From NCBI GenBank assembly GCA_965232885.1, contig CBDDQX010000002.1, forward strand, positions 671,211 to 735,210: a stretch of 64,000 nt of DNA, written 5' to 3'. The translations under genes and the position numbers were made by a program. The first letter of the stretch is position 1. Every line of letters starts with the position of its first letter. Shown piece after piece: positions 1-64,000 of the stretch. The notes below the pieces were generated by a model. The model ran no database searches. It was not told the origin of the DNA and saw nothing but the letters and a program-made list of their open reading frames with translations. Source of the DNA: Dehalococcoidia bacterium. GTDB taxonomy: Bacteria > Chloroflexota > Dehalococcoidia > Lucifugimonadales > UBA3495.

Positions 1-122
1 GCCGCGGCGAAGAGCTCCATCTCGTCTCCCACCGCACGGTAGTAAGGTTCTGCCCGAACCAGGAACTCCTCGATCGCGTACTCGCTGTAATGTAGCTGTT
101 CTTGCTCTGCGGCTTCAACCAT
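1..122 (-). CDS. 5' end of a gene running off the window. The N-terminus resembles CbbQ/NorQ/MoxR-type AAA+ ATPases (tentative).
   Basis: ATG at 122-120, with a 1-nt TAATG overlap on the coaE stop. It reads MVEAAEQEQLHYSEYAIEEFLVRAEPYYRAVGDEMELFAAA. The YY-x-x-G-x-E-x-x-LF-x-A pattern precedes the Walker A of CbbQ/NorQ proteins. Only about 40 codons are visible. Confidence 0.3.
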   Translation of the reverse strand, partial: MVEAAEQEQLHYSEYAIEEFLVRAEPYYRAVGDEMELFAA

Positions 123-733
123 TATGTCTGTTCAATCCTTTCTTTGACTCTGGTTTCCCACAACTCGTTGAGCGTTCCCTGCATGGCGGCAACATCTCCG
201 GAGTTGTCAATCACCACATCAGCCCGGCTCAACCTCTCAGGACGGCTCATCTGCGAATTCAGCCGCTTGCGGGCTTCCTCTTCGCTCATGCCGTTGCGCT
301 GGGAAAGGCGATGGATCACCGCTTCCTCGGAGGAGTCGGTCACCCATGCCTCCTGCACCAGGGAATCCCATCCGGCTTCGAAAAGCAGGGCAGCCTCCAC
401 CACCACAACTTCGGTGCCCTTGGCCTGAAAGTCCTCGATCTTCTCCTGCACCATCCGCGCCATGAGCGGGTGCATGATGCCGTTCAGCCTAGCCAACTGC
501 TCCGGGTCGGAGAATACGATAGCGCCCAGGCTGCGCCGGTCAATTTCACCGCTGGGCTGCAGGATGCTCTCGCCGAAGGCTTCCACCACCCGTTGCCAAG
601 CCTCGGCATGGGGCGTGTAGGCTTCATGGCCGACCACATCGGCGTCGATCAGCGCTGCCCCCAGCGAAACCATGTGCTTGGCGGCCTCGCTCTTGCCCGT
701 GCCAATACCGCCGGTCAACCCAATGACTAGCAT
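122..733 (-). CDS. coaE: dephospho-CoA kinase
   Basis: MLVIGLTGGIGTGKS P-loop at the N-terminus and CoaE-like length. The internal ATG at 733 is preferred over the ORF-track start at 787. Confidence 0.85.
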   Translation of the reverse strand: MLVIGLTGGIGTGKSEAAKHMVSLGAALIDADVVGHEAYTPHAEAWQRVVEAFGESILQPSGEIDRRSLGAIVFSDPEQLARLNGIMHPLMARMVQEKIEDFQAKGTEVVVVEAALLFEAGWDSLVQEAWVTDSSEEAVIHRLSQRNGMSEEEARKRLNSQMSRPERLSRADVVIDNSGDVAAMQGTLNELWETRVKERIEQT

Positions 734-881
734 ACGCCCCCGGAATCGCCCTAGCGCCCGGCCCAAGCCGGACGCACCGGCAGGCAAAAGGACGCAATAG
801 GCGTCATTCTAACAACCGCCCATAATATGGTCAACTTGAATGCCACAAGGGGATGCTCGCGCGAAGACTTCAGGGAGTGAA

Positions 882-1523
882 TCACTCCTGGATGTTAATC
901 GGCCCCCACCGGGATTCCCAGGTTTTCTGAAGTTCCTGGAACATTCGGCCATATTCTTCGGTGTCGATTGGGGTGGTGGTCATGATGACCGCGTCTTCCC
1001 GGTTATCCGAATAATATCCCTTGCGTATACCCACCGACTTGAAGTTGTACTTCTCATAGAGACGATGGGCAATGAAATTGGATACCCGCGCCTCCAGGGT
1101 CATTACATGAGAGCCATATTCGACGGCTGCGCGAAGAGACCCGATAAGCAGCAACTCGCCGATGCCATTGCCGCGCAGCGTCTCCCGCACGGCGATTTCC
1201 ACTATGTGCGCCTCGTCTCCCTGGTACCAGACGCTGACGTAACCGGCTATCGCGTAGTCGTCTCTCTCTGCCGCCTCGGAGACGTTTCCGCCAAAACCGA
1301 ACCGCTCCGCCAGCCGCGACAGCCATGAGCGGGGTTCCTCAGCCGGTTCCTCCACCGGTAGAGGTTGTGAGACATCCGCTTCGATGCAGGCCACGAGATA
1401 ACAGGCACGCTTGTTGCTGATGTCACGCTTAAAGGGCGAACTCACCCAGACGGGAGAGAACGCCTCTCGCTCGATCTCAACGACCTCGGTTATATCCTCT
1501 TTTCTGAGAGGGCGCAGATACAC
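882..1523 (-). CDS. rimI: GNAT N-acetyltransferase, ribosomal-protein-alanine acetyltransferase (RimI)-like
   Basis: Motifs RPLRKEDITEVVEIEREAF and EIAVRETLRGNGIGELLL (acetyl-CoA motif A), plus YEKYNFKSVGIRKGYY. A GTG at 1523 is proposed as the start because the long ORF overlaps the upstream gene. Confidence 0.65.
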   Translation of the reverse strand: MYLRPLRKEDITEVVEIEREAFSPVWVSSPFKRDISNKRACYLVACIEADVSQPLPVEEPAEEPRSWLSRLAERFGFGGNVSEAAERDDYAIAGYVSVWYQGDEAHIVEIAVRETLRGNGIGELLLIGSLRAAVEYGSHVMTLEARVSNFIAHRLYEKYNFKSVGIRKGYYSDNREDAVIMTTTPIDTEEYGRMFQELQKTWESRWGPINIQE

Positions 1524-1680
1524 TGGGATATACCACGGAAAACGGGAGCAGACATTTACGTCGGCGCTCCGCCGGATTACGGCAACCCGTTGGAATTGCG
1601 TGGCCCGTTTGGATTGCGTGGATTGTAGCACATGGCGGAGCGGGCGCGCCCCGCCCCTGTGGAAGTCCGGCGAACTCGAT

Positions 1681-2961
1681 TCAGAATAAAGCCGACTGCC
1701 GTGAACCGTCCTTCGTTTGACCCCAGACCCGCACTGTCCCGTACTGCCCGTCGAATCCCGGTTCAACAGCAACCCGTCCGGTGCGAGCTTTCAGGATAGC
1801 CTGCGCCACCTGCTCGCTTGACGCCTGCCGGATGTCAGCCTCATCGGCCCAAGCCAGTGCTGCCAGTTCGCTGCCTAATTCGTCGCACAGCCTTCGATAG
1901 GCGTTCGCCACCGTCTTGCTGCGCCGGCCCACGCCCAGGGTTTCCGCCAGCAATTCTTCCAAGGGGACCAGCCGGAGGAAGGGTGGATGTTCGTCCATCG
2001 AACGGATGAATCCATCCGCTCCCGGGGTCGGCTCGCGGTTCCCTTCCGGTTCAGGCGCAGCCGACAGCGAATCAACACGATGCAGCACTCCCAGGGTCAT
2101 CGGGCGTCCGCAGACCGGACAAAGGCCGCTCCCCTGCGCCGCCGTCTCGCTGGGCGACTGACTTATTCCGCAGTTGCGGTGCCCGCTGTAGTGATACTTG
2201 CCTTCCTCCGGGTAAAACTCCACGGTGTAGGCAATGGAGTTTCGTTCCACGGCTTCCTTGAGGCCGGCATAGGTCGGTTTTCCCCTGAACACAGTGACTT
2301 CCCGCCCCAGATTCGGAGGTGAGTGGGCGTCAGAAAATGAGAGGATAGCCCGCCCCTGCATATCAGGAACCCTCCAGTTCATGGCCGGATCGCTGGAAAG
2401 ACCCGTTTCCACCGCCCTGATTAGCGGGGTCAACTCGCCGAAACATTCCTCAAGACTGTCGAAGCCGGACACGGACCCCAACAGTCCGTACCAGGGTGTC
2501 CAGACATGGGCGGGCACCACCATCGCCGCCGGGTCAATGTCCAACGCCAACGACGTAAGTTCAATCGCCGAGAGTCCGACAGAAGGGCGCCCGTCCCCTT
2601 CCAGCTTGACGCCTCGCTGCGACAGTTGCGCGTTGAAACGCTTCACGCATTCCAGGGACGACAGGAAAAGCAAGAGGTGAATCCTCCGCCCTCTGCCACC
2701 CTGGCGGTAAACGCAGCTGATTTCAGTGCCCAGGACGAAGTTCACGCCATCGTATTGGAAGGTTCCGGCGTCCACCTCCACGAGACCCGCCTCCAGTTCG
2801 GACAGCCACGCCGGGTGCGTGAAGTCGCCGGTGGCCAGCAGCCCGATGCCCTTGGTCCTGGCCGTGGCCGCCAGATTGGGCAGCGTCAGGTTCTTGCTAC
2901 ATGCGTAGGCGTAGCGGGAATGGATGTGCAGATCGGCGACGAATTGATTCTCGCGGTTCAT
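1681..2961 (-). CDS. PHP-domain endonuclease Q (EndoQ / TIGR00375)-like protein
   Basis: N-terminal ADLHIHSRYAYACS PHP motif, FYPEEGKYHYSGHRNCG, and a C-terminal zinc finger CPVCGRPMTLGVLHRV. Confidence 0.7.
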   Translation of the reverse strand: MNRENQFVADLHIHSRYAYACSKNLTLPNLAATARTKGIGLLATGDFTHPAWLSELEAGLVEVDAGTFQYDGVNFVLGTEISCVYRQGGRGRRIHLLLFLSSLECVKRFNAQLSQRGVKLEGDGRPSVGLSAIELTSLALDIDPAAMVVPAHVWTPWYGLLGSVSGFDSLEECFGELTPLIRAVETGLSSDPAMNWRVPDMQGRAILSFSDAHSPPNLGREVTVFRGKPTYAGLKEAVERNSIAYTVEFYPEEGKYHYSGHRNCGISQSPSETAAQGSGLCPVCGRPMTLGVLHRVDSLSAAPEPEGNREPTPGADGFIRSMDEHPPFLRLVPLEELLAETLGVGRRSKTVANAYRRLCDELGSELAALAWADEADIRQASSEQVAQAILKARTGRVAVEPGFDGQYGTVRVWGQTKDGSRQSALF

Positions 2962-2998
2962 CGCTGGAGTTTAGCACAAGGCCCATGGACAGACGTGC

Positions 2999-3610
2999 CT
3001 AACGGCCGTCCCAGCCACATTCGGCGGACAGCATCTCCATACCTGCGGTCACCTCGCTTTCATCTGGTTCCGCTGGCCTGCTTATCGTCGTCTCTGTGGA
3101 CGAGCCGTCGGAGTTTGTAGACTTCTCTGCTTCTTCTGAAAATCCAACACTCAGGAACCTGAGGAGCGTCGTTACTCCTTCCGGCGAAAGCTCGCAAAGC
3201 AACTCATTCAGGGCCTCTTCGCTCTGAATGGTTTGCAGCTTCTCAACACTGGCCCATACGTTGTACCGGCACGACTCGGCAACGTGTTTCACTGACCATT
3301 CCACCAGTTCATCCTGGTTGGGCGCGGGCTCGAAGACGGCGCTGGTGGTCACTTCACCCGCGCTGCTGGTATGAGTAGTAGTCGTGACTATATTCGACAT
3401 CTCGGTGTGTCTCGCAATCGCCCGCAGTTCCGGCTCCGTCAAGGCGCACCACGCACTTCCATGCTCCGAAAAGCTCTCGCTGTCAGTAATCTCCGCATAC
3501 TTGGCCCTGGCCGCCTCCGGGTCGTTCAGGTCGAAGGAGGCAGCCTGCCATTCGAGAGCCTGGGATATGAAAGTCGCAATAGCGAATAACAGGAAAACAA
3601 TAATCCACAT
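2999..3610 (-). CDS. hypothetical protein with an N-terminal hydrophobic anchor or signal and an acidic T/S-rich region
   Basis: 203-aa ORF. The N-terminus MWIIVFLLFAIATFISQA is hydrophobic. It is the last gene of an AT-richer minus-strand cluster. No family recognised. Confidence 0.45.
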   Translation of the reverse strand: MWIIVFLLFAIATFISQALEWQAASFDLNDPEAARAKYAEITDSESFSEHGSAWCALTEPELRAIARHTEMSNIVTTTTHTSSAGEVTTSAVFEPAPNQDELVEWSVKHVAESCRYNVWASVEKLQTIQSEEALNELLCELSPEGVTTLLRFLSVGFSEEAEKSTNSDGSSTETTISRPAEPDESEVTAGMEMLSAECGWDGR

Positions 3611-3621
3611 GATGCGCCTCC

Positions 3622-4002
3622 TTAGCTTCCGTTGATGGACAGGGCAATGATGATCAAGAAAACTATGTATGCTGCGATTGCCCCGGCTAGACAGAGCAGA
3701 AAAATTCCAAAGTTAGTGACAAGCTGGGAGCCCTTCCATTTGATACAGACAATGCCAGCCGGAATCGTCACCAAGATGAAGGTAGTCAACAGGTCAGTTC
3801 GACGAAAATTCCTCACAACTTGATATGAAGCGTAAGCCAGAGTCACCAGCACAAGCCCAACCACAGCAGCCCCCACCCACCGGGACAGGGGAGTTCTCCC
3901 CCACCTGATGAGGGAGAATCCCAGCAAGCTCGCCAGCAACAGCAGGAACCAGTAAAAACCTTCAAACTGCAAAGTGCTGTCCTTCATTTGCGCTCGGAGC
4001 AA
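3622..4002 (-). CDS. hypothetical integral membrane protein (about 4 TM segments)
   Basis: 126-aa ORF made of four hydrophobic stretches. It is tightly spaced with its neighbours (2-nt and 11-nt gaps). Confidence 0.45.
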   Translation of the reverse strand: MLRAQMKDSTLQFEGFYWFLLLLASLLGFSLIRWGRTPLSRWVGAAVVGLVLVTLAYASYQVVRNFRRTDLLTTFILVTIPAGIVCIKWKGSQLVTNFGIFLLCLAGAIAAYIVFLIIIALSINGS

Positions 4003-4004
4003 GC

Positions 4005-4295
4005 CTACTGACCGCCGTAACGATGCCAGGTTCTGCCATCGTAATACTGTGCATACTGTGCTTTTTCGATAATTGGTTCTGCTATGAAGCGAATAACAGG
4101 AAAATGATAAACAGCATGATATACCTCCTGGGGGTCCAGTTGAGGCTCCCTTTCTTCCGAGGTTGGGGCAACTGGATTATCCGGCAAGGCGCGAACCAGG
4201 GAAGCAGGTACTCCAACGCCCTTAAAATGATGGCTGGCTTCAGAGCTATCTGTCATCGCTGCGCTCTTCAGAATGACAGTACCACAAGCCACCAT
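4005..4295 (-). CDS. hypothetical protein
   Basis: 96-aa ORF, first gene downstream of the IS630 insertion. No family recognised. Confidence 0.35.
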   Translation of the reverse strand: MVACGTVILKSAAMTDSSEASHHFKGVGVPASLVRALPDNPVAPTSEEREPQLDPQEVYHAVYHFPVIRFIAEPIIEKAQYAQYYDGRTWHRYGGQ

Positions 4296-4389
4296 TTCAA
4301 ATCAGTTTCACCACTAGTAGTCGAGCAGAGTTGTATTGATGGATAATAGGTATAATCAAGTGAGAAAAATAAGCAGATGAGGGGAGTGG

Positions 4390-5528
4390 GTGATGGAGAA
4401 GAAGTACCGGGTCAAGCTGAGTGCGGAGGAGCGGGAGGAATTGAAAGCAATGGTTTCCAAGGGGAGTTGTGCCGCGTACAAGCAGACCCATGCCCGCATC
4501 CTGCTGTTGGGCGACGAAGGGCAAGAGGGAGGGGCTATGAAGGATGCAGAGATTGCCCGGGCCCTCCAGGTCGGCCGTGCGACGGTGGAGCGGGTAAGGC
4601 GCCGCTGTGTGGAGGAGGGTTTGGAACGGGCATTGGGGCGCAAGGAGCAACTGAACCGCCAGCGGAAGCGGTTGGACGGTGCGGGGGAAGCCCATCTGAT
4701 TGCCCTGGCCTGCGGGGAACCGCCCGAGGGACGGGCCAGTTGGACGCTGCAATTGCTGGCCGATGGACTGGTGGAAAGGGAGATAGTGGAGAGCATCAGC
4801 CATGAAACAGTGCGCCAGACTCTGAAAAAAACCAACTTAAGCCTTGGCTGAAAGAGTGTTGGTGCGTCCCTCCGCAAGGCAGCGCCGAGTTTGTCTGCGC
4901 CATGGAGGACGTGCTGAAAGTCTATCAGCGCCAGTATGGGGACAACGAGGTCCTGGTCTGCCTGGATGAGACCAGCAAGCAGCAGGTGAAAGAGACGCGC
5001 CAGCCGCGACCGGCCCAGCCCGGGGCGGTGGGCTCCTACGATTACGAATACGAACGCAACGGAGTGAGCAACCTGTTCATGTTGTTCGCACCGCTGGAGG
5101 GGTGGCGCCGGGTGGCAGTGACGGACCGGCGTGCCAAAGTCGATTGGGCGCAGGTGGTCAAGCAACTGGTGGACGAGGACTACCCGGACAAAGACCGTAT
5201 CGTACTGGTGATGGACAATCTGAACACGCATCACCCCAGTTCATTGTATGAGGCCTTTGAACCTGCCGAGGCCCGGCGCATCGCGGAGCGGCTGGAAATT
5301 CACTACACGCCCAAGCACGGCAGTTGGCTGGATATGGCCGAGATTGAAATCGGGGTGTTGTCCCGCCAATGCCTGAACCGTCGCATTCCGGATCAAACAA
5401 CTCTAAGGCGGGAAGTGGCAGCGTGGCAGGACCGGCGCAACCAGGACAGGATACGAGTGGACTGGCGCTTTACCACCGCAGACGCTCGCCTAAAATTGAA
5501 GTCTCTATATCCATCAGTCCAAAACTGA
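4390..5528 (+). CDS. IS630-family DDE transposase, made from two frames by a -1 frameshift
   Basis: The first ORF (4390-4851) is HTH-like. The second frame continues as NQLKPWLKECWCVPPQG...MEDVLKVY and carries DDE-type motifs (CLDETS, VMDNLNTHH, HGSWLDMAEIE). Confidence 0.8.
4825..4831 (+). other. A7 slippery heptamer, candidate programmed -1 ribosomal frameshift site of the IS630 transposase
   Basis: In CTG AAA AAA ACC, shifting -1 on the A-run joins the two transposase ORFs into the conserved LKPWLK junction. Confidence 0.7.
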
Positions 5529-5535
5529 TGGCCTA

Positions 5536-5712
5536 CTAGGCGGCTGGCATAAAGATTGTGAATATGAGAAAAATGGCAACGGAGAATCCAAGCAGCACTA
5601 TACCCAACCACCAGAGCAAAGAGCCCTTATCCGTTTTCCAAACCATAACAGCCCCTGGATCCCCTGGAATTAAGACAATGAAAGCCAATGCCAGTAAGTT
5701 CATCCAAATCAT
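5536..5712 (-). CDS. small hydrophobic membrane protein (58 aa from the internal ATG)
   Basis: MIWMNLLALAFIVLIPG...LLWWLGIVLLGFSVAIFLIFTIF gives two TM segments. The ORF-track start at 5757 lies inside the MITE, so it is rejected. The stop codon TAG contains the IS630 target TA. Confidence 0.35.
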   Translation of the reverse strand: MIWMNLLALAFIVLIPGDPGAVMVWKTDKGSLLWWLGIVLLGFSVAIFLIFTIFMPAA

Positions 5713-5732
5713 TGTCTGCCTCCCTAAATTAA

Positions 5733-5957
5733 GGGATTTATATCGTATTTTACCCACACACCGTTAAAGCAGGCACTCCTGCCAAAGACAATGGCATCCT
5801 CAAGCCCCGGAGGCCTTATAAACCGTCATTCCCGCGAAAGCGAGTATCCATGTTGCCGGGTTTCAGCTTATTTGCCGGAGCCGGGGGTCTCTGAATTCCC
5901 GCTTTCGCGGGAATGACGGGATTTTCCTAACGCTGGGTAAAATTCGATATAATTCCC
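5733..5957 (+). mobile_element. 225-bp MITE, copy 1
   Basis: Read by eye as 100 % identical to 37838-38062. The 24-bp TIRs are GGGATTTATATCGTATTTTACCCA and the reverse complement of TGGGTAAAATTCGATATAATTCCC (22/24). The 8-bp direct repeat TAAATTAA flanks both ends. There is an internal 20-bp perfect inverted repeat (5823-5842 and 5900-5919). Confidence 0.85.
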
Positions 5958-5978
5958 TAAATTAACGGGCTAATTCTC

Positions 5979-6013
5979 GGTTAGCGGCTCCCTAATCTAG
6001 GGAGCCGCTAACC
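5979..6013 (-). terminator. perfect 16-bp stem hairpin downstream of the 6033-6371 gene
   Basis: GGTTAGCGGCTCCCTA-atc-TAGGGAGCCGCTAACC. No clear U-tract follows, so terminator function is uncertain. Confidence 0.4.
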
Positions 6014-6032
6014 TGTATCTGTTCTACCGATT

Positions 6033-6371
6033 TCACCATCGGCATACTACCGATGGGCCGCCACCACAGTAGCCAGTGGATGTCCCATTGCCGTACTGGG
6101 TTTTGCTTATCGTGGGGTATGTGTGATAGGAGCAGGCATTCGTTAATGGCACACATAGTTTGAAATGTCCTTGAACGAAATCACTATGCGACCATTCGCC
6201 TTGTCCTCCAGATTCACTTCTGTTGACGTTTCCGACATAGACCCAGAACAGATTGGTTACACTCCCTGAAGTATTGAAATCAGGATCTGTGGTAATCTCA
6301 GAACCGTCCCAGCACCACCTCGTCTCAGAACGCAACTTTGCCAAGTCGAATCCATGTATTGTGCATATCAA
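6033..6371 (-). CDS. hypothetical Cys/Trp/Gly-rich protein
   Basis: 112-aa ORF in a clearly AT-richer stretch. It has 6 Cys, and no signal peptide or known motif was recognised. Confidence 0.35.
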   Translation of the reverse strand: MICTIHGFDLAKLRSETRWCWDGSEITTDPDFNTSGSVTNLFWVYVGNVNRSESGGQGEWSHSDFVQGHFKLCVPLTNACSYHTYPTISKTQYGNGTSTGYCGGGPSVVCRW

Positions 6372-6607
6372 TATATTTTATGTTTGTCAACGTTGTGAAA
6401 ATAATAACGATATTGTTTATGCTATTGGGCGATAGACGCCTAAGTTCATCAGCGGCTCAGACTCTGCCGGGCGGGAAGAGAAGGAAGCAAATCGCCGCTT
6501 TCAGCCGCGCTTGACCGGCGGCGGGGACGGTTTTATCCTTAGTAGCAGTTACGTTTCTCACAAATCTTGCGTTCTGCCCGTCTCAACTTAAGGAGGATAG
6601 GAGAAGA

Positions 6608-8215
6608 ATGCCAGCCAAGAGCATCATCAGCGATCAGGCCGCTCAAAAGGCCCTGCTGGAAGGCATCTCGATGGTGTCCAACGCCGTCGGACGCACTCTG
6701 GGGCCAAAAGGCCGCAACGTTGCGGTGGAAAAGAAGTGGGGCGCACCCGTCATCACCAACGACGGCGTCACCATCGCCAAGGAAGTGGAGTTGCCCGAAT
6801 CCTTCGCGAACATGGGCGCCCAGCTAATCAAGGAAGCCGCCAGCAAGACCAACGACGTCGCCGGCGACGGCACCACCACCGCCACGATTCTGGCCCACAA
6901 TATCGTCCGCGAGGGCATGAAGAACGTGGCCGCCGGCGCCGACCCTATGGCTATCAAGCGCGGGCTGGATAAGTGTGTGGCTGCCCTGGTCAAGGAACTG
7001 GCCGGAATTTCGACGCCGGTGCAGGGCCGCGACCAGATGGCTCAGGTCGCCACTATCTCGGCCAACGACGGCGAAATCGGAGACATGCTTGCCGACGTGC
7101 TGGAACAGGTGGGCGCCGAGGGCGTGGTCACCATTGAGGAAGGCAAGGGCATCGAGTCTGAGACAGAGTACGTCGAAGGCATGAACTTCGACCGCGGCTA
7201 CATCAGTCCTTACTTCGTCACCAACCCGGAGCGCATGGAGTCCATAATCGAGAATCCTCACATCCTGGTCACCGATAAAAAGATCTCCGCCGCCGCCGAA
7301 CTGGTGCCGGTGCTGGAGAGCGCCTTGCAGGTGACCCGCAACCTGGTTATCATCGCCGAGGATGTGGAGAGCGAGGCGCTGGCGGTTCTGGTGGTAAACA
7401 AGCTGCGCGGCACCATCAACTGCCTGGCCGTCAAGGCTCCCGGCTTTGGCGACCGCCGCAAGGCCATGCTGGAAGACATCGCCATCCTCACCGGGGCGCA
7501 GGTCGTTTCGGAGGAGAGGGGGCGGCGACTGGACCAAGCCACAGTCGCAGACCTGGGTCAGGCCCGCCGTATCGAAACCACCAAGGACCGCACCACCATC
7601 GTCGGCGGCACAGGCGAGCCTGATATGATCAAGGGCCGCACGGAGCAGATCCGGGTACTCATCGAGGAAACTACCTCCGAGTACGATAAAGAGAAGCTAC
7701 AAGAGCGGCTGGCCAAGCTCTCCGGCGGCGTCGCCGTGGTCAAGGTAGGCGCTCCCACCGAGCCTGAGCTCAAGAACCGCAAGGCCCGTGTCGAAGACGC
7801 TCTCTCTGCCACCCGCGCGGCGGTGGAAGAGGGCATCGTGCCCGGGGGAGGCGTCGCCTACATCCGCGCCATGCACGTCCTGGACGGCGTCAACCTAAAC
7901 GGCGACGAAGCCGTGGGCCGCGTCATCCTGAGAGCAGCTCTGGAAGAGCCGGTACGGATCATCGCCCGCAATTCCGGCGGCGAACCAGCCGTGGTCATGG
8001 ACGAGGTGCGCCGCAACAGCGACCGAAACTTCGGCTACGACGCAGCCCGAGGCGAGTTCGGCGATATGGTGGAGCGGGGCATCATTGATCCCACCAAGGT
8101 CTCCCGCTCAGCCCTGGAAAATGCCTCCAGCGTGGCGGGCATGATCCTGACCACCTACTCGCTGATTACCCCCGAGGAAGAGGAAGAACACGACCACCAC
8201 GGTCACTCCCACTAG
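6608..8215 (+). CDS. groEL: chaperonin GroEL (60 kDa)
   Basis: AGGAGG RBS. Canonical motifs are [40 protein letters not shown] and GGGVAYIRA. The C-terminus is [13 protein letters not shown]. Confidence 0.95.
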
Positions 8216-8286
8216 GCTCTGACGCCGCCGGGCCACATCGAACCGGCGGCAGAACGGAAATATAGACAATCGCTGAGGTGATTTCT

Positions 8287-8400
8287 ATGGCTTCTTCGAT
8301 GATGGTGTCAATCTGGACCTGCGACAAGTGCGGCCACGAAAACGGCCCCATGCGAGATGTCTTCTGCGGGAATTGCGGTCAGCGCCGCCCAGGCTGGTAG
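8287..8400 (+). CDS. 37-aa zinc-ribbon protein (not in the ORF track)
   Basis: GAGGTGA RBS 6 nt upstream of the ATG. It reads MASSMMVSIWTCDKCGHENGPMRDVFCGNCGQRRPGW, with W-x-C-x2-C...C-x2-C spacing close to a RanBP2-type zinc finger. Confidence 0.45.
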   Translation: MASSMMVSIWTCDKCGHENGPMRDVFCGNCGQRRPGW

Positions 8401-8406
8401 CGCGAA

Positions 8407-8563
8407 CTAGGGTGTGTTTACAAACCGCAAATAGGGCGGAATTAACCTGCAAAATCCCCTCTCCCTTAAGGGAGAGGGTTAGGGTGAGGGTGAAATCCTG
8501 GCATCAAACAACCGCGCCGATACCCAAATATCTTTGCCGGTAGAGTTTGTAAACACGCTCTAG
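8407..8563 (+). mobile_element. 157-bp TIR-bounded MITE-like element carrying a REP-like hairpin core
   Basis: The ends are CTAGGGTGTGTTTACAAAC and GTTTGTAAACACGCTCTAG (17/19 as an inverted repeat). The core at 8458-8497 is CCCTCTCCC-ttaa-GGGAGAGGG-TTAGGGTGAGGGTGAAATCC. Confidence 0.5.
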
Positions 8564-8621
8564 AGCATCCACAGGCCGCACTTGGCATCGAATCCATTGG
8601 TCGCGCCTAGCATAGACAAGG

Positions 8622-8651
8622 AAACGGGCCGGAGCTGTTCCGGCCCGTTTT
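8622..8651. terminator. bidirectional rho-independent terminator
   Basis: AAACGGGCCGGA-gctg-TTCCGGCCCGTTTT lies between the small ORF/MITE region and the convergent hydrolase gene. Confidence 0.6.
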
Positions 8652-8681
8652 CATGTCATCGCACCCCAGCCTCGAAAGGCA

Positions 8682-9443
8682 TCACGCATAGCTCAGCAGT
8701 GCGTCGGCCACGGCCTCCGGCTTCTGCCATATCCCCATGTGGCAGGCCTCTATCTCCAAAGTCTCCTCGCAGTTCAGGCGCTCGGCTGTGCGCCGCTGAG
8801 AGGCGGGCGTGACCAGCTTGTCCTGGGTTAGAACGATGCAGGTCAAAGGGGACGGAAGGTCTGCAGAAGCATCCGCCGACAGCCGCGAGTTGAGCAGCCT
8901 GGTGGGAAGGGGACCAAAGAAGCCAAGAATCTGGACGGCTTCCATCGCCTCCATGGTATTGCACAAGTAGCGGTTGACGGCGCGGGGAGGAAACCGGAAC
9001 TCCTGCCTGGACAGGGAACTGAGAAAGGAAAACAGCCGGAACCAGGACCGGAAACCGCTGGAGCAACCGCTGACCAGCGGCCTCTGCCCTTCTGGAACCA
9101 CGGCTCCCACCAGCGCAAGGCGCTTGGGCGGAGTCGGCAGGTGCTTGGCCGCTTCCAGAACGATGGCCCCGGAAATCCCGTGCCCCACCAGCACCACGTC
9201 CCTGAGCTGCTCCTGCTCGACCGCCCGGGATATAACCTCAACACACTCTTCCAGTCGAACGGCGGAGGTATCTCCTTGCGCGTCGGGGCCGTGCCCCGGC
9301 AGGTCCACCGGGTGGACGCGGTTGGCGCGGCGCCTTTTGTGCAACGTGGGCGGGTGCTCCACCGGGGCGGTCATCCGCCCCCAGACCTTGCCCCATACCC
9401 AAGAACCTTGTCCAGGGCCATGCACCAGCAGATAGTCGGTCAT
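8682..9443 (-). CDS. alpha/beta-fold hydrolase
   Basis: LLVHGPGQGSWVW N-terminus, VLVGHGISGAIV nucleophile-elbow region, and length typical of the family. Confidence 0.65.
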   Translation of the reverse strand: MTDYLLVHGPGQGSWVWGKVWGRMTAPVEHPPTLHKRRRANRVHPVDLPGHGPDAQGDTSAVRLEECVEVISRAVEQEQLRDVVLVGHGISGAIVLEAAKHLPTPPKRLALVGAVVPEGQRPLVSGCSSGFRSWFRLFSFLSSLSRQEFRFPPRAVNRYLCNTMEAMEAVQILGFFGPLPTRLLNSRLSADASADLPSPLTCIVLTQDKLVTPASQRRTAERLNCEETLEIEACHMGIWQKPEAVADALLSYA

Positions 9444-9487
9444 CGCCTGATTTGCTCCGGAATCGTTTTTCTATTTGCCTAGAATGG

Positions 9488-10867
9488 TTATCCGCCCAAC
9501 CCTTGCAGCGCCGACAGCAGTTCCGCGTCGTCCTCTGGAGCCACGGTGCGCGGGTCGAACAGCGCCCGCTCGTCCTCCACCCGCGCCACAACCGGCGGGC
9601 GTCCCTCCCGCAGCAGGCGCATCACTCCCTCCGCGCCTCCCGGCAGGGAGGAGGCGTCCAGCGCCAGCGCCCATGTGGGTAGAGTCTCTCCGGGAAGGCT
9701 GCCTCCGCCGACAGCAGAGCGCGACTCGACAACGCTGTATTGGACGGGGCTGTACGGCCCGGAGAGTTGGCGTTTCCAGGAGTGGGCCCGCTCCCGCAGG
9801 GACTCCGGCGTGGCGGAGATCATCCGCCAGACGGGTATCTCCCGCTCCGCCTCTCCTCTCAGGTAGTGAACGAGGGTAGCGGTAAGGCTGGCGAGGCTGA
9901 GCTTGTCTATCCTCACTGCGCGCGCCAGCGGGTGCTGGGCCAGAAGACCGACCAGTTCCTGTCTTCCCGCCACAATCCCTGCCTGTGGCCCTCCCAGCAG
10001 CTTGTCTCCGGAAAAGAATACCAACCCCATGCCAGCGCGTATGCTCTCCTGGGGCATCGGCTCGTGGGCCATCCCGTACTTATCCGTTGGCAACAGGCTG
10101 CCGCTGCCGACGTCGTGCAGCGCTGCGACTCCCAGGCGGTCGGCCAGCTTCGCCAGGTCGCTCGACTCCACCTCAGAGGTGAATCCTTCAACGCGGAAAT
10201 TGCTGGCGTGGACTTTCAGGTAGGCTGCCGTATTGGCGTTGGTAGCCTCTTCATAGTCCCGCAGGTAGGTCCGGTTGGTGGTGCCCACGTCCACCAGCGT
10301 TGCCCCGCTCTGGCGCAGGACATCAGGAACGCGGAAGCCGCCGCCTATCTCCACCGCCTCCGCGCGGGACACTATGACCTCGCGACCCGCAGCCAGCGCC
10401 AGCAACCCCAGCAACAACGCCGAGGCATTGTTGTTCACCGCGAGCGCCGCCTGAGCGCCAGTGACCTGCCGTATCAGCGACTGAAGACGGGCCTGACGGG
10501 AGCCGCGCCGCCCCGATTCGAGGTCAAACTCCAGGTTGGAGTAACCGGCTGCGGCTTCCTCAGCGGCCTGCATGGCGGCTCGGCTCAGGGGCGCGCGCCC
10601 CAGGTTGGTGTGAATGACGACTCCCGTGGCGTTGATGACCCGGCGAGGCTCGGCTCGACCTGATTCCTCCACCCGCCGACAGACCAGCGCGGATATTTCC
10701 TCCACACCATCAGCCAGCCCGCCCTGCCGGATACGCTGGCGGGCGGCTTCAAGTTCTTCCCGGGCAAGCTCCACCAGCCACTCGCGGCTGTACGCGACAA
10801 CGGCGGCGGCCACGTTGGGCATGGCAAGAACACTGTCTACGCTGGGTAGGTTACGAAATTGCATCAC
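9488..10867 (-). CDS. selA: L-seryl-tRNA(Sec) selenium transferase
   Basis: NATGVVIHTNLGRAPLS and FSGDKLLGGPQAGI (PLP lysine region). At 459 aa it has SelA-typical length. Confidence 0.85.
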   Translation of the reverse strand: MMQFRNLPSVDSVLAMPNVAAAVVAYSREWLVELAREELEAARQRIRQGGLADGVEEISALVCRRVEESGRAEPRRVINATGVVIHTNLGRAPLSRAAMQAAEEAAAGYSNLEFDLESGRRGSRQARLQSLIRQVTGAQAALAVNNNASALLLGLLALAAGREVIVSRAEAVEIGGGFRVPDVLRQSGATLVDVGTTNRTYLRDYEEATNANTAAYLKVHASNFRVEGFTSEVESSDLAKLADRLGVAALHDVGSGSLLPTDKYGMAHEPMPQESIRAGMGLVFFSGDKLLGGPQAGIVAGRQELVGLLAQHPLARAVRIDKLSLASLTATLVHYLRGEAEREIPVWRMISATPESLRERAHSWKRQLSGPYSPVQYSVVESRSAVGGGSLPGETLPTWALALDASSLPGGAEGVMRLLREGRPPVVARVEDERALFDPRTVAPEDDAELLSALQGLGG

Positions 10868-11076
10868 GCCGTCACACGGGAACGGATTTCGGTGGCTGGA
10901 TTTCCGGCACCCATTCTAGCACGAGCGCAGTTGGCCTATGCTTGCTGTACACGAAAACAGTTCGCGGAATACAATATATTGTGATTGTTTTTGCGCTGGC
11001 AATAAAGCCCACCGCGATATAAAATTGCAGGAACGAATGCACTATTCTTAACCCCGCCTGTCAAGGGCAAAACCTA

Positions 11077-11265
11077 ATGAAAGCCAGAATCGCCGCCATT
11101 GCCGTTATCGCGCTGCTTTCCCTGTCGGTCATCGCCATCGGGTTCTCCGCCTTGGGGGAAGCGCAGGACGCCACGGCAGCGTCATCCGCCCCGGTGGGAG
11201 AATCTCTGGAAAGCGGAGACAATACTGCCGTTTCCGCTTTCAAGTTCGTCTGCCCTTTCCACTGA
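11077..11265 (+). CDS. small secreted peptide (62 aa) with a signal peptide
   Basis: MKARIAAIAVIALLSLSVIAIGFSALGEAQD is a signal-like N-terminus. The C-terminus is FKFVCPFH. No family recognised. Confidence 0.35.
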   Translation: MKARIAAIAVIALLSLSVIAIGFSALGEAQDATAASSAPVGESLESGDNTAVSAFKFVCPFH

Positions 11266-11408
11266 TACCGATACTGATTGATACCGATACCTTTCGATAT
11301 TGACTTCTTCGTGCGCGGATGGCGCGGATGGAACGATTTGGGGCCGCCGCGCATATTATCTGTTACACCCGCCGGTTTTCCCAATGGCGCCAGGAGGAAA
11401 TAGCTTCA

Positions 11409-12650
11409 ATGATCGCTGAACACGCTGGGCTGCCCCCGGAACTGGAGGCCCTGAAACTCACCATTCGCCAGATTGTGAAGGATGAGTGCTATCCACTGGA
11501 GGCTGAGTACCTGGCCAACCCCACCCAGGAGGGAGTGGAGGACGCCGGCGCCCCTCGAGGCATTGCCGAGGCCCTTCAGGGCATCCTGGGTACGTTGTCT
11601 CCGGAGAAGTGGGCGCGGCTGAACCAGGTCTCAAAGGACACGGGCATATACACCTCCTTCGTGCCCGAAGAGTATGGCGGCGGCGGCATGGGCGCTCTGG
11701 GCCATGTGGTGCTGGACGAAGAGGTGCACAAGAGCATCGTGCAACTGCCCACCTCCCCGGTGCCGATGATGATGATTGGGAATTGCACTCCGGAGCAGGA
11801 ACAGGAATACCTGCTGCCTTCCATTCGAGGCGAGTTGCACTACGCCTTCGGGCAGACCGAGCCGGAGGCCGGCTCCGACCCGGGCGGCATGATGCAGACC
11901 CGCGCCGTTCCCGACGGCGACGACTGGGTACTGAACGGTACGAAGACCTTCATATCCGGCGCGGCCAGCGCCGACTATATCCTGGTGCAGGCTGTGACCG
12001 ACCCGGAGAAGCGGCAACGGGGCGGCATCACGATGTTCATCGTGGACAACCCCAGCCCCGGATTGTCCTTCGACCCCATCCGCATCTGGATCAACCCCAC
12101 CAAGAATCAGCAGCACACCGTCAATCTGAACAATGTGCGGGTGCCGCAGACCAAGGTGCTCGGCGAGGTTGGCCGGGGCTTCACCCTCGGGCAGAAGTGG
12201 CTCGTGCATCACGACAGGCTACTGCGGGGATCCATGGCTCTGGGCATTCTAAGCCGCTCCTTAGAGATGGCCATTGAGTGGGCCAAGCAGAGGGTCACTT
12301 ACGGCAGGCCCATCGCCGACCGGCAAGCCATCCAGTGGATGCTGACCGATGTGTACATTGACATCATGACCCTCCGCGCGGCCACCCGCGAGGCCGCGGC
12401 CCGCGCCGATGCAGGAGACGATGTTCGGGTTGAAGCGTCCATGATCAAGTATTGCGCCGGAGAGTGGGGCTGCCGCAGCATAGACAAGATAATGCAGGTG
12501 TTCGGCGGCACAGGGGAAACTCTGGACCTGCCCATCGCCCACTGGTATCACCTGCTTCGCCATGCCCGTATCGGCGGGGGCACGTCGGAAATCCACAAGT
12601 TCGTAATGGCCCGCGCCTTGCTCGACGGACGAGTAAACTTCCAGGGCTGA
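11409..12650 (+). CDS. acyl-CoA dehydrogenase
   Basis: AGGAGGA RBS before the ATG at 11409. Motifs are FGQTEPEAGSDPGG, GTKTFISGA and a C-terminal GGTSEI. Confidence 0.85.
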   Translation: MIAEHAGLPPELEALKLTIRQIVKDECYPLEAEYLANPTQEGVEDAGAPRGIAEALQGILGTLSPEKWARLNQVSKDTGIYTSFVPEEYGGGGMGALGHVVLDEEVHKSIVQLPTSPVPMMMIGNCTPEQEQEYLLPSIRGELHYAFGQTEPEAGSDPGGMMQTRAVPDGDDWVLNGTKTFISGAASADYILVQAVTDPEKRQRGGITMFIVDNPSPGLSFDPIRIWINPTKNQQHTVNLNNVRVPQTKVLGEVGRGFTLGQKWLVHHDRLLRGSMALGILSRSLEMAIEWAKQRVTYGRPIADRQAIQWMLTDVYIDIMTLRAATREAAARADAGDDVRVEASMIKYCAGEWGCRSIDKIMQVFGGTGETLDLPIAHWYHLLRHARIGGGTSEIHKFVMARALLDGRVNFQG

Positions 12651-12693
12651 GCTTAACCTCAACTTTCCGCCAGGCATTTTCAAGGAGACTCAT

Positions 12694-13615
12694 TATGACC
12701 CTGCTGACAGGACGCAACCGGATTTATTTGCTGCTGGCAACCCTGGCCCTCGCTGCTCTGCTGGCTGTCGGATGGGCAGCCTATGTGAGCGCGCAGGAAG
12801 GAACCCCGGCGGCGCAAAACACCGAAACCGAAGCCACTGGCACGACAATGACGCAAGCGTCAGATTCGGGCGTACCCTACGACGGCCCCTCCGGGATATG
12901 GGTCAGCGGCAACGGCAAGGCCAGTGGCGCTCCCGACATTGCCGTGGTCTCGCTGGGCGTCGAGTCGGTGGAAGACACGGCGGCAACCGCCCGGGCCAAC
13001 GCCGCCTCTGCTATGCAAAAAGTTGTAGCGGCACTGACCAGGGCCAATGTCCCCTCTGCGGATATCCAGACTCGCTACTTCAACATCAGCCCGCGCTATC
13101 AGGGTGTGGAGGTTGAACGCTGCGACAGCGATGACGCCAGTGATAACGAGGGAGCTCAGGAACAAGTATCGAAAAAGTCCTGCTACATGGTGTGGGAAAA
13201 CCGGCTGATTGGCTACTCGGTCTCCAACCAGGCGACGGTCAAAATTCGGAATCTGGGCAATGTGGGCAGCATCATTGACACGGTAGCGGAAGCCGCCGGT
13301 AACCTGGTACGCATCAACGGCATCAGTTTCAACGTTGACGACCCCCAGGAGTTGCAGGACGAAGCAAGAGAGAACGCCGTTGCGGATATGAAGCGAAGAG
13401 CCGAAATGCTGGCGGAACTCTCCGGGGTAAAGCTGGGACGCCTGGTTTACATCACCGAGGGATCTGCATACGTTCCTCCTCAGCCTCTGTACGCGCGCGC
13501 CGAGGCTGCCTTTGCATCCGCAGACTCCTCCACTTCAATATCACCCGGCGAACTGGATATTTCCGCCACAGTGCAGGGAGTCTTCCTGATTGCCGGGGCG
13601 GATGAGGCTGAGTAG
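12694..13615 (+). CDS. SIMPL/DUF541-domain periplasmic protein
   Basis: Signal anchor MTLLTGRNRIYLLLATLALAALLAV. DUF541-like blocks follow: IAVVSLGVESVEDTAATA, IQTRYFNISPRY and ISPGELDISATVQGVF. Confidence 0.65.
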
Positions 13616-13717
13616 AGGCATAGCAATGAGCAGCGCCTTCGCAACTTGCGGGGATATGGCCGTCTTGCTAGAATCCGCCCCAATTGCCGGACAGGCAACG
13701 TTTCGGAAGGAAGATTC

Positions 13718-14308
13718 ATGGTATTGAGCGACAGGACCATCAAGGAGGAGCTGGCAAAGGGCCGCATTGTAATTGAGCCCCTTGACCGGGCCGACATTCA
13801 GCCCGCCAGCGTGGACCTTCGCCTCGACCGCAAGCTGCTTGTTTTCACCAACTCCCGGCGGCCCCACATAGACGTCAAGAAGGGGCTGGACGACCTGACC
13901 GAAACAGTCGAAATAGAAGACGACGAGCCGTTCATCCTGCACCCCGGCGAATTCGTGCTGGGCAGCACGCTGGAGCACATCGAGCTACCCGGCGACTTGG
14001 TGGCCCGCCTGGAGGGCAAGAGCAGCCTGGGCCGCATCGGTCTGGTGATTCACTCCACGGCCGGTTTCGTAGACCCGGGGTGGAAAGGCCACCTGACGCT
14101 GGAACTGAGCAATCTGGCCCGCTTGCCTATTACCCTCTATTACGGCATGAAAATCGGCCAGATTTCCTACCTGCGCCTGACCACGCCCGCCGACCGGCTC
14201 TACGGCTCGGAAGGGTTGGGAAGCAAATACCAGGGCCAGACCGCTCCCACAGCCAGCCGCTTCTCCCGCGAGTTCTCCGGCCCCGGACTGTCCCGGGACA
14301 GCGAATGA
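13718..14308 (+). CDS. dcd: dCTP deaminase
   Basis: [40 protein letters not shown] and [12 protein letters not shown] motifs. Confidence 0.9.
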
Positions 14309-15414
14309 GCTTTATGCGCCAGGCTATTGACCTGGCAAGCAAAGCACTGGGAAGCACCAGCCCCAATCCTGCCGTAGGCGCGGTCCTGGCAAAGGGCGGT
14401 GTAGTCGTGGGACGGGGAGCGACCCAACCGCCGGGACAGGCCCACGCCGAGGTGGGCGCCCTCGCGCAAGCCGGAGAAGAAGCCCGGGGAGCCACCCTCT
14501 ACGTGTCGCTGGAACCCTGTTGCCACTGGGGCCGAACTCCTCCCTGCACTGGCGCCATCATAGAGGCTGGCGTTGCCGAGGTTGTCGTAGCGGTCACAGA
14601 TCCCAACCCGGTGGTTGCCGGCGCCGGCATCGCCCAACTGCGCGAGGCCGGAATCGTGGTATCGGAACTGCCCGAAGACGACTGTGACAGGCAGCAGGCC
14701 CACGAGCTTTACGAAGGATTTGCCAGGCACGTCAGCACAGGGCTGCCCTTCGTTACCGTCAAGTTCGCCATGAGTCTGGATGGCAAGATAGCCACCCGCA
14801 CCGGCGATTCCAAGTGGGTCACCGGCCCCGCCGCCCGCGCCTTGGTACAGCAGATGCGCCGCGAGACCGATGCTGTGATGGTCGGCATCAAGACGGTGCT
14901 GGCCGACGACCCGGCTCTGACTGCCCGCGACGGCGACGGGAAGCCCTTGCCGCGTCAGCCCCTGCGGGTGGCGCTGGACAGTCATTGCCGTATGCCCGTG
15001 GATTCTCAGTTGCTCCACCAGCCGGGTCAAACGCTGGTATACACCACTGCCGCCGCGTCCGCTGATAGCGTCAGAGGGCTGGAAAACACAGGCGCGGAGG
15101 TGCTGGTCCTGGGCGCCACCGCCGCCGGACAAGTCTGCCTGGAGAAGGCGCTGGCTGACTTGGGCCGCCGAGGGATAGTGAACCTGCTGGTGGAAGGCGG
15201 CGGCCTCGCCCTGGGATCCTTGTTCGACGGCGGACTGGTGGACAAGGTTCACGCCTTTGTCGCGCCGGTAGTGATTGGCGGTATTGAAGCCGCTTCCCCG
15301 GTGGAGGGGGTGGGCGCTGAGCTGATGGCCCAAGCCCTGCGCCTGGAGCGAACTTCAATCAGAGAGATTGGGCCAGACTGGCTGATCACAGGCTATCCCA
15401 AATTGCGGGACTAA
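14305..15414 (+). CDS. ribD: bifunctional riboflavin biosynthesis deaminase/reductase RibD
   Basis: ATGA start/stop overlap with dcd. Deaminase motifs HAEVGAL and [11 protein letters not shown], followed by the reductase domain. Confidence 0.9.
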
Positions 15415-15426
15415 CCCGTAGCCTCC

Positions 15427-15480
15427 AAATCCCTCTCCCTCAAGAGAGAGGGCAGTGTAAGGGTAAAAACCCCGGCATCA
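15427..15480 (+). repeat. REP-like hairpin element (family A) between ribD and ribE
   Basis: AAATCCCTCTCCCTCAAGAGAGAGGGCAGTGTAAGGGTAAAAACCCCGGCATCA aligns with the 8451-8510 copy. Confidence 0.7.
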
Positions 15481-15502
15481 ACAGGCCGAAGGAGCAACCA
15501 CA

Positions 15503-16078
15503 ATGTTCACCGGAATAGTGGAAGAAGTCGGTTCGGTGGTCAGCATCAGCGACAACGGCATGACTGTCCGCGCGGAAAAGGTGATGTCAGACCTGAAGCT
15601 GGGCGACAGCATCGCAGTCAACGGGGCGTGCCTTACCGCTGTATCTCTATCGGAGTCCGAGTTTTCCGTTGACCTGTCCCCGGAGACCATGCGCCGCACC
15701 TCGTTGGGTGACCTGTCGGACGGCGGTTCGGTGAACCTGGAGCGGGCGCTTTCGGCCAGCGACCGGATGGGCGGCCATATAGTACAAGGCCACGTGGACG
15801 GAACGGGCCGCATTACGTCAACCAAGGAAGACGGAGACTCCATAGTTATCCGTGTGCGGGCGCCCGGAAGGCTGATGCCATATATCGTGGAGAAGGGGTT
15901 TATCGCGGTTGACGGCATAAGTTTGACCGTGGTAAAAGTAGGCACTTCCTCGTTCACGTTAGCTGTGATACCATATACGCTACGTAATACTAATCTTGAG
16001 ACACTATCTGTGGGTGCTAGGGTGAATTTGGAGGCGGATATTCTGGCGAAGTACGTGGAGAATCTGCTCAAACGCTAA
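15503..16078 (+). CDS. ribE: riboflavin synthase alpha chain
   Basis: MFTGIVEEVG N-terminus and an internal duplication with GGHIVQGHVDG. Confidence 0.9.
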   Translation: MFTGIVEEVGSVVSISDNGMTVRAEKVMSDLKLGDSIAVNGACLTAVSLSESEFSVDLSPETMRRTSLGDLSDGGSVNLERALSASDRMGGHIVQGHVDGTGRITSTKEDGDSIVIRVRAPGRLMPYIVEKGFIAVDGISLTVVKVGTSSFTLAVIPYTLRNTNLETLSVGARVNLEADILAKYVENLLKR

Positions 16079-16119
16079 GGGCAGGTTGCGGCAACCAAGC
16101 GCACACGAAGGATTGAGTT

Positions 16120-17325
16120 ATGCCCCTGTGCAGTCTGGAAGAGGCTCTGGAAGACCTTAAGGCTGGCAAAATGCTCATCGTTGTGGACGACGAGAGCAGG
16201 GAGAACGAGGGCGACCTCGTGATGGCCGCCGAGAAGGTAACTCCGGAAGCCATTAACTTCATAGTGAAGTACGGCAAGGGCCTCCTCTGTATGCCGACCA
16301 TTGGCGAGCGGCTGGACGAGCTTCAGATGCCGCTGATGATCAGCCAGAACGCCGGCAGGAAAGACCAGACAGCCTTCACCGTGTCGGTGGACTACAACAA
16401 GGGAACCACCACCGGCATCTCCGCCTATGACCGCGCCGCCACAGTCAAGGCGATGCTTGACCCGGAAACCCATCCTGACGACTTCACCCGCCCCGGCCAT
16501 ATGTTTCCGTTGCGGTACTATCCCGGCGGAGTGCTGGCCCGGCCGGGCCATACCGAAGCCATCGTTGACCTCTGCAACCTGGCTGGGCTTTACCCTGCCG
16601 GAATAGTCTGCGAAATGATGGACGAAGACGGCACTATGTCCCGACTGCCCCAGTTGGAACAGTTCGCAGATGTCCACGGCCTGAAAATCCTCAGCATCGC
16701 CCAGATCATCGCTCATCGTCGCCACAGCGAGCGGCTGATAGAGCGGGTAGCCGAAACCCGGCTGCCCACCCGCTACGGCGAGTTCAAGGCCATCGGCTAT
16801 CGCAGTTATTTCGACCAGGAAGAGCACATCGCGTTGACCACGGGGGAGTGGAAGCCCGACGACCCGGTTCTGGTCCGTATCCACAGCGAGTGCCTCACGG
16901 GCGACGTGTTCGGCAGCCTGCGTTGCGACTGCGGAGAGCAGGTCGAACTGGCCTTGAAGAAGCTCACCCATGAAGGGGTTGGCGTTCTTCTCTATATGCG
17001 GCAGGAAGGACGGGGCATTGGTCTGCACAACAAGATCAAGGCCTACTCTCTACAGGACAACGGCCTAGACACCATTGAGGCCAACAAGACCTTGGGCTTC
17101 GACGCCGATATGCGCCACTACGAAGTCGGCGCCCAGATACTGCTGGATCTGGGGGTGTCCAAGCTGAGGCTGCTGACCAACAATCCCGCCAAAGTGGTCG
17201 GCCTCTCAGGGTTCGGCCTTGAAATCCAGGACCGCATCCCCTTGGAAGCCTCGGTGAACGACGAAAACCGCAAATACATGATCACCAAGAAATTGCGCAT
17301 GGGGCACCTGCTGGGCAACTGCTAG
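16120..17325 (+). CDS. ribBA: bifunctional 3,4-dihydroxy-2-butanone-4-phosphate synthase / GTP cyclohydrolase II
   Basis: DDESRENEGDLV, GHTEA, and the RIHSECLTGDVFGSLRCDCG zinc motif. Confidence 0.9.
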   Translation: MPLCSLEEALEDLKAGKMLIVVDDESRENEGDLVMAAEKVTPEAINFIVKYGKGLLCMPTIGERLDELQMPLMISQNAGRKDQTAFTVSVDYNKGTTTGISAYDRAATVKAMLDPETHPDDFTRPGHMFPLRYYPGGVLARPGHTEAIVDLCNLAGLYPAGIVCEMMDEDGTMSRLPQLEQFADVHGLKILSIAQIIAHRRHSERLIERVAETRLPTRYGEFKAIGYRSYFDQEEHIALTTGEWKPDDPVLVRIHSECLTGDVFGSLRCDCGEQVELALKKLTHEGVGVLLYMRQEGRGIGLHNKIKAYSLQDNGLDTIEANKTLGFDADMRHYEVGAQILLDLGVSKLRLLTNNPAKVVGLSGFGLEIQDRIPLEASVNDENRKYMITKKLRMGHLLGNC

Positions 17326-17365
17326 TGGCAGGCGTATAGCCACTTCCTCTACGAGTGAGCAAAGC

Positions 17366-17393
17366 AACGGGGCCGTCGCATGACGGCCCCGTT
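17366..17393. terminator. bidirectional terminator between the convergent ribBA and prfB genes
   Basis: Perfect 12-bp stem AACGGGGCCGTC-gcat-GACGGCCCCGTT. Confidence 0.6.
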
Positions 17394-17424
17394 CCCGTGT
17401 GCTTCTCCCTTCGCAATGCAGTGT

Positions 17425-18532
17425 CTACTCCCGCTCACTTCCCAGCTTGTGCATCAGATAGGCTTCTATGAATGGGTCTATCCCGCCTTCCAGCACCTGA
17501 TCCGGGTTGGTGCTTTGCAGGTCGGTGCGGTGGTCTTTGACTGATTTGTAGGGGTGCAGGACATAGCTGCGTATCTGGTGCCCCCACTCCGGGTTGCTTC
17601 GCTCTCCGCGTAGGCGAGCCAACTCTTCGGCCCTCTGGTCATTTTGCTGTTTCAGCAGCCTGGCCCGCAGGATCCGCATAGCATACTCCCGGTTCTGATG
17701 CTGGGAGCGCTCGGTCTGGCAGGACACCACGATTCCAGTGGGCAGATGAGTTAACCGTACGGCGGAGGCCACCTTCTGCACGTTCTGGCCGCCAGGTCCG
17801 CTGGAACGGAAGGTATCCATCTTCACGTCTTCGGCGCGGATGTCCACGTCCGATTCGCTTTCAACCGCCGGGATTATCTCCACGTTGGCGAAGGAAGTGT
17901 GCCGCAAGTTATTGGGATCGTAGGGCGACAGCCGCACCAGCCGGTGAACGCCCTGCTCGGCGCTGAGATAGCCGAAAGCGTGGCTGCCGCCCACTTCCAG
18001 CGTTCCGCTGCGCAGTCCGGCCTCGTCGCCATAGGAGAGGTCCATCACTTCCATCGGACGCTTGCCGGACTCCGCCCACCCCGTATACATCCGCAGCAGC
18101 ATTTCGGCCCAGTCCTGCGAGTCCGTGCCGCCAGCCCCGGAGTGGATGGTAACAATAGCAGACCGCTCGTCGTAAGGCCCCGACAGGGTGAGTTTAATCT
18201 CCTCGCGGGCCAGCTCCCGGCCCAACTCTGCGGCGCCGGTTTCCAACTCTTCCTGAATGGAAAGGTCATCCTCTTCCATAGCGAGAGCGGTCAGTTCCGC
18301 CAAGTCACGGCAGCGCGATTCCAACCCGCGCCACAAAGTCAATGTGTCGCGCAGCCTGCCCATCTGCTGCATCTTGCGCTGGGCCTGTTGATGGTCGCTC
18401 CAGAAGTCCGGCTCAGAGGACTCCCGCTCCAGTTCCGCAATAGTAATTTCCTTGGCCGGGAGGTCAAAGACGCTCCACCACGGTCGAAATCTTTTCAGAC
18501 AGGTAGGCGAGGTCTTGTCTCAACTGGTCCAT
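17425..18532 (-). CDS. prfB: peptide chain release factor 2, requiring a +1 frameshift
   Basis: A short first frame MDQLRQDLAYLSEKISTVVERL ends at CTT TGA C. The +1 frame continues as DLPAKEITIAELE... and contains SPYD and GGQNVQKV (GGQ). Confidence 0.9.
18463..18469 (-). other. RF2 autoregulatory +1 frameshift site CTTTGAC
   Basis: The minus strand reads GGTGGAGCGTCTTTGACC, an SD-like GGAG 3 nt before CTT TGA C. Confidence 0.85.
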
Positions 18533-18691
18533 GAGTAAGTATGTCTCCTCTCTTTCGACTAATCCAAGTCTATTATAGCAATCGCCGTAGTCAGGCACCT
18601 GTCAGGAAGCAAGATTCCCGGGAAGTGTAATCATCCCGGGAATCCCTGAGCCTCCTGATTCCTACCTCGTGTGGTCAGTTCAGTGGCATCT

Positions 18692-19567
18692 CTAGCCAAC
18701 ACCCAGCCGCTCCGCCAGCCAGGCTGCGCGGGCCACGGCGTGGATATGCCCACCTCCCTCGGCGGCGCCGTCATACAACCGCAGGTCGCAGTTGGGCAGA
18801 GCTTGAGCCAGGTCTTCGGCAAAGGCCAACGGACAGGTTCCGCGGTCGAAGCGGCCAGCGCTCAGCAACACCGGAGCGGACACGCGGGAGGCGTCTCCCA
18901 ACGGGTCCAGCAACCCCAATGTTCGCTCAACATCGGCGCGACGGTCAGGGTGGGCATGTAAATAATCGCCGATTTCGCCCAGCGGATAGCCTGGAGCCGA
19001 CTCCAGCGCCGAAGGGTGCCCCAGCGGCATGGGAGTGTCGGCTGCCACGCCAGCGACCTGCGAACGCCGTGATGCAACGGACAGTGAAAGGCTGCCACCC
19101 AAGCCTGCGCCCCAGAAGGCCACCGGGCCGATTTCCGCCACGCCCTGAGCCAGCAGCACATCCAGCGCCCGTAAGGCGTCGGCGTATACGCCCAGCATCA
19201 TCCAAGATTCGCCATCGCCGATGCCATCAGTCACCAGTCCGGGGTAGCTGGCCCGGTACGCCCCATCGCTGTTTCTCTGACCACGGTGAGTAGCGTTCAT
19301 TATAACGGCGCGATGCCGGAGCGAAGTGTAGATTATGTCGTGAACGCTGGCATAGTCAGGCATCCGCAGCAGTGCCGGGAATGGACCTCCGCCTTCCTTT
19401 GGCGCCGACAGCCAAGCGAACAGACGGTGTCCGCCCGTAGTGTTGTAGTTCAGGCGGTAGACATCCCATTCAGGTTCCGAATAGAAGGCGTCTCGATTGA
19501 CCGTTATCTCCGGCGGCGTCTCCGCCAATTGCGCCTCTGTCATTTCCCAGAAATCACTCGGCGTCAT
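18692..19567 (-). CDS. acetyl-xylan-esterase (CE7/AXE1)-like alpha/beta hydrolase paralog with an altered nucleophile motif
   Basis: Homologous along its length to the upstream paralog, and it keeps HRGQ. Where the paralog has GSSQG, the nucleophile elbow here reads GAGLG. Confidence 0.6.
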   Translation of the reverse strand: MTPSDFWEMTEAQLAETPPEITVNRDAFYSEPEWDVYRLNYNTTGGHRLFAWLSAPKEGGGPFPALLRMPDYASVHDIIYTSLRHRAVIMNATHRGQRNSDGAYRASYPGLVTDGIGDGESWMMLGVYADALRALDVLLAQGVAEIGPVAFWGAGLGGSLSLSVASRRSQVAGVAADTPMPLGHPSALESAPGYPLGEIGDYLHAHPDRRADVERTLGLLDPLGDASRVSAPVLLSAGRFDRGTCPLAFAEDLAQALPNCDLRLYDGAAEGGGHIHAVARAAWLAERLGVG

Positions 19568-20631
19568 GGGGTTACCGCCTTTTCCGCCACAGCGCGACCG
19601 CCTTCGCCATCACCCTGCGCTTCCCGGCCATCATCCTGAGCTTGTCGAAGGATGCGCTGCTCCAGCCAAGCCGCTTCCTGTCTGGGGTAATCGTGGGCGT
19701 TGCCGTGTCCCGACTCCGGGAAGAGCCACAACTCCCGTTCACCACTCAGCCGGTCATAGGCGGCGTAGCTGGTCTCAGGCGGGCAGACCTCATCCTCCAG
19801 CGCAATGCCAACGACCATGGGGCACTTGATGCGCGGCGCGAAATTTACGGCGTCGAAGTAACGCAGCGTTTCCAGCATCTGAGCCTCAAGCTCCGGGTGG
19901 GCGCGAACATAGCAGGAGAGTTCGTCATAGGGATAAGAGCGAAGCATTTTCATTGATTCGGGAAAGCAGCAGATGAACGGATAGCCCGATACTCCTCCCT
20001 TAATTTCCGGGCGTAGTCCGGCAGTAGCGAGAGTGAGACCTCCCCCTTGGCTGCTGCCGCTGGCGTAGATGCGTTCCGGGTCAATTTCCGGCCTCGAAAG
20101 CAGGAAGTCCACTCCCCGGGAACAGTCGGAGATAACGCCACGGTAGCTGTATGTCTCCCGGCTCTCTATGCCGCTGGTGAGCAGCCCGGGGTAGCCGGGG
20201 TTGAACCCTGAACTGCTGGGCAGTTTTCCTCGCACCGCCACTGACAGAACCGCCACGCCCTTGCGCCCCCAATCGCGGCGCAAAGCAGGCTCCGACTTGT
20301 AGCCAGGCAGTGCCAGGATCGCCGGAAACGGCCCGTCACCCACCGCAGGCAGACTGTACCATCCGAAAATTTCCAGACCGTCCAGGCTGCGATAGGTGGC
20401 CTGATATACCTTGACGTCGCCGTTGCTGCGCAGAGGGTCCGGTGTGACCGCAGGTTCCAGCGGCAACTCTGCCAAACCAGCCAGCGTACCGCTCCAGAAA
20501 TCGTCGAAATCGTCAGGACAAGTGACCGAAGTCACAAACGCTTCCAAGTCTGCTTTGGTAGCCATAGGCCGCTCCTGAAGACAATTGGGAAGAGGATAAC
20601 CCATTATAGACTCTCGGTATAATGTTCGCAC
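19564..20631 (-). CDS. acetyl xylan esterase / cephalosporin-C deacetylase family (CE7) hydrolase
   Basis: GSSQGGGL nucleophile elbow and a C-terminal SGHG. Its stop overlaps the downstream paralog's start by 4 nt. Confidence 0.7.
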   Translation of the reverse strand: MRTLYRESIMGYPLPNCLQERPMATKADLEAFVTSVTCPDDFDDFWSGTLAGLAELPLEPAVTPDPLRSNGDVKVYQATYRSLDGLEIFGWYSLPAVGDGPFPAILALPGYKSEPALRRDWGRKGVAVLSVAVRGKLPSSSGFNPGYPGLLTSGIESRETYSYRGVISDCSRGVDFLLSRPEIDPERIYASGSSQGGGLTLATAGLRPEIKGGVSGYPFICCFPESMKMLRSYPYDELSCYVRAHPELEAQMLETLRYFDAVNFAPRIKCPMVVGIALEDEVCPPETSYAAYDRLSGERELWLFPESGHGNAHDYPRQEAAWLEQRILRQAQDDGREAQGDGEGGRAVAEKAVTP

Positions 20632-20652
20632 TGCTCAACGGAGTTTGGAAAC

Positions 20653-21276
20653 TTGGAAACAACCATCGGAATTCTGACGGCGGTTGGCGCTTACCTGCTG
20701 GGGTCGGTGTCGCCGTCGTACCTGCTGGTGCGGTTGGCCACCGGCGACGATGTGCGTCAAGAGCGTAGCGGCAATGCCGGAACACTCAACACCTACCATC
20801 ACCTTGGGCTGAGAGGCGGAATAGTCGTCCTGCTGCTGGATGCTGGAAAGGGCGCTCTGGCCGCGCTTGCCCCAATGCTGGTCAACGCTCCGGAATGGAC
20901 CGTATTCGCCACCACGGCCCTGGTCTTGATAGGCCACAACTGGCCGGTGTTCCTCAAGTTTCGGGGCGGCAAAGGAGCCGCAGTGCTGTTGGGAGTGTCG
21001 CTGGGTCTGTTCCCGGTGATAACTGCCTTCTGCCTGATTCCCATAGCGCTGGTGATGCTGCTGTTGCGCAACGTGGTGGCAGGAGCCGCCGCCGGGTACG
21101 TGCTGGTGTGTCTGGCGCTGATTGTCACAGGGGCGGAATGGCAGATGATTACCCTGAGCATACTGCTGGCCATCCTGGCAGCAGCCACGTATCTCATCGG
21201 CTTTCGGCAGGAGATAAGGACGCTGGTCCACGAGGGGCAATGGAGAAGGTTGCTGCTGTTCAGATTCATTGAATAA
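20653..21276 (+). CDS. plsY: glycerol-3-phosphate acyltransferase PlsY
   Basis: YLLGSVSPSYLL, SGNAGTLN and FKGGKGAA motifs in a polytopic membrane protein. Confidence 0.85.
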   Translation: METTIGILTAVGAYLLGSVSPSYLLVRLATGDDVRQERSGNAGTLNTYHHLGLRGGIVVLLLDAGKGALAALAPMLVNAPEWTVFATTALVLIGHNWPVFLKFRGGKGAAVLLGVSLGLFPVITAFCLIPIALVMLLLRNVVAGAAAGYVLVCLALIVTGAEWQMITLSILLAILAAATYLIGFRQEIRTLVHEGQWRRLLLFRFIE

Positions 21277-21434
21277 CCCAGCGCCCCAGCCACAACGTAT
21301 TACGGGCACAACGGATTTCGGGTCCTCTCTGTCCCCGGTTTGCAGCCCGGTAAATCGCAACAGGTTTCTCTTGGGCTATAATGAACGGAAAGGCAAGACC
21401 CGCCGCAAATTAACACCCCTTGCAGGAATGAATC

Positions 21435-23189
21435 ATGCTGGACCACGGAGCCTTGGACATCGCCCACGCAGACGCAGCCCATGCCCACCGGCACGCCATG
21501 CGCCACTCGGCAGCCCACGTGATGGCCGACGCCGTACTGAAGCTGTTCCCGGAAGCCAAGATGGGCATCGGCCCGCCCACCCAAGACGGCTTCTATTACG
21601 ACTTCGACGTCTCTCGTCCCTTCACACCCGAAGACCTGGAGCAGATCGAGGCCCTGATGCGGGAAGCCATGTCCGGCTCCTTCCCCTTCGAGCGGGAAGA
21701 ACTGAGCCGACAGCAGGCCCGGGACTTGTTCGCTGACCAGCCGTACAAGCTGGAACTCATTGAAGGGCTGGACGATTCGGCGGTCATATCCATTTATCGC
21801 CACAACGGCTTCGTGGACCTGTGCCAGGGGCCGCACGTCGGCAACACCGCCGAGATTCCGGCTATGAAACTGCTCAGTGTCGCTGGCGCATACTGGCGCG
21901 GCGATGAAAAACGCCCCATGCTGCAACGCATCTACGGCACCGCCTTCAAGTCGGAAGACGAGCTGAATGACCACTTGGCCCGACTGGAAGAGGCGGAGAG
22001 GCGCGACCACCGCACGCTGGGGAGGCAACTCGGCCTCTACACCATCCACGAAGAAATCGGGCCCGGGCTTGTGGTATGGCATCCCAAGGGAGGGCGTGTC
22101 CGTTCTCTCATCGAGGATTACTGGAAGGACATCCACTACCGACGTGGCTATGACGTGGTCTATTCCCCTCACATTGGCCGGTCCACTCTGTGGCAGACCA
22201 GCGGCCACCTGGACTTTTATCGCGAGGGTATGTTCTCGGCGGTGGAAGTGGACGAGCAGGAATACTTCCTGAAGCCGATGAACTGTCCCTTCCATATCAC
22301 CATCTACCGCTCTGCCCTGCGCAGTTATCGCGAACTGCCCCTTCGCTTCGCCGAACTGGGCACGGTCTACCGCTACGAGCGCAGCGGCGTTTTGCACGGG
22401 CTGATGCGAGTGCGCGGCTTCACCCAGGACGACGCCCATATCTTCTGTCGGCCCGAGCAGGTGGAGGATGAAGTGGGCGGCGTGCTGGAACTGACCTTCG
22501 AGCTGATGGAAGCCTTCGGCTTCTCGGACTACAGCATCGCCTTGTCCACGCGACCGGAGAAATACGTCGGCGACCTGGAGATGTGGGAGCACGCAACCAA
22601 CTCGCTGCAGGGCGCGTTGGAAGCGCGAAGCCTCCCCTTCACCGTGGATGATGGAGGCGGCGCATTCTATGGCCCCAAGATTGACATCAACATCACAGAC
22701 GCCCTAGGCCGCGCCTGGCAGTGCACCACGGTGCAGTTCGACTTCAACCTGCCGGAGCGCTTCGACCTCACCTACCAGGACGACCAGGGGGGCCGCAGCC
22801 GTCCCTACATGGTTCACCGAGCCATCCTCGGCTCCATGGAGCGGTTCCTTGGCGTTCTCATCGAGCACTACGGCGGGGCGTTCCCTGTCTGGCTGGCCCC
22901 GGTGCAGGCCGTCGTCATCCCCATCGCCGACCGCCACGCCGACTACGCCCAGTCCGTGCTCGCCGAATTGGGAGGCGCAGGCTTCCGCGCCGAAGTAGAC
23001 AGCCGCAACGAGCGCATGAATCAGAAGATACGCACCGCCCAGATCCAGAAGGTGCCGTATATGCTGGTGGTCGGCGACCGCGAGGCCGAGGCGGGAGCGG
23101 TGGCCGTCCGCAGCCGCGACGGCGGGGACTTGGGCGCGATGCCGCTGGCGGAGTTCGTGGAGTTGCTGGGGCAGGAGAGCAAGCGATGA
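21435..23189 (+). CDS. thrS: threonine--tRNA ligase (no N-terminal TGS domain)
   Basis: It starts directly at the editing-domain block RHSAAHVMADAV...GFYYDFD. Class II motifs are present (FRGEMFSA-like, RVRGFTQDDAHIF, GGGAFYGPKID). Confidence 0.95.
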   Translation: MLDHGALDIAHADAAHAHRHAMRHSAAHVMADAVLKLFPEAKMGIGPPTQDGFYYDFDVSRPFTPEDLEQIEALMREAMSGSFPFEREELSRQQARDLFADQPYKLELIEGLDDSAVISIYRHNGFVDLCQGPHVGNTAEIPAMKLLSVAGAYWRGDEKRPMLQRIYGTAFKSEDELNDHLARLEEAERRDHRTLGRQLGLYTIHEEIGPGLVVWHPKGGRVRSLIEDYWKDIHYRRGYDVVYSPHIGRSTLWQTSGHLDFYREGMFSAVEVDEQEYFLKPMNCPFHITIYRSALRSYRELPLRFAELGTVYRYERSGVLHGLMRVRGFTQDDAHIFCRPEQVEDEVGGVLELTFELMEAFGFSDYSIALSTRPEKYVGDLEMWEHATNSLQGALEARSLPFTVDDGGGAFYGPKIDINITDALGRAWQCTTVQFDFNLPERFDLTYQDDQGGRSRPYMVHRAILGSMERFLGVLIEHYGGAFPVWLAPVQAVVIPIADRHADYAQSVLAELGGAGFRAEVDSRNERMNQKIRTAQIQKVPYMLVVGDREAEAGAVAVRSRDGGDLGAMPLAEFVELLGQESKR

Positions 23190-23461
23190 AGACCTACCTC
23201 TTGCCAATTACCGTCGAGCCGGATGACGAAGAAGCTGGATATTGGTACGCCGAGGTGCCCATAATCCGCGGCTGCGCCCTCTCCTGCTACCCGCTCGAAC
23301 ATGTGCTGGACTCCATCCAAGACACAGCCCAGGTAATGCTCGAAATAATGGTCGAGTGCGGCGACCCTTTGCCTGAAGGCATCGAGAAATACGAAACCGA
23401 TCCAGCCGCTAGCGCCTCTCCGGGTGGTGAAGTGATAAAGGTCATTGTTTGCTACCCCTAG
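23186..23461 (+). CDS. HicB-like (UPF0150) antitoxin-fold protein, with no adjacent hicA
   Basis: ATGA overlap with the thrS stop. The pattern YWYAEVPIIRGCALSCYPLEHVLDSIQDTAQVMLE matches the HicB N-terminal fold. Confidence 0.5.
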   Translation: MKTYLLPITVEPDDEEAGYWYAEVPIIRGCALSCYPLEHVLDSIQDTAQVMLEIMVECGDPLPEGIEKYETDPAASASPGGEVIKVIVCYP

Positions 23462-23491
23462 GAAAATCGTCAGCCATTACAGGAGCCCGCA

Positions 23492-25540
23492 ATGCCCAAC
23501 CGCCTGATAGACGAGACCAGCCCCTACCTGCTCCAGCACGCCAACAACCCCGTGGACTGGTATCCGTGGGGCGAGGAGGCCCTGGCGCGGGCGCGTAACG
23601 AGGACAAGCCCATCCTGCTCAGTATCGGCTATTCGGCCTGCCACTGGTGCCACGTCATGGAGCGGGAATCCTTCGAGAACGACGCCATCGCCGAGATAAT
23701 GAACGAGCACTTCGTCAACATCAAGGTTGACCGCGAAGAGCGCCCCGACCTCGACGCCGTATACATGGAGGCCGTGCAGATGCTGACCGGCAGCGGCGGC
23801 TGGCCCATGACCGTGTTCCTCACGCCCGACGGCAAGCCATTCTACGGCGGCACCTACTTCCCGCCCGTTGACCGCCACAATATGCCCGGCTTCCCCCGGC
23901 TGCTGGAGACTGTCGCCCAGGCCTACCGCAACAGCCACTCGGAAATCCAGCGGGTGACCGGGCAGTTGACGGAACAGATGGGCCGAACCGCCAATATGCC
24001 CCGGGGAACGGGAGCGCTGGACGAGAGCATTCTGCACAACGCCTACAATCAACTGGCAACCAACTTCGACTACCAGAACGGCGGCGTCGGCTCCGCTCCC
24101 AAGTTCCCCCAAGCCATGACGCTGGAAATCATGCTCCGTTACCATGCCCACGGTCACAATGAACGCGCCCTCTCTATGCTGCACCTTACGCTGGAGAAGA
24201 TGGCTCGCGGGGGCATCTATGACCAGGTTGCAGGGGGCTTTCACCGCTATTCGACAGATACGTACTGGCTGGTGCCCCACTTCGAGAAGATGCTCTACGA
24301 CAACGCCCTGCTGGCCCGCCTCTACCTCCACGCCTGGCTGGCCACCGGACGCGCTCTGTACCGGCGCATCACCGAGGAAACCCTGGATTATGTGCTAAGG
24401 GAGATGACCGGCGAGCACGGCGGCTTCTTCTCCGCCACCGACGCCGATAGCGAGGGAGAGGAAGGCAAGTTCTTCGTGTGGTCTCCGGAAGAGATTGAGG
24501 CCGTCTTGGGAAGCGAAGACGCGCCGGTTTTCAGCGCCTTCTTCGGCGTAACCCAGCGCGGCAATTTCGAGGGCAGTAATATCCTGAACATCTCGGTCAG
24601 AGCCGCCGACTTCGCCCAGCGCGAGGGCATCCCCCTAGAGAGGCTGCTAGGCATCATCCGCCGGGGAAAGGAATCCTTGAGAGTTGCGCGGGAAGAGCGT
24701 GAACACCCGCTGCTGGACGACAAGGCGCTGGCGTCGTGGAACGGTCTTATGCTCCGCGCCTTCGCGGAAGCAGGGGCGGCCCTCCAACGGCAGGACTACC
24801 TGGACGCGGCGGCCAATAACGCCTCCTTCCTTCTCCGGGACTTGCGCCCCGAGGGAGTGCTGCTTCGTTCCTATCGCGAGGGCCAGGCCAAGCTCCCCGG
24901 CTTCCTGGAAGACTACTCTTTCGTTGCCGACGGCCTGCTGTCGCTCTACGAAGCCACCTTCGACCGCCGCTGGCTCGACTCCGCCATAGAGTTGGCCGAC
25001 GAGATGATCTCGCTGTTCTGGGACGAGCCTGCGGGCTGCTTCTACGACACCGGGAGCAGCCACGAGGAGCTGGTGGTGCGGCCCCGGGACGTGTTCGACA
25101 ACGCCCAGCCTTGCGGCGGGTCGGTGGCGTCGGACGTGCTGCTACGACTGTCTGTGGTCACCGGCAACGAGGATTACGCAACCAAGGCCATAGCGCCCCT
25201 ACGGTCGCTGGCAGAGTTGATGGGCCGCGCGCCGGCAGGCACGGGCCGCTGGTTAGCCGCGCTGGACTTCTACTTGTCCACCCCGAAGGAAGTCGCCATC
25301 GTCGGCCCTACGGACGACCCGGCCACGTCCGCCCTGCTCCGGGAGGTGAACAGCCGTTACCTGGCCAACCGGGTGCTGGTTGGCGCCGGGGGAGAAGATG
25401 CCGCTGCCTCATCCGGCCTGCCGCTCCTTGACGGAAGGGACATGGTGGACGGCAAGCCCACGGCCTACGTTTGCGAGAATTACGCCTGCCGCCTCCCGGT
25501 CACTGATGCTGAGGCTTTGGCCGCCCAACTGTCGGGCTAG
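23492..25540 (+). CDS. thioredoxin-domain DUF255 protein (YyaL/SPATA20-like) with a six-hairpin glycosidase-like C-terminal domain
   Basis: [23 protein letters not shown] and [18 protein letters not shown]. Confidence 0.85.
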
Positions 25541-25659
25541 GGAGCGCTTGCAAACCCTGGGCGGTACCGCCTGTGGACTGGCTCTTGACGCGATCACCTT
25601 CGATCCCTGGTCACCGATTCCGGCGTGATTCTTCCGACAAAGGTACTAAGCACCGATCT

Positions 25660-27102
25660 CTACGGGCAATAATAGCGGTCCACGCTATCCGGCACGGACA
25701 AAATAAAGTCGCCGCGGTTAAAACTGGCTGGGACACATCCACTCAACTGGTTCCCGTTGAGGGTCAGCCATGTTAGGTTGGCAAGGTTGCCCAGTTCTGG
25801 CGGTATCTCCCCACTCAATTGGTTCTCGGAGAGATTCAGATGCCACAAATTGGCGAGTTTGCCTAGTCCCGGCAGTATCTCCCCACTCAACTGGTTCTCG
25901 GATAGGGACAGGTATGTCAGGTTGGTGAGGCTGCCCAATTCCGGCGGTATTTTCCCGCTCAACTGGTTCTCGGAGAGACCCAGCGCTTCCAGGTTGGCGA
26001 GGTTGCCCAATTCTGCCGGTATCTCCCCGCTCAACTGGTTTTCGCCGAGATACAAGGATTCCAAGTTGGCGAGGTTGCCCAATTCTGCCGGTATCTCCCC
26101 GCTCAACTGGTTCCTGGAGAGTTCCAAAAATTTCAAGTCTGCGAGGTTGCCCAGTTCTGCCGGTATCTCACCGTTCAACTGGTTCCAGCGGAGGTATACC
26201 TCTGTTAGGTTGATGAGTCTACCCAGTTCCGGCGGTATCTCCCCGCTCAACCCGTTTTCGCGGAGGTTCAGCACTTCCAGGTTGGCGAGGCTGCCCAACT
26301 CCGGCGGTATCTCCCCGCTCAACTGGTTCCCATAGAGGTTCAGCACTTCCAGGTTGGCGAGGCTGCCCAACTCTGGCGGTATCTCCCCGCTCAACTGGTT
26401 CCCGTAGAGGTCTAGCTCCCACAGTTTGACAGGGATGCCCCGCTGGAGGTCCAGCTTTGTCAAGTTGGCGAGATTGCCAAGATCCGCCGGTATCTTCCCG
26501 CTCAACTCGTTTGCGCCGAGATCCAGCTCTGTCAAGTTGGTGAGGCTACCCAGCTCCGGCGGTATCTTCCCTCTCAACCCATTCCCGAAGAGGACCAGCT
26601 TGGTGACGCGGCCTCTGCTGTCAGAGGTGACACCTTCCCATTCGCCCAAAGGCGCGTCACTCAGCCAGTTATCATTGTCGATCCAATTCGGTCCTCTAGT
26701 AGCGCTAAACAGGGAGAGCAACGCTTCCCGGTCCGTTTCGGGTGAAGTCTGCACCATCAGGGCCACGGTGGTAGCCCTCACCGGTTCGACGCTCTCCGCT
26801 GTCGGCTCGGCGGTGGTCTGTCTAGAGGATACCCTGCCTACCGGCTCATGGGTGGCACGTCCTGAGTCGGGTAGGTCTGTCGGCTTGGGTGTGGTCTCTC
26901 CAGAGGATGACCTATACGCAGGCTCGGCGGTGGCCGTGGGCATGAGTTCGACGGTGCCCCCGGACGTAGGCGACGGCTCGGTGGTAGCATGTTCCGAGGG
27001 TGACTCGTCCGACGGCTCATATGAGCTGCCACAGGCCAGCATCAGCAACGGCAGAAGCAGTGCAATGGCGAGGATTCCTAGGAAAAGTCGTGGTATTCTC
27101 AT
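25660..27102 (-). CDS. secreted or lipid-anchored leucine-rich-repeat protein with about 12.5 plant-specific-type 24-aa LRRs
   Basis: Signal with a lipobox-like LLMLAC|G. A T/P/S/E-rich linker and an LRRNT-like cap (REALLSLF...WEGVTSDSRGRVTKLVL) follow. The repeats read LxLxxNQLSGEIPxELGNLxNLxx. Confidence 0.8.
   Translation of the reverse strand: MRIPRLFLGILAIALLLPLLMLACGSSYEPSDESPSEHATTEPSPTSGGTVELMPTATAEPAYRSSSGETTPKPTDLPDSGRATHEPVGRVSSRQTTAEPTAESVEPVRATTVALMVQTSPETDREALLSLFSATRGPNWIDNDNWLSDAPLGEWEGVTSDSRGRVTKLVLFGNGLRGKIPPELGSLTNLTELDLGANELSGKIPADLGNLANLTKLDLQRGIPVKLWELDLYGNQLSGEIPPELGSLANLEVLNLYGNQLSGEIPPELGSLANLEVLNLRENGLSGEIPPELGRLINLTEVYLRWNQLNGEIPAELGNLADLKFLELSRNQLSGEIPAELGNLANLESLYLGENQLSGEIPAELGNLANLEALGLSENQLSGKIPPELGSLTNLTYLSLSENQLSGEILPGLGKLANLWHLNLSENQLSGEIPPELGNLANLTWLTLNGNQLSGCVPASFNRGDFILSVPDSVDRYYCP
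25720..26620. repeat. 72-bp tandem DNA repeats (coding LRR units)
   Basis: Period-72 repetition of ...GGTTGGCGAGGTTGCCCAATTCTGCCGGTATCTCCCCGCTCAACTGGTT... Two adjacent units at about 26281-26424 are nearly identical. Confidence 0.8.
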
Positions 27103-27199
27103 CTCGATCCACTCATTATGTTTACTATGGGGCGTCGTCAGCGGATGTGCGTTTGTCGGGCTAACCCGGCGCTGTCGGCGCATATGACCTGGCGGCGCT

Positions 27200-28600
27200 T
27201 CAGCCGGGTGAACGAAGCAGCCCGGCAGCGGCAACCGTCTCCCGGTTCACGGTGTCCGGCAAGCGGTAGCGGTGCCACAGCGCGACGCCCGATATTGCCA
27301 GCGCCCCCGCAATCACCGGCGCCAACCGCAGGCCCAGCGGGTCTTCAGTGGTGTCTCCCAGTAGCAGTACCAAGGCCAGAATCGCCGGGGGCAGCGAGAA
27401 TGTAATCTTCTCGAAGAAGTTCTGTGCCGCATAGAACATCGCCTCTCGCCGCTCTCCGGTGAGCATCGCGTCGTAGTCGGCGATATCCGCGGTTAAAACC
27501 TTGGGCAACATGAATACGGCTGCCATGGGGATGCCGGCAGCGAAGGCCATTGCCAGTCCTTGTACCAGCAGGCCGCTGCTGGAGAACAGGCCCACCAGCC
27601 CCAATAGCGGGAAAATGACGCCGCTGGCAATCAGGCAGGTCCCATATACCCGGCGTTTGCTGAACTGGAACCGGACAATCAACCTCCAGAAAACCATGCC
27701 ACTGATTACCGCCCCCAAAATCGCCAAGCCGAATATGAGGCCCGACACTGCCCCTTCATCCTCCGCCTGCAACACTTGGGAAGCGAAATAAGGTATCCAG
27801 CCCATCATGACACCGACGCCAGTGGTGAACATCACGAAGGTGGGCATATAGTAGATGAACTGCGGGTTTCGTATCGTTTCACGCATACCACGCCAGAAGC
27901 TAACTCTAGCGGGCGTGGTTTGGCGAGGCGCGTGTTTCCATATCGCCGCCAGTGAGACGTAACGGAAAACTGCGGCCAGCGCCGCCAGTATGACGCCAAC
28001 CACCTGAAAGCCAAGGGCATCCACCAAAGGGCCGCTGACGGACAGGCCAAGAACAGCGCCGATAATGGCGAACAGGTAGATAAGGCCCCCCAGGTTCATC
28101 CGGTCGGAAGCGCCGTGAGTAACCTCCGGCACCAGCGCCTCCAGCGCGCCGCTGGACATCGTGGCGGCAGTGAAGAACAGCTCCAGCGCAATCACGATGT
28201 ACAGAGCGTTCCATAGGCTGGCCTCTTCGGTGGGCAGGAACCAGACGAGGGCAGCAAAGAGCGCATAGAAGGGCGTGCTGAACAGGATAAAGGGGATGCG
28301 TCTTCCCCATCGGCTGCGTGTGCGATCGCTCCACCAGCCGATGAGCGGGTCAGTAAAAGCGTCTATGAAGCGCCCGGCGAATATCAGAAACCCGGCGAAT
28401 ACCCTGGCATCAATACTGAACCCCAAGAGAGAGACATCAGGGACTCTAGCAATTCCTTCTCCGAGTGGAGGAACAAGGAAAAAAAGTATCCACGATTGCC
28501 GGAAATAGCCAATGGCCTGGAGACCTATATGGTCCGAGGCGAACAGCATCTTGCTCAACAGCGGCATTCGAGCGGTAGTGGCCTGTCCCGTTTCATTCAC
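27200..28600 (-). CDS. MFS transporter of the glycoside-pentoside-hexuronide (GPH/MFS_2) type
   Basis: DAFTDPLIGWWSDRTRSRWGRRIPF signature and about 12 TM segments. Confidence 0.75.
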   Translation of the reverse strand: MNETGQATTARMPLLSKMLFASDHIGLQAIGYFRQSWILFFLVPPLGEGIARVPDVSLLGFSIDARVFAGFLIFAGRFIDAFTDPLIGWWSDRTRSRWGRRIPFILFSTPFYALFAALVWFLPTEEASLWNALYIVIALELFFTAATMSSGALEALVPEVTHGASDRMNLGGLIYLFAIIGAVLGLSVSGPLVDALGFQVVGVILAALAAVFRYVSLAAIWKHAPRQTTPARVSFWRGMRETIRNPQFIYYMPTFVMFTTGVGVMMGWIPYFASQVLQAEDEGAVSGLIFGLAILGAVISGMVFWRLIVRFQFSKRRVYGTCLIASGVIFPLLGLVGLFSSSGLLVQGLAMAFAAGIPMAAVFMLPKVLTADIADYDAMLTGERREAMFYAAQNFFEKITFSLPPAILALVLLLGDTTEDPLGLRLAPVIAGALAISGVALWHRYRLPDTVNRETVAAAGLLRSPG

Positions 28601-28645
28601 TTGGGTCGCCCTCCGGTTGCCATTGGCTGATAGGCTCGGCCATCG

Positions 28646-29386
28646 TCATAGCGAGGCCTGCCGCGATAGCGACTTCACGGCGTCCCTGATGTTTGCTGCG
28701 GCGACGTTGTATTTCGTCCCTGCCGGAATTCGCAGAGGTTCCCCAAACCGGACCTCGATGTAACCCCTCTGCGGGCGGCTGCCGCCCTTGGCCACCACCG
28801 AGTCAGTGCCCTTAAGATATACTGGCACCACCGGAAGTCCAAGCCGGACCGCCAACAGGCCGATGCCGGGCTTGAACGGCCGTATACTTCCGTCGTCGGA
28901 GCGTATCCCTTCAGGGAAAAATAGCAGCGACCAGCCCGCATCCGCAATCATGGCGCAATGTTCCAGGCTGGCCCGCACACTGCCCCTCTGGGAAAACAGG
29001 AATCCGTTGCTTATCAGGGCGGCAAAGAAACTCTGTATGCGCCCGCGTCCCTGCATCACTTCTTCCGACGCCGCGGTGGCGAGAGACAACCGCCAGCTCC
29101 AGGGAAGGGCCAGCAGCACCGCCGGATTGTCGGCGACGCTCAAGTGATTCGCCGCAAATATCACTGGCCCGTCGAGAGAGCCGAGAACCTGGGTCCCAAA
29201 GGTGCGCCGCCGCGAGAAAATCGCCATTACCGGGTACAGGAAAACCGCAATCAGGATTGCCCGAACTACCACCGCCGGCCGGGCAAACTGCCAGCCCAAA
29301 CCTGTGCTGACAGGAGACCGGCGGCGCCGTTCTTCGCGTTCAGACCGCGGCGCAACCCTGCTTCTTTCGTCGGCGCTGCTGCTCAT
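28646..29386 (-). CDS. lysophospholipid (1-acyl-sn-glycerol-3-phosphate) acyltransferase family protein
   Basis: NHLSVAD (HX4D) and FFPEGIRSDDG motifs, with an N-terminal TM segment. Confidence 0.75.
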   Translation of the reverse strand: MSSSADERSRVAPRSEREERRRRSPVSTGLGWQFARPAVVVRAILIAVFLYPVMAIFSRRRTFGTQVLGSLDGPVIFAANHLSVADNPAVLLALPWSWRLSLATAASEEVMQGRGRIQSFFAALISNGFLFSQRGSVRASLEHCAMIADAGWSLLFFPEGIRSDDGSIRPFKPGIGLLAVRLGLPVVPVYLKGTDSVVAKGGSRPQRGYIEVRFGEPLRIPAGTKYNVAAANIRDAVKSLSRQASL

Positions 29387-29532
29387 CTCGTATGAAGACT
29401 TTCCTGAAAATACCGAGTCAGTCTATACTTTCTTTTCCGCTGCATCAATTCGAGCAACTGTCAAGCAATGCCTGGCCCTAGGAGCGTAAACGAGAGCAGG
29501 GAAGGCAGGGCTACCGCACGGGACGCCTGGGC

Positions 29533-29540
29533 TGTATAAT
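29533..29540 (+). promoter_or_regulatory. candidate -10 region (TGTATAAT) upstream of icd
   Basis: Perfect TATAAT preceded by TG, about 190 nt upstream of the icd ATG. No convincing -35. Confidence 0.3.
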
Positions 29541-29733
29541 TTGCTCGATTCCAGCCCGGAAGTCGGAGGGCCTTTTACCTGCGCCGATGACCCAAGGTAG
29601 CGATCGGTTCCTAGTAAAAGACAGGCGCCGTTCCAGCAAGACCCTGCGGCTCTGCGTCCCTGCCCTTAGGAGGGCTCAACCACAGGTCGGCTTCGGGCGC
29701 ATTCAAACCTAGACATTGGGCAAGGAGAGGAAT

Positions 29734-31962
29734 ATGCCGGAAGCGGCCAAGATAATATACACAAAAATTGACGAGGCTCCGGCTCTCGCCACGCACTCGT
29801 TGTTGCCGATTCTCCAGTCATTCACCAAGGGTTCCGGTATCGAACTGGAGGCTTGGGATATCTCGCTGACTGGCCGCATCATCGCCAATTTCCCCGACAG
29901 ACTGACGGAAGAGCAAAGAATCCCCGACTATCTGACCATACTGGGGGAATTGTCCGAGGACCCGTCCGCGAACATCATCAAGCTGCCCAATATCAGTGCC
30001 TCCATTCCCCAGATGAAGGGAGCGATCAGGGAACTGCAGGAAAAGGGATATAACGTCCCGGACTTCCCCGACGACCCTTCGACCGACGAGGAGCGCGATG
30101 CCCGGGCCCGCTATTCCCGGGTGGTAGGAAGTGCCGTAAACCCGGTCCTGCGGCAGGGGAACTCGGACCGCAGGTCGTCCAACTCAGTCAAGGAGCACGG
30201 CAAGCGCAACCCCCATCGGATGATGCAAGACTGGCCGGAAGTTTCCAAGACCCGCGTCGCCTACATGGAAAGCGGGGACTTCTACGGCAGCGAGAAGGCC
30301 TTGACGGTATCGGAGTCGGGATCAGCGGCCATCGAATTCGTGGCTGGAGACGGCAGCGTGACCTCTCTCAAGTCCGGCATCTCACTGCTGGCTGATGAAA
30401 TCATAGACTGCGCCGCAATGAGCGTCCGTGAGTTGCGCAATTTCTATGCACAGGAAATTGCGAAAGCCAAGGCCGACAACGTGCTCCTCTCGCTGCACGT
30501 GAAGACCACCATGATGCGTATATCCGATCCGATAATTTTCGGCCATCTCGTGTCGGTGTACTACGAGGACGTGTTTGCCAAGCACGGGGCTGCATTGGCG
30601 GAGGTCGGGGTTGATCCCGACAACGGAGTAGCCGAACTCCTCACCAAGATACAGGACCTGCCGGAAGCCAAGCGCGCGGAGATTGAGGCCGATGTCCAAG
30701 CGGTTTACAACCAACGGCCTGAGCTCTACATGGTCAACTCCAACCGGGGCATCACCAATCTTCACATACCCAGCGATACCATCATTGACGCCTCCATGCC
30801 CGTGATCATCCGCGACGGTGGGCGGGCCTGGGGACCCGACAACGAACTGCACGACACGGTTGCGATGATCCCTGATCGCTCCTACTCGAGGCTGTACCAA
30901 GCGGTCATCGAGGACTGCCAAGAGCACGGAGCCTTCGACCCTTCCACCATCGGCAGCGTGGCCAACGTCGGGCTTATGGCTCAGGCGGCCGAGGAATACG
31001 GGTCGCACGACAAGACCTTCACTGCCCCCGGCAACGGAACGATACGGGTCGTGGACGCATCCGGGGCCGCCCTGATGGAACAGAGCGTCGAAGAGGGCGA
31101 TATCTTCCGGATGTGCCAGACCAAGGACGCAGCTATCGAGGACTGGGTCAAGCTGGGCGTCAATCGGGCCAGGCTCACCGGCACCCCTGCCATCTTCTGG
31201 CTGGACAAGAACCGCGCTCACGACGCTGAACTCATCAAGAAGGTAGACCAATACCTGCCCAATCATGACACCACCGGGCTGGACATCCGCGTAATGGCTC
31301 CCATTGATGCCATTAAGTTCTCGACGGAGCGGAGCAGGGCCGGACAGGACACGATCTCGGTCACCGGCAACGTGCTGCGGGACTACCTGACCGACCTCTT
31401 CCCCATCCTGGAGCTGGGCACCAGCGCCAAGATGCTGTCTGTCGTTCCTCTGCTCAAGGGCGGTGGAATGTTCGAGACCGGAGCAGGCGGGTCGGCCCCC
31501 AGGCATGTGCAACAGTTCCTGGAGGAGGGTCACCTGCGATGGGATTCCCTGGGTGAATTCTGCGCCCTGGTTGCCTCATTCGAGCACTGCGCCCAGGTAT
31601 TCAAGAACGACCGGGCTCAGTTGCTGGCGGACACCCTGGACCAGGCCATCGGGGAACACCTGGAACAGCGGAAGGCCCCATCGCGCCGGGTTAACGAACT
31701 CGACACTCGTGGCAGCCATTTCTATCTCGCTCTGTACTGGGCTCAGGCCCTCGCTAACCAGACCCAGGACGCTGAGCTGCAGGGCCGTTTTTCCAAGGTC
31801 GCCCAGCAGATGGCCGACAATGAGGAAAAAATCATCCAGGAACTGATCGACTGCCAGGGTCAGCCCGTCGAAATCGGCGGCTACTACATTCCTGATGACG
31901 ATATGGCCGCCAAAGCCATGCGTCCCAGCCCCACTCTCAACGCGATCATAGACGCAATCTAG
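29734..31962 (+). CDS. icd: monomeric NADP-dependent isocitrate dehydrogenase
   Basis: AAGGAGAGG RBS. A 742-aa protein starting [26 protein letters not shown], typical of monomeric IDH. Confidence 0.9.
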
Positions 31963-31985
31963 CAGGACAGTTCCCCCTCCCTCCC

Positions 31986-33317
31986 CTGACAGGGGTAGGT
32001 AACGGCTAAAACTGGCTTGCGCCGTAACTTGGGAAGGCGCATCAGCCTCCGGCATCTTGGTTGTGATACGACCAGATGTAGGAGATCCGCGATGCGCCTT
32101 CCCAGGGAATGCTATCAGATGCAAAAAACGATTGAAACGCATTTACCTCACCTCTCCCAGCCACAATTGACTGGCCTGGTGCTGTGGGTTTGCGGAGCCA
32201 TCCTGGCAGGCAGCGCCTGTCAGAACGCTGTGGCCTCGGCTCTCTCGCCCTGGGGCAGATGGAACAACCTCCGCCAGTACCTCCGGGAGTGGCTCTACGA
32301 CGGCAGCGACCGGACAAGTCCCTGCCAGACCCAACTGGACGTTACGCTCTGCTTTGCGCCGTTGCTGAAATGGGTCCTCGCCTGGTGGCATTCCGGCCCT
32401 CTGGCCCTGGCGATTGACCCCACGCTCAAAGGGGACCAGACCACGGCCATCGTCATCAGCGTCGTGTACCGCAGTTGCGCCATTCCCGTGGCCTGGCGCA
32501 TCCACCGCGCCACCCAGAAAGGCTCCTGGATGGATCCGATTGTGGAACTGCTCCAGGAACTGGCTCCGGCGGTTCCAGCGGAAATGACCGTCATCGTGCT
32601 TTGCGACCGGGGCATATCCAGCCCCAAGCTGTGGCAGCAGATCCGCGCTCAAGGCTGGCACCCCTACATGCGGTATCGGAACAACATCACCTTCTGCGCC
32701 GACGGCGGCCAACGATTGCCCGCCCGCGCCTTCGTCTCCGTTCCCGACACGGCCTGGGTGGGCAGCGGCACCGCTTTCGGCCAGCCCACCGCAAAGCGTC
32801 GTTGCACCCTGCTGGCCGTCTGGTACGCCGAGCAGGAAGAACCCTGGATCATCCTCACCGACCTGCCCCCAGAGGAGGTTGGGGTGAGTTGGTACGCCCT
32901 GCGCTTCTGGATCGAGCTGGGCTTCAAGGCCATCAAGAGCCTGGGCTGGAAGTGGGACAAGACCCGGCGCACCGACCCGACCCGCATCTCCCGCCACTGG
33001 CTGGTGCTGTCGGTGGCCACACTGCTGGCCCTGGCCTACGGCACCAGGGTGGAAGACGCCCAGGACCGCCGGATCGCCCCAGGCAATCTGCGGACGCCGC
33101 CCAAAGCGCTGGCTCCCAATCACCGGAACCCTCGGAGCCGTCCAGCGCGCACCGTCAGCGTGATCCGCTACGGCATCGACTGGCTTAGGCGGTTGCTGCT
33201 CAAAGGACGCCTCTGGAGCCGCGTCTGGCTGCTGCCCGAACCCTGGCCAGAACCCAAGAAAGGCTTGGAGATCACCCATCATGCGCCCCCGTAACACCGC
33301 TTACCTACCCCTGTCAG
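31986..33317 (+). mobile_element. IS4-family insertion sequence (1332 bp)
   Basis: 17-bp perfect TIR: CTGACAGGGGTAGGTAA at 31986 and its reverse complement ending at 33317. An 11-bp direct repeat CCCTCCCTCCC lies at 31975-31985 and 33318-33328. Confidence 0.85.
32119..33294 (+). CDS. IS4-family DDE transposase
   Basis: LALAIDPT, VLCDRGISS and YALRFWIELGFKAIK (the Y-2-R-3-E-6-K signature of IS4-family transposases). Confidence 0.8.
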   Translation: MQKTIETHLPHLSQPQLTGLVLWVCGAILAGSACQNAVASALSPWGRWNNLRQYLREWLYDGSDRTSPCQTQLDVTLCFAPLLKWVLAWWHSGPLALAIDPTLKGDQTTAIVISVVYRSCAIPVAWRIHRATQKGSWMDPIVELLQELAPAVPAEMTVIVLCDRGISSPKLWQQIRAQGWHPYMRYRNNITFCADGGQRLPARAFVSVPDTAWVGSGTAFGQPTAKRRCTLLAVWYAEQEEPWIILTDLPPEEVGVSWYALRFWIELGFKAIKSLGWKWDKTRRTDPTRISRHWLVLSVATLLALAYGTRVEDAQDRRIAPGNLRTPPKALAPNHRNPRSRPARTVSVIRYGIDWLRRLLLKGRLWSRVWLLPEPWPEPKKGLEITHHAPP

Positions 33318-33357
33318 CCCTCCCTCCCTGTTGGGAAGGGTTAGGGTAGGGTCGTCC
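33318..33357 (+). repeat. REP-like hairpin element (family A), split by the IS4 insertion
   Basis: CCCTCCCTCCCTGTTGGGAAGGGTTAGGGTAGGGTCGTCC. Its left part is duplicated at 31975-31985. Confidence 0.65.
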
Positions 33358-33490
33358 TCCCGCCGTCTATAACGGGGGACATCAGTCAACAACCAACAGG
33401 TTATTCAGAGGGGAGTCGTAGGGATTCCCCTCTACTAATCACCGGCAGCATCGAATGCGAGCTGCCCGATTTTGGAGGAAGAGCCAGCCA

Positions 33491-34432
33491 ATGCGAAACA
33501 AGGTAACCGTAGTCGGCGCGGGTAACGTCGGCGCAACCACCGCACAGCGGATACACCAACTGGGCTACGCCGACGTGGTATTGGTGGACGTGGTCGAAGA
33601 CCTGCCCCAAGGCAAATCCCTGGATATGCTTGAGTCGGGGCCTGTGCTTGGCACCGACGCCCTCATCACCGGCAGCAACGGCTACGAGGAAACGGCCAAT
33701 TCCGATGTCGTGGTCATTACTGCCGGCATTGCCCGCCGGCCCGGCATGAGCCGCGACGACCTTCTGCTCACCAATATGCGCATCACCACGTCGGTCACAG
33801 AGCAGGTGGTCAGGCACTCCCCCAATTGCATCATCATCCCCGTAACCAACCCGCTGGACGCCATGGTGCAGAACATCTACGAATCCAGTGGATTCCCTCG
33901 GGAGCGCGTCTTCGGCATGGCCGGTGTCCTGGACACCGCCCGATTCCGCACGTTCATTTCCCAGGAACTCAAAGTGTCCGTCGAGGACGTCCAAGCCTAC
34001 GTGCTGGGCGGCCACGGCGACGACATGGTGCCTCTGGTCCGCTTCACCACCGTCGGCGGCATCCCCATCAGCGAGCTGATGGCGGAGGAAAAGGTCGAGC
34101 AGCTAGTGCGACGCACCCGGCAGGGCGGAGGCGAAATCGTCCAACTGCTCAAGGAAGGCAGCGCATACTACGCCCCTTCGGCGGCCATCACGCAGATGGT
34201 CGAGGCGGTGCTGCTGGACAAGAAGCGCATACTGCCCGCCTGCGCGTATCTGCAAGGCGAATACGGCATCAACGGCCTCTGCGTCGGCGTACCCGTAAAG
34301 CTCGGAGCCGGCGGCATGGAGCAGGTCATCGAGATTCGCTTGACCCCCGAAGAACAGGCAGCCCTCCAAAGCTCCGCCGACAGCGTGAAGGAGCTCGTGG
34401 ACGTGATGAGCCAGGCGAAGGCGGGGCGGTAG
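33491..34432 (+). CDS. mdh: malate dehydrogenase (LDH-like, NAD-dependent)
   Basis: [15 protein letters not shown]ossmann motif, [16 protein letters not shown] and [11 protein letters not shown]. Confidence 0.9.
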
Positions 34433-34579
34433 ACCCAGAGGTTTATCTTTGCCTGACAAGCTCTTGGCTTTATTGCGAAATCCCCTCTCGAGAATATATA
34501 GGGTCGTGGTGCCAACCGGTGAACACGGCCCTTTAAACTATCCCCCAGATTCCAACAACTATTCTGGAAGGGCATCTCA

Positions 34580-35191
34580 TTGCGATTTCTGAACGTCGGC
34601 TTTGGAATATGGCTAGGAATTCTAGCTGTATGGTTGACTATTGCACTCGCAATCGCCCTTTCGATTTACGTTGACGAAGAGTCGTCAACCTACCGGGCCC
34701 TCGCTGTGATCGGAGGAGGAATTGGCGGGGCTTTCATAGCTACGATTTGTACCATATTTTTCGGCAAGGCAGTTCGAGGAATTTACCTCAGGCGGAGGTG
34801 GCCGCTGGCCTGGATAGCTGTCAAAATAATAAGAGTAGCGTCAGGCAAGATTAGGGTGCCTATCCCCGCTCGTGGAATTTCCGACAGAAACGGGAACTTG
34901 GCTGTCAGCTTGATTATCAGTCATAATGATTACTTATCAGTAGGCGACCTAATATCAGCAACTAACATCAACACGAGAAGATTGCTGGGAACATTGGAGA
35001 TAACAGAATTAGACCAAGACTTATGCCTTTGCGAATTGGTCGACAGGATGGATTCCAACGAATTTTGGGTTGGCCTCGAAAGTCGAATGCTACATAGTTT
35101 TTGCCCACCGTCGGGTGTCGAATTCTCGCGCCATGTTGATCCAGCGGCGGTTGATTTCGTTGAACGGCTGATTCGCAGTTGGGGAGGGTAG
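34580..35191 (+). CDS. hypothetical protein with two N-terminal TM helices and a soluble C-terminal domain
   Basis: TTG start with GGAAGGG upstream, in an AT-richer islet. TM1 is GFGIWLGILAVWLTIALAIALSIYV and TM2 is LAVIGGGIGGAFIATICTIFFG. No family recognised. Confidence 0.45.
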   Translation: MRFLNVGFGIWLGILAVWLTIALAIALSIYVDEESSTYRALAVIGGGIGGAFIATICTIFFGKAVRGIYLRRRWPLAWIAVKIIRVASGKIRVPIPARGISDRNGNLAVSLIISHNDYLSVGDLISATNINTRRLLGTLEITELDQDLCLCELVDRMDSNEFWVGLESRMLHSFCPPSGVEFSRHVDPAAVDFVERLIRSWGG

Positions 35192-35192
35192 A

Positions 35193-35597
35193 ATGCCCAT
35201 TCAGGGAAAAGTGGCCGCTATTCTCAATGCACGAGACCTTGTAATCAACAAGGGACGGAACGACGGCGTATCGGAGGGAATGGAGTTTCAGGTAACACAG
35301 CCTGATGTTCCAATTCTAGACCCTGAAAGTGGGGCTAGTCTGGGGGTTCTAACCCGGGACAAAATCAAAGTCAGAGTAGTAGAAGTACACCCACAGTTTT
35401 CAGTAGCCAAGACCTATGAGACATATTCCGCTCACGTACCGTCCGCTTTTGAGCAGGCCGAGCCGTTATCCCGAGGGCGAACCGTTACCCGCGTGCGGAA
35501 AATCATAACCGAGTCGCCCGGCCAAAACACCAGCATCATCGGACAGGAAGGCAGTACTGTAAAGGTAGGAGACCCGGTAGTTCAGATCGGTGAGTAG
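35193..35597 (+). CDS. hypothetical soluble protein (134 aa), probably beta-rich
   Basis: GGGGAGGG RBS and a 1-nt gap after the upstream stop suggest coupled translation. The N-terminus is QGKVAAILNARDLVINKGRNDGVSEGMEFQV. No family recognised. Confidence 0.45.
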   Translation: MPIQGKVAAILNARDLVINKGRNDGVSEGMEFQVTQPDVPILDPESGASLGVLTRDKIKVRVVEVHPQFSVAKTYETYSAHVPSAFEQAEPLSRGRTVTRVRKIITESPGQNTSIIGQEGSTVKVGDPVVQIGE

Positions 35598-35644
35598 ACA
35601 GCATATTTTTACACTTCCACCTTAAACGCTACGGAGGGCCCGCC

Positions 35645-36940
35645 ATGCCCAATCGCACTTCCGACGAACAACGCCTGCTGGAAAAGGCGGGCCGCTATCT
35701 GCCCGGCGGAAACACCGGCAACCTCCACATGAACCCCGAGCAGGACTTCCTCGTATCGGGCGGCAAGGGGTCCCACGTATGGGATGTCAGCGGCAACGAG
35801 TACGTTGACTGGCTGATGGGCAGCGGCCCGATGCTGCTGGGCCACGCCCATCCCCACGTCGTCGAGGCGGTAATCAAGACCGTGGAACAGGGCAGCACCT
35901 TCTTCGCCAACAACGACAAGGCCGTGATGCTGGCCGAGGCGCTGGTGGAAGCCGTACCCTGCGCCGAGCAGGTGCGGTTCACGACCAGCGGCACCGACGC
36001 CTGCTTCCAGGCCATGCGCATCTGCCGCGCCTTTACCGGCAAGGAGAAAGTGCTCAAGTTCGAGGGCGGGTACCACGGAAGCAGCGACTACGCCCTGATG
36101 AGCGTCACCCCCAGCGCGTCGCTGGAGTTCCCGCAATCCGAGGCCAACAGCGGTGGCATCCCCAAGGCTATCGCCGACCTGATGCTCATCGCGCCGTTCA
36201 ACGACATTGCCACCACAGAAGCTATCATCCAGGCCCACCACGACGAGCTGGCGGCAGTCATCGTAGAGCCGATGCAGCGCATTATCGCCCCACTGCCGGG
36301 GTTCCTGCAGGGCTTGCGCGACATCTGCACCCGCTACGGCATACCCCTCATCTTCGACGAGGTAGTGACCAGCTTCCGCCTGTCCTACGGCGGAGCGCAG
36401 GAATTCTACGGCGTGACGCCCGACCTCTGCTCCGTGGGCAAGATCATGGGTGGCGGCTATCCCCTGGCCGCGATCCTGGGACGCGCGGACATCATGTCGG
36501 TCTACGACCGGGGCGAAGTGGACAGCGATACCTTCGTCAGCCAGATTGGCACCCTGAACGGCAACCCGGTGGCCTGTGCCGCTGGCCTGGCCACACTGGA
36601 GGTTCTGCGCGACGACCCTGACGCTTATCGCCGCGTCCACGGCTCTGGCGCGGCCCTGCGCAGCGCGATGACGAAACTCTGCGAGGAACACGGCATACCG
36701 GTGCAGAGTTGCGGTGAGGATGCAGTGTTCGACTTCTGCTTCACCGACCGGCCAGTGAACAATTACCGCGACATACTGTCGGGCGACGGGGCAATGCTGG
36801 GCCGCCTCAACGCCGGCCTTCTGGAGCGCGGCGTCCTCAAGGGCGGCCAGAAATACTACCCGTCGGCAGTCCACACCGAGGAGGACGTGGAACGCACCAT
36901 CGAAGCCTACCGCCAGATAGTGCCCACTCTGCAGGGGTGA
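35645..36940 (+). CDS. class-III (GSA/HemL-like) PLP-dependent aminotransferase
   Basis: YLPGGNTGN, DWLMGSGPMLLGHAHP, IFDEVVTSFR and SVGKIMGGGYPLAA (PLP lysine). Confidence 0.85.
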   Translation: MPNRTSDEQRLLEKAGRYLPGGNTGNLHMNPEQDFLVSGGKGSHVWDVSGNEYVDWLMGSGPMLLGHAHPHVVEAVIKTVEQGSTFFANNDKAVMLAEALVEAVPCAEQVRFTTSGTDACFQAMRICRAFTGKEKVLKFEGGYHGSSDYALMSVTPSASLEFPQSEANSGGIPKAIADLMLIAPFNDIATTEAIIQAHHDELAAVIVEPMQRIIAPLPGFLQGLRDICTRYGIPLIFDEVVTSFRLSYGGAQEFYGVTPDLCSVGKIMGGGYPLAAILGRADIMSVYDRGEVDSDTFVSQIGTLNGNPVACAAGLATLEVLRDDPDAYRRVHGSGAALRSAMTKLCEEHGIPVQSCGEDAVFDFCFTDRPVNNYRDILSGDGAMLGRLNAGLLERGVLKGGQKYYPSAVHTEEDVERTIEAYRQIVPTLQG

Positions 36941-37056
36941 CGCCGCGCGCACGCTGAAGAAGCTGTCGAAGATGTCAGACAACTGGCAGAAGGCGATTTC
37001 CTGGATGGCGAGGATGTAGTCCCGGGGTTTACCTGCCGTGTGGGAGACCTGTTCGC

Positions 37057-37809
37057 CTAGCCCCAGGGTTCGTGTATCAATACCAGCTCGGTAAACACAG
37101 CGTGTTCGCAGCCGAAGGCTTGACCGTTTTCCATGGCATGGGCCGCCAGGAACTCGAAGGTCCGGTCAGTGGATTCCGTTCCGAGGTACTCCAGGTAGGC
37201 CTTGTGCTGGCGAAGAGAGTCCATCCCCTGATTCCAGTAGCCGGTCACGTCTATGCCGTGAGTGGGAGCGCCGGGACCAAAGGTGGCTACAAACCGGACA
37301 CCGCCCCACGGCTCCAGACCTTCATCCAGAAGCTCCGGGAATATCCAGCGGTTCGCGGCGTCCCGGGCAGCATCGAACACCGCCATACCCACGTTCCGGT
37401 GGTCTGCCATGTTGAGGTGACCGCTGGGAAATTGCAGGTGGTGACTCAGCGTCAGGATTACGTCCGGCCGGTGCTGGCGGATAAGACGGCTCAGATCGCG
37501 GCGCAGAGGCAAGCCATACTCGATTATCCCGTCGGGGTGCTCCAGGAACTCCACTGTGTCCACGCCCACGACACGAGCGGCGTCAACTTCTTCCTGCGAG
37601 CGTAGCGGCCCAACTTCCGAGGGGTGCATATCGTTGATGCCTGCTTCACCCCGTGAGACCATCACATAGACTACCCGCTTGCCCTGCGCGGTCCACTTGG
37701 CTACGGCGCTGGCGGCTCCGTACTCCATGTCGTCGGGGTGGGCTACGATGGCCAAGGCAGTCTGCCAGTCCTCGGGCATCGTTTCAGACGGGGCTTGTCG
37801 TTGCTGCAT
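37057..37809 (-). CDS. PIG-L/LmbE-family N-acetylglucosaminyl deacetylase
   Basis: LAIVAHPDDMEYGAA motif and a later HxDH region (MADHRNVG). Confidence 0.8.
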   Translation of the reverse strand: MQQRQAPSETMPEDWQTALAIVAHPDDMEYGAASAVAKWTAQGKRVVYVMVSRGEAGINDMHPSEVGPLRSQEEVDAARVVGVDTVEFLEHPDGIIEYGLPLRRDLSRLIRQHRPDVILTLSHHLQFPSGHLNMADHRNVGMAVFDAARDAANRWIFPELLDEGLEPWGGVRFVATFGPGAPTHGIDVTGYWNQGMDSLRQHKAYLEYLGTESTDRTFEFLAAHAMENGQAFGCEHAVFTELVLIHEPWG

Positions 37810-37837
37810 GGGGTGTCCTCTGCAAGTAGTTCAGAAT

Positions 37838-38062
37838 GGGATTTATATCGTATTTTACCCACACACCGTTAAAGCAGGCACTCCTGCCAAAGACAATGGC
37901 ATCCTCAAGCCCCGGAGGCCTTATAAACCGTCATTCCCGCGAAAGCGAGTATCCATGTTGCCGGGTTTCAGCTTATTTGCCGGAGCCGGGGGTCTCTGAA
38001 TTCCCGCTTTCGCGGGAATGACGGGATTTTCCTAACGCTGGGTAAAATTCGATATAATTCCC
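37838..38062 (+). mobile_element. 225-bp MITE, copy 2
   Basis: Identical to 5733-5957. It is flanked by its own 8-bp direct repeat TTCAGAAT (37830-37837 and 38063-38070). Confidence 0.85.
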
Positions 38063-38095
38063 TTCAGAATGATGGCGCGGGTTGAGGTTTCCAGC

Positions 38096-38130
38096 AAAAG
38101 GGGGCCGCCGTCCCTGCAGCGGCCCCGAAA
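38096..38130 (-). terminator. rho-independent terminator of the sdh operon
   Basis: The minus strand reads GGGGCCGC-tgcagggac-GGCGGCCCC followed by CTTTTGCTGG. Confidence 0.5.
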
Positions 38131-38159
38131 AGGCCAGCCTAACGTCGCACAGCCGTACT

Positions 38160-39050
38160 CTAGTGGGCTGCTCCGGCTGGCGTGAGTTGGGTCATCAGCG
38201 GACGAGTGTTGACGATGTGCCGGCGCAAGCCCAATTCCTGCGGACTGATGCCCATCGCCAAGCCGATGGCTTGCGGCATGTGCAGGATGGGAAGCCCAAT
38301 CTCCCGCCCGGCCTGGGCTGCGGCCTTGGGTTGGAAGCTGTCCAGGTTCAGGTGACATAGCGGACAGGGCGTAATCATGGCGTCGGCGCCCAGGTCCTTG
38401 GCCTCGCTGGTGTGTTTGCCCACCATCGCCAGTGAATTGCGCTCGTTGATGGTCAGAATGGGGAAGCCGCAGCAGCGTGTCTTTCCGGAGAAGTCCACCA
38501 CCGTTGCGCCCAGAATCTCTATCAGCCGCTCTAGCGAGTCCTGCCGTTCCGGGTTGTCGGTGAACTGCAGGGCATCGGTGGGACGCACGAGGTAGCATCC
38601 GTAAAATGGGGCCAGACGGACACCGTGAAGGGGGCGCGTTATCAGCTCTTCCAGCCTGTCCAGGCCGTAGTCCTCAATGAGGATCCACAGCAGGTGCTTG
38701 GGGTTGGCGTTACCCTTGTATTCCAGCCCTTCCTCGGCCAGATAGCTGTTTACCTTGGCTCGATATTCCGGGTCGCGCAGCCGGAAATTGGCCTGGCTCA
38801 TCACGCCCTGACAGGTGCTGCAGATTGTCATTATCGGCAGGTCCCAGTACTCCGCCATGGCGAAGGTGCGGGCGTTCAGGGTATCGCCCAGCAATTGGTT
38901 TTTCTCCTGCAAGACACCTGCGCCAGTGCAGGACGCGCCCTGCATTTCCCACAGGTCAATGCCCAACCTTTTGCATATCAACACGGCTGCCGGATAAAGC
39001 TCGGGGCAACCGCCCCGCGAAACGCAGCCAGGGAAGAAAGCGTACCTCAA
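38160..39050 (-). CDS. HdrB-like CCG-domain subunit of succinate dehydrogenase/fumarate reductase (SdhE/SdhC of type-E enzymes)
   Basis: Two cysteine-rich CCG-type domains (FFPGC...CTGAG and FYGCY...TRCCGFP...TPCPLCHLN). It lies directly downstream of sdhA and sdhB. Confidence 0.7.
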   Translation of the reverse strand: MRYAFFPGCVSRGGCPELYPAAVLICKRLGIDLWEMQGASCTGAGVLQEKNQLLGDTLNARTFAMAEYWDLPIMTICSTCQGVMSQANFRLRDPEYRAKVNSYLAEEGLEYKGNANPKHLLWILIEDYGLDRLEELITRPLHGVRLAPFYGCYLVRPTDALQFTDNPERQDSLERLIEILGATVVDFSGKTRCCGFPILTINERNSLAMVGKHTSEAKDLGADAMITPCPLCHLNLDSFQPKAAAQAGREIGLPILHMPQAIGLAMGISPQELGLRRHIVNTRPLMTQLTPAGAAH

Positions 39051-39101
39051 TTCCGGTCTCCCTTTAGAAGCTAGTATCCCGATTGGCGAAAACTGCCAGC
39101 C

Positions 39102-40070
39102 TTAACGCTCGGTCTCGTCCACCTGCTCGAAAAGGCGGCGGACATGTTCGATGCCCTCAATTTTCTTGTGCATGATAGGCGGCATCTTGCCGTGAGTCAG
39201 CGCCTGCAGAGCCACCGGAGCGTAGCCCAGCAAGCCTGAAACGTTGGTCATTCCCAAAGACTTGGGAACTAGGCGCAACTCGTCCAGGGTTCCGCTATGC
39301 TCTACGGACTCGGAGAAGGCTTCGGTGTGGCGGGCGCCATTGGTGTTGTGGAAGCCTGCCTCAATTGCCTGGTCTCGCATCGCCATGATGCGCTCCATAG
39401 GCGCGACACCTTTCGGACAAGCCTGGACGCATTCCAGGCAGCGGGTGCAGTCCCATATCCCCGAAGGCATATTCAACTGCTCCAGCCGCTCTTTGGAAAC
39501 CCCCTCATCATCGCCGTCGCGCGGGTCGGCGGTGAAGCGATACGCCTTGGCCAAGGCAGCAGGACCGAGGAAGGATGGGTCAACTTCCATCACCGTGCAG
39601 TCAGACACGCAGGCGCCGCACATGATACAGGCAGTAACGCTGGACAGGTGCAGCATGGACTCGTTGGAAACGACGTATTCCTGCTCAGGCTCCGGGCCTT
39701 GCGGCTGGAGGTAGGGCTCGACCTCCATTATCTTGTCCCAGAAAAGATCGAAGTTAACCACCAGGTCCTTGACGACCGGCATATTGCCTGCGGGCTCAAC
39801 TTCGATTACGTCCCCTTCCTGCAACACGGCGGCTGTCTGCGTCTTGCAGGCAAGGCCGGCGTGGCCATTGATGCGCATGGCACAGGAACCGCAGATGGAA
39901 CTGCGGCAGGAACAACGCAGGCTCAGAGTGCCATCCAGGTCCTCACGTATCTTGATGAGAGCGTCCAAGACGGTGGAGTTATCTTCGACTTCCAGCGAGT
40001 AGTCCTGCCAGAAAGGCGCGGTGTCCTCCGCTTCCGGGTCCTGGCGCCGCACCCTGATGGTGACGTTCAT
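39102..40070 (-). CDS. sdhB: succinate dehydrogenase/fumarate reductase iron-sulfur subunit
   Basis: Cluster ligands for 2Fe-2S (SLRCSCRSSICGSCAM), CIMCGACVSDC and CTRCLECVQACP. It has a long C-terminal extension. Confidence 0.85.
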   Translation of the reverse strand: MNVTIRVRRQDPEAEDTAPFWQDYSLEVEDNSTVLDALIKIREDLDGTLSLRCSCRSSICGSCAMRINGHAGLACKTQTAAVLQEGDVIEVEPAGNMPVVKDLVVNFDLFWDKIMEVEPYLQPQGPEPEQEYVVSNESMLHLSSVTACIMCGACVSDCTVMEVDPSFLGPAALAKAYRFTADPRDGDDEGVSKERLEQLNMPSGIWDCTRCLECVQACPKGVAPMERIMAMRDQAIEAGFHNTNGARHTEAFSESVEHSGTLDELRLVPKSLGMTNVSGLLGYAPVALQALTHGKMPPIMHKKIEGIEHVRRLFEQVDETER

Positions 40071-40094
40071 CTGTCGCTATCCTTTCTCTCTTTG

Positions 40095-40152
40095 TCTGGG
40101 TTTCCTCCGCCCTTGCACCCCCGCCCTACTCCTCCCCCTCGGGAGAGGGAAT
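40095..40152 (-). repeat. REP-like hairpin element (family A, reverse orientation) between sdhA and sdhB
   Basis: The reverse complement reads ATTCCCTCTCCCGAGGGGGAGGAGTAGGGCGGGGGTGCAAGGGCGG. Confidence 0.6.
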
Positions 40153-40162
40153 CATTGTTGCC

Positions 40163-41842
40163 CTAGTATTTCCTTTCTTCCGGCTCCCACCTGGTGATAC
40201 TGACGGGCGCGTAGGAAATTTCCGGTCCCGTCTCGCCCTTCCTGACTACCAAGTGCTTCATCCAGTTTTCGTCGTCCCGGTCGGGATAGTCCGTGCGGGC
40301 CTGGGCGCCGCGGCTGTCCTTCCGGTCGAGGGCACTGACAACAATCGAGGGCGCGACGTCCAGCATGAAGCCGAGTTCCAGGGCGAACACCAAGTCGGTG
40401 TTGAATACCTTGCCCTTGTTCTCAACAGGCACTGTCTTGAAGCGTTCCTGCAACTGCTCCAGGTCGCCCAGGGATTCTTCCATGCCTTCCTGGTTGCGGT
40501 AGACCGCGAGGTTGCGGTTCATAGATTCGCCCATTCCCAAGCGCACACTGGCTATTCGGTCGCCGTTGGCCGGGCGGTTCAGCAGTCCCTGGATGCGCTT
40601 CTCTTCGTTCCTGACCGCCTGCTCCACGTTGAATTCAACGTAGTCAACGTTGCGGGATGCCTCAGCAGCATGATTGCCGGAGCGCTCGCCGAAAACGATG
40701 GTATCCAACAGCGAGTTGGCCCCCAGACGGTTGCCTCCGTGCACGCTGACGCAGGCGCATTCTCCGGCTGCGTAGACGCCGGGCAGGTTGGTCTGGCCGT
40801 CCACGTCGGTCTTGATACCGCCCATTATGTAATGCATACCGGGTCGAATCGGAATCGGCTCTTTGATCATGTCCGCGCCAGCCAAGTCTATGCCAATCTC
40901 CCGGATCTGGCTGAGCTTCTCCATAATCAGAGATTCGCCCAAGTGGCGGCAGTCCAGCAGGACGCAACCATTGATGCCGTTCCCCGCGTTGATTTCGGTC
41001 TGCTCTGAACGGGACACGACATCGCGGGAGGCCAGCTCCATCATGTTGGGGGCATACTTCTGCATGAAGCGGTTGCCGTCTTTATCCAGCAGGTAGGCCC
41101 CTTCTCCGCGAGCCGCCTCGGAAATCAGAACGCCACTGCCCGCCAGGGTGGTGGGATGGTACTGCACCATCTCCATGTCCATCAGTTGCGCGCCAGCGTT
41201 ATAAGCCAGGGCCATGCCATCACCCGTTACGATAAGGGCGTTGGTGCTGGGCTCGAATACCCGCCCCAAGCCGCCGGTGGCGAATATGACAGTCTTGGCG
41301 CGGATGGCGTAAACCTGGCCGGTACGAATTTCCAGGGCCATCACGCCGCACACCTGCCCGTCCTCTATGATGAGAGAGGTTACGAACCATTCCTCATACC
41401 GGCGGACGCCGGATTTAATGAGCTGCTCGAACATCACGTGGAGCAGCGCTTGTCCGGTAAAATCGCCCACGAAAAAAGTGCGCGCCCGGCGCTGGCCGCC
41501 GAAGGCCCGCGTGCCCAGGTAACCCTCGTCATCACGGTTGAAGGTGACGCCGAAATGCTCCATGTCAATCAGGGCGCGCCCGGCAGACCGGCACATCACC
41601 TCGATGGCGTCCTGATCTCCAAGGAAGTCGCTGCCCTTCACTGTGTCGTAAGCGTGGTCTTCCCAATCGTCTCCGCGGTCGGTGAGGGCCGCGTTGATGC
41701 CGCCCTGAGCGGCGTTGGAGTGGCTGCGGACGGGGTGGACTTTACTGACAATCGCCGTATTTGCGCCATTGGCGCGGGCCGCGATTGCCGCCCGCATACC
41801 GGCAAGTCCGGCGCCTATTACCAGGACATCATGCTCCAGCAT
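40163..41842 (-). CDS. sdhA: succinate dehydrogenase/fumarate reductase flavoprotein subunit
   Basis: DVLVIGAGLAGMRAA FAD motif, RSHSNAAQGGINA (the covalent-FAD His region) and HGGNRLGANSL. Confidence 0.9.
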   Translation of the reverse strand: MLEHDVLVIGAGLAGMRAAIAARANGANTAIVSKVHPVRSHSNAAQGGINAALTDRGDDWEDHAYDTVKGSDFLGDQDAIEVMCRSAGRALIDMEHFGVTFNRDDEGYLGTRAFGGQRRARTFFVGDFTGQALLHVMFEQLIKSGVRRYEEWFVTSLIIEDGQVCGVMALEIRTGQVYAIRAKTVIFATGGLGRVFEPSTNALIVTGDGMALAYNAGAQLMDMEMVQYHPTTLAGSGVLISEAARGEGAYLLDKDGNRFMQKYAPNMMELASRDVVSRSEQTEINAGNGINGCVLLDCRHLGESLIMEKLSQIREIGIDLAGADMIKEPIPIRPGMHYIMGGIKTDVDGQTNLPGVYAAGECACVSVHGGNRLGANSLLDTIVFGERSGNHAAEASRNVDYVEFNVEQAVRNEEKRIQGLLNRPANGDRIASVRLGMGESMNRNLAVYRNQEGMEESLGDLEQLQERFKTVPVENKGKVFNTDLVFALELGFMLDVAPSIVVSALDRKDSRGAQARTDYPDRDDENWMKHLVVRKGETGPEISYAPVSITRWEPEERKY

Positions 41843-42116
41843 ATTGCCCCAATTCCTCCCGAATTGTTCCTAGTTCGAACTTCCCGCGCCGGACGCCTGA
41901 ACAACCAGCGCGTTTCCAAGTCGCGCAATACTATACCACAAAACGTCTCTTTCATCCCCGGTTGATTCCGGGTACTGTCGCGTCCCGATTTACGTGGTAT
42001 GACCACCAACAATCCATCATTTCTGATTTCGGGGGAACCAAGCCCCCTGTCGTCATTCAATTGGACCACCTAAACCGGACCGCTATCTTCCAAGCACCGG
42101 CCCAAGCGCCGGCAGC

Positions 42117-42689
42117 CTACTCCTCTGAGAGCAACGGCTGGGCCAGGAGCAGGGCTGCTATGGTCTTGCCATCGTGAATCTCGCCTGTCTGTATCATCCC
42201 CACGGCATCGGCAAAGGGTATGCGCACCACCTGGATGTTCTCATCGTCGTCCGCGGCCAGCTTCGACGGTGATAGCCCGGTGGCGAGATAGGCGTGCATC
42301 CGCTCGGTGGCCCAGCCGGGCGCGATCCAGAAGCTGGCTAGGTGGCGCAGGTTGGAGGCGGTGTGCCCCACCTCTTCCTGCAACTCCCGCAGCACGGTCT
42401 CCTCGGACACCTCACCGGCTTCCACTCCGCCTGCCGGGGCTTCCAGCAGCGACGACTCGGTGGGCTTGCGGTACTGCCGGACCAGCAGAACGTTGCCGTC
42501 ATCGTCCACGGGAATCATGCACACGGCGTCCGAGTGTTCCGCCACCTCGCGTATGGTCCGCCGTCCGCTGGGCAGTTCAACGGTGTCAACGCGAACGCTG
42601 AAAATACGCCCATCGAAGGGCCGGGAGCTCTCGATGGTGTTCTCAAACTGTACCGGCGTTGATTGAGTATCGGTATCGGTATCAGGCAA
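42117..42689 (-). CDS. NUDIX hydrolase (ADP-ribose pyrophosphatase-like)
   Basis: Nudix box GGVEAGEVSEETVLRELQEEVG. Confidence 0.8.
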   Translation of the reverse strand: MPDTDTDTQSTPVQFENTIESSRPFDGRIFSVRVDTVELPSGRRTIREVAEHSDAVCMIPVDDDGNVLLVRQYRKPTESSLLEAPAGGVEAGEVSEETVLRELQEEVGHTASNLRHLASFWIAPGWATERMHAYLATGLSPSKLAADDDENIQVVRIPFADAVGMIQTGEIHDGKTIAALLLAQPLLSEE

Positions 42690-42701
42690 AATGGGTATCT
42701 C

Positions 42702-43544
42702 CTACTGTCCACGAATACTGAAGCCGAGGCGGCGGGTGAGGGTGCCAAAGAAGTAAGATGGCGGGTTGGCCCGCAGGAAGGTCGCCTTGTAGGGGCTTTG
42801 CGACAATTCAACCCGGTCGCCGGGTTGCAGGTCATAGTCTTCGTAGCCGTCCACGCTGAGGACGGCAGGCTGGTATCCTTCCAGTTGCAGTGAAACCTCG
42901 GCCCCAGAGCGCAACACCAGCGCGGCGGTCAATCCCATGTGAGCCGCCACGGTCTTCAGCACCAGCGCGTCGGACTCCGGGTCCAGTATGGGCCCTCCCA
43001 CAGCCAGGTTGTAGCCCGTGCTGCCGGTGGCGGTGGACAGTATCAGACCATCGGCGCGGAAGGTGGAAATCTGCGCTCCGTCTATCGTACCCGCGATGGA
43101 AACGACTCTGGAAGCGGCTCCTCTGGCTACGACAAAGTCGTTCAGGGCATGATAAGGCCCCTGCTTGATGGTTGACCCGCCCCGGGTAACAGTGGCCTGG
43201 AGCATATTCCGCTCGTCAATTCGATGCCCGCCCTTGAGATAATCGGGCAACTGGGGCATTGCCTCATCAACGGTCAGCTCGGTCATGAAACCCAATCGCC
43301 CCATGTTGATGCCAACAATGGGAATACCCGCAGGGGCGGTAAACCGCACCGCCCGCAGAATGGTGCCATCGCCCCCAACGGTGATTACCAGGTCGGTTCC
43401 CTCGGCTCGCGGCGACAGCGACTCCAGATTCTCGGCGGGCGAGTACCAACTGCCCTCCGGCAAATCCAGCTCGTGCAGTATCGCCATGCTAAGGTCGAGG
43501 GCCTCCGGTATGCGGTTGTTGTAGATGATGCCGACGTTCTTCAT
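42702..43544 (-). CDS. nadK: NAD(+) kinase
   Basis: VGGDGTILRA, NMGRLGFMTE and STGSTGYNLAVGGPI. Confidence 0.9.
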   Translation of the reverse strand: MKNVGIIYNNRIPEALDLSMAILHELDLPEGSWYSPAENLESLSPRAEGTDLVITVGGDGTILRAVRFTAPAGIPIVGINMGRLGFMTELTVDEAMPQLPDYLKGGHRIDERNMLQATVTRGGSTIKQGPYHALNDFVVARGAASRVVSIAGTIDGAQISTFRADGLILSTATGSTGYNLAVGGPILDPESDALVLKTVAAHMGLTAALVLRSGAEVSLQLEGYQPAVLSVDGYEDYDLQPGDRVELSQSPYKATFLRANPPSYFFGTLTRRLGFSIRGQ

Positions 43545-43600
43545 CGCGTCCTTGCCAGTGGTGAAAGGGCGTTAGTGTAGCAGGTTCTTGAAGCAATCCA

Positions 43601-44089
43601 CTACGCCCCGCTTCCGGCGCCTCGTCCGCCCTCTCCTCGCGGTCCCGAAAACAGACCCCGCACCATTCGCAGCATCGACCCCACTCCTGAGGAACCTCCG
43701 TCACCGGCCCCCTGAGGAATCAGGCGGCTGACCATCTCCGTCACTCTCGTCGCCGTTGTAGCGGCAGATCCAATGCTTTGAGCAGCCTCATTTACGGAAT
43801 TGACCGCAGTTCTCAATTCCTCGGTCCCGTCGTTGGCCTTTTCGGTCATGGCAACGAGGTTGCGTGAGGTCTGGGCCATATTATTTGAGGTTTCCTCTGA
43901 AATTCTGGAGAAGTCCGTGGTTATCTTGCTCAGGTTGTCGGCTGCCTGGCGGGAGTTGGCCACAGTTTCCCTAATAGGCCGGTATAGCTTGAGTATGACC
44001 ACGATAAGGACGAGGCAAAGGGCAGCCAGCAACCCGGCGGCCATGATAACGACGACATCCCGTATTGCAGAAGTTGTGCTTGGATCCAT
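43601..44089 (-). CDS. membrane-anchored coiled-coil protein (DUF948-like)
   Basis: A single N-terminal TM segment (VVVIMAAGLLAALCLVLIVVIL) is followed by low-complexity helical repeats. The family assignment is tentative. Confidence 0.4.
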   Translation of the reverse strand: MDPSTTSAIRDVVVIMAAGLLAALCLVLIVVILKLYRPIRETVANSRQAADNLSKITTDFSRISEETSNNMAQTSRNLVAMTEKANDGTEELRTAVNSVNEAAQSIGSAATTATRVTEMVSRLIPQGAGDGGSSGVGSMLRMVRGLFSGPRGEGGRGAGSGA

Positions 44090-44122
44090 GTTGCTAGGTT
44101 CCCTTTTGCGATCAGGCTTCGG

Positions 44123-44551
44123 TTAGTCCAGCCACGGGTTCACCACTTCGACGCCGCAGTCCTCGAACCCCCCAACATCTCTGGTGACCACGGTAGCGCC
44201 GTTAACTCGGGCGATAGCTGCAATCATGCAGTCCAATTCTTTGATCGAGTGGCCAATTATGCGACGAGAGGAGCGTATCTCCGCATAGACCGGAGCGGCA
44301 TCACTCTCAAAGGGAAGAATGCGTCCAGCAAAGCAAACGTCAATCATACGCGATTCCGCAGCCTCCAAGTCTCTCCGGCGGCGTCCTGGGTATAACAACT
44401 CCACGCCGTACCGGAGTTCCGCCTCGGTTATCACCGTAATGTAAAGGCTGCCGAGAGATTGTTGGGCTACCCATTCAAGCACGCCATGATTAGGTCTTGG
44501 ACGAGTCAATTCGGAAACTACGTTAGTATCAAGAATTTTTATATTTCTCAT
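44123..44551 (-). CDS. vapC: type II toxin VapC/FitB (PIN domain)
   Basis: ILDTNVVSEL, ITEAELRYG, DCMIAAIA and TRD motifs (PIN acidic residues). AT-richer. Confidence 0.8.
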   Translation of the reverse strand: MRNIKILDTNVVSELTRPRPNHGVLEWVAQQSLGSLYITVITEAELRYGVELLYPGRRRRDLEAAESRMIDVCFAGRILPFESDAAPVYAEIRSSRRIIGHSIKELDCMIAAIARVNGATVVTRDVGGFEDCGVEVVNPWLD

Positions 44552-44810
44552 CCCATTCCTCTTCCCAGCCAAACCAAGGCGGTTCACCGGCGAATCCGCG
44601 AGAAGGCAATTCCAGGTCCACACCACCCAAAGGTTCGAATATGGCGCGAATAGCTTCGGCAAGATTCTCAGGAGCAGGATGAAGGTGTGGCACTGCCTCT
44701 TCTATAATTCCCTTAGCCTCTTCCTCCACCGTTCGCCCATTAGTCTCGGCTCGCTCGCGTAGCCGCTCAAGTAACCCATCATCCAAGTCAATTATAGTAA
44801 TACTGCCCAC
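44529..44810 (-). CDS. vapB: type II antitoxin VapB/FitA-like (RHH)
   Basis: A GTG at 44810 with a GGGGTGA RBS. It reads (M)GSITIIDLDDGLLERLRERAETNGRTVEEEAK...FEPLGGVDLELPSRG, typical of FitA/StbC antitoxins. Confidence 0.7.
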   Translation of the reverse strand: MGSITIIDLDDGLLERLRERAETNGRTVEEEAKGIIEEAVPHLHPAPENLAEAIRAIFEPLGGVDLELPSRGFAGEPPWFGWEEEWDEKYKNS

Positions 44811-44870
44811 GGGCTCACCCCCGGAACGTTGTCCCCCGATGATAACACGCTTACTCTGCAACCGGGGTAG

Positions 44871-46406
44871 CTACACCCCCAGCGCGCGCACCGCCGCGCC
44901 CGCCGCGGTCATCACGAAGCCCGGAGCCACTCCCATGAACACCAGCGCTGCGGCGGCTACTCCCATGGCCGCCCAAGGAGCCGGATTGCGGGATGGCCGC
45001 GAGTCGGAGACCGCAGGAGGCTGTTGCAGGAACATGAGGCGGATGATGCGCACGTAGTAGTAGGCCGATACCGCGCTGTTGACCACACCGACGATAGCCA
45101 GCCACGCCAGACCGCTGTCCACCGCAGCGGTGAACACGTAGAACTTGGCGATGAATATGCCTGTGGGCGGAACGCCGATGAGAGCTATCAGGGCCAGGGC
45201 CAATATGACCGCCAGCGCCGGAGACCGCGTTACCAGTCCGGCGTAGTCGTTGATCCTGTCGCTGCCCACCCGCTCGCTGATGGCGGCAATGGCGAAAAAG
45301 GCGGTAAGGTTGGCGGCGGTGTATGCCCCCAAGTAGAACAGCACGCTGTCTAGGCCGATGGCGGCGAACACCGGAACGTCCAGTCCGTTCTCCGCTGACT
45401 GTACCGCGGCAGCGACGCCCACCAGCAGGTAACCGGCATGAGCGATGGTGCTGTATCCAAACAGCCGGCGGATGTTGCTCTGCGCGATGGCCACCAAGTT
45501 CCCGATGGTCATTGACGCTGTCGCCAGCGCAGCCATCAAGACCGCCCAGTCCAGCGACACGTCAAAGAAGCCAGTGAAGATCACCCGCAGCAGAACGGCG
45601 AATCCGGCGGCCTTGCTGGCTACGGACAGGAAGGCCACCACTGGGGTCGGAGCGCCTTCGTACACGTCCGGCACCCACATCTGGAAGGGAGCAGCGGAAA
45701 TCTTGAATCCGAACCCGGCCACCAGCAGCACCAGCCCGATCAGGAGAGCGTAGTTGCCGAAGGCCACGCCACTGCCGGCCCGCTGCACGGCGTCTGATAT
45801 ATCCGCCAGGTGAGTGCTGCCCGTGAAGCCGAACACCAAGGCCATCCCATACAGCATGAGCGCCGAGCTTATTGCTCCGATAATCAGGAACTTGATGCCG
45901 GCCTCACTGGAGCGGCCAGTCATCAGGAAGGACCCCAGGGCCGCCAGTGGCAGCGTGGTCAACTCCAGAGCTACGTAAATGGTTATCAACTCGGTCGCGG
46001 CGGCCAGCAGCATCATTCCGGTGGCCGAAAAGAGCAACAGTCCGAAGTATTCCCCTCGTAACCTGGGCATCAGCTTCACGTACTCGGTGGAGGCCAGCAC
46101 CACCAGCGCCGCCGCTCCGGTCACCAGGAAGTTGAAAAACAGCGCAAACCGGTCAACCGACAGGCTGCCCAGCAAAATGCTCACTTCTCCAGCCGATTCG
46201 CCATCCCGGACAAGGTTGGAAGCCTGCCCTAAGTCGTAGAACTGCACCAGGCTGAGAACGAAGGGACCTGCCAGGGTCAGAAAGGCCAGGTACGGAAGCA
46301 GTCCGTGCATCCTTCTGGGAAGCAACAGGTCTAAAATGATGACAAGCAGCGCTGCCCCGGCCATGGCGAGGTACGGCGAAACTACATAAAGGTCATGGGC
46401 GTTCAT
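44871..46406 (-). CDS. nuoN: NADH-quinone oxidoreductase subunit N
   Basis: Polytopic antiporter-like subunit and last gene of the nuo operon. Confidence 0.85.
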   Translation of the reverse strand: MNAHDLYVVSPYLAMAGAALLVIILDLLLPRRMHGLLPYLAFLTLAGPFVLSLVQFYDLGQASNLVRDGESAGEVSILLGSLSVDRFALFFNFLVTGAAALVVLASTEYVKLMPRLRGEYFGLLLFSATGMMLLAAATELITIYVALELTTLPLAALGSFLMTGRSSEAGIKFLIIGAISSALMLYGMALVFGFTGSTHLADISDAVQRAGSGVAFGNYALLIGLVLLVAGFGFKISAAPFQMWVPDVYEGAPTPVVAFLSVASKAAGFAVLLRVIFTGFFDVSLDWAVLMAALATASMTIGNLVAIAQSNIRRLFGYSTIAHAGYLLVGVAAAVQSAENGLDVPVFAAIGLDSVLFYLGAYTAANLTAFFAIAAISERVGSDRINDYAGLVTRSPALAVILALALIALIGVPPTGIFIAKFYVFTAAVDSGLAWLAIVGVVNSAVSAYYYVRIIRLMFLQQPPAVSDSRPSRNPAPWAAMGVAAAALVFMGVAPGFVMTAAGAAVRALGV

Positions 46407-46412
46407 TTTCGA

Positions 46413-47933
46413 TCAGCCGCCGTTTATCGCCTTGATCATCGGTTCAAGGGCTGAATCAAACACGTCCGTCAGCAGGGCGGGGTAAACCCCTATGCCGATG
46501 ATGCACACTATCATCAAGGCTAGAGGAACTGCTTCCACCAGCGAAGCGTCGGTCAGGTCGGCAAACCGTTCCCGCGGTGCGCCAAAGAAAGTGCGTTCCA
46601 TCATCCACAGGATGTAACCTGCGGCCAGCACGATGCCCAGCACCGCCAGCACCGTAGGCCAGTCATAGGCCCGGTAGGCGCCGAGGAACACCAGCAACTC
46701 CGAGACGAAACCGCTCAGTCCCGGCAATCCCAGCGAGGCCAGGCCCGCAATGAGCATCGCGGCGGCAACGAAAGGCATTCGCCCGGCCAGCCCGCCGAGG
46801 TCGGGGATGTATCGGGTGTGGGCTTTCTCATAGACGATCCCCACGGCCAGGAACAACAGCCCGGTTATCGTTCCGTGGGTAAATAACTGCATCGCCGCGC
46901 CACTGAGACCAGTGACGGTGAGGCTACCCGTGGATACTCCTACGGAACCAATCCCGAGCATCACCAGACCCATGTGGCTGACGCTGGAATATGCTATCAG
47001 CCGCTTGAGGTCCGTCTGGCGCATGGTCACCACCGCGCCATAGAGCACGCTGACCACGCCCAGGACCACCAATACCCAGGCGAACTGCTCCGTCTGGTTG
47101 GGGAACAGACCGACATTGACCCTGAGCAGACCGTAACCGCCCATCTTGAGCAGCACCCCGGCCAGCATAACGCTGGCGGCGGTGGGTGCATCGGTGTGGG
47201 CGTCGGGCAGCCAGGTGTGCAAGGGCCAGGTAGGCAGCTTGACGGCAAAGGCGACGAAGAACAGCCAGAACAGCCATGCCAGCGGCAGCAAAGTTGCGGC
47301 AGTGGCGAGAATGGCGCCCGGTCCGGACAGCTCAATCAGGTTGAATGTGCCAACATCGGGCGTCAGGAACACCGCGACGATAGCCACCAGCATGAACGCG
47401 CTGCCCAGAATGGTGAAAATCAGGAACTTCATCGCCGAGTATTCTTTTCGCCCGCTCCCCCAGATGGAGATGAGCATATACATCGGCACCAGTTCCAGCT
47501 CCCAGAAGAGGAAGAACAGCAACAGGTCAAGCGATGTAAATACCCCCATAACCGCCGCCTGAAGCAGCAACAGCCAGAAGAAGTATTCCTTGACCCGCAG
47601 CGTTATATGCCACGACGCCAGCACGGCGCAAAGGCCCAGCAGGCCGGTCAGCGCAACCAGCGGCGCAGACAGGCCGTCCACCGCCAGCAGGTACGACGCC
47701 TTCAGCCCGATGTCCGGGATCCATGCAAACTGGTCAACGAACTGGAAACGGGCTGCGTCTTGGCCTCGGTCAAAGAGGCCGAAAACCAGCAGCGCCAGCA
47801 CGAGATCGGCAACCACCACCGCCACCGCCGCGCCGCGAATCACGCGGTCGCCGCGCAAAAGCAGCAGCAGCAGCGCCCCTGCCGCTGGCAGGAACACGGT
47901 TGCCGTCAAGAGTCCGTTGAATTCGGTCGCCAT
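46413..47933 (-). CDS. nuoM: NADH-quinone oxidoreductase subunit M
   Basis: Antiporter-like subunit with LPTWPLHTWLPDAHTDAPTAASVMLAGVLLKMGGYG. Confidence 0.9.
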   Translation of the reverse strand: MATEFNGLLTATVFLPAAGALLLLLLRGDRVIRGAAVAVVVADLVLALLVFGLFDRGQDAARFQFVDQFAWIPDIGLKASYLLAVDGLSAPLVALTGLLGLCAVLASWHITLRVKEYFFWLLLLQAAVMGVFTSLDLLLFFLFWELELVPMYMLISIWGSGRKEYSAMKFLIFTILGSAFMLVAIVAVFLTPDVGTFNLIELSGPGAILATAATLLPLAWLFWLFFVAFAVKLPTWPLHTWLPDAHTDAPTAASVMLAGVLLKMGGYGLLRVNVGLFPNQTEQFAWVLVVLGVVSVLYGAVVTMRQTDLKRLIAYSSVSHMGLVMLGIGSVGVSTGSLTVTGLSGAAMQLFTHGTITGLLFLAVGIVYEKAHTRYIPDLGGLAGRMPFVAAAMLIAGLASLGLPGLSGFVSELLVFLGAYRAYDWPTVLAVLGIVLAAGYILWMMERTFFGAPRERFADLTDASLVEAVPLALMIVCIIGIGVYPALLTDVFDSALEPMIKAINGG

Positions 47934-47994
47934 ATCCGTGGAGACGTTCCTCTTCCTTCGTTTCTAAACCAACCGTTTCTAAACCAGCAGGTTT

Positions 47995-50100
47995 CTAAGC
48001 CAGCAGGAATCCGAGAATAATCAGCAACGAACCCAACGCCACAACCGTGGCGTAAGTCTGCGCCTGCCCGCTCTGGAGCCGCCCGATGGCGGAGCCGATA
48101 TTGCGGAAGAGCCAGCCGACCAGATCAACGAAACCGTCAACGATGCGCCGGTCCAGCCAGTTGGCGAGTCCCGCCAAAACGCGGTAAAAGCTGCGCCGGA
48201 CGATGACTCCCTCGTAGAGCGCATCAATGTAGTACTTCTCCGACAACAGCGTATAGACCGGCCCCAACAAACGCAGCGGCTCGCGTGAGGGGTCCCGTCG
48301 CCGCCCATAAACTGCCAGCCCCAGCACGGCCCCGCCCACAGCCGCCGCGGTGGAGACGCCAGCGATAGCCCAGTTGAACTTGGGGAGTTCGGCGTGCCCT
48401 TCTCCGCCGGTGGCTATATGAAGGCCATCCGCTACGAAGCCCGTGACCCAGTGCACAGGCACACCCAGGAAATCTATCCACTGAGGATTTATTACATACC
48501 CGGCAACTGCCGCTCCTATACCCAGCACAACCATCGGCGCGACCATCACCAGCGGCGACTCGGCCAGATGGACGCCACCGTGTCCGTGGTGGGCCACACC
48601 GTCCGCATTCTCTTCGTCCATATCTTGGGCAGTGTCGTGGTCTGGCGCCGGATGGGCTTGGCTGCCATTTGAGTCAGGCTGCAAGTCCGCCTCTTCTTGG
48701 GCAATCCCGCCACGGAACTCGCCGTAGAACGTCAGCATCACCATGCGCACTGTGTAGAAGGCCGTCAACGCCACGCCCGCGATTAACCCGATGAAGACCA
48801 CGACGTTAATCCAGTCTGCGAGATGGCTGTTGCCATCGAAGGCGGCGAGTAGAATTTCGTCCTTGCTCCAGAACCCAGCCAGCGGGATGATTCCGATGAG
48901 GCTCAGGGCAGCAATCGCCACCAGCAGATAGGTGGCGGGCATATAACGGCGCAGCCCACCCATGTACTGCATGTTGAAGGTGCCGCTGGCATGATTGACG
49001 CTCCCGGCGCCGAGGAAGAGCAGGGCCTTGAATATCGCGTGCGTAACCAGATGGAAGATGGCCGGAGCGTATGCCCCCAACCCCAGCGCGGCCATCATGT
49101 ACCCGAGTTGACTTACCGTCGAGTAAGCCATCACCCGTTTGATGTCGTTCATCACCAAGCCCATCGTAGCGGCCATGATCGCGGTGAACGCGCCAACCAG
49201 CGCCACCACCGCCATCGCGTTGTCGGACTGCTCGAACACCGGGAAGAAGCGCGCAATGAGGAACACTCCGGCGGCCACCATGGTAGCGGCGTGTATCAGC
49301 GCGCTCACCGGCGTTGGGCCTTCCATTGCGTCGGGCAGCCAGGCGTGTAGCGGGAACTGGCCCGACTTACCCGCGGCTCCGGCAAAGATGCCCAGGGCCA
49401 TCCAGGTCAGCGACGCTCCGGCCAGTATCGCGCCACCGGCGGCCAGGGGCTGGGCGGCCTGCCAGATGTCGGGGATGTGGAATGCGTTGAGACCCGCTGC
49501 GGCAAAATCGTCGGCCCTAAGGAACAGATACAGTATGGCAATCAGGAATCCCACGTCGCCGATGCGGGTGATGATGAACGCCTTCTTGGCCGCCGCCGCC
49601 GCCGAGGGCCGCTCGTGCCAGAAGCCAATGAGCAGGTAGGACGACACGCCCACCAGCTCCCAGAAGGCATACAACTGGATGATATTGCTGGAAAGCGTCA
49701 GCCCCAGCATGGAGGCGGTGAACAGGGACATATAGGCGAAGTACCGGGCAAACCCGGGATCGCCCTGCATATATCCCACGGAGTAAATCTGGATTAACAG
49801 GCTGATGGATGTCACCACCACCAGCATCACGGCGGTGAGCGGGTCTACCAGCAGACCCATCTCTATAGTTGCGCCACCAAAGGACAGCCACTCCCAGGTC
49901 CGGAAAACCAGGGCATGGTCAACGATGACCGTGCGCAGCGTCAGGATGGCGATTACGGTAGCGGCAGTTAGCGCGCCAATAGTGCTGACGGCAGCCAGAA
50001 GCGGCCAGCGATTGAGAAAAGGCCGAATGACCAAGGCAATCAAAACGAAAGAGCCCAGTGGAAGAAGGAATATGGCCCAAACGGTGGCTTCGGTGACCAT
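47995..50100 (-). CDS. nuoL: NADH-quinone oxidoreductase subunit L
   Basis: 701 aa, with GKSGQFPLHAWLPDAMEGPTPVSALIHAATMV and a C-terminal lateral-helix region. Confidence 0.9.
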   Translation of the reverse strand: MVTEATVWAIFLLPLGSFVLIALVIRPFLNRWPLLAAVSTIGALTAATVIAILTLRTVIVDHALVFRTWEWLSFGGATIEMGLLVDPLTAVMLVVVTSISLLIQIYSVGYMQGDPGFARYFAYMSLFTASMLGLTLSSNIIQLYAFWELVGVSSYLLIGFWHERPSAAAAAKKAFIITRIGDVGFLIAILYLFLRADDFAAAGLNAFHIPDIWQAAQPLAAGGAILAGASLTWMALGIFAGAAGKSGQFPLHAWLPDAMEGPTPVSALIHAATMVAAGVFLIARFFPVFEQSDNAMAVVALVGAFTAIMAATMGLVMNDIKRVMAYSTVSQLGYMMAALGLGAYAPAIFHLVTHAIFKALLFLGAGSVNHASGTFNMQYMGGLRRYMPATYLLVAIAALSLIGIIPLAGFWSKDEILLAAFDGNSHLADWINVVVFIGLIAGVALTAFYTVRMVMLTFYGEFRGGIAQEEADLQPDSNGSQAHPAPDHDTAQDMDEENADGVAHHGHGGVHLAESPLVMVAPMVVLGIGAAVAGYVINPQWIDFLGVPVHWVTGFVADGLHIATGGEGHAELPKFNWAIAGVSTAAAVGGAVLGLAVYGRRRDPSREPLRLLGPVYTLLSEKYYIDALYEGVIVRRSFYRVLAGLANWLDRRIVDGFVDLVGWLFRNIGSAIGRLQSGQAQTYATVVALGSLLIILGFLLA

Positions 50101-50310
50101 TTACAGCTTCCTCAGTATCTCCTCGGCCACATGTTCCCGTCCCTTGGGAACGTAGACGTTGAAAGGCGACCGCTCGCTCCAGTCCAGGATGCCCCCTTCA
50201 CTCTCTATCGAAGACGGGAGGATGCGGGCGGGCAGACCCTCGCCTTCGAGGGCCTCTTTCCACATCTCAGCCAGCATCAAGTTGGACGCTTTCCTGAACT
50301 CTACCCACAT
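50101..50310 (-). CDS. DUF2007-like small protein inserted between nuoK and nuoL
   Basis: 69 aa: MWVEFRKASNLMLAEMWKEALEGEGLPARI...VYVPKGREHVAEEILRKL. This pattern resembles the DUF2007 (PII-like fold) family. Its stop abuts the nuoL start. Confidence 0.5.
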   Translation of the reverse strand: MWVEFRKASNLMLAEMWKEALEGEGLPARILPSSIESEGGILDWSERSPFNVYVPKGREHVAEEILRKL

Positions 50311-50323
50311 CGCTCGGCTCGCC

Positions 50324-50653
50324 TTAATTCCTCATAGCGGATGCTTCGGTCAAGTCCACCGATTCGTTGGTGCGGTACATGGCGAACACAATGCCCAGGC
50401 CCAAGGCTATCTCCGCCGCCGCAACTGTGATGATGAACACCGCAAAAACCTGGCCCGTAAGGGCTGTGCTTATGTCCTGCTGCAGGCTGGCCGGGGCCAG
50501 GTACTTGGCCATCGCCACCAGGGTGACGTTTACCGCGTTGAACATCAGCTCTATGGACATCAGCACGGCCAGCACGTTGCGGCGGGCCAGAGAGCCGTAC
50601 AGCCCGATGCAGAACAGCACCGCCGCCACAATCATAAACGCTTCAAAGGACAT
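50324..50653 (-). CDS. nuoK: NADH-quinone oxidoreductase subunit K
   Basis: About 100 aa with 3 TM segments and LMSIELMFNAVN. Confidence 0.9.
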   Translation of the reverse strand: MSFEAFMIVAAVLFCIGLYGSLARRNVLAVLMSIELMFNAVNVTLVAMAKYLAPASLQQDISTALTGQVFAVFIITVAAAEIALGLGIVFAMYRTNESVDLTEASAMRN

Positions 50654-50661
50654 TGGACGCC

Positions 50662-50695
50662 CCCATTCTAACCTTCCCTCGGAGGGAGGGGGAAT
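50662..50695 (-). repeat. REP-like hairpin element (family A) at the nuoJ/nuoK junction
   Basis: The reverse complement reads CCCTCCCTCCGAGGGAAGGTTAGAATGGG. It overlaps the last codons of nuoJ (…PSFPLPPREG). Confidence 0.55.
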
Positions 50696-51315
50696 GAAGG
50701 GGAACCGGATGGACCAACCGCAGTCCCGCTCGCCGCAGGTCTGGGCCGCACCAGCGCCAACGCCCCGATAAGGGCGGCCAGCAACAACACCGAAACGGCC
50801 TCGAAGGGCAGCACGAACTTGCCGATGAGCAGGTCCGCCAAGCCCGCGCTTTGCGCCGCTTCCTGTTCCGCCGCTTCCGTAACTCCGGCCTCAACCAGCG
50901 ATTCGGGAGGAATGTTGGCGACCGCTCCGGTCTGCACCAGGTCAACGGTCTGCCGCCCTTCTTCAGACAGGAAATTCCACTGGGTATCCACTGCAACGGT
51001 AACCAGGGCCGCCAGCAGCAGCGCCGCCAGCACCCCGGCGGGAATCTGAAGGCGATTCGGCGGATTGCCGCGCTGAACGTCGCGGGTCAGCATCACGGCA
51101 AAGATTATCAGCACGGAGATGGCCCCGGCGTATATCAGCACCTGGACCACCGCCAGAAACTCGGCGCTGAGCAGCACGAAGTAGCCGCCCACGGCGACGA
51201 ACACCGCCACCAGCAACAGGGCCGCCCGAAACAGATCTCGTATTAGCACGACCCCCAAAGCCGACCCAACGGCCACAACCGTGAGCAGCCAGAACACTAC
51301 ATCCTGGAACAGCAT
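50668..51315 (-). CDS. nuoJ: NADH-quinone oxidoreductase subunit J
   Basis: N-terminal core FLAVVQVLIYAGAISVLIIFAVML, with a long C-terminal extension. Confidence 0.85.
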   Translation of the reverse strand: MLFQDVVFWLLTVVAVGSALGVVLIRDLFRAALLLVAVFVAVGGYFVLLSAEFLAVVQVLIYAGAISVLIIFAVMLTRDVQRGNPPNRLQIPAGVLAALLLAALVTVAVDTQWNFLSEEGRQTVDLVQTGAVANIPPESLVEAGVTEAAEQEAAQSAGLADLLIGKFVLPFEAVSVLLLAALIGALALVRPRPAASGTAVGPSGSPSFPLPPREG

Positions 51316-51939
51316 TTACTTTCCTGCCGCTGGCCCCGAGCTGGTCGAAGGGCCGTCTGAGCTGTCCGGGTTATCTTCCGGTACGGGACGCCCGGAAATT
51401 CGCATTCCAGCCTTTTCCCGCTGGTGCCACTGCCAGGACTCACGGCCCACCTGCTGCCAGTCCAGCGGCTTGCCTGCGCGGGGGTCATATTCCTGATCCT
51501 CCAGTTGCGGGCGGAAGAACGTGCTGGGGTGCTTGTCGGCCTGCCTCAATTCATCAATGGTGATGACCATGTCTTGACGGGAATAGCGCCCCTGCTCGAA
51601 CCCGCTGCCCATGAACAGCGCGTCGTAAGGACAGGCTTCCACGCACAGTCCGCAGAACATACAGCGGTTGATGGAAATGTCGAAAACTTCCAGCCGGTAC
51701 TTGTCTCCCTGAGGCACGGCGGTCTCGCTGGGGCTGGTAACAATCTTGATGATTCCCAGCGGACAATACTTGGCGCAGGAAGCGCAGCCGGTGCATCGCT
51801 CCTCGTACCAGACAAACTCCTCGCCCCGGAAACGCGGGTGCTGTTGCAGCCGCTCCTCCGGGTACTGCACGGTAAAGGGTTTCTTCGTCAGGTTTTTTAG
51901 GGTAACCATCAACCCTTTCACCATCGCCAGCCCATACAT
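51316..51939 (-). CDS. nuoI: NADH-quinone oxidoreductase subunit I
   Basis: Two 4Fe-4S motifs, CTGCASCAKYCP and CMFCGLCVEACP, followed by a C-terminal tail of about 60 aa. Confidence 0.9.
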   Translation of the reverse strand: MYGLAMVKGLMVTLKNLTKKPFTVQYPEERLQQHPRFRGEEFVWYEERCTGCASCAKYCPLGIIKIVTSPSETAVPQGDKYRLEVFDISINRCMFCGLCVEACPYDALFMGSGFEQGRYSRQDMVITIDELRQADKHPSTFFRPQLEDQEYDPRAGKPLDWQQVGRESWQWHQREKAGMRISGRPVPEDNPDSSDGPSTSSGPAAGK

Positions 51940-51940
51940 A

Positions 51941-53170
51941 TCAGTCCGCCTCCACTATGGTGATGCCAGGCGGAAGATTTGGCGCGCCGCCCCGGACCGG
52001 AGCGACAGGCCGGACCTTTTCCCGCACAAGGTTGCCAAATATCAATATGCAGGCCACCATGATCGCCAAGTTGATTCCGGTCATAATTCCCAGGTCGCCG
52101 CGGGTCAGCACACCTGCATCGTCGCGCAGGAAGTAGACCTCCAGCGATGTGGCCAGCAGGTTGATCAGGCTGGCCGGCAGCAGGAACTTCCAGGCAAAGG
52201 CCAACAGTTGGTCAATTCTCAGACGCGGGAAGGTGGCGCGTACCCAGATGAACACCGTAGCCACCGCCATCACCTTCAGCAAGAACCACAGCCAGCCCAG
52301 CCAGCGATCCAACGGCCCTTCCCAACCACTGAGGAACAGGGTGGTGATTACCGCCGAGCCGACCATAACGCCGCCGAACTCGGCAGCCTGTATCATGGCG
52401 AACTTGATGCCGCTGTATTCGGTATGATAGCCCGCGATAAGCTCTGACTCCGCCTCGGCCATGTCGAAGGGCGTCCGGTTCAGTTCGGCTGCAGTCCCGG
52501 CCACGAACACGAAGAACGCCAGCGGCTGCACGATTATAAAGGGCAGCGTCTGAGCCGACACCACATCGGCCAGCGACATCGAACCCGCAATCATCACCAC
52601 GCCCAACAGCGACACCACCACTGGCACCTCGTAGCTTATCAGCACCGCCACACCCCGCGCTGCTCCGAAGAGGGCGAACCGGTTGTTGGAAGACCAACCC
52701 GCCATGAATATGGCGACGGAAGTTATGGACGTCACGGCGAGGATGTAAAGAACGCCGACATTCAGGTTGGCAAGGGCCGTGTCCTTGGCGAAAGGGACCA
52801 CTGCCAGCGTCAGCATCACCGGCGCGACCATCATGATCGGCACTGCCAAGAACACCCATCGGTCGGCGGTTCCCGGCGTCAGGTCTTCCTTGAACAACAG
52901 CTTGATAAGGTCGGCAATGGGCTGGAACATCCCGAAAGGCCCCCATCGGTTGGGGCCCAGCCGGTTCTGAAACTTTCCGATGAGCCTCCGCTCCAGCCAC
53001 GAGAATACGGCGGCGCCCAGCAGCACCGCGTTGGCCAACAGGAGAATTATTACGAAACCGGCGATGAACCACGACAGCCAGCAAGGCAAGACCTGCCCCA
53101 CAAAGTTATAAACCTCGCGGAACAGCGCCGTGTCGTACAGGATATTGCCTGGTTCGAGAACGCAGTTCAC
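51941..53170 (-). CDS. nuoH: NADH-quinone oxidoreductase subunit H
   Basis: ERRLIGKFQNRLGPNRWGPFGMFQPIADLIK and NRTPFDMAEAESELIAGYHTEYSG. Confidence 0.9.
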   Translation of the reverse strand: MNCVLEPGNILYDTALFREVYNFVGQVLPCWLSWFIAGFVIILLLANAVLLGAAVFSWLERRLIGKFQNRLGPNRWGPFGMFQPIADLIKLLFKEDLTPGTADRWVFLAVPIMMVAPVMLTLAVVPFAKDTALANLNVGVLYILAVTSITSVAIFMAGWSSNNRFALFGAARGVAVLISYEVPVVVSLLGVVMIAGSMSLADVVSAQTLPFIIVQPLAFFVFVAGTAAELNRTPFDMAEAESELIAGYHTEYSGIKFAMIQAAEFGGVMVGSAVITTLFLSGWEGPLDRWLGWLWFLLKVMAVATVFIWVRATFPRLRIDQLLAFAWKFLLPASLINLLATSLEVYFLRDDAGVLTRGDLGIMTGINLAIMVACILIFGNLVREKVRPVAPVRGGAPNLPPGITIVEAD

Positions 53171-54315
53171 CGGTCTACTTCACCCATGTTTATGTCAATG
53201 CTACCCAAGGTAACTATCATGTCGGCCAGCTTCCAGCCCACCAGCAGGCGCTCGGTCACCGTAAGGTTGAGCAGGGATGGAGAGCGTATCTTGCAGCGAT
53301 AGGGACTGATGCCGCCGTCGCTAACCAGGTAGAATGCCAGTTCGCCCTTTGAGGCTTCCACCCGGCCGTAGGCCTCGACGCCGGGTTCGGGGCGCAGCAC
53401 CAGAGGCGCCTCGGCGCGCACCGGGCCCGGTTCAATCTGTGCCGCGCACTGGCGGATAATCCGCACACTCTGTCGGATTTCCTGAATTCTCACCCAGAAA
53501 CGGTCGTAGTTGTCGCCGTTTTCCGCGGTTGGAACGTCGAACTCCACCAAGTCATAGGCGTCGTAGGGTTCCACCTTGCGCCAGTCCCAGGCAAGGCCGC
53601 TGGCCCGCAGCACCGGCCCGCTCACCGAGCAGTTTATCGCCACGTCCAGCGGGAGGAGACTGACGCCCCGCGTGCGGACCATGATGATTTCATTTTCCAG
53701 CAGGAGTTGTTCAAGCTCCTTGAACTCCTCCTCGAAATCTTCCAGGAATCGGTCCAGGGCGGGCCAAAATTCGGGCGGCGCGTCGAAAAACACTCCCCCG
53801 GGTCGCATATAGCTGACGGTTATGCGGGCGCCGCACAGCATCTCAAACAGGTCCAGGATGCGCTCGCGGGAACGGAAGCAATACATCAGGGGTGTGCCCA
53901 AGGCGCCCAGGTCCTGGATGATGAACCCGATGCCCATGAGATGGGCCGCAATGCGCTGCAACTCGGCGGCCAGCGTCCGAAGGTACTTGCCCCGCATCGG
54001 CACTTCCGCCCCGAGCAGCTTCTCCACCGCAAGGCAGTAGGCCTGGTTGTTTATCATAGACGACACGTAGTCCAGCCGGTCGGTCAGCGTTACCACTTGG
54101 GTGTAGTTGCGCTCTTCCGCCAGCTTTTCCGTGCCGCGATGCAGGTAGCCGAAAATCGGCTCAACCTCCAGGATTTCCTCACCGTCGAAGGTGACTCGCA
54201 ACCGGAACACCCCGTGGGTGCTGGGGTGCTGCGGGCCGATATTGACCGTCATCGGCTCGGTGCGAATGGCCTGTCCTGAGCCCGCCGAAGGGCCTGCTCC
54301 TGCGGAATTGATCAT
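53167..54315 (-). CDS. nuoD: NADH-quinone oxidoreductase subunit D
   Basis: The ATG at 54315 forms an ATGA overlap with the nuoC stop. Contains IRTEPMTVNIGPQHPSTHGVFRL. Confidence 0.9.
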   Translation of the reverse strand: MINSAGAGPSAGSGQAIRTEPMTVNIGPQHPSTHGVFRLRVTFDGEEILEVEPIFGYLHRGTEKLAEERNYTQVVTLTDRLDYVSSMINNQAYCLAVEKLLGAEVPMRGKYLRTLAAELQRIAAHLMGIGFIIQDLGALGTPLMYCFRSRERILDLFEMLCGARITVSYMRPGGVFFDAPPEFWPALDRFLEDFEEEFKELEQLLLENEIIMVRTRGVSLLPLDVAINCSVSGPVLRASGLAWDWRKVEPYDAYDLVEFDVPTAENGDNYDRFWVRIQEIRQSVRIIRQCAAQIEPGPVRAEAPLVLRPEPGVEAYGRVEASKGELAFYLVSDGGISPYRCKIRSPSLLNLTVTERLLVGWKLADMIVTLGSIDINMGEVDR

Positions 54316-54773
54316 CCCAGGAAGTCCTTTCGCAGCGGATGACCCTCGAAACCTTCCCACAGCATGATGCGCTTCATGTTGGGATGACCTTCGAAGCGAA
54401 TGCCCATCAGGTCCCAGATTTCCCGTTCCTGGAAGTCCGCTCCACGCCAGAGGTGATAGACCGACGGCGCCACCAGGTTCTCCCGCCCTTCCAACCGCGT
54501 CCGCATAATAGCCTTGTGGCCCTTGCGGAAGGAAGTGAGGTGATAGACCAGCTCGAAGTGGCCCACGAAGTCTATGGCGGATATGGCGTTCAGGTACTGG
54601 AAGTCCAGCTCATCGTCCTGTTGCAGAAAGGCCGCTGTCTCCGAAATGTACGGCGCCTTGACCCACAGGACATCGTCTCGGCCGCTCTGGGGAGCAAGCC
54701 CCTCCGCCAATTCCGGAGTCGCCTCGTAGACTCGCTGCGCCAAGGCAGGGCCATTGAGTTGCGGCAAGGGCAT
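54312..54773 (-). CDS. nuoC: NADH-quinone oxidoreductase subunit C
   Basis: WRGADFQEREIWDLMGIRFEGHP motif. Confidence 0.9.
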   Translation of the reverse strand: MPLPQLNGPALAQRVYEATPELAEGLAPQSGRDDVLWVKAPYISETAAFLQQDDELDFQYLNAISAIDFVGHFELVYHLTSFRKGHKAIMRTRLEGRENLVAPSVYHLWRGADFQEREIWDLMGIRFEGHPNMKRIMLWEGFEGHPLRKDFLG

Positions 54774-54778
54774 CCCTA

Positions 54779-55441
54779 CTACCCCTCCGCCTGCGCCGAG
54801 CCGTCAGAAGAGCCCCTGCCCAGCAGCGAACGCAAGGAAAGGGACGGCGTATTCCGTTGGCGCTTGATCTTCTCGTGCAGCTCCATGATGCCGTACAGCA
54901 GCGCGTCCGGGCGTGGCGGGCAGCCCGGCACGTACACATCCACCGGGATGATATGGTCAACGCCGGGAACCACGCTGTATGAGCCGTAGTATGGGCCACC
55001 GCTGGTGGCGCAGACGCCCATGGAAATAACCCACTTTGGCTCCGCCATCTGCTCGTAGATGCGCCGGATGGGCGGGGCCATCTTCCACGTCACGGTGCCA
55101 GCGATGATGAGCAGATCAGCCTGGCGGGGCGAGGCGCGAAAGGCCTCCATCCCGAAGCGGGCGATGTCGAACCGGCCCATGCTGCTGGCAATCATCTCGA
55201 AGGCGCAGCAGGCCAGCCCGAAGGTGACCGGCCAGGCTGAGGACTTGCGGCCCCAGTTGACCAGGGCGTCAATGGAGGTAACCATCAGGTTGCCCTTCAG
55301 GTCGTCGGGCACTTCGATGATTGAATCGGACAGCGGCTCCGGCGAAGCGTCCTTAAGCTCTTGGACGGCGCGGCCCTCGTTCCGGTCCAGTTCCCAAGTG
55401 CGGGCCTGTAGCGGTTCTCCGTTTTGCGATGGCTGTATCAT
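54779..55441 (-). CDS. nuoB: NADH-quinone oxidoreductase subunit B
   Basis: ATG at 55441 with a [23 protein letters not shown] and [10 protein letters not shown]...[12 protein letters not shown]. The upstream part of the ORF-track ORF is translated REP sequence. Confidence 0.9.
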
Positions 55442-55462
55442 CCTCGCCCCCTGACCTTCACA

Positions 55463-55515
55463 CTCCCTCTCCCTTGAGGCAGAGGGCTGGGATGAGGGTG
55501 AGATTGCTGAAACAA
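55463..55515 (+). repeat. REP-like hairpin element (family A) between nuoA and nuoB
   Basis: CTCCCTCTCCCTTGAGGCAGAGGGCTGGGATGAGGGTGAGATTGCTG. Confidence 0.65.
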
Positions 55516-55526
55516 CGATCCAAGGA

Positions 55527-55913
55527 CTATCCCCATTCCAAGTCTCGCTTGCGCCAGGCGTAAGCCCAACCGACAAGCAGTATTCCCACGAATACCGCCA
55601 TCTCGATAAGGGCGAAAAGCTCCAGCCGCAGGAACTTGGTCGCCCAGGGGTACAGGAAGATCACCTCTACGTCGAAAATGACGAAGAGGATGGCAAACAT
55701 ATAGTAGCGAAAATTGAACAGATCCCACTTGCCGCCGATGGCCTCCATGCCGCACTCGTAGGTTTCCGCTTTGACCTGGCTGGGCGCGCGTGGGCGCAGG
55801 CCGATCCGCGACATTCCCCACGACATGAGCAACATACTGACCGGCACGGCCACAGCTACCACGCAGAAAATGGCAATCAGCCCGTACTGTCTGAAGTAAT
55901 CGTCCAAAAACAT
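55527..55913 (-). CDS. nuoA: NADH-quinone oxidoreductase subunit A
   Basis: YECGMEAIG...[12 protein letters not shown]. The ATG at 55913 gives a typical 128-aa NuoA. Confidence 0.85.
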
Positions 55914-55920
55914 CGCGGCG

Positions 55921-55926
55921 ATTATA
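55921..55926 (-). promoter_or_regulatory. perfect TATAAT 7 nt upstream of the nuoA ATG (candidate -10 of a leaderless or very short-leader transcript)
   Basis: The minus strand reads CTGATATAATCGCCGCGATG. There is no SD between the box and the ATG. A second TATAAT lies at 55967-55972. Confidence 0.3.
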
Positions 55927-56087
55927 TCAGAAAGTTGGCCGTTGGCTGTATCGAATTTCGCCAAAAATTATACTGTCCCAACATGAGGCAAATGAACCGG
56001 AAGGCAGCAGGAACCGCAGGATTCAATACGCCTTAGTGGTAAGATAGGGGCGCAAATTCGTTTCAGCCAAGAGTTACGCAGTTGGAT

Positions 56088-56130
56088 ACAATCCCCTCTC
56101 CCAAGGGAAGAGGGTTACAGTGAACCTCTC
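56088..56130 (+). repeat. REP-like hairpin element (family A) upstream of the CoA-transferase gene
   Basis: ACAATCCCCTCTCCCAAGGGAAGAGGGTTACAGTGAACC. Confidence 0.6.
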
Positions 56131-56163
56131 AATTGCGTAAGTCCTATCAGTAAGAGGGCAGGT

Positions 56164-57423
56164 TTGACCAACGCGAATCAGGTTACCGGAAAAGGGCCGT
56201 TGACCGGCCTGCGGGTCTTGGATTTGTCAATGATTGTGGCCGGGGGAACCGCCAGCAGCCTGATGGCCGACTTCGGCGCAGAGGTAGTGAAGGTGGAGCG
56301 TCCCGGCGCAGGCGACCCCCTGCGAAACTGGGGGCCTTTCGCCAACGGCGTATCCTTGTGGTGGAAGGTGCATTCCAGGAACAAGAAGTCCGTTACCCTC
56401 AACCTTGGCAGCGCAGAGGGACAGGGCATTCTCAAAGACCTGGCAGCCACGGCAGACGTGCTGATCGAGGGGTTCCGTCCCGGGGTCATGGAACGTTGGG
56501 GCCTGGGGCCGGACGATCTGCTGCAAGTGAACCCCGGACTGGTGATGCTGCGCTACTCAGGCTTCGGGCAGACCGGCCCTTACAAGGAACGTCCCGGATT
56601 CGGCACCATCGCCGAGTGCATGAGCGGCTACGTGGGCATGACCGGCTTCCAGGACACCCCTCCGGTCCTGCCGCCGGTGCCTCTGGCCGACGAAATTGCC
56701 GGAGTATTCGGCGCAATGGCTGGCATGATGGCCCTCTACCATCGAGACGCCGGAGGCGGCGCAACAGCCAGCCATGAGCGCAGCCGCGGAGGGCAGGTTG
56801 TGGACGTGTCGCTGTTCGAGCCGCTCTTCCGCTTGTGCATCCCTCATATCACGATGTTCGACCTGCTGGGCATCAACCGGGAGCGAGTGGGAAACGACTT
56901 CCCCGACGCCGCACCCCGCAGCCTCTACCGCACCGGCCCATCATCCGATGGGGAGCGGCACTGGCTGGGCCTGTCGGCCACCTCGCAGAGTACCTTCGAG
57001 GGCTTGGCCAAAGCTATGGGGATGCCTGAACTGATTGACCGTCCAGCCTTCGCCGACAACGCTTCCCGCATAGAAAACCGCGAGGAACTCAACGGAGAAC
57101 TGAACGCCTGGCTCTCTGACCGCACTCTTGACGAAACCCTCGATCAGTTGATCCCGGCAGGAGGCGTGGTCGGCCCGGTTTACAACGCCGCCCATATCGT
57201 CGAAGACCCTCATTACCAGGCCCGCGAAGACATTATCGAAATAGACGACCCCGAGCTGGGCCACACCCGGATGCTGGGCATTGTTCCGAAGTTCAGCGAC
57301 ACCCCCGGCGCGGTAGAGCACGCCGGCCCTACCGTGGGCCAGCACAACGCCGCCATCTATGGCTCATGGCTGGGGCTGGGCGAGCCGGACTTGGCCGGGT
57401 TGGCGGAGCGGGGAACTATCTAG
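56164..57423 (+). CDS. family III CoA-transferase (CaiB/BaiF-like)
   Basis: GPLTGLRVLDLSMIVAGGTASSLMADFGAEVVKVE and GFRPGVMERWGLG. Confidence 0.8.
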   Translation: MTNANQVTGKGPLTGLRVLDLSMIVAGGTASSLMADFGAEVVKVERPGAGDPLRNWGPFANGVSLWWKVHSRNKKSVTLNLGSAEGQGILKDLAATADVLIEGFRPGVMERWGLGPDDLLQVNPGLVMLRYSGFGQTGPYKERPGFGTIAECMSGYVGMTGFQDTPPVLPPVPLADEIAGVFGAMAGMMALYHRDAGGGATASHERSRGGQVVDVSLFEPLFRLCIPHITMFDLLGINRERVGNDFPDAAPRSLYRTGPSSDGERHWLGLSATSQSTFEGLAKAMGMPELIDRPAFADNASRIENREELNGELNAWLSDRTLDETLDQLIPAGGVVGPVYNAAHIVEDPHYQAREDIIEIDDPELGHTRMLGIVPKFSDTPGAVEHAGPTVGQHNAAIYGSWLGLGEPDLAGLAERGTI

Positions 57424-57429
57424 GCGGCG

Positions 57430-57891
57430 ATGAGGATAATCAATCCGCGTCGGGCCAGTCTGGCAATTACCGTAAGCCAGTGGGCGGTCTTTATCTTTGG
57501 CGCCCCGGCGATTGTACTATCCGAATGGTTCTGGTACTACCCGATTCTGCATCGTTACGTCTATAGTCCCCTGCTGACCACCCTGGCAATAGGAGCAATC
57601 CTGGGGGGCATGGGCGTCCTGAAGCGACTAATCGACCCGGAGGTCATGCGGAACGAGCGGCGGATTCTGGTGCAGGCCGCCATATCTCTCGCTCAGGTAA
57701 TTCTGGTTCATTTAGCCAGCGCATTGCTTTCCTTTTCGTGGTATGTCCTTGCCCTTGACGAAGGGAACTGGGAAAACGACCTATTGATGATTTCAAGTAT
57801 GGCTTGCGCCAGCGTCATCGGTATCTTGGTCCTGGAATGGGGAAAGCGGCGATTGACGCAATGGCCTGCTCAGTCCGTTCCAGAAGGATAA
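57430..57891 (+). CDS. hypothetical integral membrane protein (4 TM)
   Basis: 153-aa hydrophobic ORF, 6 nt after the CoA-transferase stop. No family recognised. Confidence 0.4.
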   Translation: MRIINPRRASLAITVSQWAVFIFGAPAIVLSEWFWYYPILHRYVYSPLLTTLAIGAILGGMGVLKRLIDPEVMRNERRILVQAAISLAQVILVHLASALLSFSWYVLALDEGNWENDLLMISSMACASVIGILVLEWGKRRLTQWPAQSVPEG

Positions 57892-57898
57892 GAAACTT

Positions 57899-58567
57899 AT
57901 GCCTTTACCCACTCTTCTGGTCGCCACCGGCAACCCCGGCAAGCTGCGCGAATACGCCGGACTGCTACGCGAAGCTCCGTTTACTCTTGTCTCACTCAAA
58001 GACGTGGGCATCACCCAGGAAGTCCCGGAAACCGGAGACACTTTTCACGAGAACGCTTGGCTGAAGGCGTCCGGCTACGCTGCGATGAGCGGGATGCTGA
58101 CCTTGGCCGACGACTCCGGCCTGGAGGTGGACGCTCTAGGCGGGGAACCGGGTGTCCGCTCGGCCCGTTACGGCCCGGCCCCCGATGAAGACGGTGCTTG
58201 CCGCTCCGACGCCGACCGGGCGGCTCTGCTGCTGCGGAACCTGGAAAACGTGCCGTGGACCAGGAGGACGGCTCGGTTCCGTTGCGTAATCAATATCGCC
58301 CAACCCAGCAATTCCGTTGGCCCTGAGCCTGTCGAAGGGCCTGCTCTGCTGGCTTCGGTAGTTGGGGCGGTGTCTGGAATGATACAATACGAACCTGAAG
58401 GCGATGACGGCTTCGGTTATGACCCGGTGTTTCGCTTGCCGTCCTTCGGCAAGACTATCGCTCAGCTTTCGCTGGAGGACAAGAACCGCATCAGCCACCG
58501 GGGCTGCGCCGCCGGTCGAGCCATGAACGCTCTTATCAGAATCGCCTCGAAATCTGCTCAAAGTTGA
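57899..58567 (+). CDS. rdgB: dITP/XTP pyrophosphatase (RdgB/Ham1)
   Basis: LLVATGNPGKLREY, ADDSGLEVDALGGEPGVRSARY, FGYDPVF and SHRG. Confidence 0.85.
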   Translation: MPLPTLLVATGNPGKLREYAGLLREAPFTLVSLKDVGITQEVPETGDTFHENAWLKASGYAAMSGMLTLADDSGLEVDALGGEPGVRSARYGPAPDEDGACRSDADRAALLLRNLENVPWTRRTARFRCVINIAQPSNSVGPEPVEGPALLASVVGAVSGMIQYEPEGDDGFGYDPVFRLPSFGKTIAQLSLEDKNRISHRGCAAGRAMNALIRIASKSAQS

Positions 58568-58585
58568 TTTCCGGTCTTTGTCTGA

Positions 58586-59626
58586 ATGCCTATGTCTTTA
58601 CCTATGCCCTCGAATGTAGTTGACACAATGGGCCGTTCGATGCGAGATCTTCGCATCTCGGTCACAGACCGCTGCAACTTCCGCTGCCCCTACTGTATGC
58701 CCGCCGAAATTTACGGTGAGGCATACGAGTTCCTGCCGCGGGAAGAAATCCTGACCTTTGAGGAAATCACCCGTCTCACCGGCCTGTTCGCGGAGTTCGG
58801 CGTCTCCAAGGCCCGCATCACCGGAGGCGAGCCGCTGCTGCGCACCGACCTGACGCAGCTGATTTCCCAGATAGCCTCCGTCGAGGGCATCACTGACGTC
58901 ACGCTCACCACCAACGGCTACCTGCTGGCGCAGCAGGCCCAGGAATTGAAGGACGCCGGGTTGCACCGGATAACCGTCAGCCTGGATAGCATTGACGACG
59001 ACGTCTTCAAGCAGATGAACGGACGGGGCTTCGGCGCGCGTCGCGTGCTCCACGCCATCCAGCGGGCTGCCGAGGTGGGTCTGACTCCCGTCAAGATAAA
59101 CGCCGTAGTCCAGCGAGGAGTCAACGACCACACCATCGCTGACCTCGCCCGACACTTCAAGGGCACCGGCCACATAGTGCGGTTCATCGAGTACATGGAC
59201 GTGGGCAACCGCAATGGCTGGAAGCTGGACGAAGTGGTGTCCGCCGACGAAATTATCTCCCGAATAGACTCCGAAATGCCGCTTGAGCCAGCCCCCGGCA
59301 ACTACCACGGCGAGGTCGCCGAGCGCTACCTGTACCGAGACGGCAGCGGCGAGATAGGCGTCATCGCCTCCGTTACCCGTCCCTTCTGCGGCGCTTGCAC
59401 CCGGCTGCGCCTCTCCACCGACGGCCAGATATTCACCTGCCTCTTCGCCACCCGCGGCGTCAGCCTCCGCGACCCCATGCGCGACGGCGCCACCGACGAG
59501 GAGTTGCGCCAGCTAATCGCCGGCATCTGGACCCGCCGCGCCGACCGCTACTCAGAAGAACGCGCCGCCGCCACGCCGGACATGCCCCGCCCAGCCAAGG
59601 TGGAGATGTACCAGATCGGGGGGTAG
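58586..59626 (+). CDS. moaA: GTP 3',8-cyclase (molybdenum cofactor biosynthesis protein A)
   Basis: Radical-SAM CNFRCPYCMP, GGEPLLR and a C-terminal CGACTRLRLSTDGQIFTCLF. Confidence 0.9.
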   Translation: MPMSLPMPSNVVDTMGRSMRDLRISVTDRCNFRCPYCMPAEIYGEAYEFLPREEILTFEEITRLTGLFAEFGVSKARITGGEPLLRTDLTQLISQIASVEGITDVTLTTNGYLLAQQAQELKDAGLHRITVSLDSIDDDVFKQMNGRGFGARRVLHAIQRAAEVGLTPVKINAVVQRGVNDHTIADLARHFKGTGHIVRFIEYMDVGNRNGWKLDEVVSADEIISRIDSEMPLEPAPGNYHGEVAERYLYRDGSGEIGVIASVTRPFCGACTRLRLSTDGQIFTCLFATRGVSLRDPMRDGATDEELRQLIAGIWTRRADRYSEERAAATPDMPRPAKVEMYQIGG

Positions 59627-59629
59627 GAT

Positions 59630-59970
59630 TTGGCGGATGTCCCTTCCGGTAACTTGATTTTCAGAGATTACCAGGGGCGGAGTGTTCGCCTCCTTGAGAA
59701 GCAGTTGCTCCATATTCACGAAAGACACTCCGAAATGATTGGGATGGAATGGGCAATAGGCCAGACTATCGAGACGCCCGAGGCTGAGTTGCCTTCCATC
59801 AAAGATCCAGATGGCGCAAAGATCCAGATAGCGTAGTTGAGTATTACAAGTGGTTCACTGGTACTTCCAGGGGCGAGAAATACGTCAAAGTTGTCGTGAA
59901 ATTCAGCCAGGATGATGCCTTCGTGCTGACTGCCCTTCTCAGCAGGCGCATCCCCCGAAGAGGTGAATAG
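59630..59970 (+). pseudogene. DUF4258-like small toxin-type gene disrupted by a 17-bp tandem duplication
   Basis: Frame 1 ends at TAG 59834-59836. The C-terminal part continues in another frame as VVEYYKWFTGTSRGEKYVKVVVKFSQDDAFVLTALLSRRIPRRGE. Removing 59801-59817 restores a single 107-codon ORF. Confidence 0.55.
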
Positions 59971-60233
59971 TGGAACCTAGACGAGTCAATATCTGGTACG
60001 ACCCCGAAGGGGATTTCTTGGAAGTAATGTGGGAGCGCAAGCCCGGCGAATTCGTGGATACCATTGACGGGCATGCCGACGTTAAGGTTGATGATGACGG
60101 CAATATATTGGGCTTTCAAATCCTGTCGGTAAGCAAGATTACCAAGCCCCTGTGCGTATTCTTCGATTTTGACGACCCGGACGTGGAGCAATGCCAATGC
60201 CGGAAAGCGGCGGCCTCTCCCTCAGACACGTAA
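59970..60233 (+). CDS. DUF2283-family protein (putative antitoxin partner)
   Basis: A GTG start overlaps the preceding TAG by 1 nt. It reads IWYDPEGDFLEVMWE...VKVDDDGNILGFQILSVSK, the typical DUF2283 pattern. Confidence 0.55.
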   Translation: MEPRRVNIWYDPEGDFLEVMWERKPGEFVDTIDGHADVKVDDDGNILGFQILSVSKITKPLCVFFDFDDPDVEQCQCRKAAASPSDT

Positions 60234-60703
60234 CCATCCACACCGACGGTTCCTGCCTCGGCAACCCAGGGCCTGGAGGGTACGGCGTCGTCCTGGAACA
60301 CAACGGCCACGAGAAAGAGATGTTTGGCGGGTTCCGCCGCACCACCAACAATCGCATGGAAATCCTGGCTGTCATAGTTGGCTTGGAGGCCCTGATGGAG
60401 ACCTGCTCCGTAACGGTATACAGCGATTCCCGTTATGTGGTGGACGCCATTGAAAAAGGCTGGGCCAAGAAGTGGCAGGCCAACGGATGGATGCGCAACA
60501 AGCGGGAGCGCGCCGTTAACCCCGACCTGTGGGAGCGGCTGCTCAATGCCATGGGCAAGCACGAGGTTGAACTCCGATGGGTGCGCGGACACGCTGGCAA
60601 CGAGGGCAACGTCCGCGCCGACAAGTTGGCCGTGGCAGCCGCCAATGGCACCGGCCTCCACCCCGACGAAGGATATGAGAAACCCCGTCCGTCATTCCCG
60701 TGA
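60191..60703 (+). CDS. rnhA: ribonuclease HI
   Basis: IHTDGSCLGNPGPGGYG, TTNNRMEILA and VRGHAGNEGNVRADKLA. Confidence 0.85.
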   Translation: MPMPESGGLSLRHVTIHTDGSCLGNPGPGGYGVVLEHNGHEKEMFGGFRRTTNNRMEILAVIVGLEALMETCSVTVYSDSRYVVDAIEKGWAKKWQANGWMRNKRERAVNPDLWERLLNAMGKHEVELRWVRGHAGNEGNVRADKLAVAAANGTGLHPDEGYEKPRPSFP

Positions 60704-60716
60704 AAATGGGAATCCG
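60690..60716. repeat. solo GTCATTCCCG-loop-GGGAAT hairpin, related to the internal arms of the 225-bp MITE
   Basis: CGTCATTCCCGTGAAAATGGGAATCCG. It contains the rnhA stop codon TGA. Confidence 0.5.
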
Positions 60717-60729
60717 GTGGAGATGAAGA

Positions 60730-61236
60730 ATGACTTCCCCAGCAGAGCAGCAGTCGTTGACCCACCTCGACGAGCAGGGCCGCGCCCGAATGGTGGACGT
60801 GGGCGAGAAAGACGTCACCAGCCGCGAAGCGGTAGCCCGCGGTCACGTGTCCATCCAACCGGAGACGGCGCGGCTCATCCGGGAAGGTTTGATGAAAAAG
60901 GGCGACGTCCTGACCATCGCCCAGATTGCCGGAATCATGGGCGCAAAGAAGACCTCCGAGCTGATTCCCCTCTGTCACCCGCTCCCGCTCAACAAGGTTG
61001 ATGTTGACCTCGAACTCGACGAGGAACACAGCCGCATCAACATCACCTCCACCGCCAGCACCACCGCCCGCACCGGCGTCGAGATGGAGGCCATGACCGC
61101 CGTCTCCGTTGCCGCGTTGACGCTCTACGATATGTGCAAAGCCGTAGACCGGGGCATACGCATCGAGGGCGTCCGCCTAGTCCGCAAGAGCGGCGGGCGC
61201 AGCAGCGACATTGACTTGAAAGAGTTGGAGAATTAG
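60730..61236 (+). CDS. moaC: cyclic pyranopterin monophosphate synthase
   Basis: [23 protein letters not shown] and [24 protein letters not shown]. Confidence 0.9.
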
Positions 61237-61240
61237 CGAA

Positions 61241-61597
61241 ATGGGAGCGATTTTCATCACCATCGAAGTGGGTGATATGCGCGGTGAGCGGTTTGAGCCA
61301 GTGGAGGTCTTGGTAGACACCGGCGCCACTTTCACCACAGTACCAGGCGGGTTATTGCGAGAATTAGGAGTATCACCCCAGCGAACGATGCCTGCTCGAC
61401 TCGCCGACGGTACTATAGTGAACGATGAAGTGTGCGATACCGTAATTCGCTTGGAAGGCCAGACTTTTTTCACGCCTGTAACGTTTGGAAAGGAAGGAGA
61501 ACCCAATTTGCTGGGCGTGGTGGCTCTGGAGACTGCGCTTCTGGCAGTTGACCCTGTGGACCAACGCCTTGTCCCGACGATTGGCTGGAAGGCTTGA
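61241..61597 (+). CDS. retropepsin-like (clan AA) aspartic protease domain protein
   Basis: 118 aa with an LVDTGAT active-site motif and a C-terminal LLGVVALE flap/dimer-type region. Confidence 0.6.
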   Translation: MGAIFITIEVGDMRGERFEPVEVLVDTGATFTTVPGGLLRELGVSPQRTMPARLADGTIVNDEVCDTVIRLEGQTFFTPVTFGKEGEPNLLGVVALETALLAVDPVDQRLVPTIGWKA

Positions 61598-61598
61598 T

Positions 61599-61961
61599 TT
61601 ATCGCCCGCTGTCCAACTCCCGTCCCATCGCCCGTAGCGCGGCAGCGGCGAAGTGAATGTAATCTTCGGCAGATAACTCCAGCGGTCTGTAGCTGTCCAC
61701 CTGGTCAACATCGGTCGGCCCCACCGGCCCTGGGATCACTTCCAGTTCCAGCTCACAGATTTCCCCGTCCGGCATCACGACAACGCAGCCCCACTCGGCC
61801 TTCGAGTCCGCAGGCGGCTCCAATTCAATAGCTTGCAACGAAGTCATGCCCATGAACGCCGGAAACGGCTGTAGTTGTACAGCCACCTCCTCTACCGCCC
61901 CATGGAGTTGAGCGGCAGTCTGTTCCAGGATTTCTCGGAGCGCTCGGCTTTCGGCAGACAT
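61599..61961 (-). CDS. hypothetical acidic protein
   Basis: 120-aa ORF convergent with the protease gene. No family recognised. Confidence 0.35.
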   Translation of the reverse strand: MSAESRALREILEQTAAQLHGAVEEVAVQLQPFPAFMGMTSLQAIELEPPADSKAEWGCVVVMPDGEICELELEVIPGPVGPTDVDQVDSYRPLELSAEDYIHFAAAALRAMGRELDSGR

Positions 61962-62039
61962 CGGAAACTATTCTAGAGGGTCTATCGTCAACGGCCAATA
62001 GTTCGGTGCATAATCACAGGGCCATTTATATAGTTTCCG

Positions 62040-62067
62040 CTCCCTTCGGGGGAGGGTCGGGTGGGAG
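62040..62067 (+). repeat. REP-like hairpin element (family A)
   Basis: CTCCCTTCGGGGGAGGGTCGGGTGGGAG. Confidence 0.55.
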
Positions 62068-62100
62068 CGTCTCTCCGCCGTGGGCAAAGTGCTGATGCCT

Positions 62101-62160
62101 GGATTTCACCATCACCTCAACCTTCTCCCTCCCTTCGGCAAGCTCAGGCGAGAGGGAGAA
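62101..62160 (-). repeat. REP-like hairpin element (family A, reverse orientation) whose loop is the TGAGCTTGCCGAA module
   Basis: The reverse complement reads TTCTCCCTCTCGCCTGAGCTTGCCGAAGGGAGGGAGAAGGTTGAGGTGATGGTGAAATCC. Confidence 0.65.
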
Positions 62161-62233
62161 TTACAAGGCCTTGGCATAATCAGGGCGTCCTTTGGAAATT
62201 CCCGGCAATGCGGTTGATGAGCGCGGATTCGAG

Positions 62234-63481
62234 ATGAACGAAAGCTCCTCGGGAGAGTTCAGGCGTGGCTGGCCCGTAGTTGCCGGCGCCTTTCTCATTC
62301 TCACCCTGGGCTTCGGCAGCGCCTATTCCTTCGGCGCCTTTTTCGCGCCCCTGGAGGACGAATTCGGGGCTTCGCGCGCCGCCGTATCCGTCGCGTTTTC
62401 CGCCGCAATTCTGGTCCTTTTCAGCGTCGGCCCGTTCAGCGGGACAGTAGCAGACCGCTTGGGGCCTCGGCTTCTGGTATCCGGGGGCGCGGCCCTCGTC
62501 GGCTGCGGCCTGATTGCGGCCAGCGCCGCCCAGTCGCTCTGGCAGGTACAGGCCGCTTTCGCCATCGGCGTTGGCGGCGGCGTTGGCTTCGCCTATGTCC
62601 CAGCCGTCGGCGCGGTTCAGAAGTGGTTCGACCGCCGTCGCGGACTTGCCTCCGGTATCGCAGTTTCCGGCATCGGAGCCGGCACCTTGGCAGTTCCTCC
62701 CATCGCCGCACTGATGATTGCCCAACTGGACTGGCGGCTTGCGTTGCTGTTGGTAGGCAGCGTCGTATTCGTTGCCGGAGGAGCATCCGGTCTGCTGGTC
62801 AGCAATCCGAAACGGCGAGCTGAATACTCCCCCTCGCAGATACAGACGCCGGAGGGCGTTTCTCTTTCTTTCGCCACCCGCTCCCGGCCCTTCTTCCTGC
62901 TGTTCCTGGGCTTCCTCCTAGCCTCCTTCGGACAGTTCACCCCTATCGCACACCTGGTTCCCTATGCCGAGGACCGGGGCATCTCACCCCAAACGGCGGC
63001 TGTCCTTCTCAGCCTGCTCGGAATTGGCAGCGCCGTGGGCCGCTTCACTATCGGAGCGGTGGCAGACCGCATTGGCCGTTGGAGAGGTCTCGGCCTGTCC
63101 TTCGGCGGCGTGGGGATAAGCTGCGTATTGTGGCTGGCCGGAGACGGCGTGATAGTCCTTGGTATCTTTGCTGTCCTCGTTGGCACTTTCTGGGGCGGCT
63201 CGGTGGCCTTGGCGCCATCGGTGATGGCCGACTACTTCGGCACCCGCTCGGTTAGCGGCATCATCGGCGTGCTATACGCCGGGGTGGGGTTTGGCGCGCT
63301 GGTAGGGCCGATAATCGCCGGTCTCGTCTTCGACGTGTGGCAGAGCTACACCGTGGCCATTCTCTACAGCATCATCGCGCCGGTCCTCGCTGCCGTAGCT
63401 GTGCTATCCGCCGAATCCCCGGAGCGATGGCGACTTCGCCACGCTCAAGCAGGGGAATCAGCAGCCCAATACCCGGCGTAA
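62234..63481 (+). CDS. MFS transporter (oxalate/formate antiporter or monocarboxylate-type)
   Basis: 12 TM segments, with WFDRRRGLASGIAVSGIGAG between TM2 and TM3 typical of the OFA/MCT subfamily. Confidence 0.7.
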   Translation: MNESSSGEFRRGWPVVAGAFLILTLGFGSAYSFGAFFAPLEDEFGASRAAVSVAFSAAILVLFSVGPFSGTVADRLGPRLLVSGGAALVGCGLIAASAAQSLWQVQAAFAIGVGGGVGFAYVPAVGAVQKWFDRRRGLASGIAVSGIGAGTLAVPPIAALMIAQLDWRLALLLVGSVVFVAGGASGLLVSNPKRRAEYSPSQIQTPEGVSLSFATRSRPFFLLFLGFLLASFGQFTPIAHLVPYAEDRGISPQTAAVLLSLLGIGSAVGRFTIGAVADRIGRWRGLGLSFGGVGISCVLWLAGDGVIVLGIFAVLVGTFWGGSVALAPSVMADYFGTRSVSGIIGVLYAGVGFGALVGPIIAGLVFDVWQSYTVAILYSIIAPVLAAVAVLSAESPERWRLRHAQAGESAAQYPA

Positions 63482-63575
63482 CAGACCGGCTATGCCAATT
63501 GACAGCGGGAACAGAGCGCGGATAACATTGAATAAGCGGGTTGCATCCTGGCGGCTGGCCGGATGGCCCTTCGGT

Positions 63576-63650
63576 GGCAACGTAGCTCAGCGGCAGAGCG
63601 GGCGCTTCATAAGCGCTAGGTCACTGGTTCGAATCCAGTCGTTGCCACCA
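63576..63650 (+). tRNA. tRNA with anticodon CAT (elongator Met, or Ile2 if lysidine-modified), with encoded CCA
   Basis: Manual cloverleaf:
- acceptor GGCAACG/CGTTGCC
- D arm GCTC-AGCGGCA-GAGC
- anticodon arm GGCGC-TTCATAA-GCGCT
- T arm ACTGG-TTCGAAT-CCAGT
- discriminator A plus CCA
G1:C72 and the lack of a GGG/CCC anticodon stem argue against initiator identity. Confidence 0.85.
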
Positions 63651-63672
63651 TTTTCTTTGTCTTCCCAAGATC

Positions 63673-64000
63673 CTAAATCTCCGGCAGACGGTAGGCCCGC
63701 GCAGCCGTGTTGTGGAACAGGTCGGCCTGTTCTCTTGCCGGGAAGTCGCGGGTTAATCGCTTGAATGCGTTCCAGCAAACGGTGTACGAGCAAGATTGCT
63801 TGTCTACCGGGAAATTGCTCTCGAACATACAGCGGTCCGCGCCGAACTTCTCGATGCTATAAAGGTAGTACGGGGCACCCGAAGCCGCTATCTCCCTCGA
63901 CCCCGGCGGGAAGGGCCGCTGATGCCAGTCAAACCCGCTGATGGGATTCCCCAGTCCTCCCACCTTCATCACCACATTGGGACACTCCGCAACGGCGTCA
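63673..64000 (-). CDS. amidohydrolase-2 family (PF04909-like) protein; the 3' part is visible and the gene continues past the window end
   Basis: The C-terminal block FGADRCMFESNFPVDK...LFHNTAARAYRL is typical of this metal-dependent hydrolase family. Confidence 0.55.
   Translation of the reverse strand, partial: DAVAECPNVVMKVGGLGNPISGFDWHQRPFPPGSREIAASGAPYYLYSIEKFGADRCMFESNFPVDKQSCSYTVCWNAFKRLTRDFPAREQADLFHNTAARAYRLPEI

Follow-up and report, generated by a model that had tools for sequence, protein, structure and literature searches.

Two places in one stretch of Dehalococcoidia DNA carry the same 225 bp, and the question raised by this locus is what the repeated sequence is, how it reached both places, and where its interior comes from. 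In the whole stretch that was analysed, 64 kb in length and referred to below as the window, the sequence is bounded by terminal inverted repeats and by 8-bp direct repeats that differ between the copies. It is very probably a recently mobile MITE of the IS1595 family, and it carries as its cargo a dimer of hairpins of the kind described as CGTC-tagged REPs and as NTS.

The repeated element, its flanks and its empty sites

Pairwise comparison within the 64-kb window gave 100% identity over 225 bp between 5733-5957 and 37838-38062, as an earlier note made from the letters of this DNA had claimed, and two copies in all. Their principal features are the following.

5733..5957, plus strand: MITE copy 1, 225 bp, 100% identical to 37838-38062
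5725..5732, no strand: left target-site duplication of copy 1, TAAATTAA, by direct reading, present again at 5958-5965
5958..5965, no strand: right target-site duplication of copy 1, TAAATTAA, by direct reading
5733..5756, plus strand: left terminal inverted repeat of copy 1, GGGATTTATATCGTATTTTACCCA, from the end-pattern scan and from alignment to full-length elements
5934..5957, minus strand: right terminal inverted repeat of copy 1, reverse complement GGGAATTATATCGAATTTTACCCA, whose first 23 bases are those of the right end of the full-length element L009
37838..38062, plus strand: MITE copy 2, identical to copy 1 and absent from the orthologous site in genomes L014-L017
37830..37837, no strand: left target-site duplication of copy 2, TTCAGAAT, by direct reading
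38063..38070, no strand: right target-site duplication of copy 2, TTCAGAAT, by direct reading

The flanks of the two copies are unrelated and the likeness breaks off precisely at the element boundaries, and neither 8-mer belongs to a more extensive duplicated block. Each copy has a duplication of its own, TAAATTAA for copy 1 and TTCAGAAT for copy 2, and the earlier reading of the pair as independent transpositions rather than a segmental duplication holds on both counts, unrelated flanks and distinct 8-mers. The left end, GGGATTTATATCGTATTTTACCCA, and the right end read as its reverse complement, GGGAATTATATCGAATTTTACCCA, agree at 22/24 positions, the count given previously. With up to three mismatches allowed, the terminal 23-mer occurs at four sites in the window, all of them MITE ends, against 0.00 expected from shuffled sequence. 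The element has a lower GC content than the window (51% vs 60%) and, in keeping with the earlier description of it as lacking an ORF, harbors no frames other than those of 41 aa (copy 1) and 61 aa (copy 2), which lie in the same frame and run through the hairpin arms. Its internal inverted repeat (5823-5842 and 5900-5919) is perfectly complementary over 20 bp and 89% complementary over 28 nt. Folding, which had been proposed as a check, yields a single long predicted hairpin both for DNA (-54 kcal/mol, z = -6.45) and for RNA (-101.7 kcal/mol, z = -7.97); a search of Rfam gave no match for copy 1 or copy 2. Bacterial MITEs were recognized here by a length of about 70-300 bp, the lack of coding sequence, terminal inverted repeats of 15-30 bp, and target duplications specific to each copy. 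The element agrees with this description in size, coding capacity, terminal inverted repeats and differing duplications, and it shares its ends with autonomous insertion sequences.

Empty sites in related genomes, likewise put forward earlier as a check, were found for copy 2 in all four of the genomes that were reached via PIG-L homologues (L014-L017) and that keep the gene order sdhA-sdhB-CCG subunit / PIG-L / aminotransferase. Over this block the DNA of L016 matches that of the window at about 92% identity, and the sole break in the alignment is a 228-bp gap (in window coordinates) at MITE copy 2; L016 is contiguous at the site, with one ACCCTGAA in place of the ATTCTGAA that borders the MITE on either side in the window. 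The copy 2 site is also uninterrupted in L017 (88%), in L015 (about 83%), where a single ACTCTGAA is present, and in L014. The insertion of copy 2 is the derived state. For copy 1, the region 2-4 kb upstream of GroEL cannot be aligned between the window and L138 or L139. Because the two copies show 0 differences in 225 bp and the nearest relative, at about 92%, has an empty site, both transpositions appear to be recent on the scale of the roughly 8% by which this relative has diverged.

Mobilising family, relatives and target preference

A scan for the exact end pattern GGGAWTTATATCGWATTTTACCC, with one genome per species, returned eight stretches, every one of them from Dehalococcoidia/Chloroflexi MAGs. 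One of these, L007, constitutes the link to a transposase: the element end is directly followed by a 312-aa ORF that matches Pfam DDE_Tnp_IS1595 (PF12762, 3.5e-38) and Zn_ribbon_IS1595 (PF12760, 1.7e-08) as well as NCBIfam transpos_IS1595 (NF033547, 2.8e-55), and the right end of this element is degraded. Homologues of the L007 transposase, at 82-93% identity, reside inside full-length elements with both ends intact, which in related Dehalococcoidia measure 2.7-3.4 kb. The element in L009 is 2741 bp long and has the duplication AAAATTAT (L003 is the right end of this same element), and that in L010 is 3400 bp long with the duplication AAATTGAA; those in L011, L012, and L013, of 3372 bp each, are at least 99.97% identical to one another and lie in three different contexts. 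In L012 and L013 the flanking 8-mers, ATATATAG and CTTTTTTT, are reciprocally swapped, the pattern that recombination between copies or an assembly join across copies would leave. A longer element with the same ends and an 8-bp duplication, which the earlier note had named as the likely form of an autonomous partner, is represented by these full-length, transposase-bearing elements of related Dehalococcoidia genomes. The elements in L010-L013 have GGGAATTATATCGTATTTTACCC at both sides, from which each end of the window MITE departs by one base, and over 23 bp the MITE ends differ from those of L009-L013 by at most one mismatch. The end GGGAATTAT resembles ggnnatTAT, the terminal consensus of the ISNwi1 group of IS1595 in ISfinder, and would fit that group. 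Every full-length copy also encodes a conserved 82-85-aa CxxC...CxxC protein; Pfam gave no match for the passenger genes or for this conserved small ORF.

Members of the IS1595 family generate 8-bp duplications and possess a zinc finger and a DDE_Tnp_IS1595 domain (PMC8101967), and all three features—8-bp duplication, zinc ribbon, and DDE_Tnp_IS1595—are present in the partner elements. Of the earlier statement that the mobilising transposase must lie elsewhere or be unknown, the second half is superseded, the family being now identified as IS1595; no IS1595-type transposase was detected in the 64-kb window (tblastn, best E = 0.81). Plasmid-borne homologues, themselves labelled just "IS1595 family transposase", reach no more than 45% identity to the partner transposase, which is therefore an unnamed, distant member of the family. 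Autonomous and non-autonomous elements occur together in a related MAG (OZ250156.1, with L002, L004, and L007). The end pattern had 0 matches in the metagenome collection and 0 in the viral collection, and the element family seems to be limited to a lineage that is sparsely represented in both.

Non-autonomous elements with the same ends and mostly unrelated interiors were found in five further cases.

L001, 223 bp: no duplication; five mismatches in one end; 72% identical to the window MITE over its full length
L004, 1229 bp: perfect duplication TTTCTTTT; a 190-aa ORF, no transposase
L005, 598 bp: no clear duplication; right 63 bp 89% identical to the window MITE
L006, 302 bp: duplication matching at 7/8 bases
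L008, 101 bp: no clear duplication

The worry voiced in the earlier note, that related genomes might contain no further copies, is thereby removed, L001 with its 72% identity being an example. Between the window MITE and the full-length elements the likeness is confined to about 25-40 bp at the ends, and the left end of the MITE resembles the right end of the full-length elements, over about 40 bp at 85%. For this reason the MITE is not a simple deletion derivative, and an origin by internal deletion of a full-length element was rejected, its interior having nothing in common with these elements.

Duplications of 8 bp accompany both window copies as well as the elements of L004, L009, L010, and L012/L013. 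The eight duplications recovered contain 8 G/C in 64 positions, i.e., 12.5% GC vs 60% GC for the window, and the target preference is therefore strongly AT-rich. Both window copies lie close to the start of a gene. Copy 2 precedes the PIG-L start codon (37809, minus strand) by 28 nt and follows the sdh-operon terminator hairpin (38126-38101, minus strand). Copy 1 follows a hairpin with a 16-bp stem (5979-6013) and precedes a small membrane-protein ORF, its distance to the probable ATG (5712) being 20 nt, with the ribosome-binding site GGGAGG in between. Both are oriented alike relative to the downstream minus-strand gene. This placement needs no explanation beyond the AT-rich target preference. 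By eye, the gene-proximal end of the MITE shows TATAAAT 4 nt from the terminus and a TTAACG-N18-TATAAA, and the gene-distal end a perfect TATAAT lacking a -35 element.

The most probable course of events can be put together from these elements as follows. An IS1595-type transposase with an N-terminal zinc ribbon and a DDE_Tnp_IS1595 domain, encoded elsewhere in the genome, would recognise the inverted repeats of about 23 bp, and staggered cleavage at AT-rich 8-bp targets, followed by repair, would give rise to the 8-bp duplications. The MITE would thus be mobilised in trans in its source genome. In a genome of 60% GC, AT-rich targets would lie mostly in the short spacers between an upstream terminator hairpin and the ribosome-binding site of the next gene, and this is where both copies reside. 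Every move of the MITE would copy the hairpin pair in its interior to a new place.

The hairpin pair in the interior

Two papers describe hairpins of the type found inside the element. The NTS (Neisseria Transformation Sequence), defined as CGTCATTCCCGCGMAVGCGGGAATCYRG, forms a hairpin on which SsnA acts, a GIY-YIG enzyme that cleaves single-stranded DNA site-specifically; Ssn-related motifs (SRM) are widespread and often flank ssnA, the C right after the palindrome is the position most critical for SsnA binding, and the mode by which the NTS repeat expands has been left open (PMC11893778). CGTC-tagged REPs consist of a CGTC tag, a stem starting with AT, a loop of 4-5 nt and a CCA tail, have no dedicated transposase, and were recorded in five phyla, Chloroflexi not among them (Di Nocera et al. 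2013, PMC3733652). Head-to-head dimers of these REPs are frequent, intergenic, and situated downstream of genes (PMC3733652).

Each arm of the internal inverted repeat of the MITE is itself a small hairpin. The arms were scored against the published consensus CGTCATTCCCGCGMAVGCGGGAATCYRG, with 50 shuffles of the window, which contained 0 matches to the consensus, as a control. The NTS-like hairpins of the window are listed below.

5824..5851, plus strand: left arm of copy 1, degenerate, CGTCATTCCCGCGAAAGCGAGTATCCAT; three mismatches to the NTS consensus, two of them in the stem
5891..5918, minus strand: right arm of copy 1, good, CGTCATTCCCGCGAAAGCGGGAATTCAG; one mismatch, the C just after the palindrome being T
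37929..37956, plus strand: NTS-like arm of copy 2; three mismatches
37996..38023, minus strand: NTS-like arm of copy 2; one mismatch
60690..60717, plus strand: solo NTS-like hairpin CGTCATTCCCGTGAAAATGGGAATCCGG; three mismatches, the stem being kept via a compensatory change

Set against the published limit of at most one mismatch (PMC11893778), the right arm has one, the left arm three and the solo site three. The C on the 3′ side of the palindrome is present in the left arm, the solo site, and both arms of L001, and is T in the right arm; judged by the Neisseria criteria, both arms of the MITE fall short of a perfect SsnA substrate. In L001 both arms have two mismatches each to the NTS consensus, and the spacer between them is 39 bp long, as in the window MITE. 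No gene resembling ssnA was found in the 64-kb window (best E = 0.28). Read as CGTC-tagged REPs, the left arm is CGTC-ATTCCCGC-GAAA-GCGAGTAT-CCA and the right arm CGTC-ATTCCCGC-GAAA-GCGGGAAT-TCA, so that tag, AT-start stem, 4-nt loop, and CCA-like tail are all present; the arms are tagged CGTC, and the GTAG tag of REP/RAYT systems is absent from them.

The same hairpins also exist on their own. The solo hairpin at 60690-60717, between RNase H-like and MoaC-like genes (assigned by reading their translations), is another member of the repeat family found in the MITE interior and lies outside any MITE, with no IS1595-type end near it in the end-pattern scan of the window. In the related genome L139, whose GroEL is 94% identical, four free-standing hairpins upstream of GroEL have a 3′ ACCCCC extension in common with the right arm of the MITE and are devoid of IS1595-type ends. 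The MITE interior is a convergent dimer of the lineage's own hairpins of the CGTC-REP / NTS kind and does not derive from the transposase gene. The earlier note had described the internal repeat as folding the MITE into a hairpin; this is correct as far as the perfect 20 bp and the fold are concerned, but the repeat is not a generic one, being an NTS/CGTC-REP pair. Among the three related sequences, a small set for judging covariation in the long stem, the changes in L001 sit in the loops of the individual hairpins and do not compensate for that stem.

Searches of metagenomes place the pair in a wider setting. Exact matches to the consensus 23-mer GTCATTCCCGCGAAAGCGGGAAT are present in at least 120 metagenome contigs; among the matches listed, GC content ranges from 30 to 72%, conservation is limited to about 27 nt and the flanks are unrelated, and convergent pairs with spacers of 3-107 bp are common. 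In L037 and L021 the two members of a pair are about 308 bp apart and enclose a 96-97-aa protein that bears a GIY-YIG signature (PF01541, GIY-YIG, at 7.8e-16 for the L037 protein), an arrangement that reproduces the published NTS-ssnA-NTS layout (PMC11893778). A general packaging of NTS pairs within inverted-repeat-bounded elements was considered and rejected: among the matches listed, a flanking inverted repeat is missing from 12 of the 17 convergent pairs outside the MITE family, and the remaining five have inverted-repeat scores at or barely above those of shuffled controls and no duplication. The two window copies and L001, all with a 39-bp spacer, stand out among the convergent pairs.

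Competing explanations and known systems

Four other explanations were weighed against a recently mobile IS1595-type MITE. The perfect identity of the copies would also be expected had one locus been copied onto the other by segmental duplication or gene conversion, yet this is excluded by the flanks with next to no probability left to it: identity ends exactly at the element boundaries, each copy has a different 8-bp direct repeat, and the orthologous site is empty in four genomes, with a single target 8-mer. The match of the interior to the NTS / CGTC-REP motif, together with the NTS pairs that flank ssnA in the manner of a mobile element (L037, L021; an arrangement discussed in PMC11893778), might instead suggest that a REP/NTS-type unit was spread by a single-strand mechanism, i.e., by an Ssn GIY-YIG nuclease or a RAYT-like enzyme, and that the outer repeats are incidental. 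This is very improbable, given that the duplicated unit stops exactly at the IS1595-type ends and that 8-bp duplications are a DDE signature, whereas free-standing copies (that at 60690 and the four in L139) lack such ends and duplications and, among the matches listed, 12/17 of the convergent NTS pairs outside the MITE family lack a flanking inverted repeat; moreover, the GTAG tag needed for RAYT is absent (PMC3733652).

The remaining two explanations accept a MITE origin and differ as to what the element is at present. An IS1595-type transposase could have made both copies and since been lost, leaving an immobile, orphaned fossil. The lack of a transposase within the 64-kb window, the presence of two copies there, the decayed appearance of relatives (no duplication and five end mismatches in L001, no clear duplications in L005 and L008) and the degraded right end of the L007 element all fit such a loss. 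It is nevertheless unlikely, though possible enough to be kept in mind: 0 differences in 225 bp and perfect duplications contrast with a divergence of about 8% from the nearest genome whose site is empty, the autonomous elements found in three contexts with at least 99.97% identity show that the family is currently active in related populations, and 64 kb covers a small part of a genome of several megabases. Present-day activity of the MITE, which the earlier note took to be apparent, is an inference. Exaptation as a regulatory element, by way of an outward promoter or an RNA hairpin affecting the downstream gene, would be compatible with a MITE origin. Both copies are situated 20-28 nt upstream of a minus-strand start codon, in the same orientation and just after a terminator-like hairpin, the gene-proximal terminus has TATAAAT 4 nt away and the other end a perfect TATAAT, and the predicted RNA fold is very stable. 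Against this, a promoter scan passed no sigma-70-type site in copy 1 or copy 2, Rfam gave no match, two copies have a 50% chance of sharing an orientation, their position follows from the AT-rich target preference alone, and L001 differs in the loops of its separate hairpins and not by changes that compensate in the long stem. Exaptation is improbable on this evidence, and a regulatory role of the MITE on neighbouring genes is speculative; an effect on these genes or on Ssn-type nucleases would be conceivable.

The element represents a case in which a convergent NTS/CGTC-REP dimer is being copied to new sites within a DDE-type MITE, with precise duplications and with empty sites in relatives. 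This is a concrete example of hitch-hiking in Chloroflexota, a phylum that had no CGTC repeats in the survey of PMC3733652. It is tempting to go further and to suppose that CGTC-REP/NTS dimers are spread by a DDE (IS1595-type) transposase with the MITE family as their carrier, each insertion seeding a site for an Ssn-type single-strand nuclease; we consider this doubtful, but if true it would link transposition, beside genes, with the control of recombination on the spot or with the processing of incoming DNA. Since free-standing hairpins in the same lineage lack IS1595-type ends, transport by the MITE is at most one minor route of hairpin spread.

MITEs related to IS1595 are already known, and the Dehalococcoidia family with its previously unnamed partner elements is an addition to them. 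The closest in description is the IS1595-family MITE of Haloquadratum walsbyi (PMC3852290, Table 4), which is likewise short and non-coding, with inverted repeats of about 25 bp and 8-bp direct repeats, and has ISHwa6 of the IS1595 family as its partner IS. It differs, by description, in its length (165 bp vs 225 bp here), in its archaeal host, and in its 7 copies (here Dehalococcoidia, two copies in the window), and a REP/NTS interior has not been reported for it (PMC3852290); the REP/NTS dimer cargo is an unusual feature of the window MITE. IS1595 insertion sequences, among them variants with passenger genes, have, like the elements in L009-L013, a zinc-ribbon and DDE_Tnp_IS1595 transposase, ends that start with GG, and 8-bp duplications, whereas the window MITE is devoid of a transposase. 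The hairpin pair of the MITE is convergent, with the orientation seen in pairs that flank ssnA in the NTS/SRM system (PMC11893778); in contrast to the latter, its arms enclose a 39-bp spacer and no gene, the pair is surrounded by the ends of a DDE transposon, the better arm has T for the critical C, and no ssnA is present in the window. With CGTC-tagged REPs (PMC3733652) the arms share tag, AT-start stem, 4-nt loop, and CCA tail; the survey found no transposase associated with those repeats, whereas the dimer described here resides inside a MITE of a known transposase class. A search of the literature turned up no paper that joins dRS3/NTS/SRM hairpins to MITEs, nor one that deals with MITEs of Dehalococcoidia. 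Neisseria Correia/NEMIS, RUP, ERIC, and Nezha elements are similar in being small and gene-adjacent, with terminal inverted repeats, a target duplication and a stable transcribed hairpin, and differ from the MITE described here in their ends, in the length of the duplication—TA in the case of the Correia element—and in the partner family.

Second gene and cargo of the IS1595-type elements

The IS1595 family has been described with a single transposase gene, whereas the related Dehalococcoidia and Chloroflexi elements examined here add a second conserved gene. Its product, a small protein of 82-85 aa with two CxxC pairs, is encoded close to the right end and is kept in every full-length IS1595-type element:

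L011, 5481-5735, CxxC-pair protein gene
L010, 5499-5756, CxxC-pair protein gene
L009, 4450-4698, CxxC-pair protein gene
L002, 7110-7364, minus strand, CxxC-pair protein gene

These proteins are 73-87% identical to one another, and a Pfam search with them returned no match. Sited between the transposase and the CxxC-pair gene are passenger genes that vary (267 aa or 412 aa), the proteins of which likewise gave no match in Pfam.

Three further loci bear on the architecture and behavior of such elements:

L004, 293-1521, 1229-bp element with MITE-type ends and a perfect TTTCTTTT duplication
L012, 2412-5783, 3372-bp element
L013, 344-3715, identical 3372-bp copy from the same sample

The L004 element carries a 190-aa ORF (no Pfam match) and no transposase within its 1229 bp; it therefore resembles a mobile insertion cassette more closely than a MITE. 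At the L012 and L013 copies, the flanking 8-mers, ATATATAG and CTTTTTTT, are reciprocally swapped, a hallmark of two copies having recombined or undergone inversion, or of sequence joined across the repeat during assembly.

NTS-type hairpins outside the MITE

Hairpins of the NTS / CGTC-REP-like type that form the interior of the MITE also occur free-standing, both in the window and in L139, a related Dehalococcoidia genome:

Window, 60690-60717, free-standing hairpin, CGTCATTCCCGTGAAAATGGGAATCCGG
L139, 2836-4083, four free-standing NTS-like hairpins, within ~1.3 kb upstream of GroEL

In the window hairpin, a compensatory change preserves the stem, and no IS1595-type ends lie near it; judged by their translations, the genes on either side look RNase H-like and MoaC-like. 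All four L139 hairpins share a 3′ ACCCCC extension with the right arm of the MITE. The L139 GroEL is 94% identical to that of the window; the hairpin region could not be aligned with its window counterpart.

Among the matches listed, the exact 23-mer GTCATTCCCGCGAAAGCGGGAAT is found in metagenome loci L018-L137 on contigs with a GC content of 30-72%, with no conservation of its flanks. That a 27-nt unit is so strictly kept across very different genomes is striking. Further hairpin families adjoin the 23-mer, e.g., gtcattgcgagtcccgacaaagtcggg in L048. Two loci, from soil and activated-sludge contigs, enclose a gene between convergent hairpins:

L037, 217-581, NTS(+) - GIY-YIG gene - NTS(-)
L021, 1042-1405, NTS(+) - GIY-YIG gene - NTS(-)

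The encoded proteins comprise 96-97 aa; that of L037 matches PF01541 (7.8e-16), and that of L021 is its tblastn homologue (64.5% identity). Both units have the same layout as ssnA (PMC11893778) and constitute textbook examples of it.

Neighborhood of copy 1 and a coding repeat

Window, 4390-5528, IS630-type element, ~200 bp from MITE copy 1
Window, 3581-3622 and 4088-4129, 42-bp repeat, 81% identical
Window, 25660-27234, minus strand, leucine-rich-repeat protein gene, 524 aa

The IS630-type transposase is divided between two ORFs, HTH_32 (4390-4851) and DDE_3 (4902-5528). Since a similar pair lies immediately upstream of the IS1595-type element at L010, these regions gather insertion sequences. 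The 42-bp repeat spans the ribosome-binding site and N-terminus of small hydrophobic minus-strand ORFs (MWIIVFLLFA... and MLFIIFLLFA...), which the ORF at 5536-5712, immediately downstream of copy 1, resembles. The leucine-rich-repeat protein owes its repeats to a 72-bp tandem repeat, present in 8-9 units and coding for the 24-aa unit ...NQLSGEIPPELGxLANLxxLxL...

Follow-up and report, generated by a model that had tools for sequence, protein, structure and literature searches.

A mobile, exchangeable two-gene cassette between mdh and an aminotransferase gene in Dehalococcoidia, a candidate conflict module

The spacer between the malate dehydrogenase gene and a class-III aminotransferase gene of a Dehalococcoidia bacterium holds a two-gene cassette, and comparison of related genomes supports the conclusion that it moves horizontally as a unit, with a history apart from that of its flanks. 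It was analyzed within a window of 64,000 nucleotides (contig CBDDQX010000002.1, positions 671,211 to 735,210). The genes encode p1, predicted to be anchored in the membrane, and p2, a soluble beta-barrel protein. As the preliminary description had it, neither can be placed in a known family: p1 has none, p2 resembles FlgT_C at the fold level only, and the pair has no named counterpart. We tentatively favor reading this mobile, exchangeable cassette as a conflict module, acting in abortive infection/defence or toxin-antidote addiction. The features of the locus are as follows.

33455–34432, plus strand: mdh (malate dehydrogenase), left conserved flank and putative recombination anchor, outside the cassette
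34433–34579, no strand: left spacer, part of the cassette and exchanged with p1-p2; imperfect hairpin at 34501–34531
34580–35191, plus strand: p1, 203 aa, TTG start, predicted membrane-anchored
34586–34672, plus strand: p1 TM helix 1, about residues 3–31 (Kyte-Doolittle; AF2 helix 2–31)
34694–34765, plus strand: p1 TM helix 2, about residues 39–62 (AF2 and hydropathy)
34868–35044, plus strand: p1 beta-barrel core, residues 97–155 (AF2, Foldseek, hhalign)
35042–35131, plus strand: p1 family signature motif, residues 155–184 (alignments A5 and A9)
35181–35188, plus strand: Shine-Dalgarno-like GGGGAGGG for p2 within the p1 3' end, read from the sequence
35193–35597, plus strand: p2, 134 aa, ATG start, soluble beta-barrel, predicted cytoplasmic
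35235–35426, plus strand: p2 FlgT_C-type barrel, residues 15–78 (Pfam PF16538, Foldseek)
35433–35552, plus strand: variable low-confidence insert of p2, residues ~81–120 (pLDDT 57–74, variable alignment columns)
35598–35644, no strand: right spacer, exchanged with the cassette; nucleotide identity returns only at ~35640
35645–36940, plus strand: class-III aminotransferase (Aminotran_3; amt), right conserved flank and putative recombination anchor, outside the cassette

The segment had been described as an AT-richer islet with two coupled ORFs on the same strand, and both observations hold. GC is 0.485 in p1 and 0.523 in p2, compared with 0.627 in mdh and 0.644 in the aminotransferase, and GC3 (0.50 and 0.53, versus 0.72–0.83 in neighboring genes) is ~0.25–0.3 lower than in the genome's genes. 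Low GC also marks ten orthologous loci (L001–L010). The p1 TAG stop (35189–35191) is followed by one base and then the p2 ATG at 35193, with GGGGAGGG inside the end of p1. In related loci, 2–24 nt separate the p1 stop from the p2 start, and in distant relatives the genes overlap.

We found no meaningful direct or inverted repeats flanking the cassette that could be transposon-like ends, and a promoter/terminator scan around it gave nothing convincing. A degenerate REP copy had been proposed at 34478–34515, which we rejected: a REP requires dispersed copies, and neither a second copy of the hairpin (at up to three mismatches) nor one of the spacer (short-word blastn) exists in the 64-kb window. 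The left spacer contains only this unique, imperfect hairpin (34501–34531; spacer fold z-score −1.6), to which the true dispersed repeat of the window, a 226-nt element, has no match. The sole match of an Rfam scan is a tRNA at 63576–63647.

p1 consists of a TM hairpin, a juxtamembrane helix, a beta-barrel, and C-terminal helices. The two TM helices at the N terminus and the soluble domain noted earlier are recovered by hydropathy (hydrophobic segments at about residues 3–33 and 39–65) and by the AF2 model (helices 2–31 and 37–90, then a beta domain). Beyond TM helix 2 the same helix extends, now as a basic juxtamembrane stretch (KAVRGIYLRRRWP...), as far as residue 90; under the positive-inside rule this would place the C-terminal domain in the cytoplasm, a topology predicted from charge distribution. 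The external loop of ~7 residues is acidic and Ser-rich, and it is kept among Dehalococcoidia alleles but not across the wider family. Variants without TM helices occur on a Deinococcus plasmid and at the IMG/VR locus L111. The barrel strands (AF2: 97–103, 106–112, 124–129, 135–144, and 148–155) have their best Foldseek matches in the Upf1 1B barrel and the N-terminal barrels of F1/V1-ATPases. The family carries a signature, D-R-x(5)-F-W-x2-L-E-x-R-M-x(6)-P-P-x-G-V (residues 155–184): among 20 diverse members (A9), F162, W163, and P177 are invariant and L166 and R169 nearly so, and among 29 sequences (A5), the invariant positions are R156, L166, and G179, with D155, E167, and R169 varying little.

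The p1 family comprises 173 clusters at E ≤ 1e-3 (1.84 billion representatives searched). A Pfam scan of 29 members did not point consistently to any family (we regard a DUF6101 hit with E 0.012 as noise), and a PDB profile search returned TM-helix noise only, with no Cap15; neither this search nor the top-50 Foldseek list contained a known toxin. A PilZ-like reading of the motif "RRRxP...ISDRNG" was discarded, as by inspection its spacing and residues are unlike RxxxR/DxSxxG, and the motif is not kept in type-II alleles. Wzz/PCP (polysaccharide co-polymerase) was considered because of Wzx/Wzy-like neighbors in L011 and L013 and was ruled out by topology: it needs two TM helices on either side of a large extracytoplasmic domain, whereas those of p1 are adjacent, joined by the ~7-residue loop, and the soluble domain follows the basic stretch.

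p2, for which we found 70 homologues, is more conserved than p1 and matches its earlier description as a soluble beta-barrel, with no hydrophobic segment and an all-beta AF2 model (pLDDT 83.5). Residues 15–78 score 31.2 bits on Pfam FlgT_C (PF16538; cut-off 27), and several relatives score 20–24 bits, under the cut-off. The variable insert is followed by a C-terminal strand in which the motif G-S-T-V-x-[IV]-G-D-P-V is conserved. FlgT of the Vibrio H-ring is also the best structural match (Foldseek, 8z5n E 5.6e-5 and 3w1e E 5.9e-4; query TM-score 0.48–0.50); a PDB sequence search with the p2 family profile found nothing. FlgT is an exported three-domain flagellar H-ring protein of ~350–380 aa, encoded among flagellar genes. 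p2 differs as a stand-alone protein of 134 aa with one barrel and no signal peptide, and its neighbors in the window are TCA-cycle genes; on size, the single barrel, the lack of a hydrophobic N-terminus, and these neighbors, we rejected its assignment as a FlgT protein. MreC has a single N-terminal TM helix, an extracytoplasmic barrel, and mreB/mreD neighbors. This assignment was rejected too, since the Pfam match (PF04085) covers just 17 residues and, at 15.3 bits, falls far short of the cut-off of 28, and no mre genes lie nearby. No flagellar, pilus, or Mre genes occur in any of the contexts examined.

The two barrels are probably distant paralogues, judging from profile comparison. With shallow alignments, hhalign gives p1 versus p2 a non-significant probability of 1.3%; with diverse family profiles, p1 108–152 aligns to p2 15–73 at 83.7% (E 8e-6). 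Of the loose G-K-[IV]...[DN]-G motif that the proteins had been said to share, the kinship survives, in that the barrel cores align, and the motif as written does not, as it is not the homologous part. PADLOC, NCBIfam, and literature searches do not name the pair, and none of the literature searches on the FlgT_C domain or on FlgT in an anti-phage context gave a relevant paper.

Sixteen related Dehalococcoidia loci carry p1-p2 in the mdh-aminotransferase spacer. In this near clade the slot is filled at 16/16 loci, albeit loci ascertained through the pair, and p2-ascertained loci suggested a universally conserved, hence not accessory, pair. Universal conservation at this site had been named as one of the findings that would speak against the earlier proposal. 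Loci ascertained independently, through the aminotransferase, overturned it: in 15 loci forming one 100%-supported clade and in L048 and L049, the mdh-amt spacer is only 57–62 bp, and in others the two genes are separated by a 703-bp segment with a HIT-family gene or by a spacer of 349 bp. On the mdh+amt tree, the occupied loci are monophyletic in 0/100 bootstraps. These data support an insertion into a conserved neighborhood. The pair is accessory in that sister loci are empty or hold other cargo, a qualified status given that the near clade is uniformly filled and the pair sits inside housekeeping gene strings.

Cassettes are exchanged between genomic backgrounds. mdh is 82–97% identical (aa) across related loci, p1 only 24–59% between alleles, and the divergence of the pair does not follow that of its flanks (Spearman with flank identity −0.01 for p1 and −0.08 for p2, versus 0.94 for mdh against amt). 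Nucleotide identity stays at ~0.9 up to ~34400 and then collapses, with breakpoints where mdh stops and where amt starts. Between L003 and L016 the flanks are 98%/94% identical, yet p1 is 31% and p2 47% identical; conversely, p2 is 89% identical between L001 and L002, whose flanks are 86%/73% identical. One contig (L110) shows a recent cassette transfer: compared with the window, dS is 0.60 in mdh but 0.085 in p1 and 0.074 in p2, and the left spacer has 6/147 differences while mdh differs by 12%. The empty sites, the exchange, and this transfer bear out the horizontal acquisition proposed in the preliminary description. Across this transfer, dN/dS is 0.15 for p1 and 0.27 for p2; both are real genes, conserved in many genomes and under purifying selection.

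The pairing is obligate among the relatives that we inspected, as the preliminary description anticipated in treating the two genes as partners. Each distant p1 relative examined (five independent contexts) has a p2-like gene after it, adjoining or overlapping, and the p2-like genes of L018, L019, L020–22, L112, and L113 score on FlgT_C, mostly under the Pfam cut-off. Among plasmid p2 homologues, three of the four inspected come after a gene whose product is predicted to have two TM segments. The pair is known in both bacteria and archaea, and it is rare in collections, with 6 phage and 6 plasmid records to which extra searches added none; in IMG/VR, p2 found one locus only and three other p2 queries nothing more. 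Stand-alone p2-like barrels occur in Gordonia and Mycobacterium phages.

Several distant pairs have conflict genes as neighbors, seen at a handful of loci and not as an enrichment statistic. One lies beside a type II RM system and HicA, and that of the Deinococcus plasmid has MazF, HigB, ParAB, and an RM S subunit as neighbors. In an L. curvatus element the order is ImmR/ImmA-like genes, the pair, Abi, and integrase; on a 6.6-kb mobilisable plasmid, a CAP12/Pycsar-type TIR protein is encoded directly upstream of the pair; and on the IMG/VR contig a DUF433/DUF5615 pair, an IS1595 transposase, and an HSDR_N protein are nearby. Because the pair occurs on plasmids and beside TA, restriction, and Abi genes, it is a good candidate conflict module of an undescribed kind. 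Other contexts differ: in a second lineage the order is pyrC-p1-p2-carA with overlapping stops and starts, and in L011 and L013 the pair follows a Wzy_C protein and a multi-TM protein that we take, by eye, to resemble a Wzx flippase, although Pfam finds nothing in it.

The nearest architectural analog is the CBASS effector Cap15 (PDB 7N35), which p1 resembles in size and in domain order, two TM helices at the N terminus and a C-terminal barrel. In Cap15, the cytoplasmic barrel gates TM-hairpin oligomerisation and membrane disruption (PMC10419184). p1 has no sequence or fold match to Cap15, which is absent from its top 50 Foldseek matches. Cap15 responds to a nucleotide signal, whereas the partner in p1-p2 is a second barrel protein, and at the loci examined no CD-NTase or other cyclase occurs in or beside the pair; the single exception, 3.3 kb from it at L111, is a gene with a class-III cyclase domain and is unrelated. 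p1-p2 also resembles two-gene TA and abortive-infection modules with small membrane toxins: the pair is compact, translationally coupled, and small, as in type II TA; it is carried by mobile or accessory DNA, such as small plasmids and prophage-like elements, beside TA/Abi/RM genes; and it shows hotspot presence/absence and horizontal exchange. It differs in having no DNA-binding antitoxin domain, and a simple labile-antitoxin picture fits poorly because the soluble partner p2 is better conserved than p1. Neither protein matches a toxin or antitoxin family in Pfam, NCBIfam, or PADLOC. On PADLOC-DB v2, the p1 of the window has no match at E ≤ 10, and p2 and the plasmid and metagenomic relatives have none that is significant; one distant relative does no better than E 0.007 with the "2TM Effector" model. 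O-antigen/capsule or hsdS-type loci likewise combine conserved flanks as anchors with shuffled divergent alleles of atypical composition, but the p1-p2 cassette spans only 1.2 kb and has no enzymatic domains.

On the conflict-module reading, the mdh-aminotransferase spacer would be an integration/exchange hotspot in this Dehalococcoidia group, and 34433–35644 a mobile, hypervariable two-gene unit that has no transposon ends and whose spread and replacement would occur via homologous recombination across the conserved flanks. p1 and p2 would be small FlgT_C/MreC-like beta-barrels, distant paralogues that form an obligate pair. The N-terminal TM hairpin of p1, together with a linker helix that is basic or coiled, would tether p1 to the cytoplasmic membrane face, and p2 would be soluble in the cytoplasm and translationally coupled to p1. 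We infer that p1 may be the membrane effector, whose hairpin would oligomerise and depolarise or permeabilise the membrane. p2 would bind p1 barrel-to-barrel and either restrain it or trigger it on sensing an invader, much as the barrel gates Cap15-type 2TM-beta-barrel effectors. The pair would have an anti-phage or addiction phenotype. No sensor or effector chemistry can be recognised in the cassette, which lacks a cyclase, a nuclease, and a DNA-binding antitoxin.

Against a conflict function count the settings of the Dehalococcoidia and pyrC-carA pairs inside housekeeping gene strings rather than defence islands and the persistence of the pair at each of the 16 near-clade loci that have it, with a single frameshift, in L009. 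The lack of PADLOC and Cap15 matches and of recognisable effector chemistry, the rarity of the pair in phage and plasmid collections, and the better conservation of p2 count in the same direction. In a somewhat unlikely alternative, the pair is a membrane-associated scaffold or regulator (envelope/glycan assembly, process localisation) co-transcribed with housekeeping operons, its variability reflecting weak constraint and ordinary recombination. The short spacers between mdh and the aminotransferase, the failure to detect a promoter or terminator belonging to the pair, the coupled copy between pyrC and carA, the Wzx-like and Wzy_C neighbors in L011 and L013, and the failure of any defence model to match p1 or p2 agree with such a role. 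So does the kinship of the barrels, as those of FlgT, TsaP, and MreC serve as structural components of machines in the envelope. These three proteins function outside the cytoplasmic membrane; p1 and p2, unlike FlgT and MreC, are predicted to be cytoplasmic. A cellular function also sits uneasily with sister lineages of the same synteny that do without the pair, with recent swaps of whole alleles between backgrounds at gene borders, with the depressed GC3, and with the homologous pairs that the 6.6-kb plasmid and a prophage-like lysogeny module carry as cargo.

That lysogeny module, with the L. curvatus pair between repressor/ImmA-like and Abi-integrase genes, recalls the sie-type genes of lactic-acid-bacteria temperate phages, which are carried in the repressor-to-integrase slot. 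On a superinfection-exclusion or entry-blocking reading, p1 at the membrane would block phage DNA entry or conjugative transfer with p2 as a cytoplasmic cofactor and without cell killing, and the conserved acidic loop of the Dehalococcoidia alleles and an allelic diversity that fits an arms race are consistent with this. We consider it improbable: p1 beyond the hairpin is almost entirely predicted to be cytoplasmic, the external loop is very short and variable in the wider family, and TM-less variants exist. The least probable explanation, already contradicted, is that these are decaying remnant ORFs in a recombination-prone spacer. Low GC, fast p1 divergence, and the L009 frameshift would suit decay, but dN/dS is low on the recent transfer, the ORFs are intact with length and coupling conserved in 15/16 loci, and the family retains conserved motifs across its clusters and confident AF2 folds.

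If the role is cellular, this ~170-cluster pair, with a p1 outside any Pfam family, is a tractable structure-function target. If the pair is a conflict module, the reading we prefer, it may, at a lower level of confidence, be the founding example of a prokaryotic conflict family built on two paralogous FlgT_C-like barrels, a TM-hairpin effector and a soluble gatekeeper or sensor, whose deeply divergent Dehalococcoidia alleles swap freely within a string of central-metabolism genes and ride on housekeeping transcription. In that case, the stand-alone p2-like barrels of the Gordonia and Mycobacterium phages could serve as decoys against p1-p2, neutralising it. A conflict module of this kind would represent a new minimal effector/partner architecture, two related small barrels with one on a TM hairpin, from Dehalococcoidia, a class of Chloroflexota almost unexplored for such systems, and it would also be a clear natural case of allelic cassette exchange at a housekeeping-operon hotspot.

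An insertion between mdh and a class-III aminotransferase gene comprises a left spacer, two coupled ORFs (p1 and p2), and a right spacer, and spans 34433-35644. The two genes are:

34580-35191, plus strand: p1, 203 aa, TTG start
35193-35597, plus strand: p2, 134 aa

Direct reading of the 3' end of p1 (GGGGAGGG-TAG-A-ATG, 35181-35195) confirmed the described 1-nt gap between the p1 stop and the p2 start and the strong SD within p1. The segment is indeed AT-richer than its flanks, with a GC of 0.45-0.52 versus 0.60-0.66 on both sides (p1 0.485 and p2 0.523; mdh 0.627 and aminotransferase 0.644) and a GC3 of 0.50 (p1) and 0.53 (p2) versus 0.72-0.83 in neighbouring genes; low GC also characterizes ten orthologous loci (L001-L010). 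Opposite the aminotransferase gene, the minus strand has a 457-aa ORF (35609-36982) whose GC3 (0.66) is below that of the sense gene; it is therefore probably no real gene but the shadow of a high-GC one.

The preliminary description placed a REP copy at the left border. The 147-bp mdh-p1 spacer contains an imperfect hairpin (34501-34531), but neither spacer nor hairpin has a second copy in the 64-kb window and the fold is unremarkable (z -1.6); we rejected the REP assignment. The true dispersed repeat of the window is a different, 226-nt element. This element occurs in two 100% identical copies (5733-5958 and 37838-38063), with a partial copy of its internal motif at 60689-60715; inverted repeats at its termini (~24 nt) and a further one of 20 nt in its interior make it MITE-like. 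An IS element between icd and mdh (31986-33317) has perfect 17-bp terminal inverted repeats (CTGACAGGGGTAGGTAA / TTACCTACCCCTGTCAG) and encloses a 425-aa transposase-like ORF (32017-33294); its insertion is specific to this genome, because the icd-mdh gap in related loci is only ~125-350 bp. Tandem repeats of 72 nt (25742-26600; ~9 copies and ~2 more, 76-78% matches) lie inside a minus-strand ORF (25660-27234) and, by inspection, appear to encode 24-residue leucine-rich-repeat-like units on the coding strand.

All Dehalococcoidia loci found with p2 in one-genome-per-species MAGs share the order icd-mdh-p1-p2-aminotransferase...PIG-L-sdhCBA, and icd-mdh-p1-p2-aminotransferase also occurs in more distant contigs. 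Two loci (L011 and L013) have a larger insert, in which the pair comes after a multi-TM gene and a Wzy_C gene; the multi-TM protein resembles a Wzx flippase by eye and has no Pfam match. Because this sample is biased, its loci having been found via the pair itself, we fetched 80 loci via the aminotransferase instead. In both sets combined, mdh is directly 5' of the aminotransferase in 37 loci, 21 of which are aminotransferase-ascertained. The site is empty in 17 of these 21 (spacer of 57-62 bp), two have a HIT-family gene (703 bp; L045 and L089, 3418-3828), and one each has a spacer of 349 bp (L053) and 145 bp. In a tree of mdh and the aminotransferase, support is 100% for a clade of 15 empty loci and 99% for the main occupied clade; all occupied loci were monophyletic in 0 of 100 bootstraps. 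The spacer is therefore a hotspot with alternative contents, at which the pair is accessory and has a history of more than one gain, loss, or transfer. In L009 (~5400-5997), one frameshift close to the conserved DFSPP motif splits the p1 orthologue, which may be a pseudogene or reflect an error of long-read assembly.

Pairwise identities of mdh and the aminotransferase are strongly correlated (Spearman 0.94; p1-p2 0.54), whereas those of p1 (-0.01) and p2 (-0.08) are uncorrelated with the flanks. For example, L003 and L016 share only 31% (p1) and 47% (p2) identity, although their flanks are 98% and 94% identical; L015 and the window share 26% and 44%, with flanks at 96% and 93%; and L001 and L002 share 89% in p2 and 33% in p1, with flanks at 86% and 73%. 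Sliding nucleotide identity to the closest backgrounds is ~0.9 up to ~34400, 0.3-0.5 at 34415-35610, and ~0.9 again at 35640, which means that both spacers travel together with the genes. Relative to the window, the pattern is reversed in the 1.7-kb contig L110: dS is 0.60 in mdh but 0.085 in p1 and 0.074 in p2, 6 of the 147 spacer positions differ, and the density of differences shifts exactly at the mdh stop. This is a recent cassette transfer between diverged genomes. The dN/dS values in this comparison (0.15 for p1, 0.27 for p2) show that both genes are under purifying selection; a reading of the pair as decaying ORFs is less likely. As no repeats flanking the cassette were found, the vehicle is likely homologous recombination through the flanks. 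Empty sites, flank-decoupled alleles, and the L110 transfer support the proposal of a horizontally acquired islet with an uncharacterized, co-occurring pair.

The p1 protein has hydrophobic segments at residues ~3-33 and 39-65, and its AlphaFold2 model (pLDDT 78, 29 sequences) has helices at 2-31 and 37-90, a five-strand barrel (97-155), a helix (160-170), a strand (180-184), and a helix (188-202), in agreement with the described N-terminal pair of TM helices and soluble domain. In fold, it comes closest to the Upf1 1B barrel and the N-terminal barrels of F1/V1-ATPases (E 2e-4 to 1e-2). It remains without a known family; a DUF6101 match (E 0.012) was inconsistent across members and was rejected. 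Based on the positive-inside rule, the short, acidic inter-TM loop and the K/R run after TM2 predict a cytoplasm-facing barrel, in the same compartment as p2, which lacks a signal.

As described, p2 is a soluble, putative beta-barrel protein: it lacks hydrophobic segments and its model is all-beta (pLDDT 83.5, 55-sequence alignment), with a low-confidence insert at residues 81-120. The description could place it in no known family, which holds for PADLOC and NCBIfam (no match) but not for Pfam, as residues 15-78 match FlgT_C (PF16538, 31.2 bits, threshold 27). The top PDB matches are FlgT (8z5n, E 5.6e-5; 3w1e, E 5.9e-4), followed by MreC, FNR, and ATPase N-terminal barrels; p2 also matches phrog_27728 (unknown function) and a few small phage proteins in BFVD. 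Stand-alone p2-like barrels of ~100-118 aa occur in actinophages (L107, L108). Gordonia phages DatBoi, OneUp, and BrutonGaster encode them close to the end of the genome or the terminase region, and Mycobacterium phage WXIN next to the integrase, with no annotated 2TM partner in these four. The exact motif thought to be shared by p1 and p2 did not hold, and shallow alignments gave no significant match, but diverse family profiles brought the barrel cores into alignment (p1 108-152, p2 15-73; hhalign probability 83.7%, E 8e-6), so the pair appears to be a related small barrel in two copies, one membrane-anchored and one free.

A word-index search yielded 70 p2 homologues (47-100% identity) and few of p1, for which an exhaustive profile search found 173 clusters (E<=1e-3) among 1.84 billion representatives, nearly all of 200-280 aa, which share the motif D-R-x5-F-W-x2-L-E-x-R-M-x6-P-P-x-G-V. 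For every distant p1 relative looked up (L018, L019, L020-22, L112, L113), the next gene is adjacent or overlapping, encodes 137-163 aa, and has a FlgT_C score that mostly falls under the Pfam cut-off; the two genes thus form an obligate pair. Six plasmid records have a p2-like gene, and in three of the four inspected (Glutamicibacter, Deinococcus, the archaeon Haladaptatus, and Latilactobacillus) the gene just 5' encodes two predicted TM segments. The upstream partner is instead a TM-less coil-plus-barrel protein in the Deinococcus plasmid and in IMG/VR contig L111; such proteins (L024, 3540-3977; L111, 5559-5984) have 141-145 aa and the appearance of a coiled coil and a barrel, so the pair also has soluble variants.

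Phage, plasmid, and IMG/VR collections rarely contain the pair. In L018, genes for an N6_N4 methylase and for a BglII-type endonuclease come after it, and HicA is close by; L111 neighbours are a DUF433/DUF5615 pair, an IS1595 transposase, and an HSDR_N protein. The Deinococcus plasmid has MazF/RHH and HigB/HTH directly 5' of the pair and ParAB and an RM S subunit downstream, and an L. curvatus element has the order HTH, M78/ImmA-like, 2TM gene, p2-like gene, Abi, and integrase. Besides mobilization genes, the 6.6-kb MOBP plasmid of Glutamicibacter halophytocola (pKLBMP5180) carries a CAP12/Pycsar-type TIR protein with the pair directly after it. The TIR gene (L023, 2106-2903; PF10137, E 4.8e-37) is annotated as 'nucleotide-binding protein' and may form a three-gene unit with the pair.

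Four lines favour a candidate conflict module over a housekeeping role: the pair is inserted at a hotspot, its deeply divergent alleles are swapped between close relatives, its base composition is atypical, and small mobile elements carry it with TA, RM, Abi, and TIR neighbours. The main rival, a cellular membrane-associated role, draws on the Wzx/Wzy-like neighbours in L011 and L013 and on operon-embedded positions. The counter-example is L020-22, from another lineage, where the pair lies inside a pyrimidine-biosynthesis operon (pyrC-p1-p2-carA); a dihydroorotase-like amidohydrolase gene and carA flank it, and stop and start codons overlap. A superinfection-exclusion variant is less likely.

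As a conflict module, p1 would be a membrane effector controlled by barrel-barrel contact with p2, a model suggested by the related free barrel of its partner. This is an analogy with Cap15, the CBASS effector with an N-terminal pair of TM helices and a C-terminal beta-barrel, and not membership: p1 has no sequence match to Cap15 and no fold match to it among the top 50, the cassette lacks a cyclase, and PADLOC has no match for the pair, which was described in none of the database and literature searches. The initial observation is real, with two exceptions: the REP border and the shared motif in its exact form. The suggested function in defence or toxin immunity is a plausible candidate that has gained some strength. 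We rate the pair as a candidate small membrane-effector conflict module.
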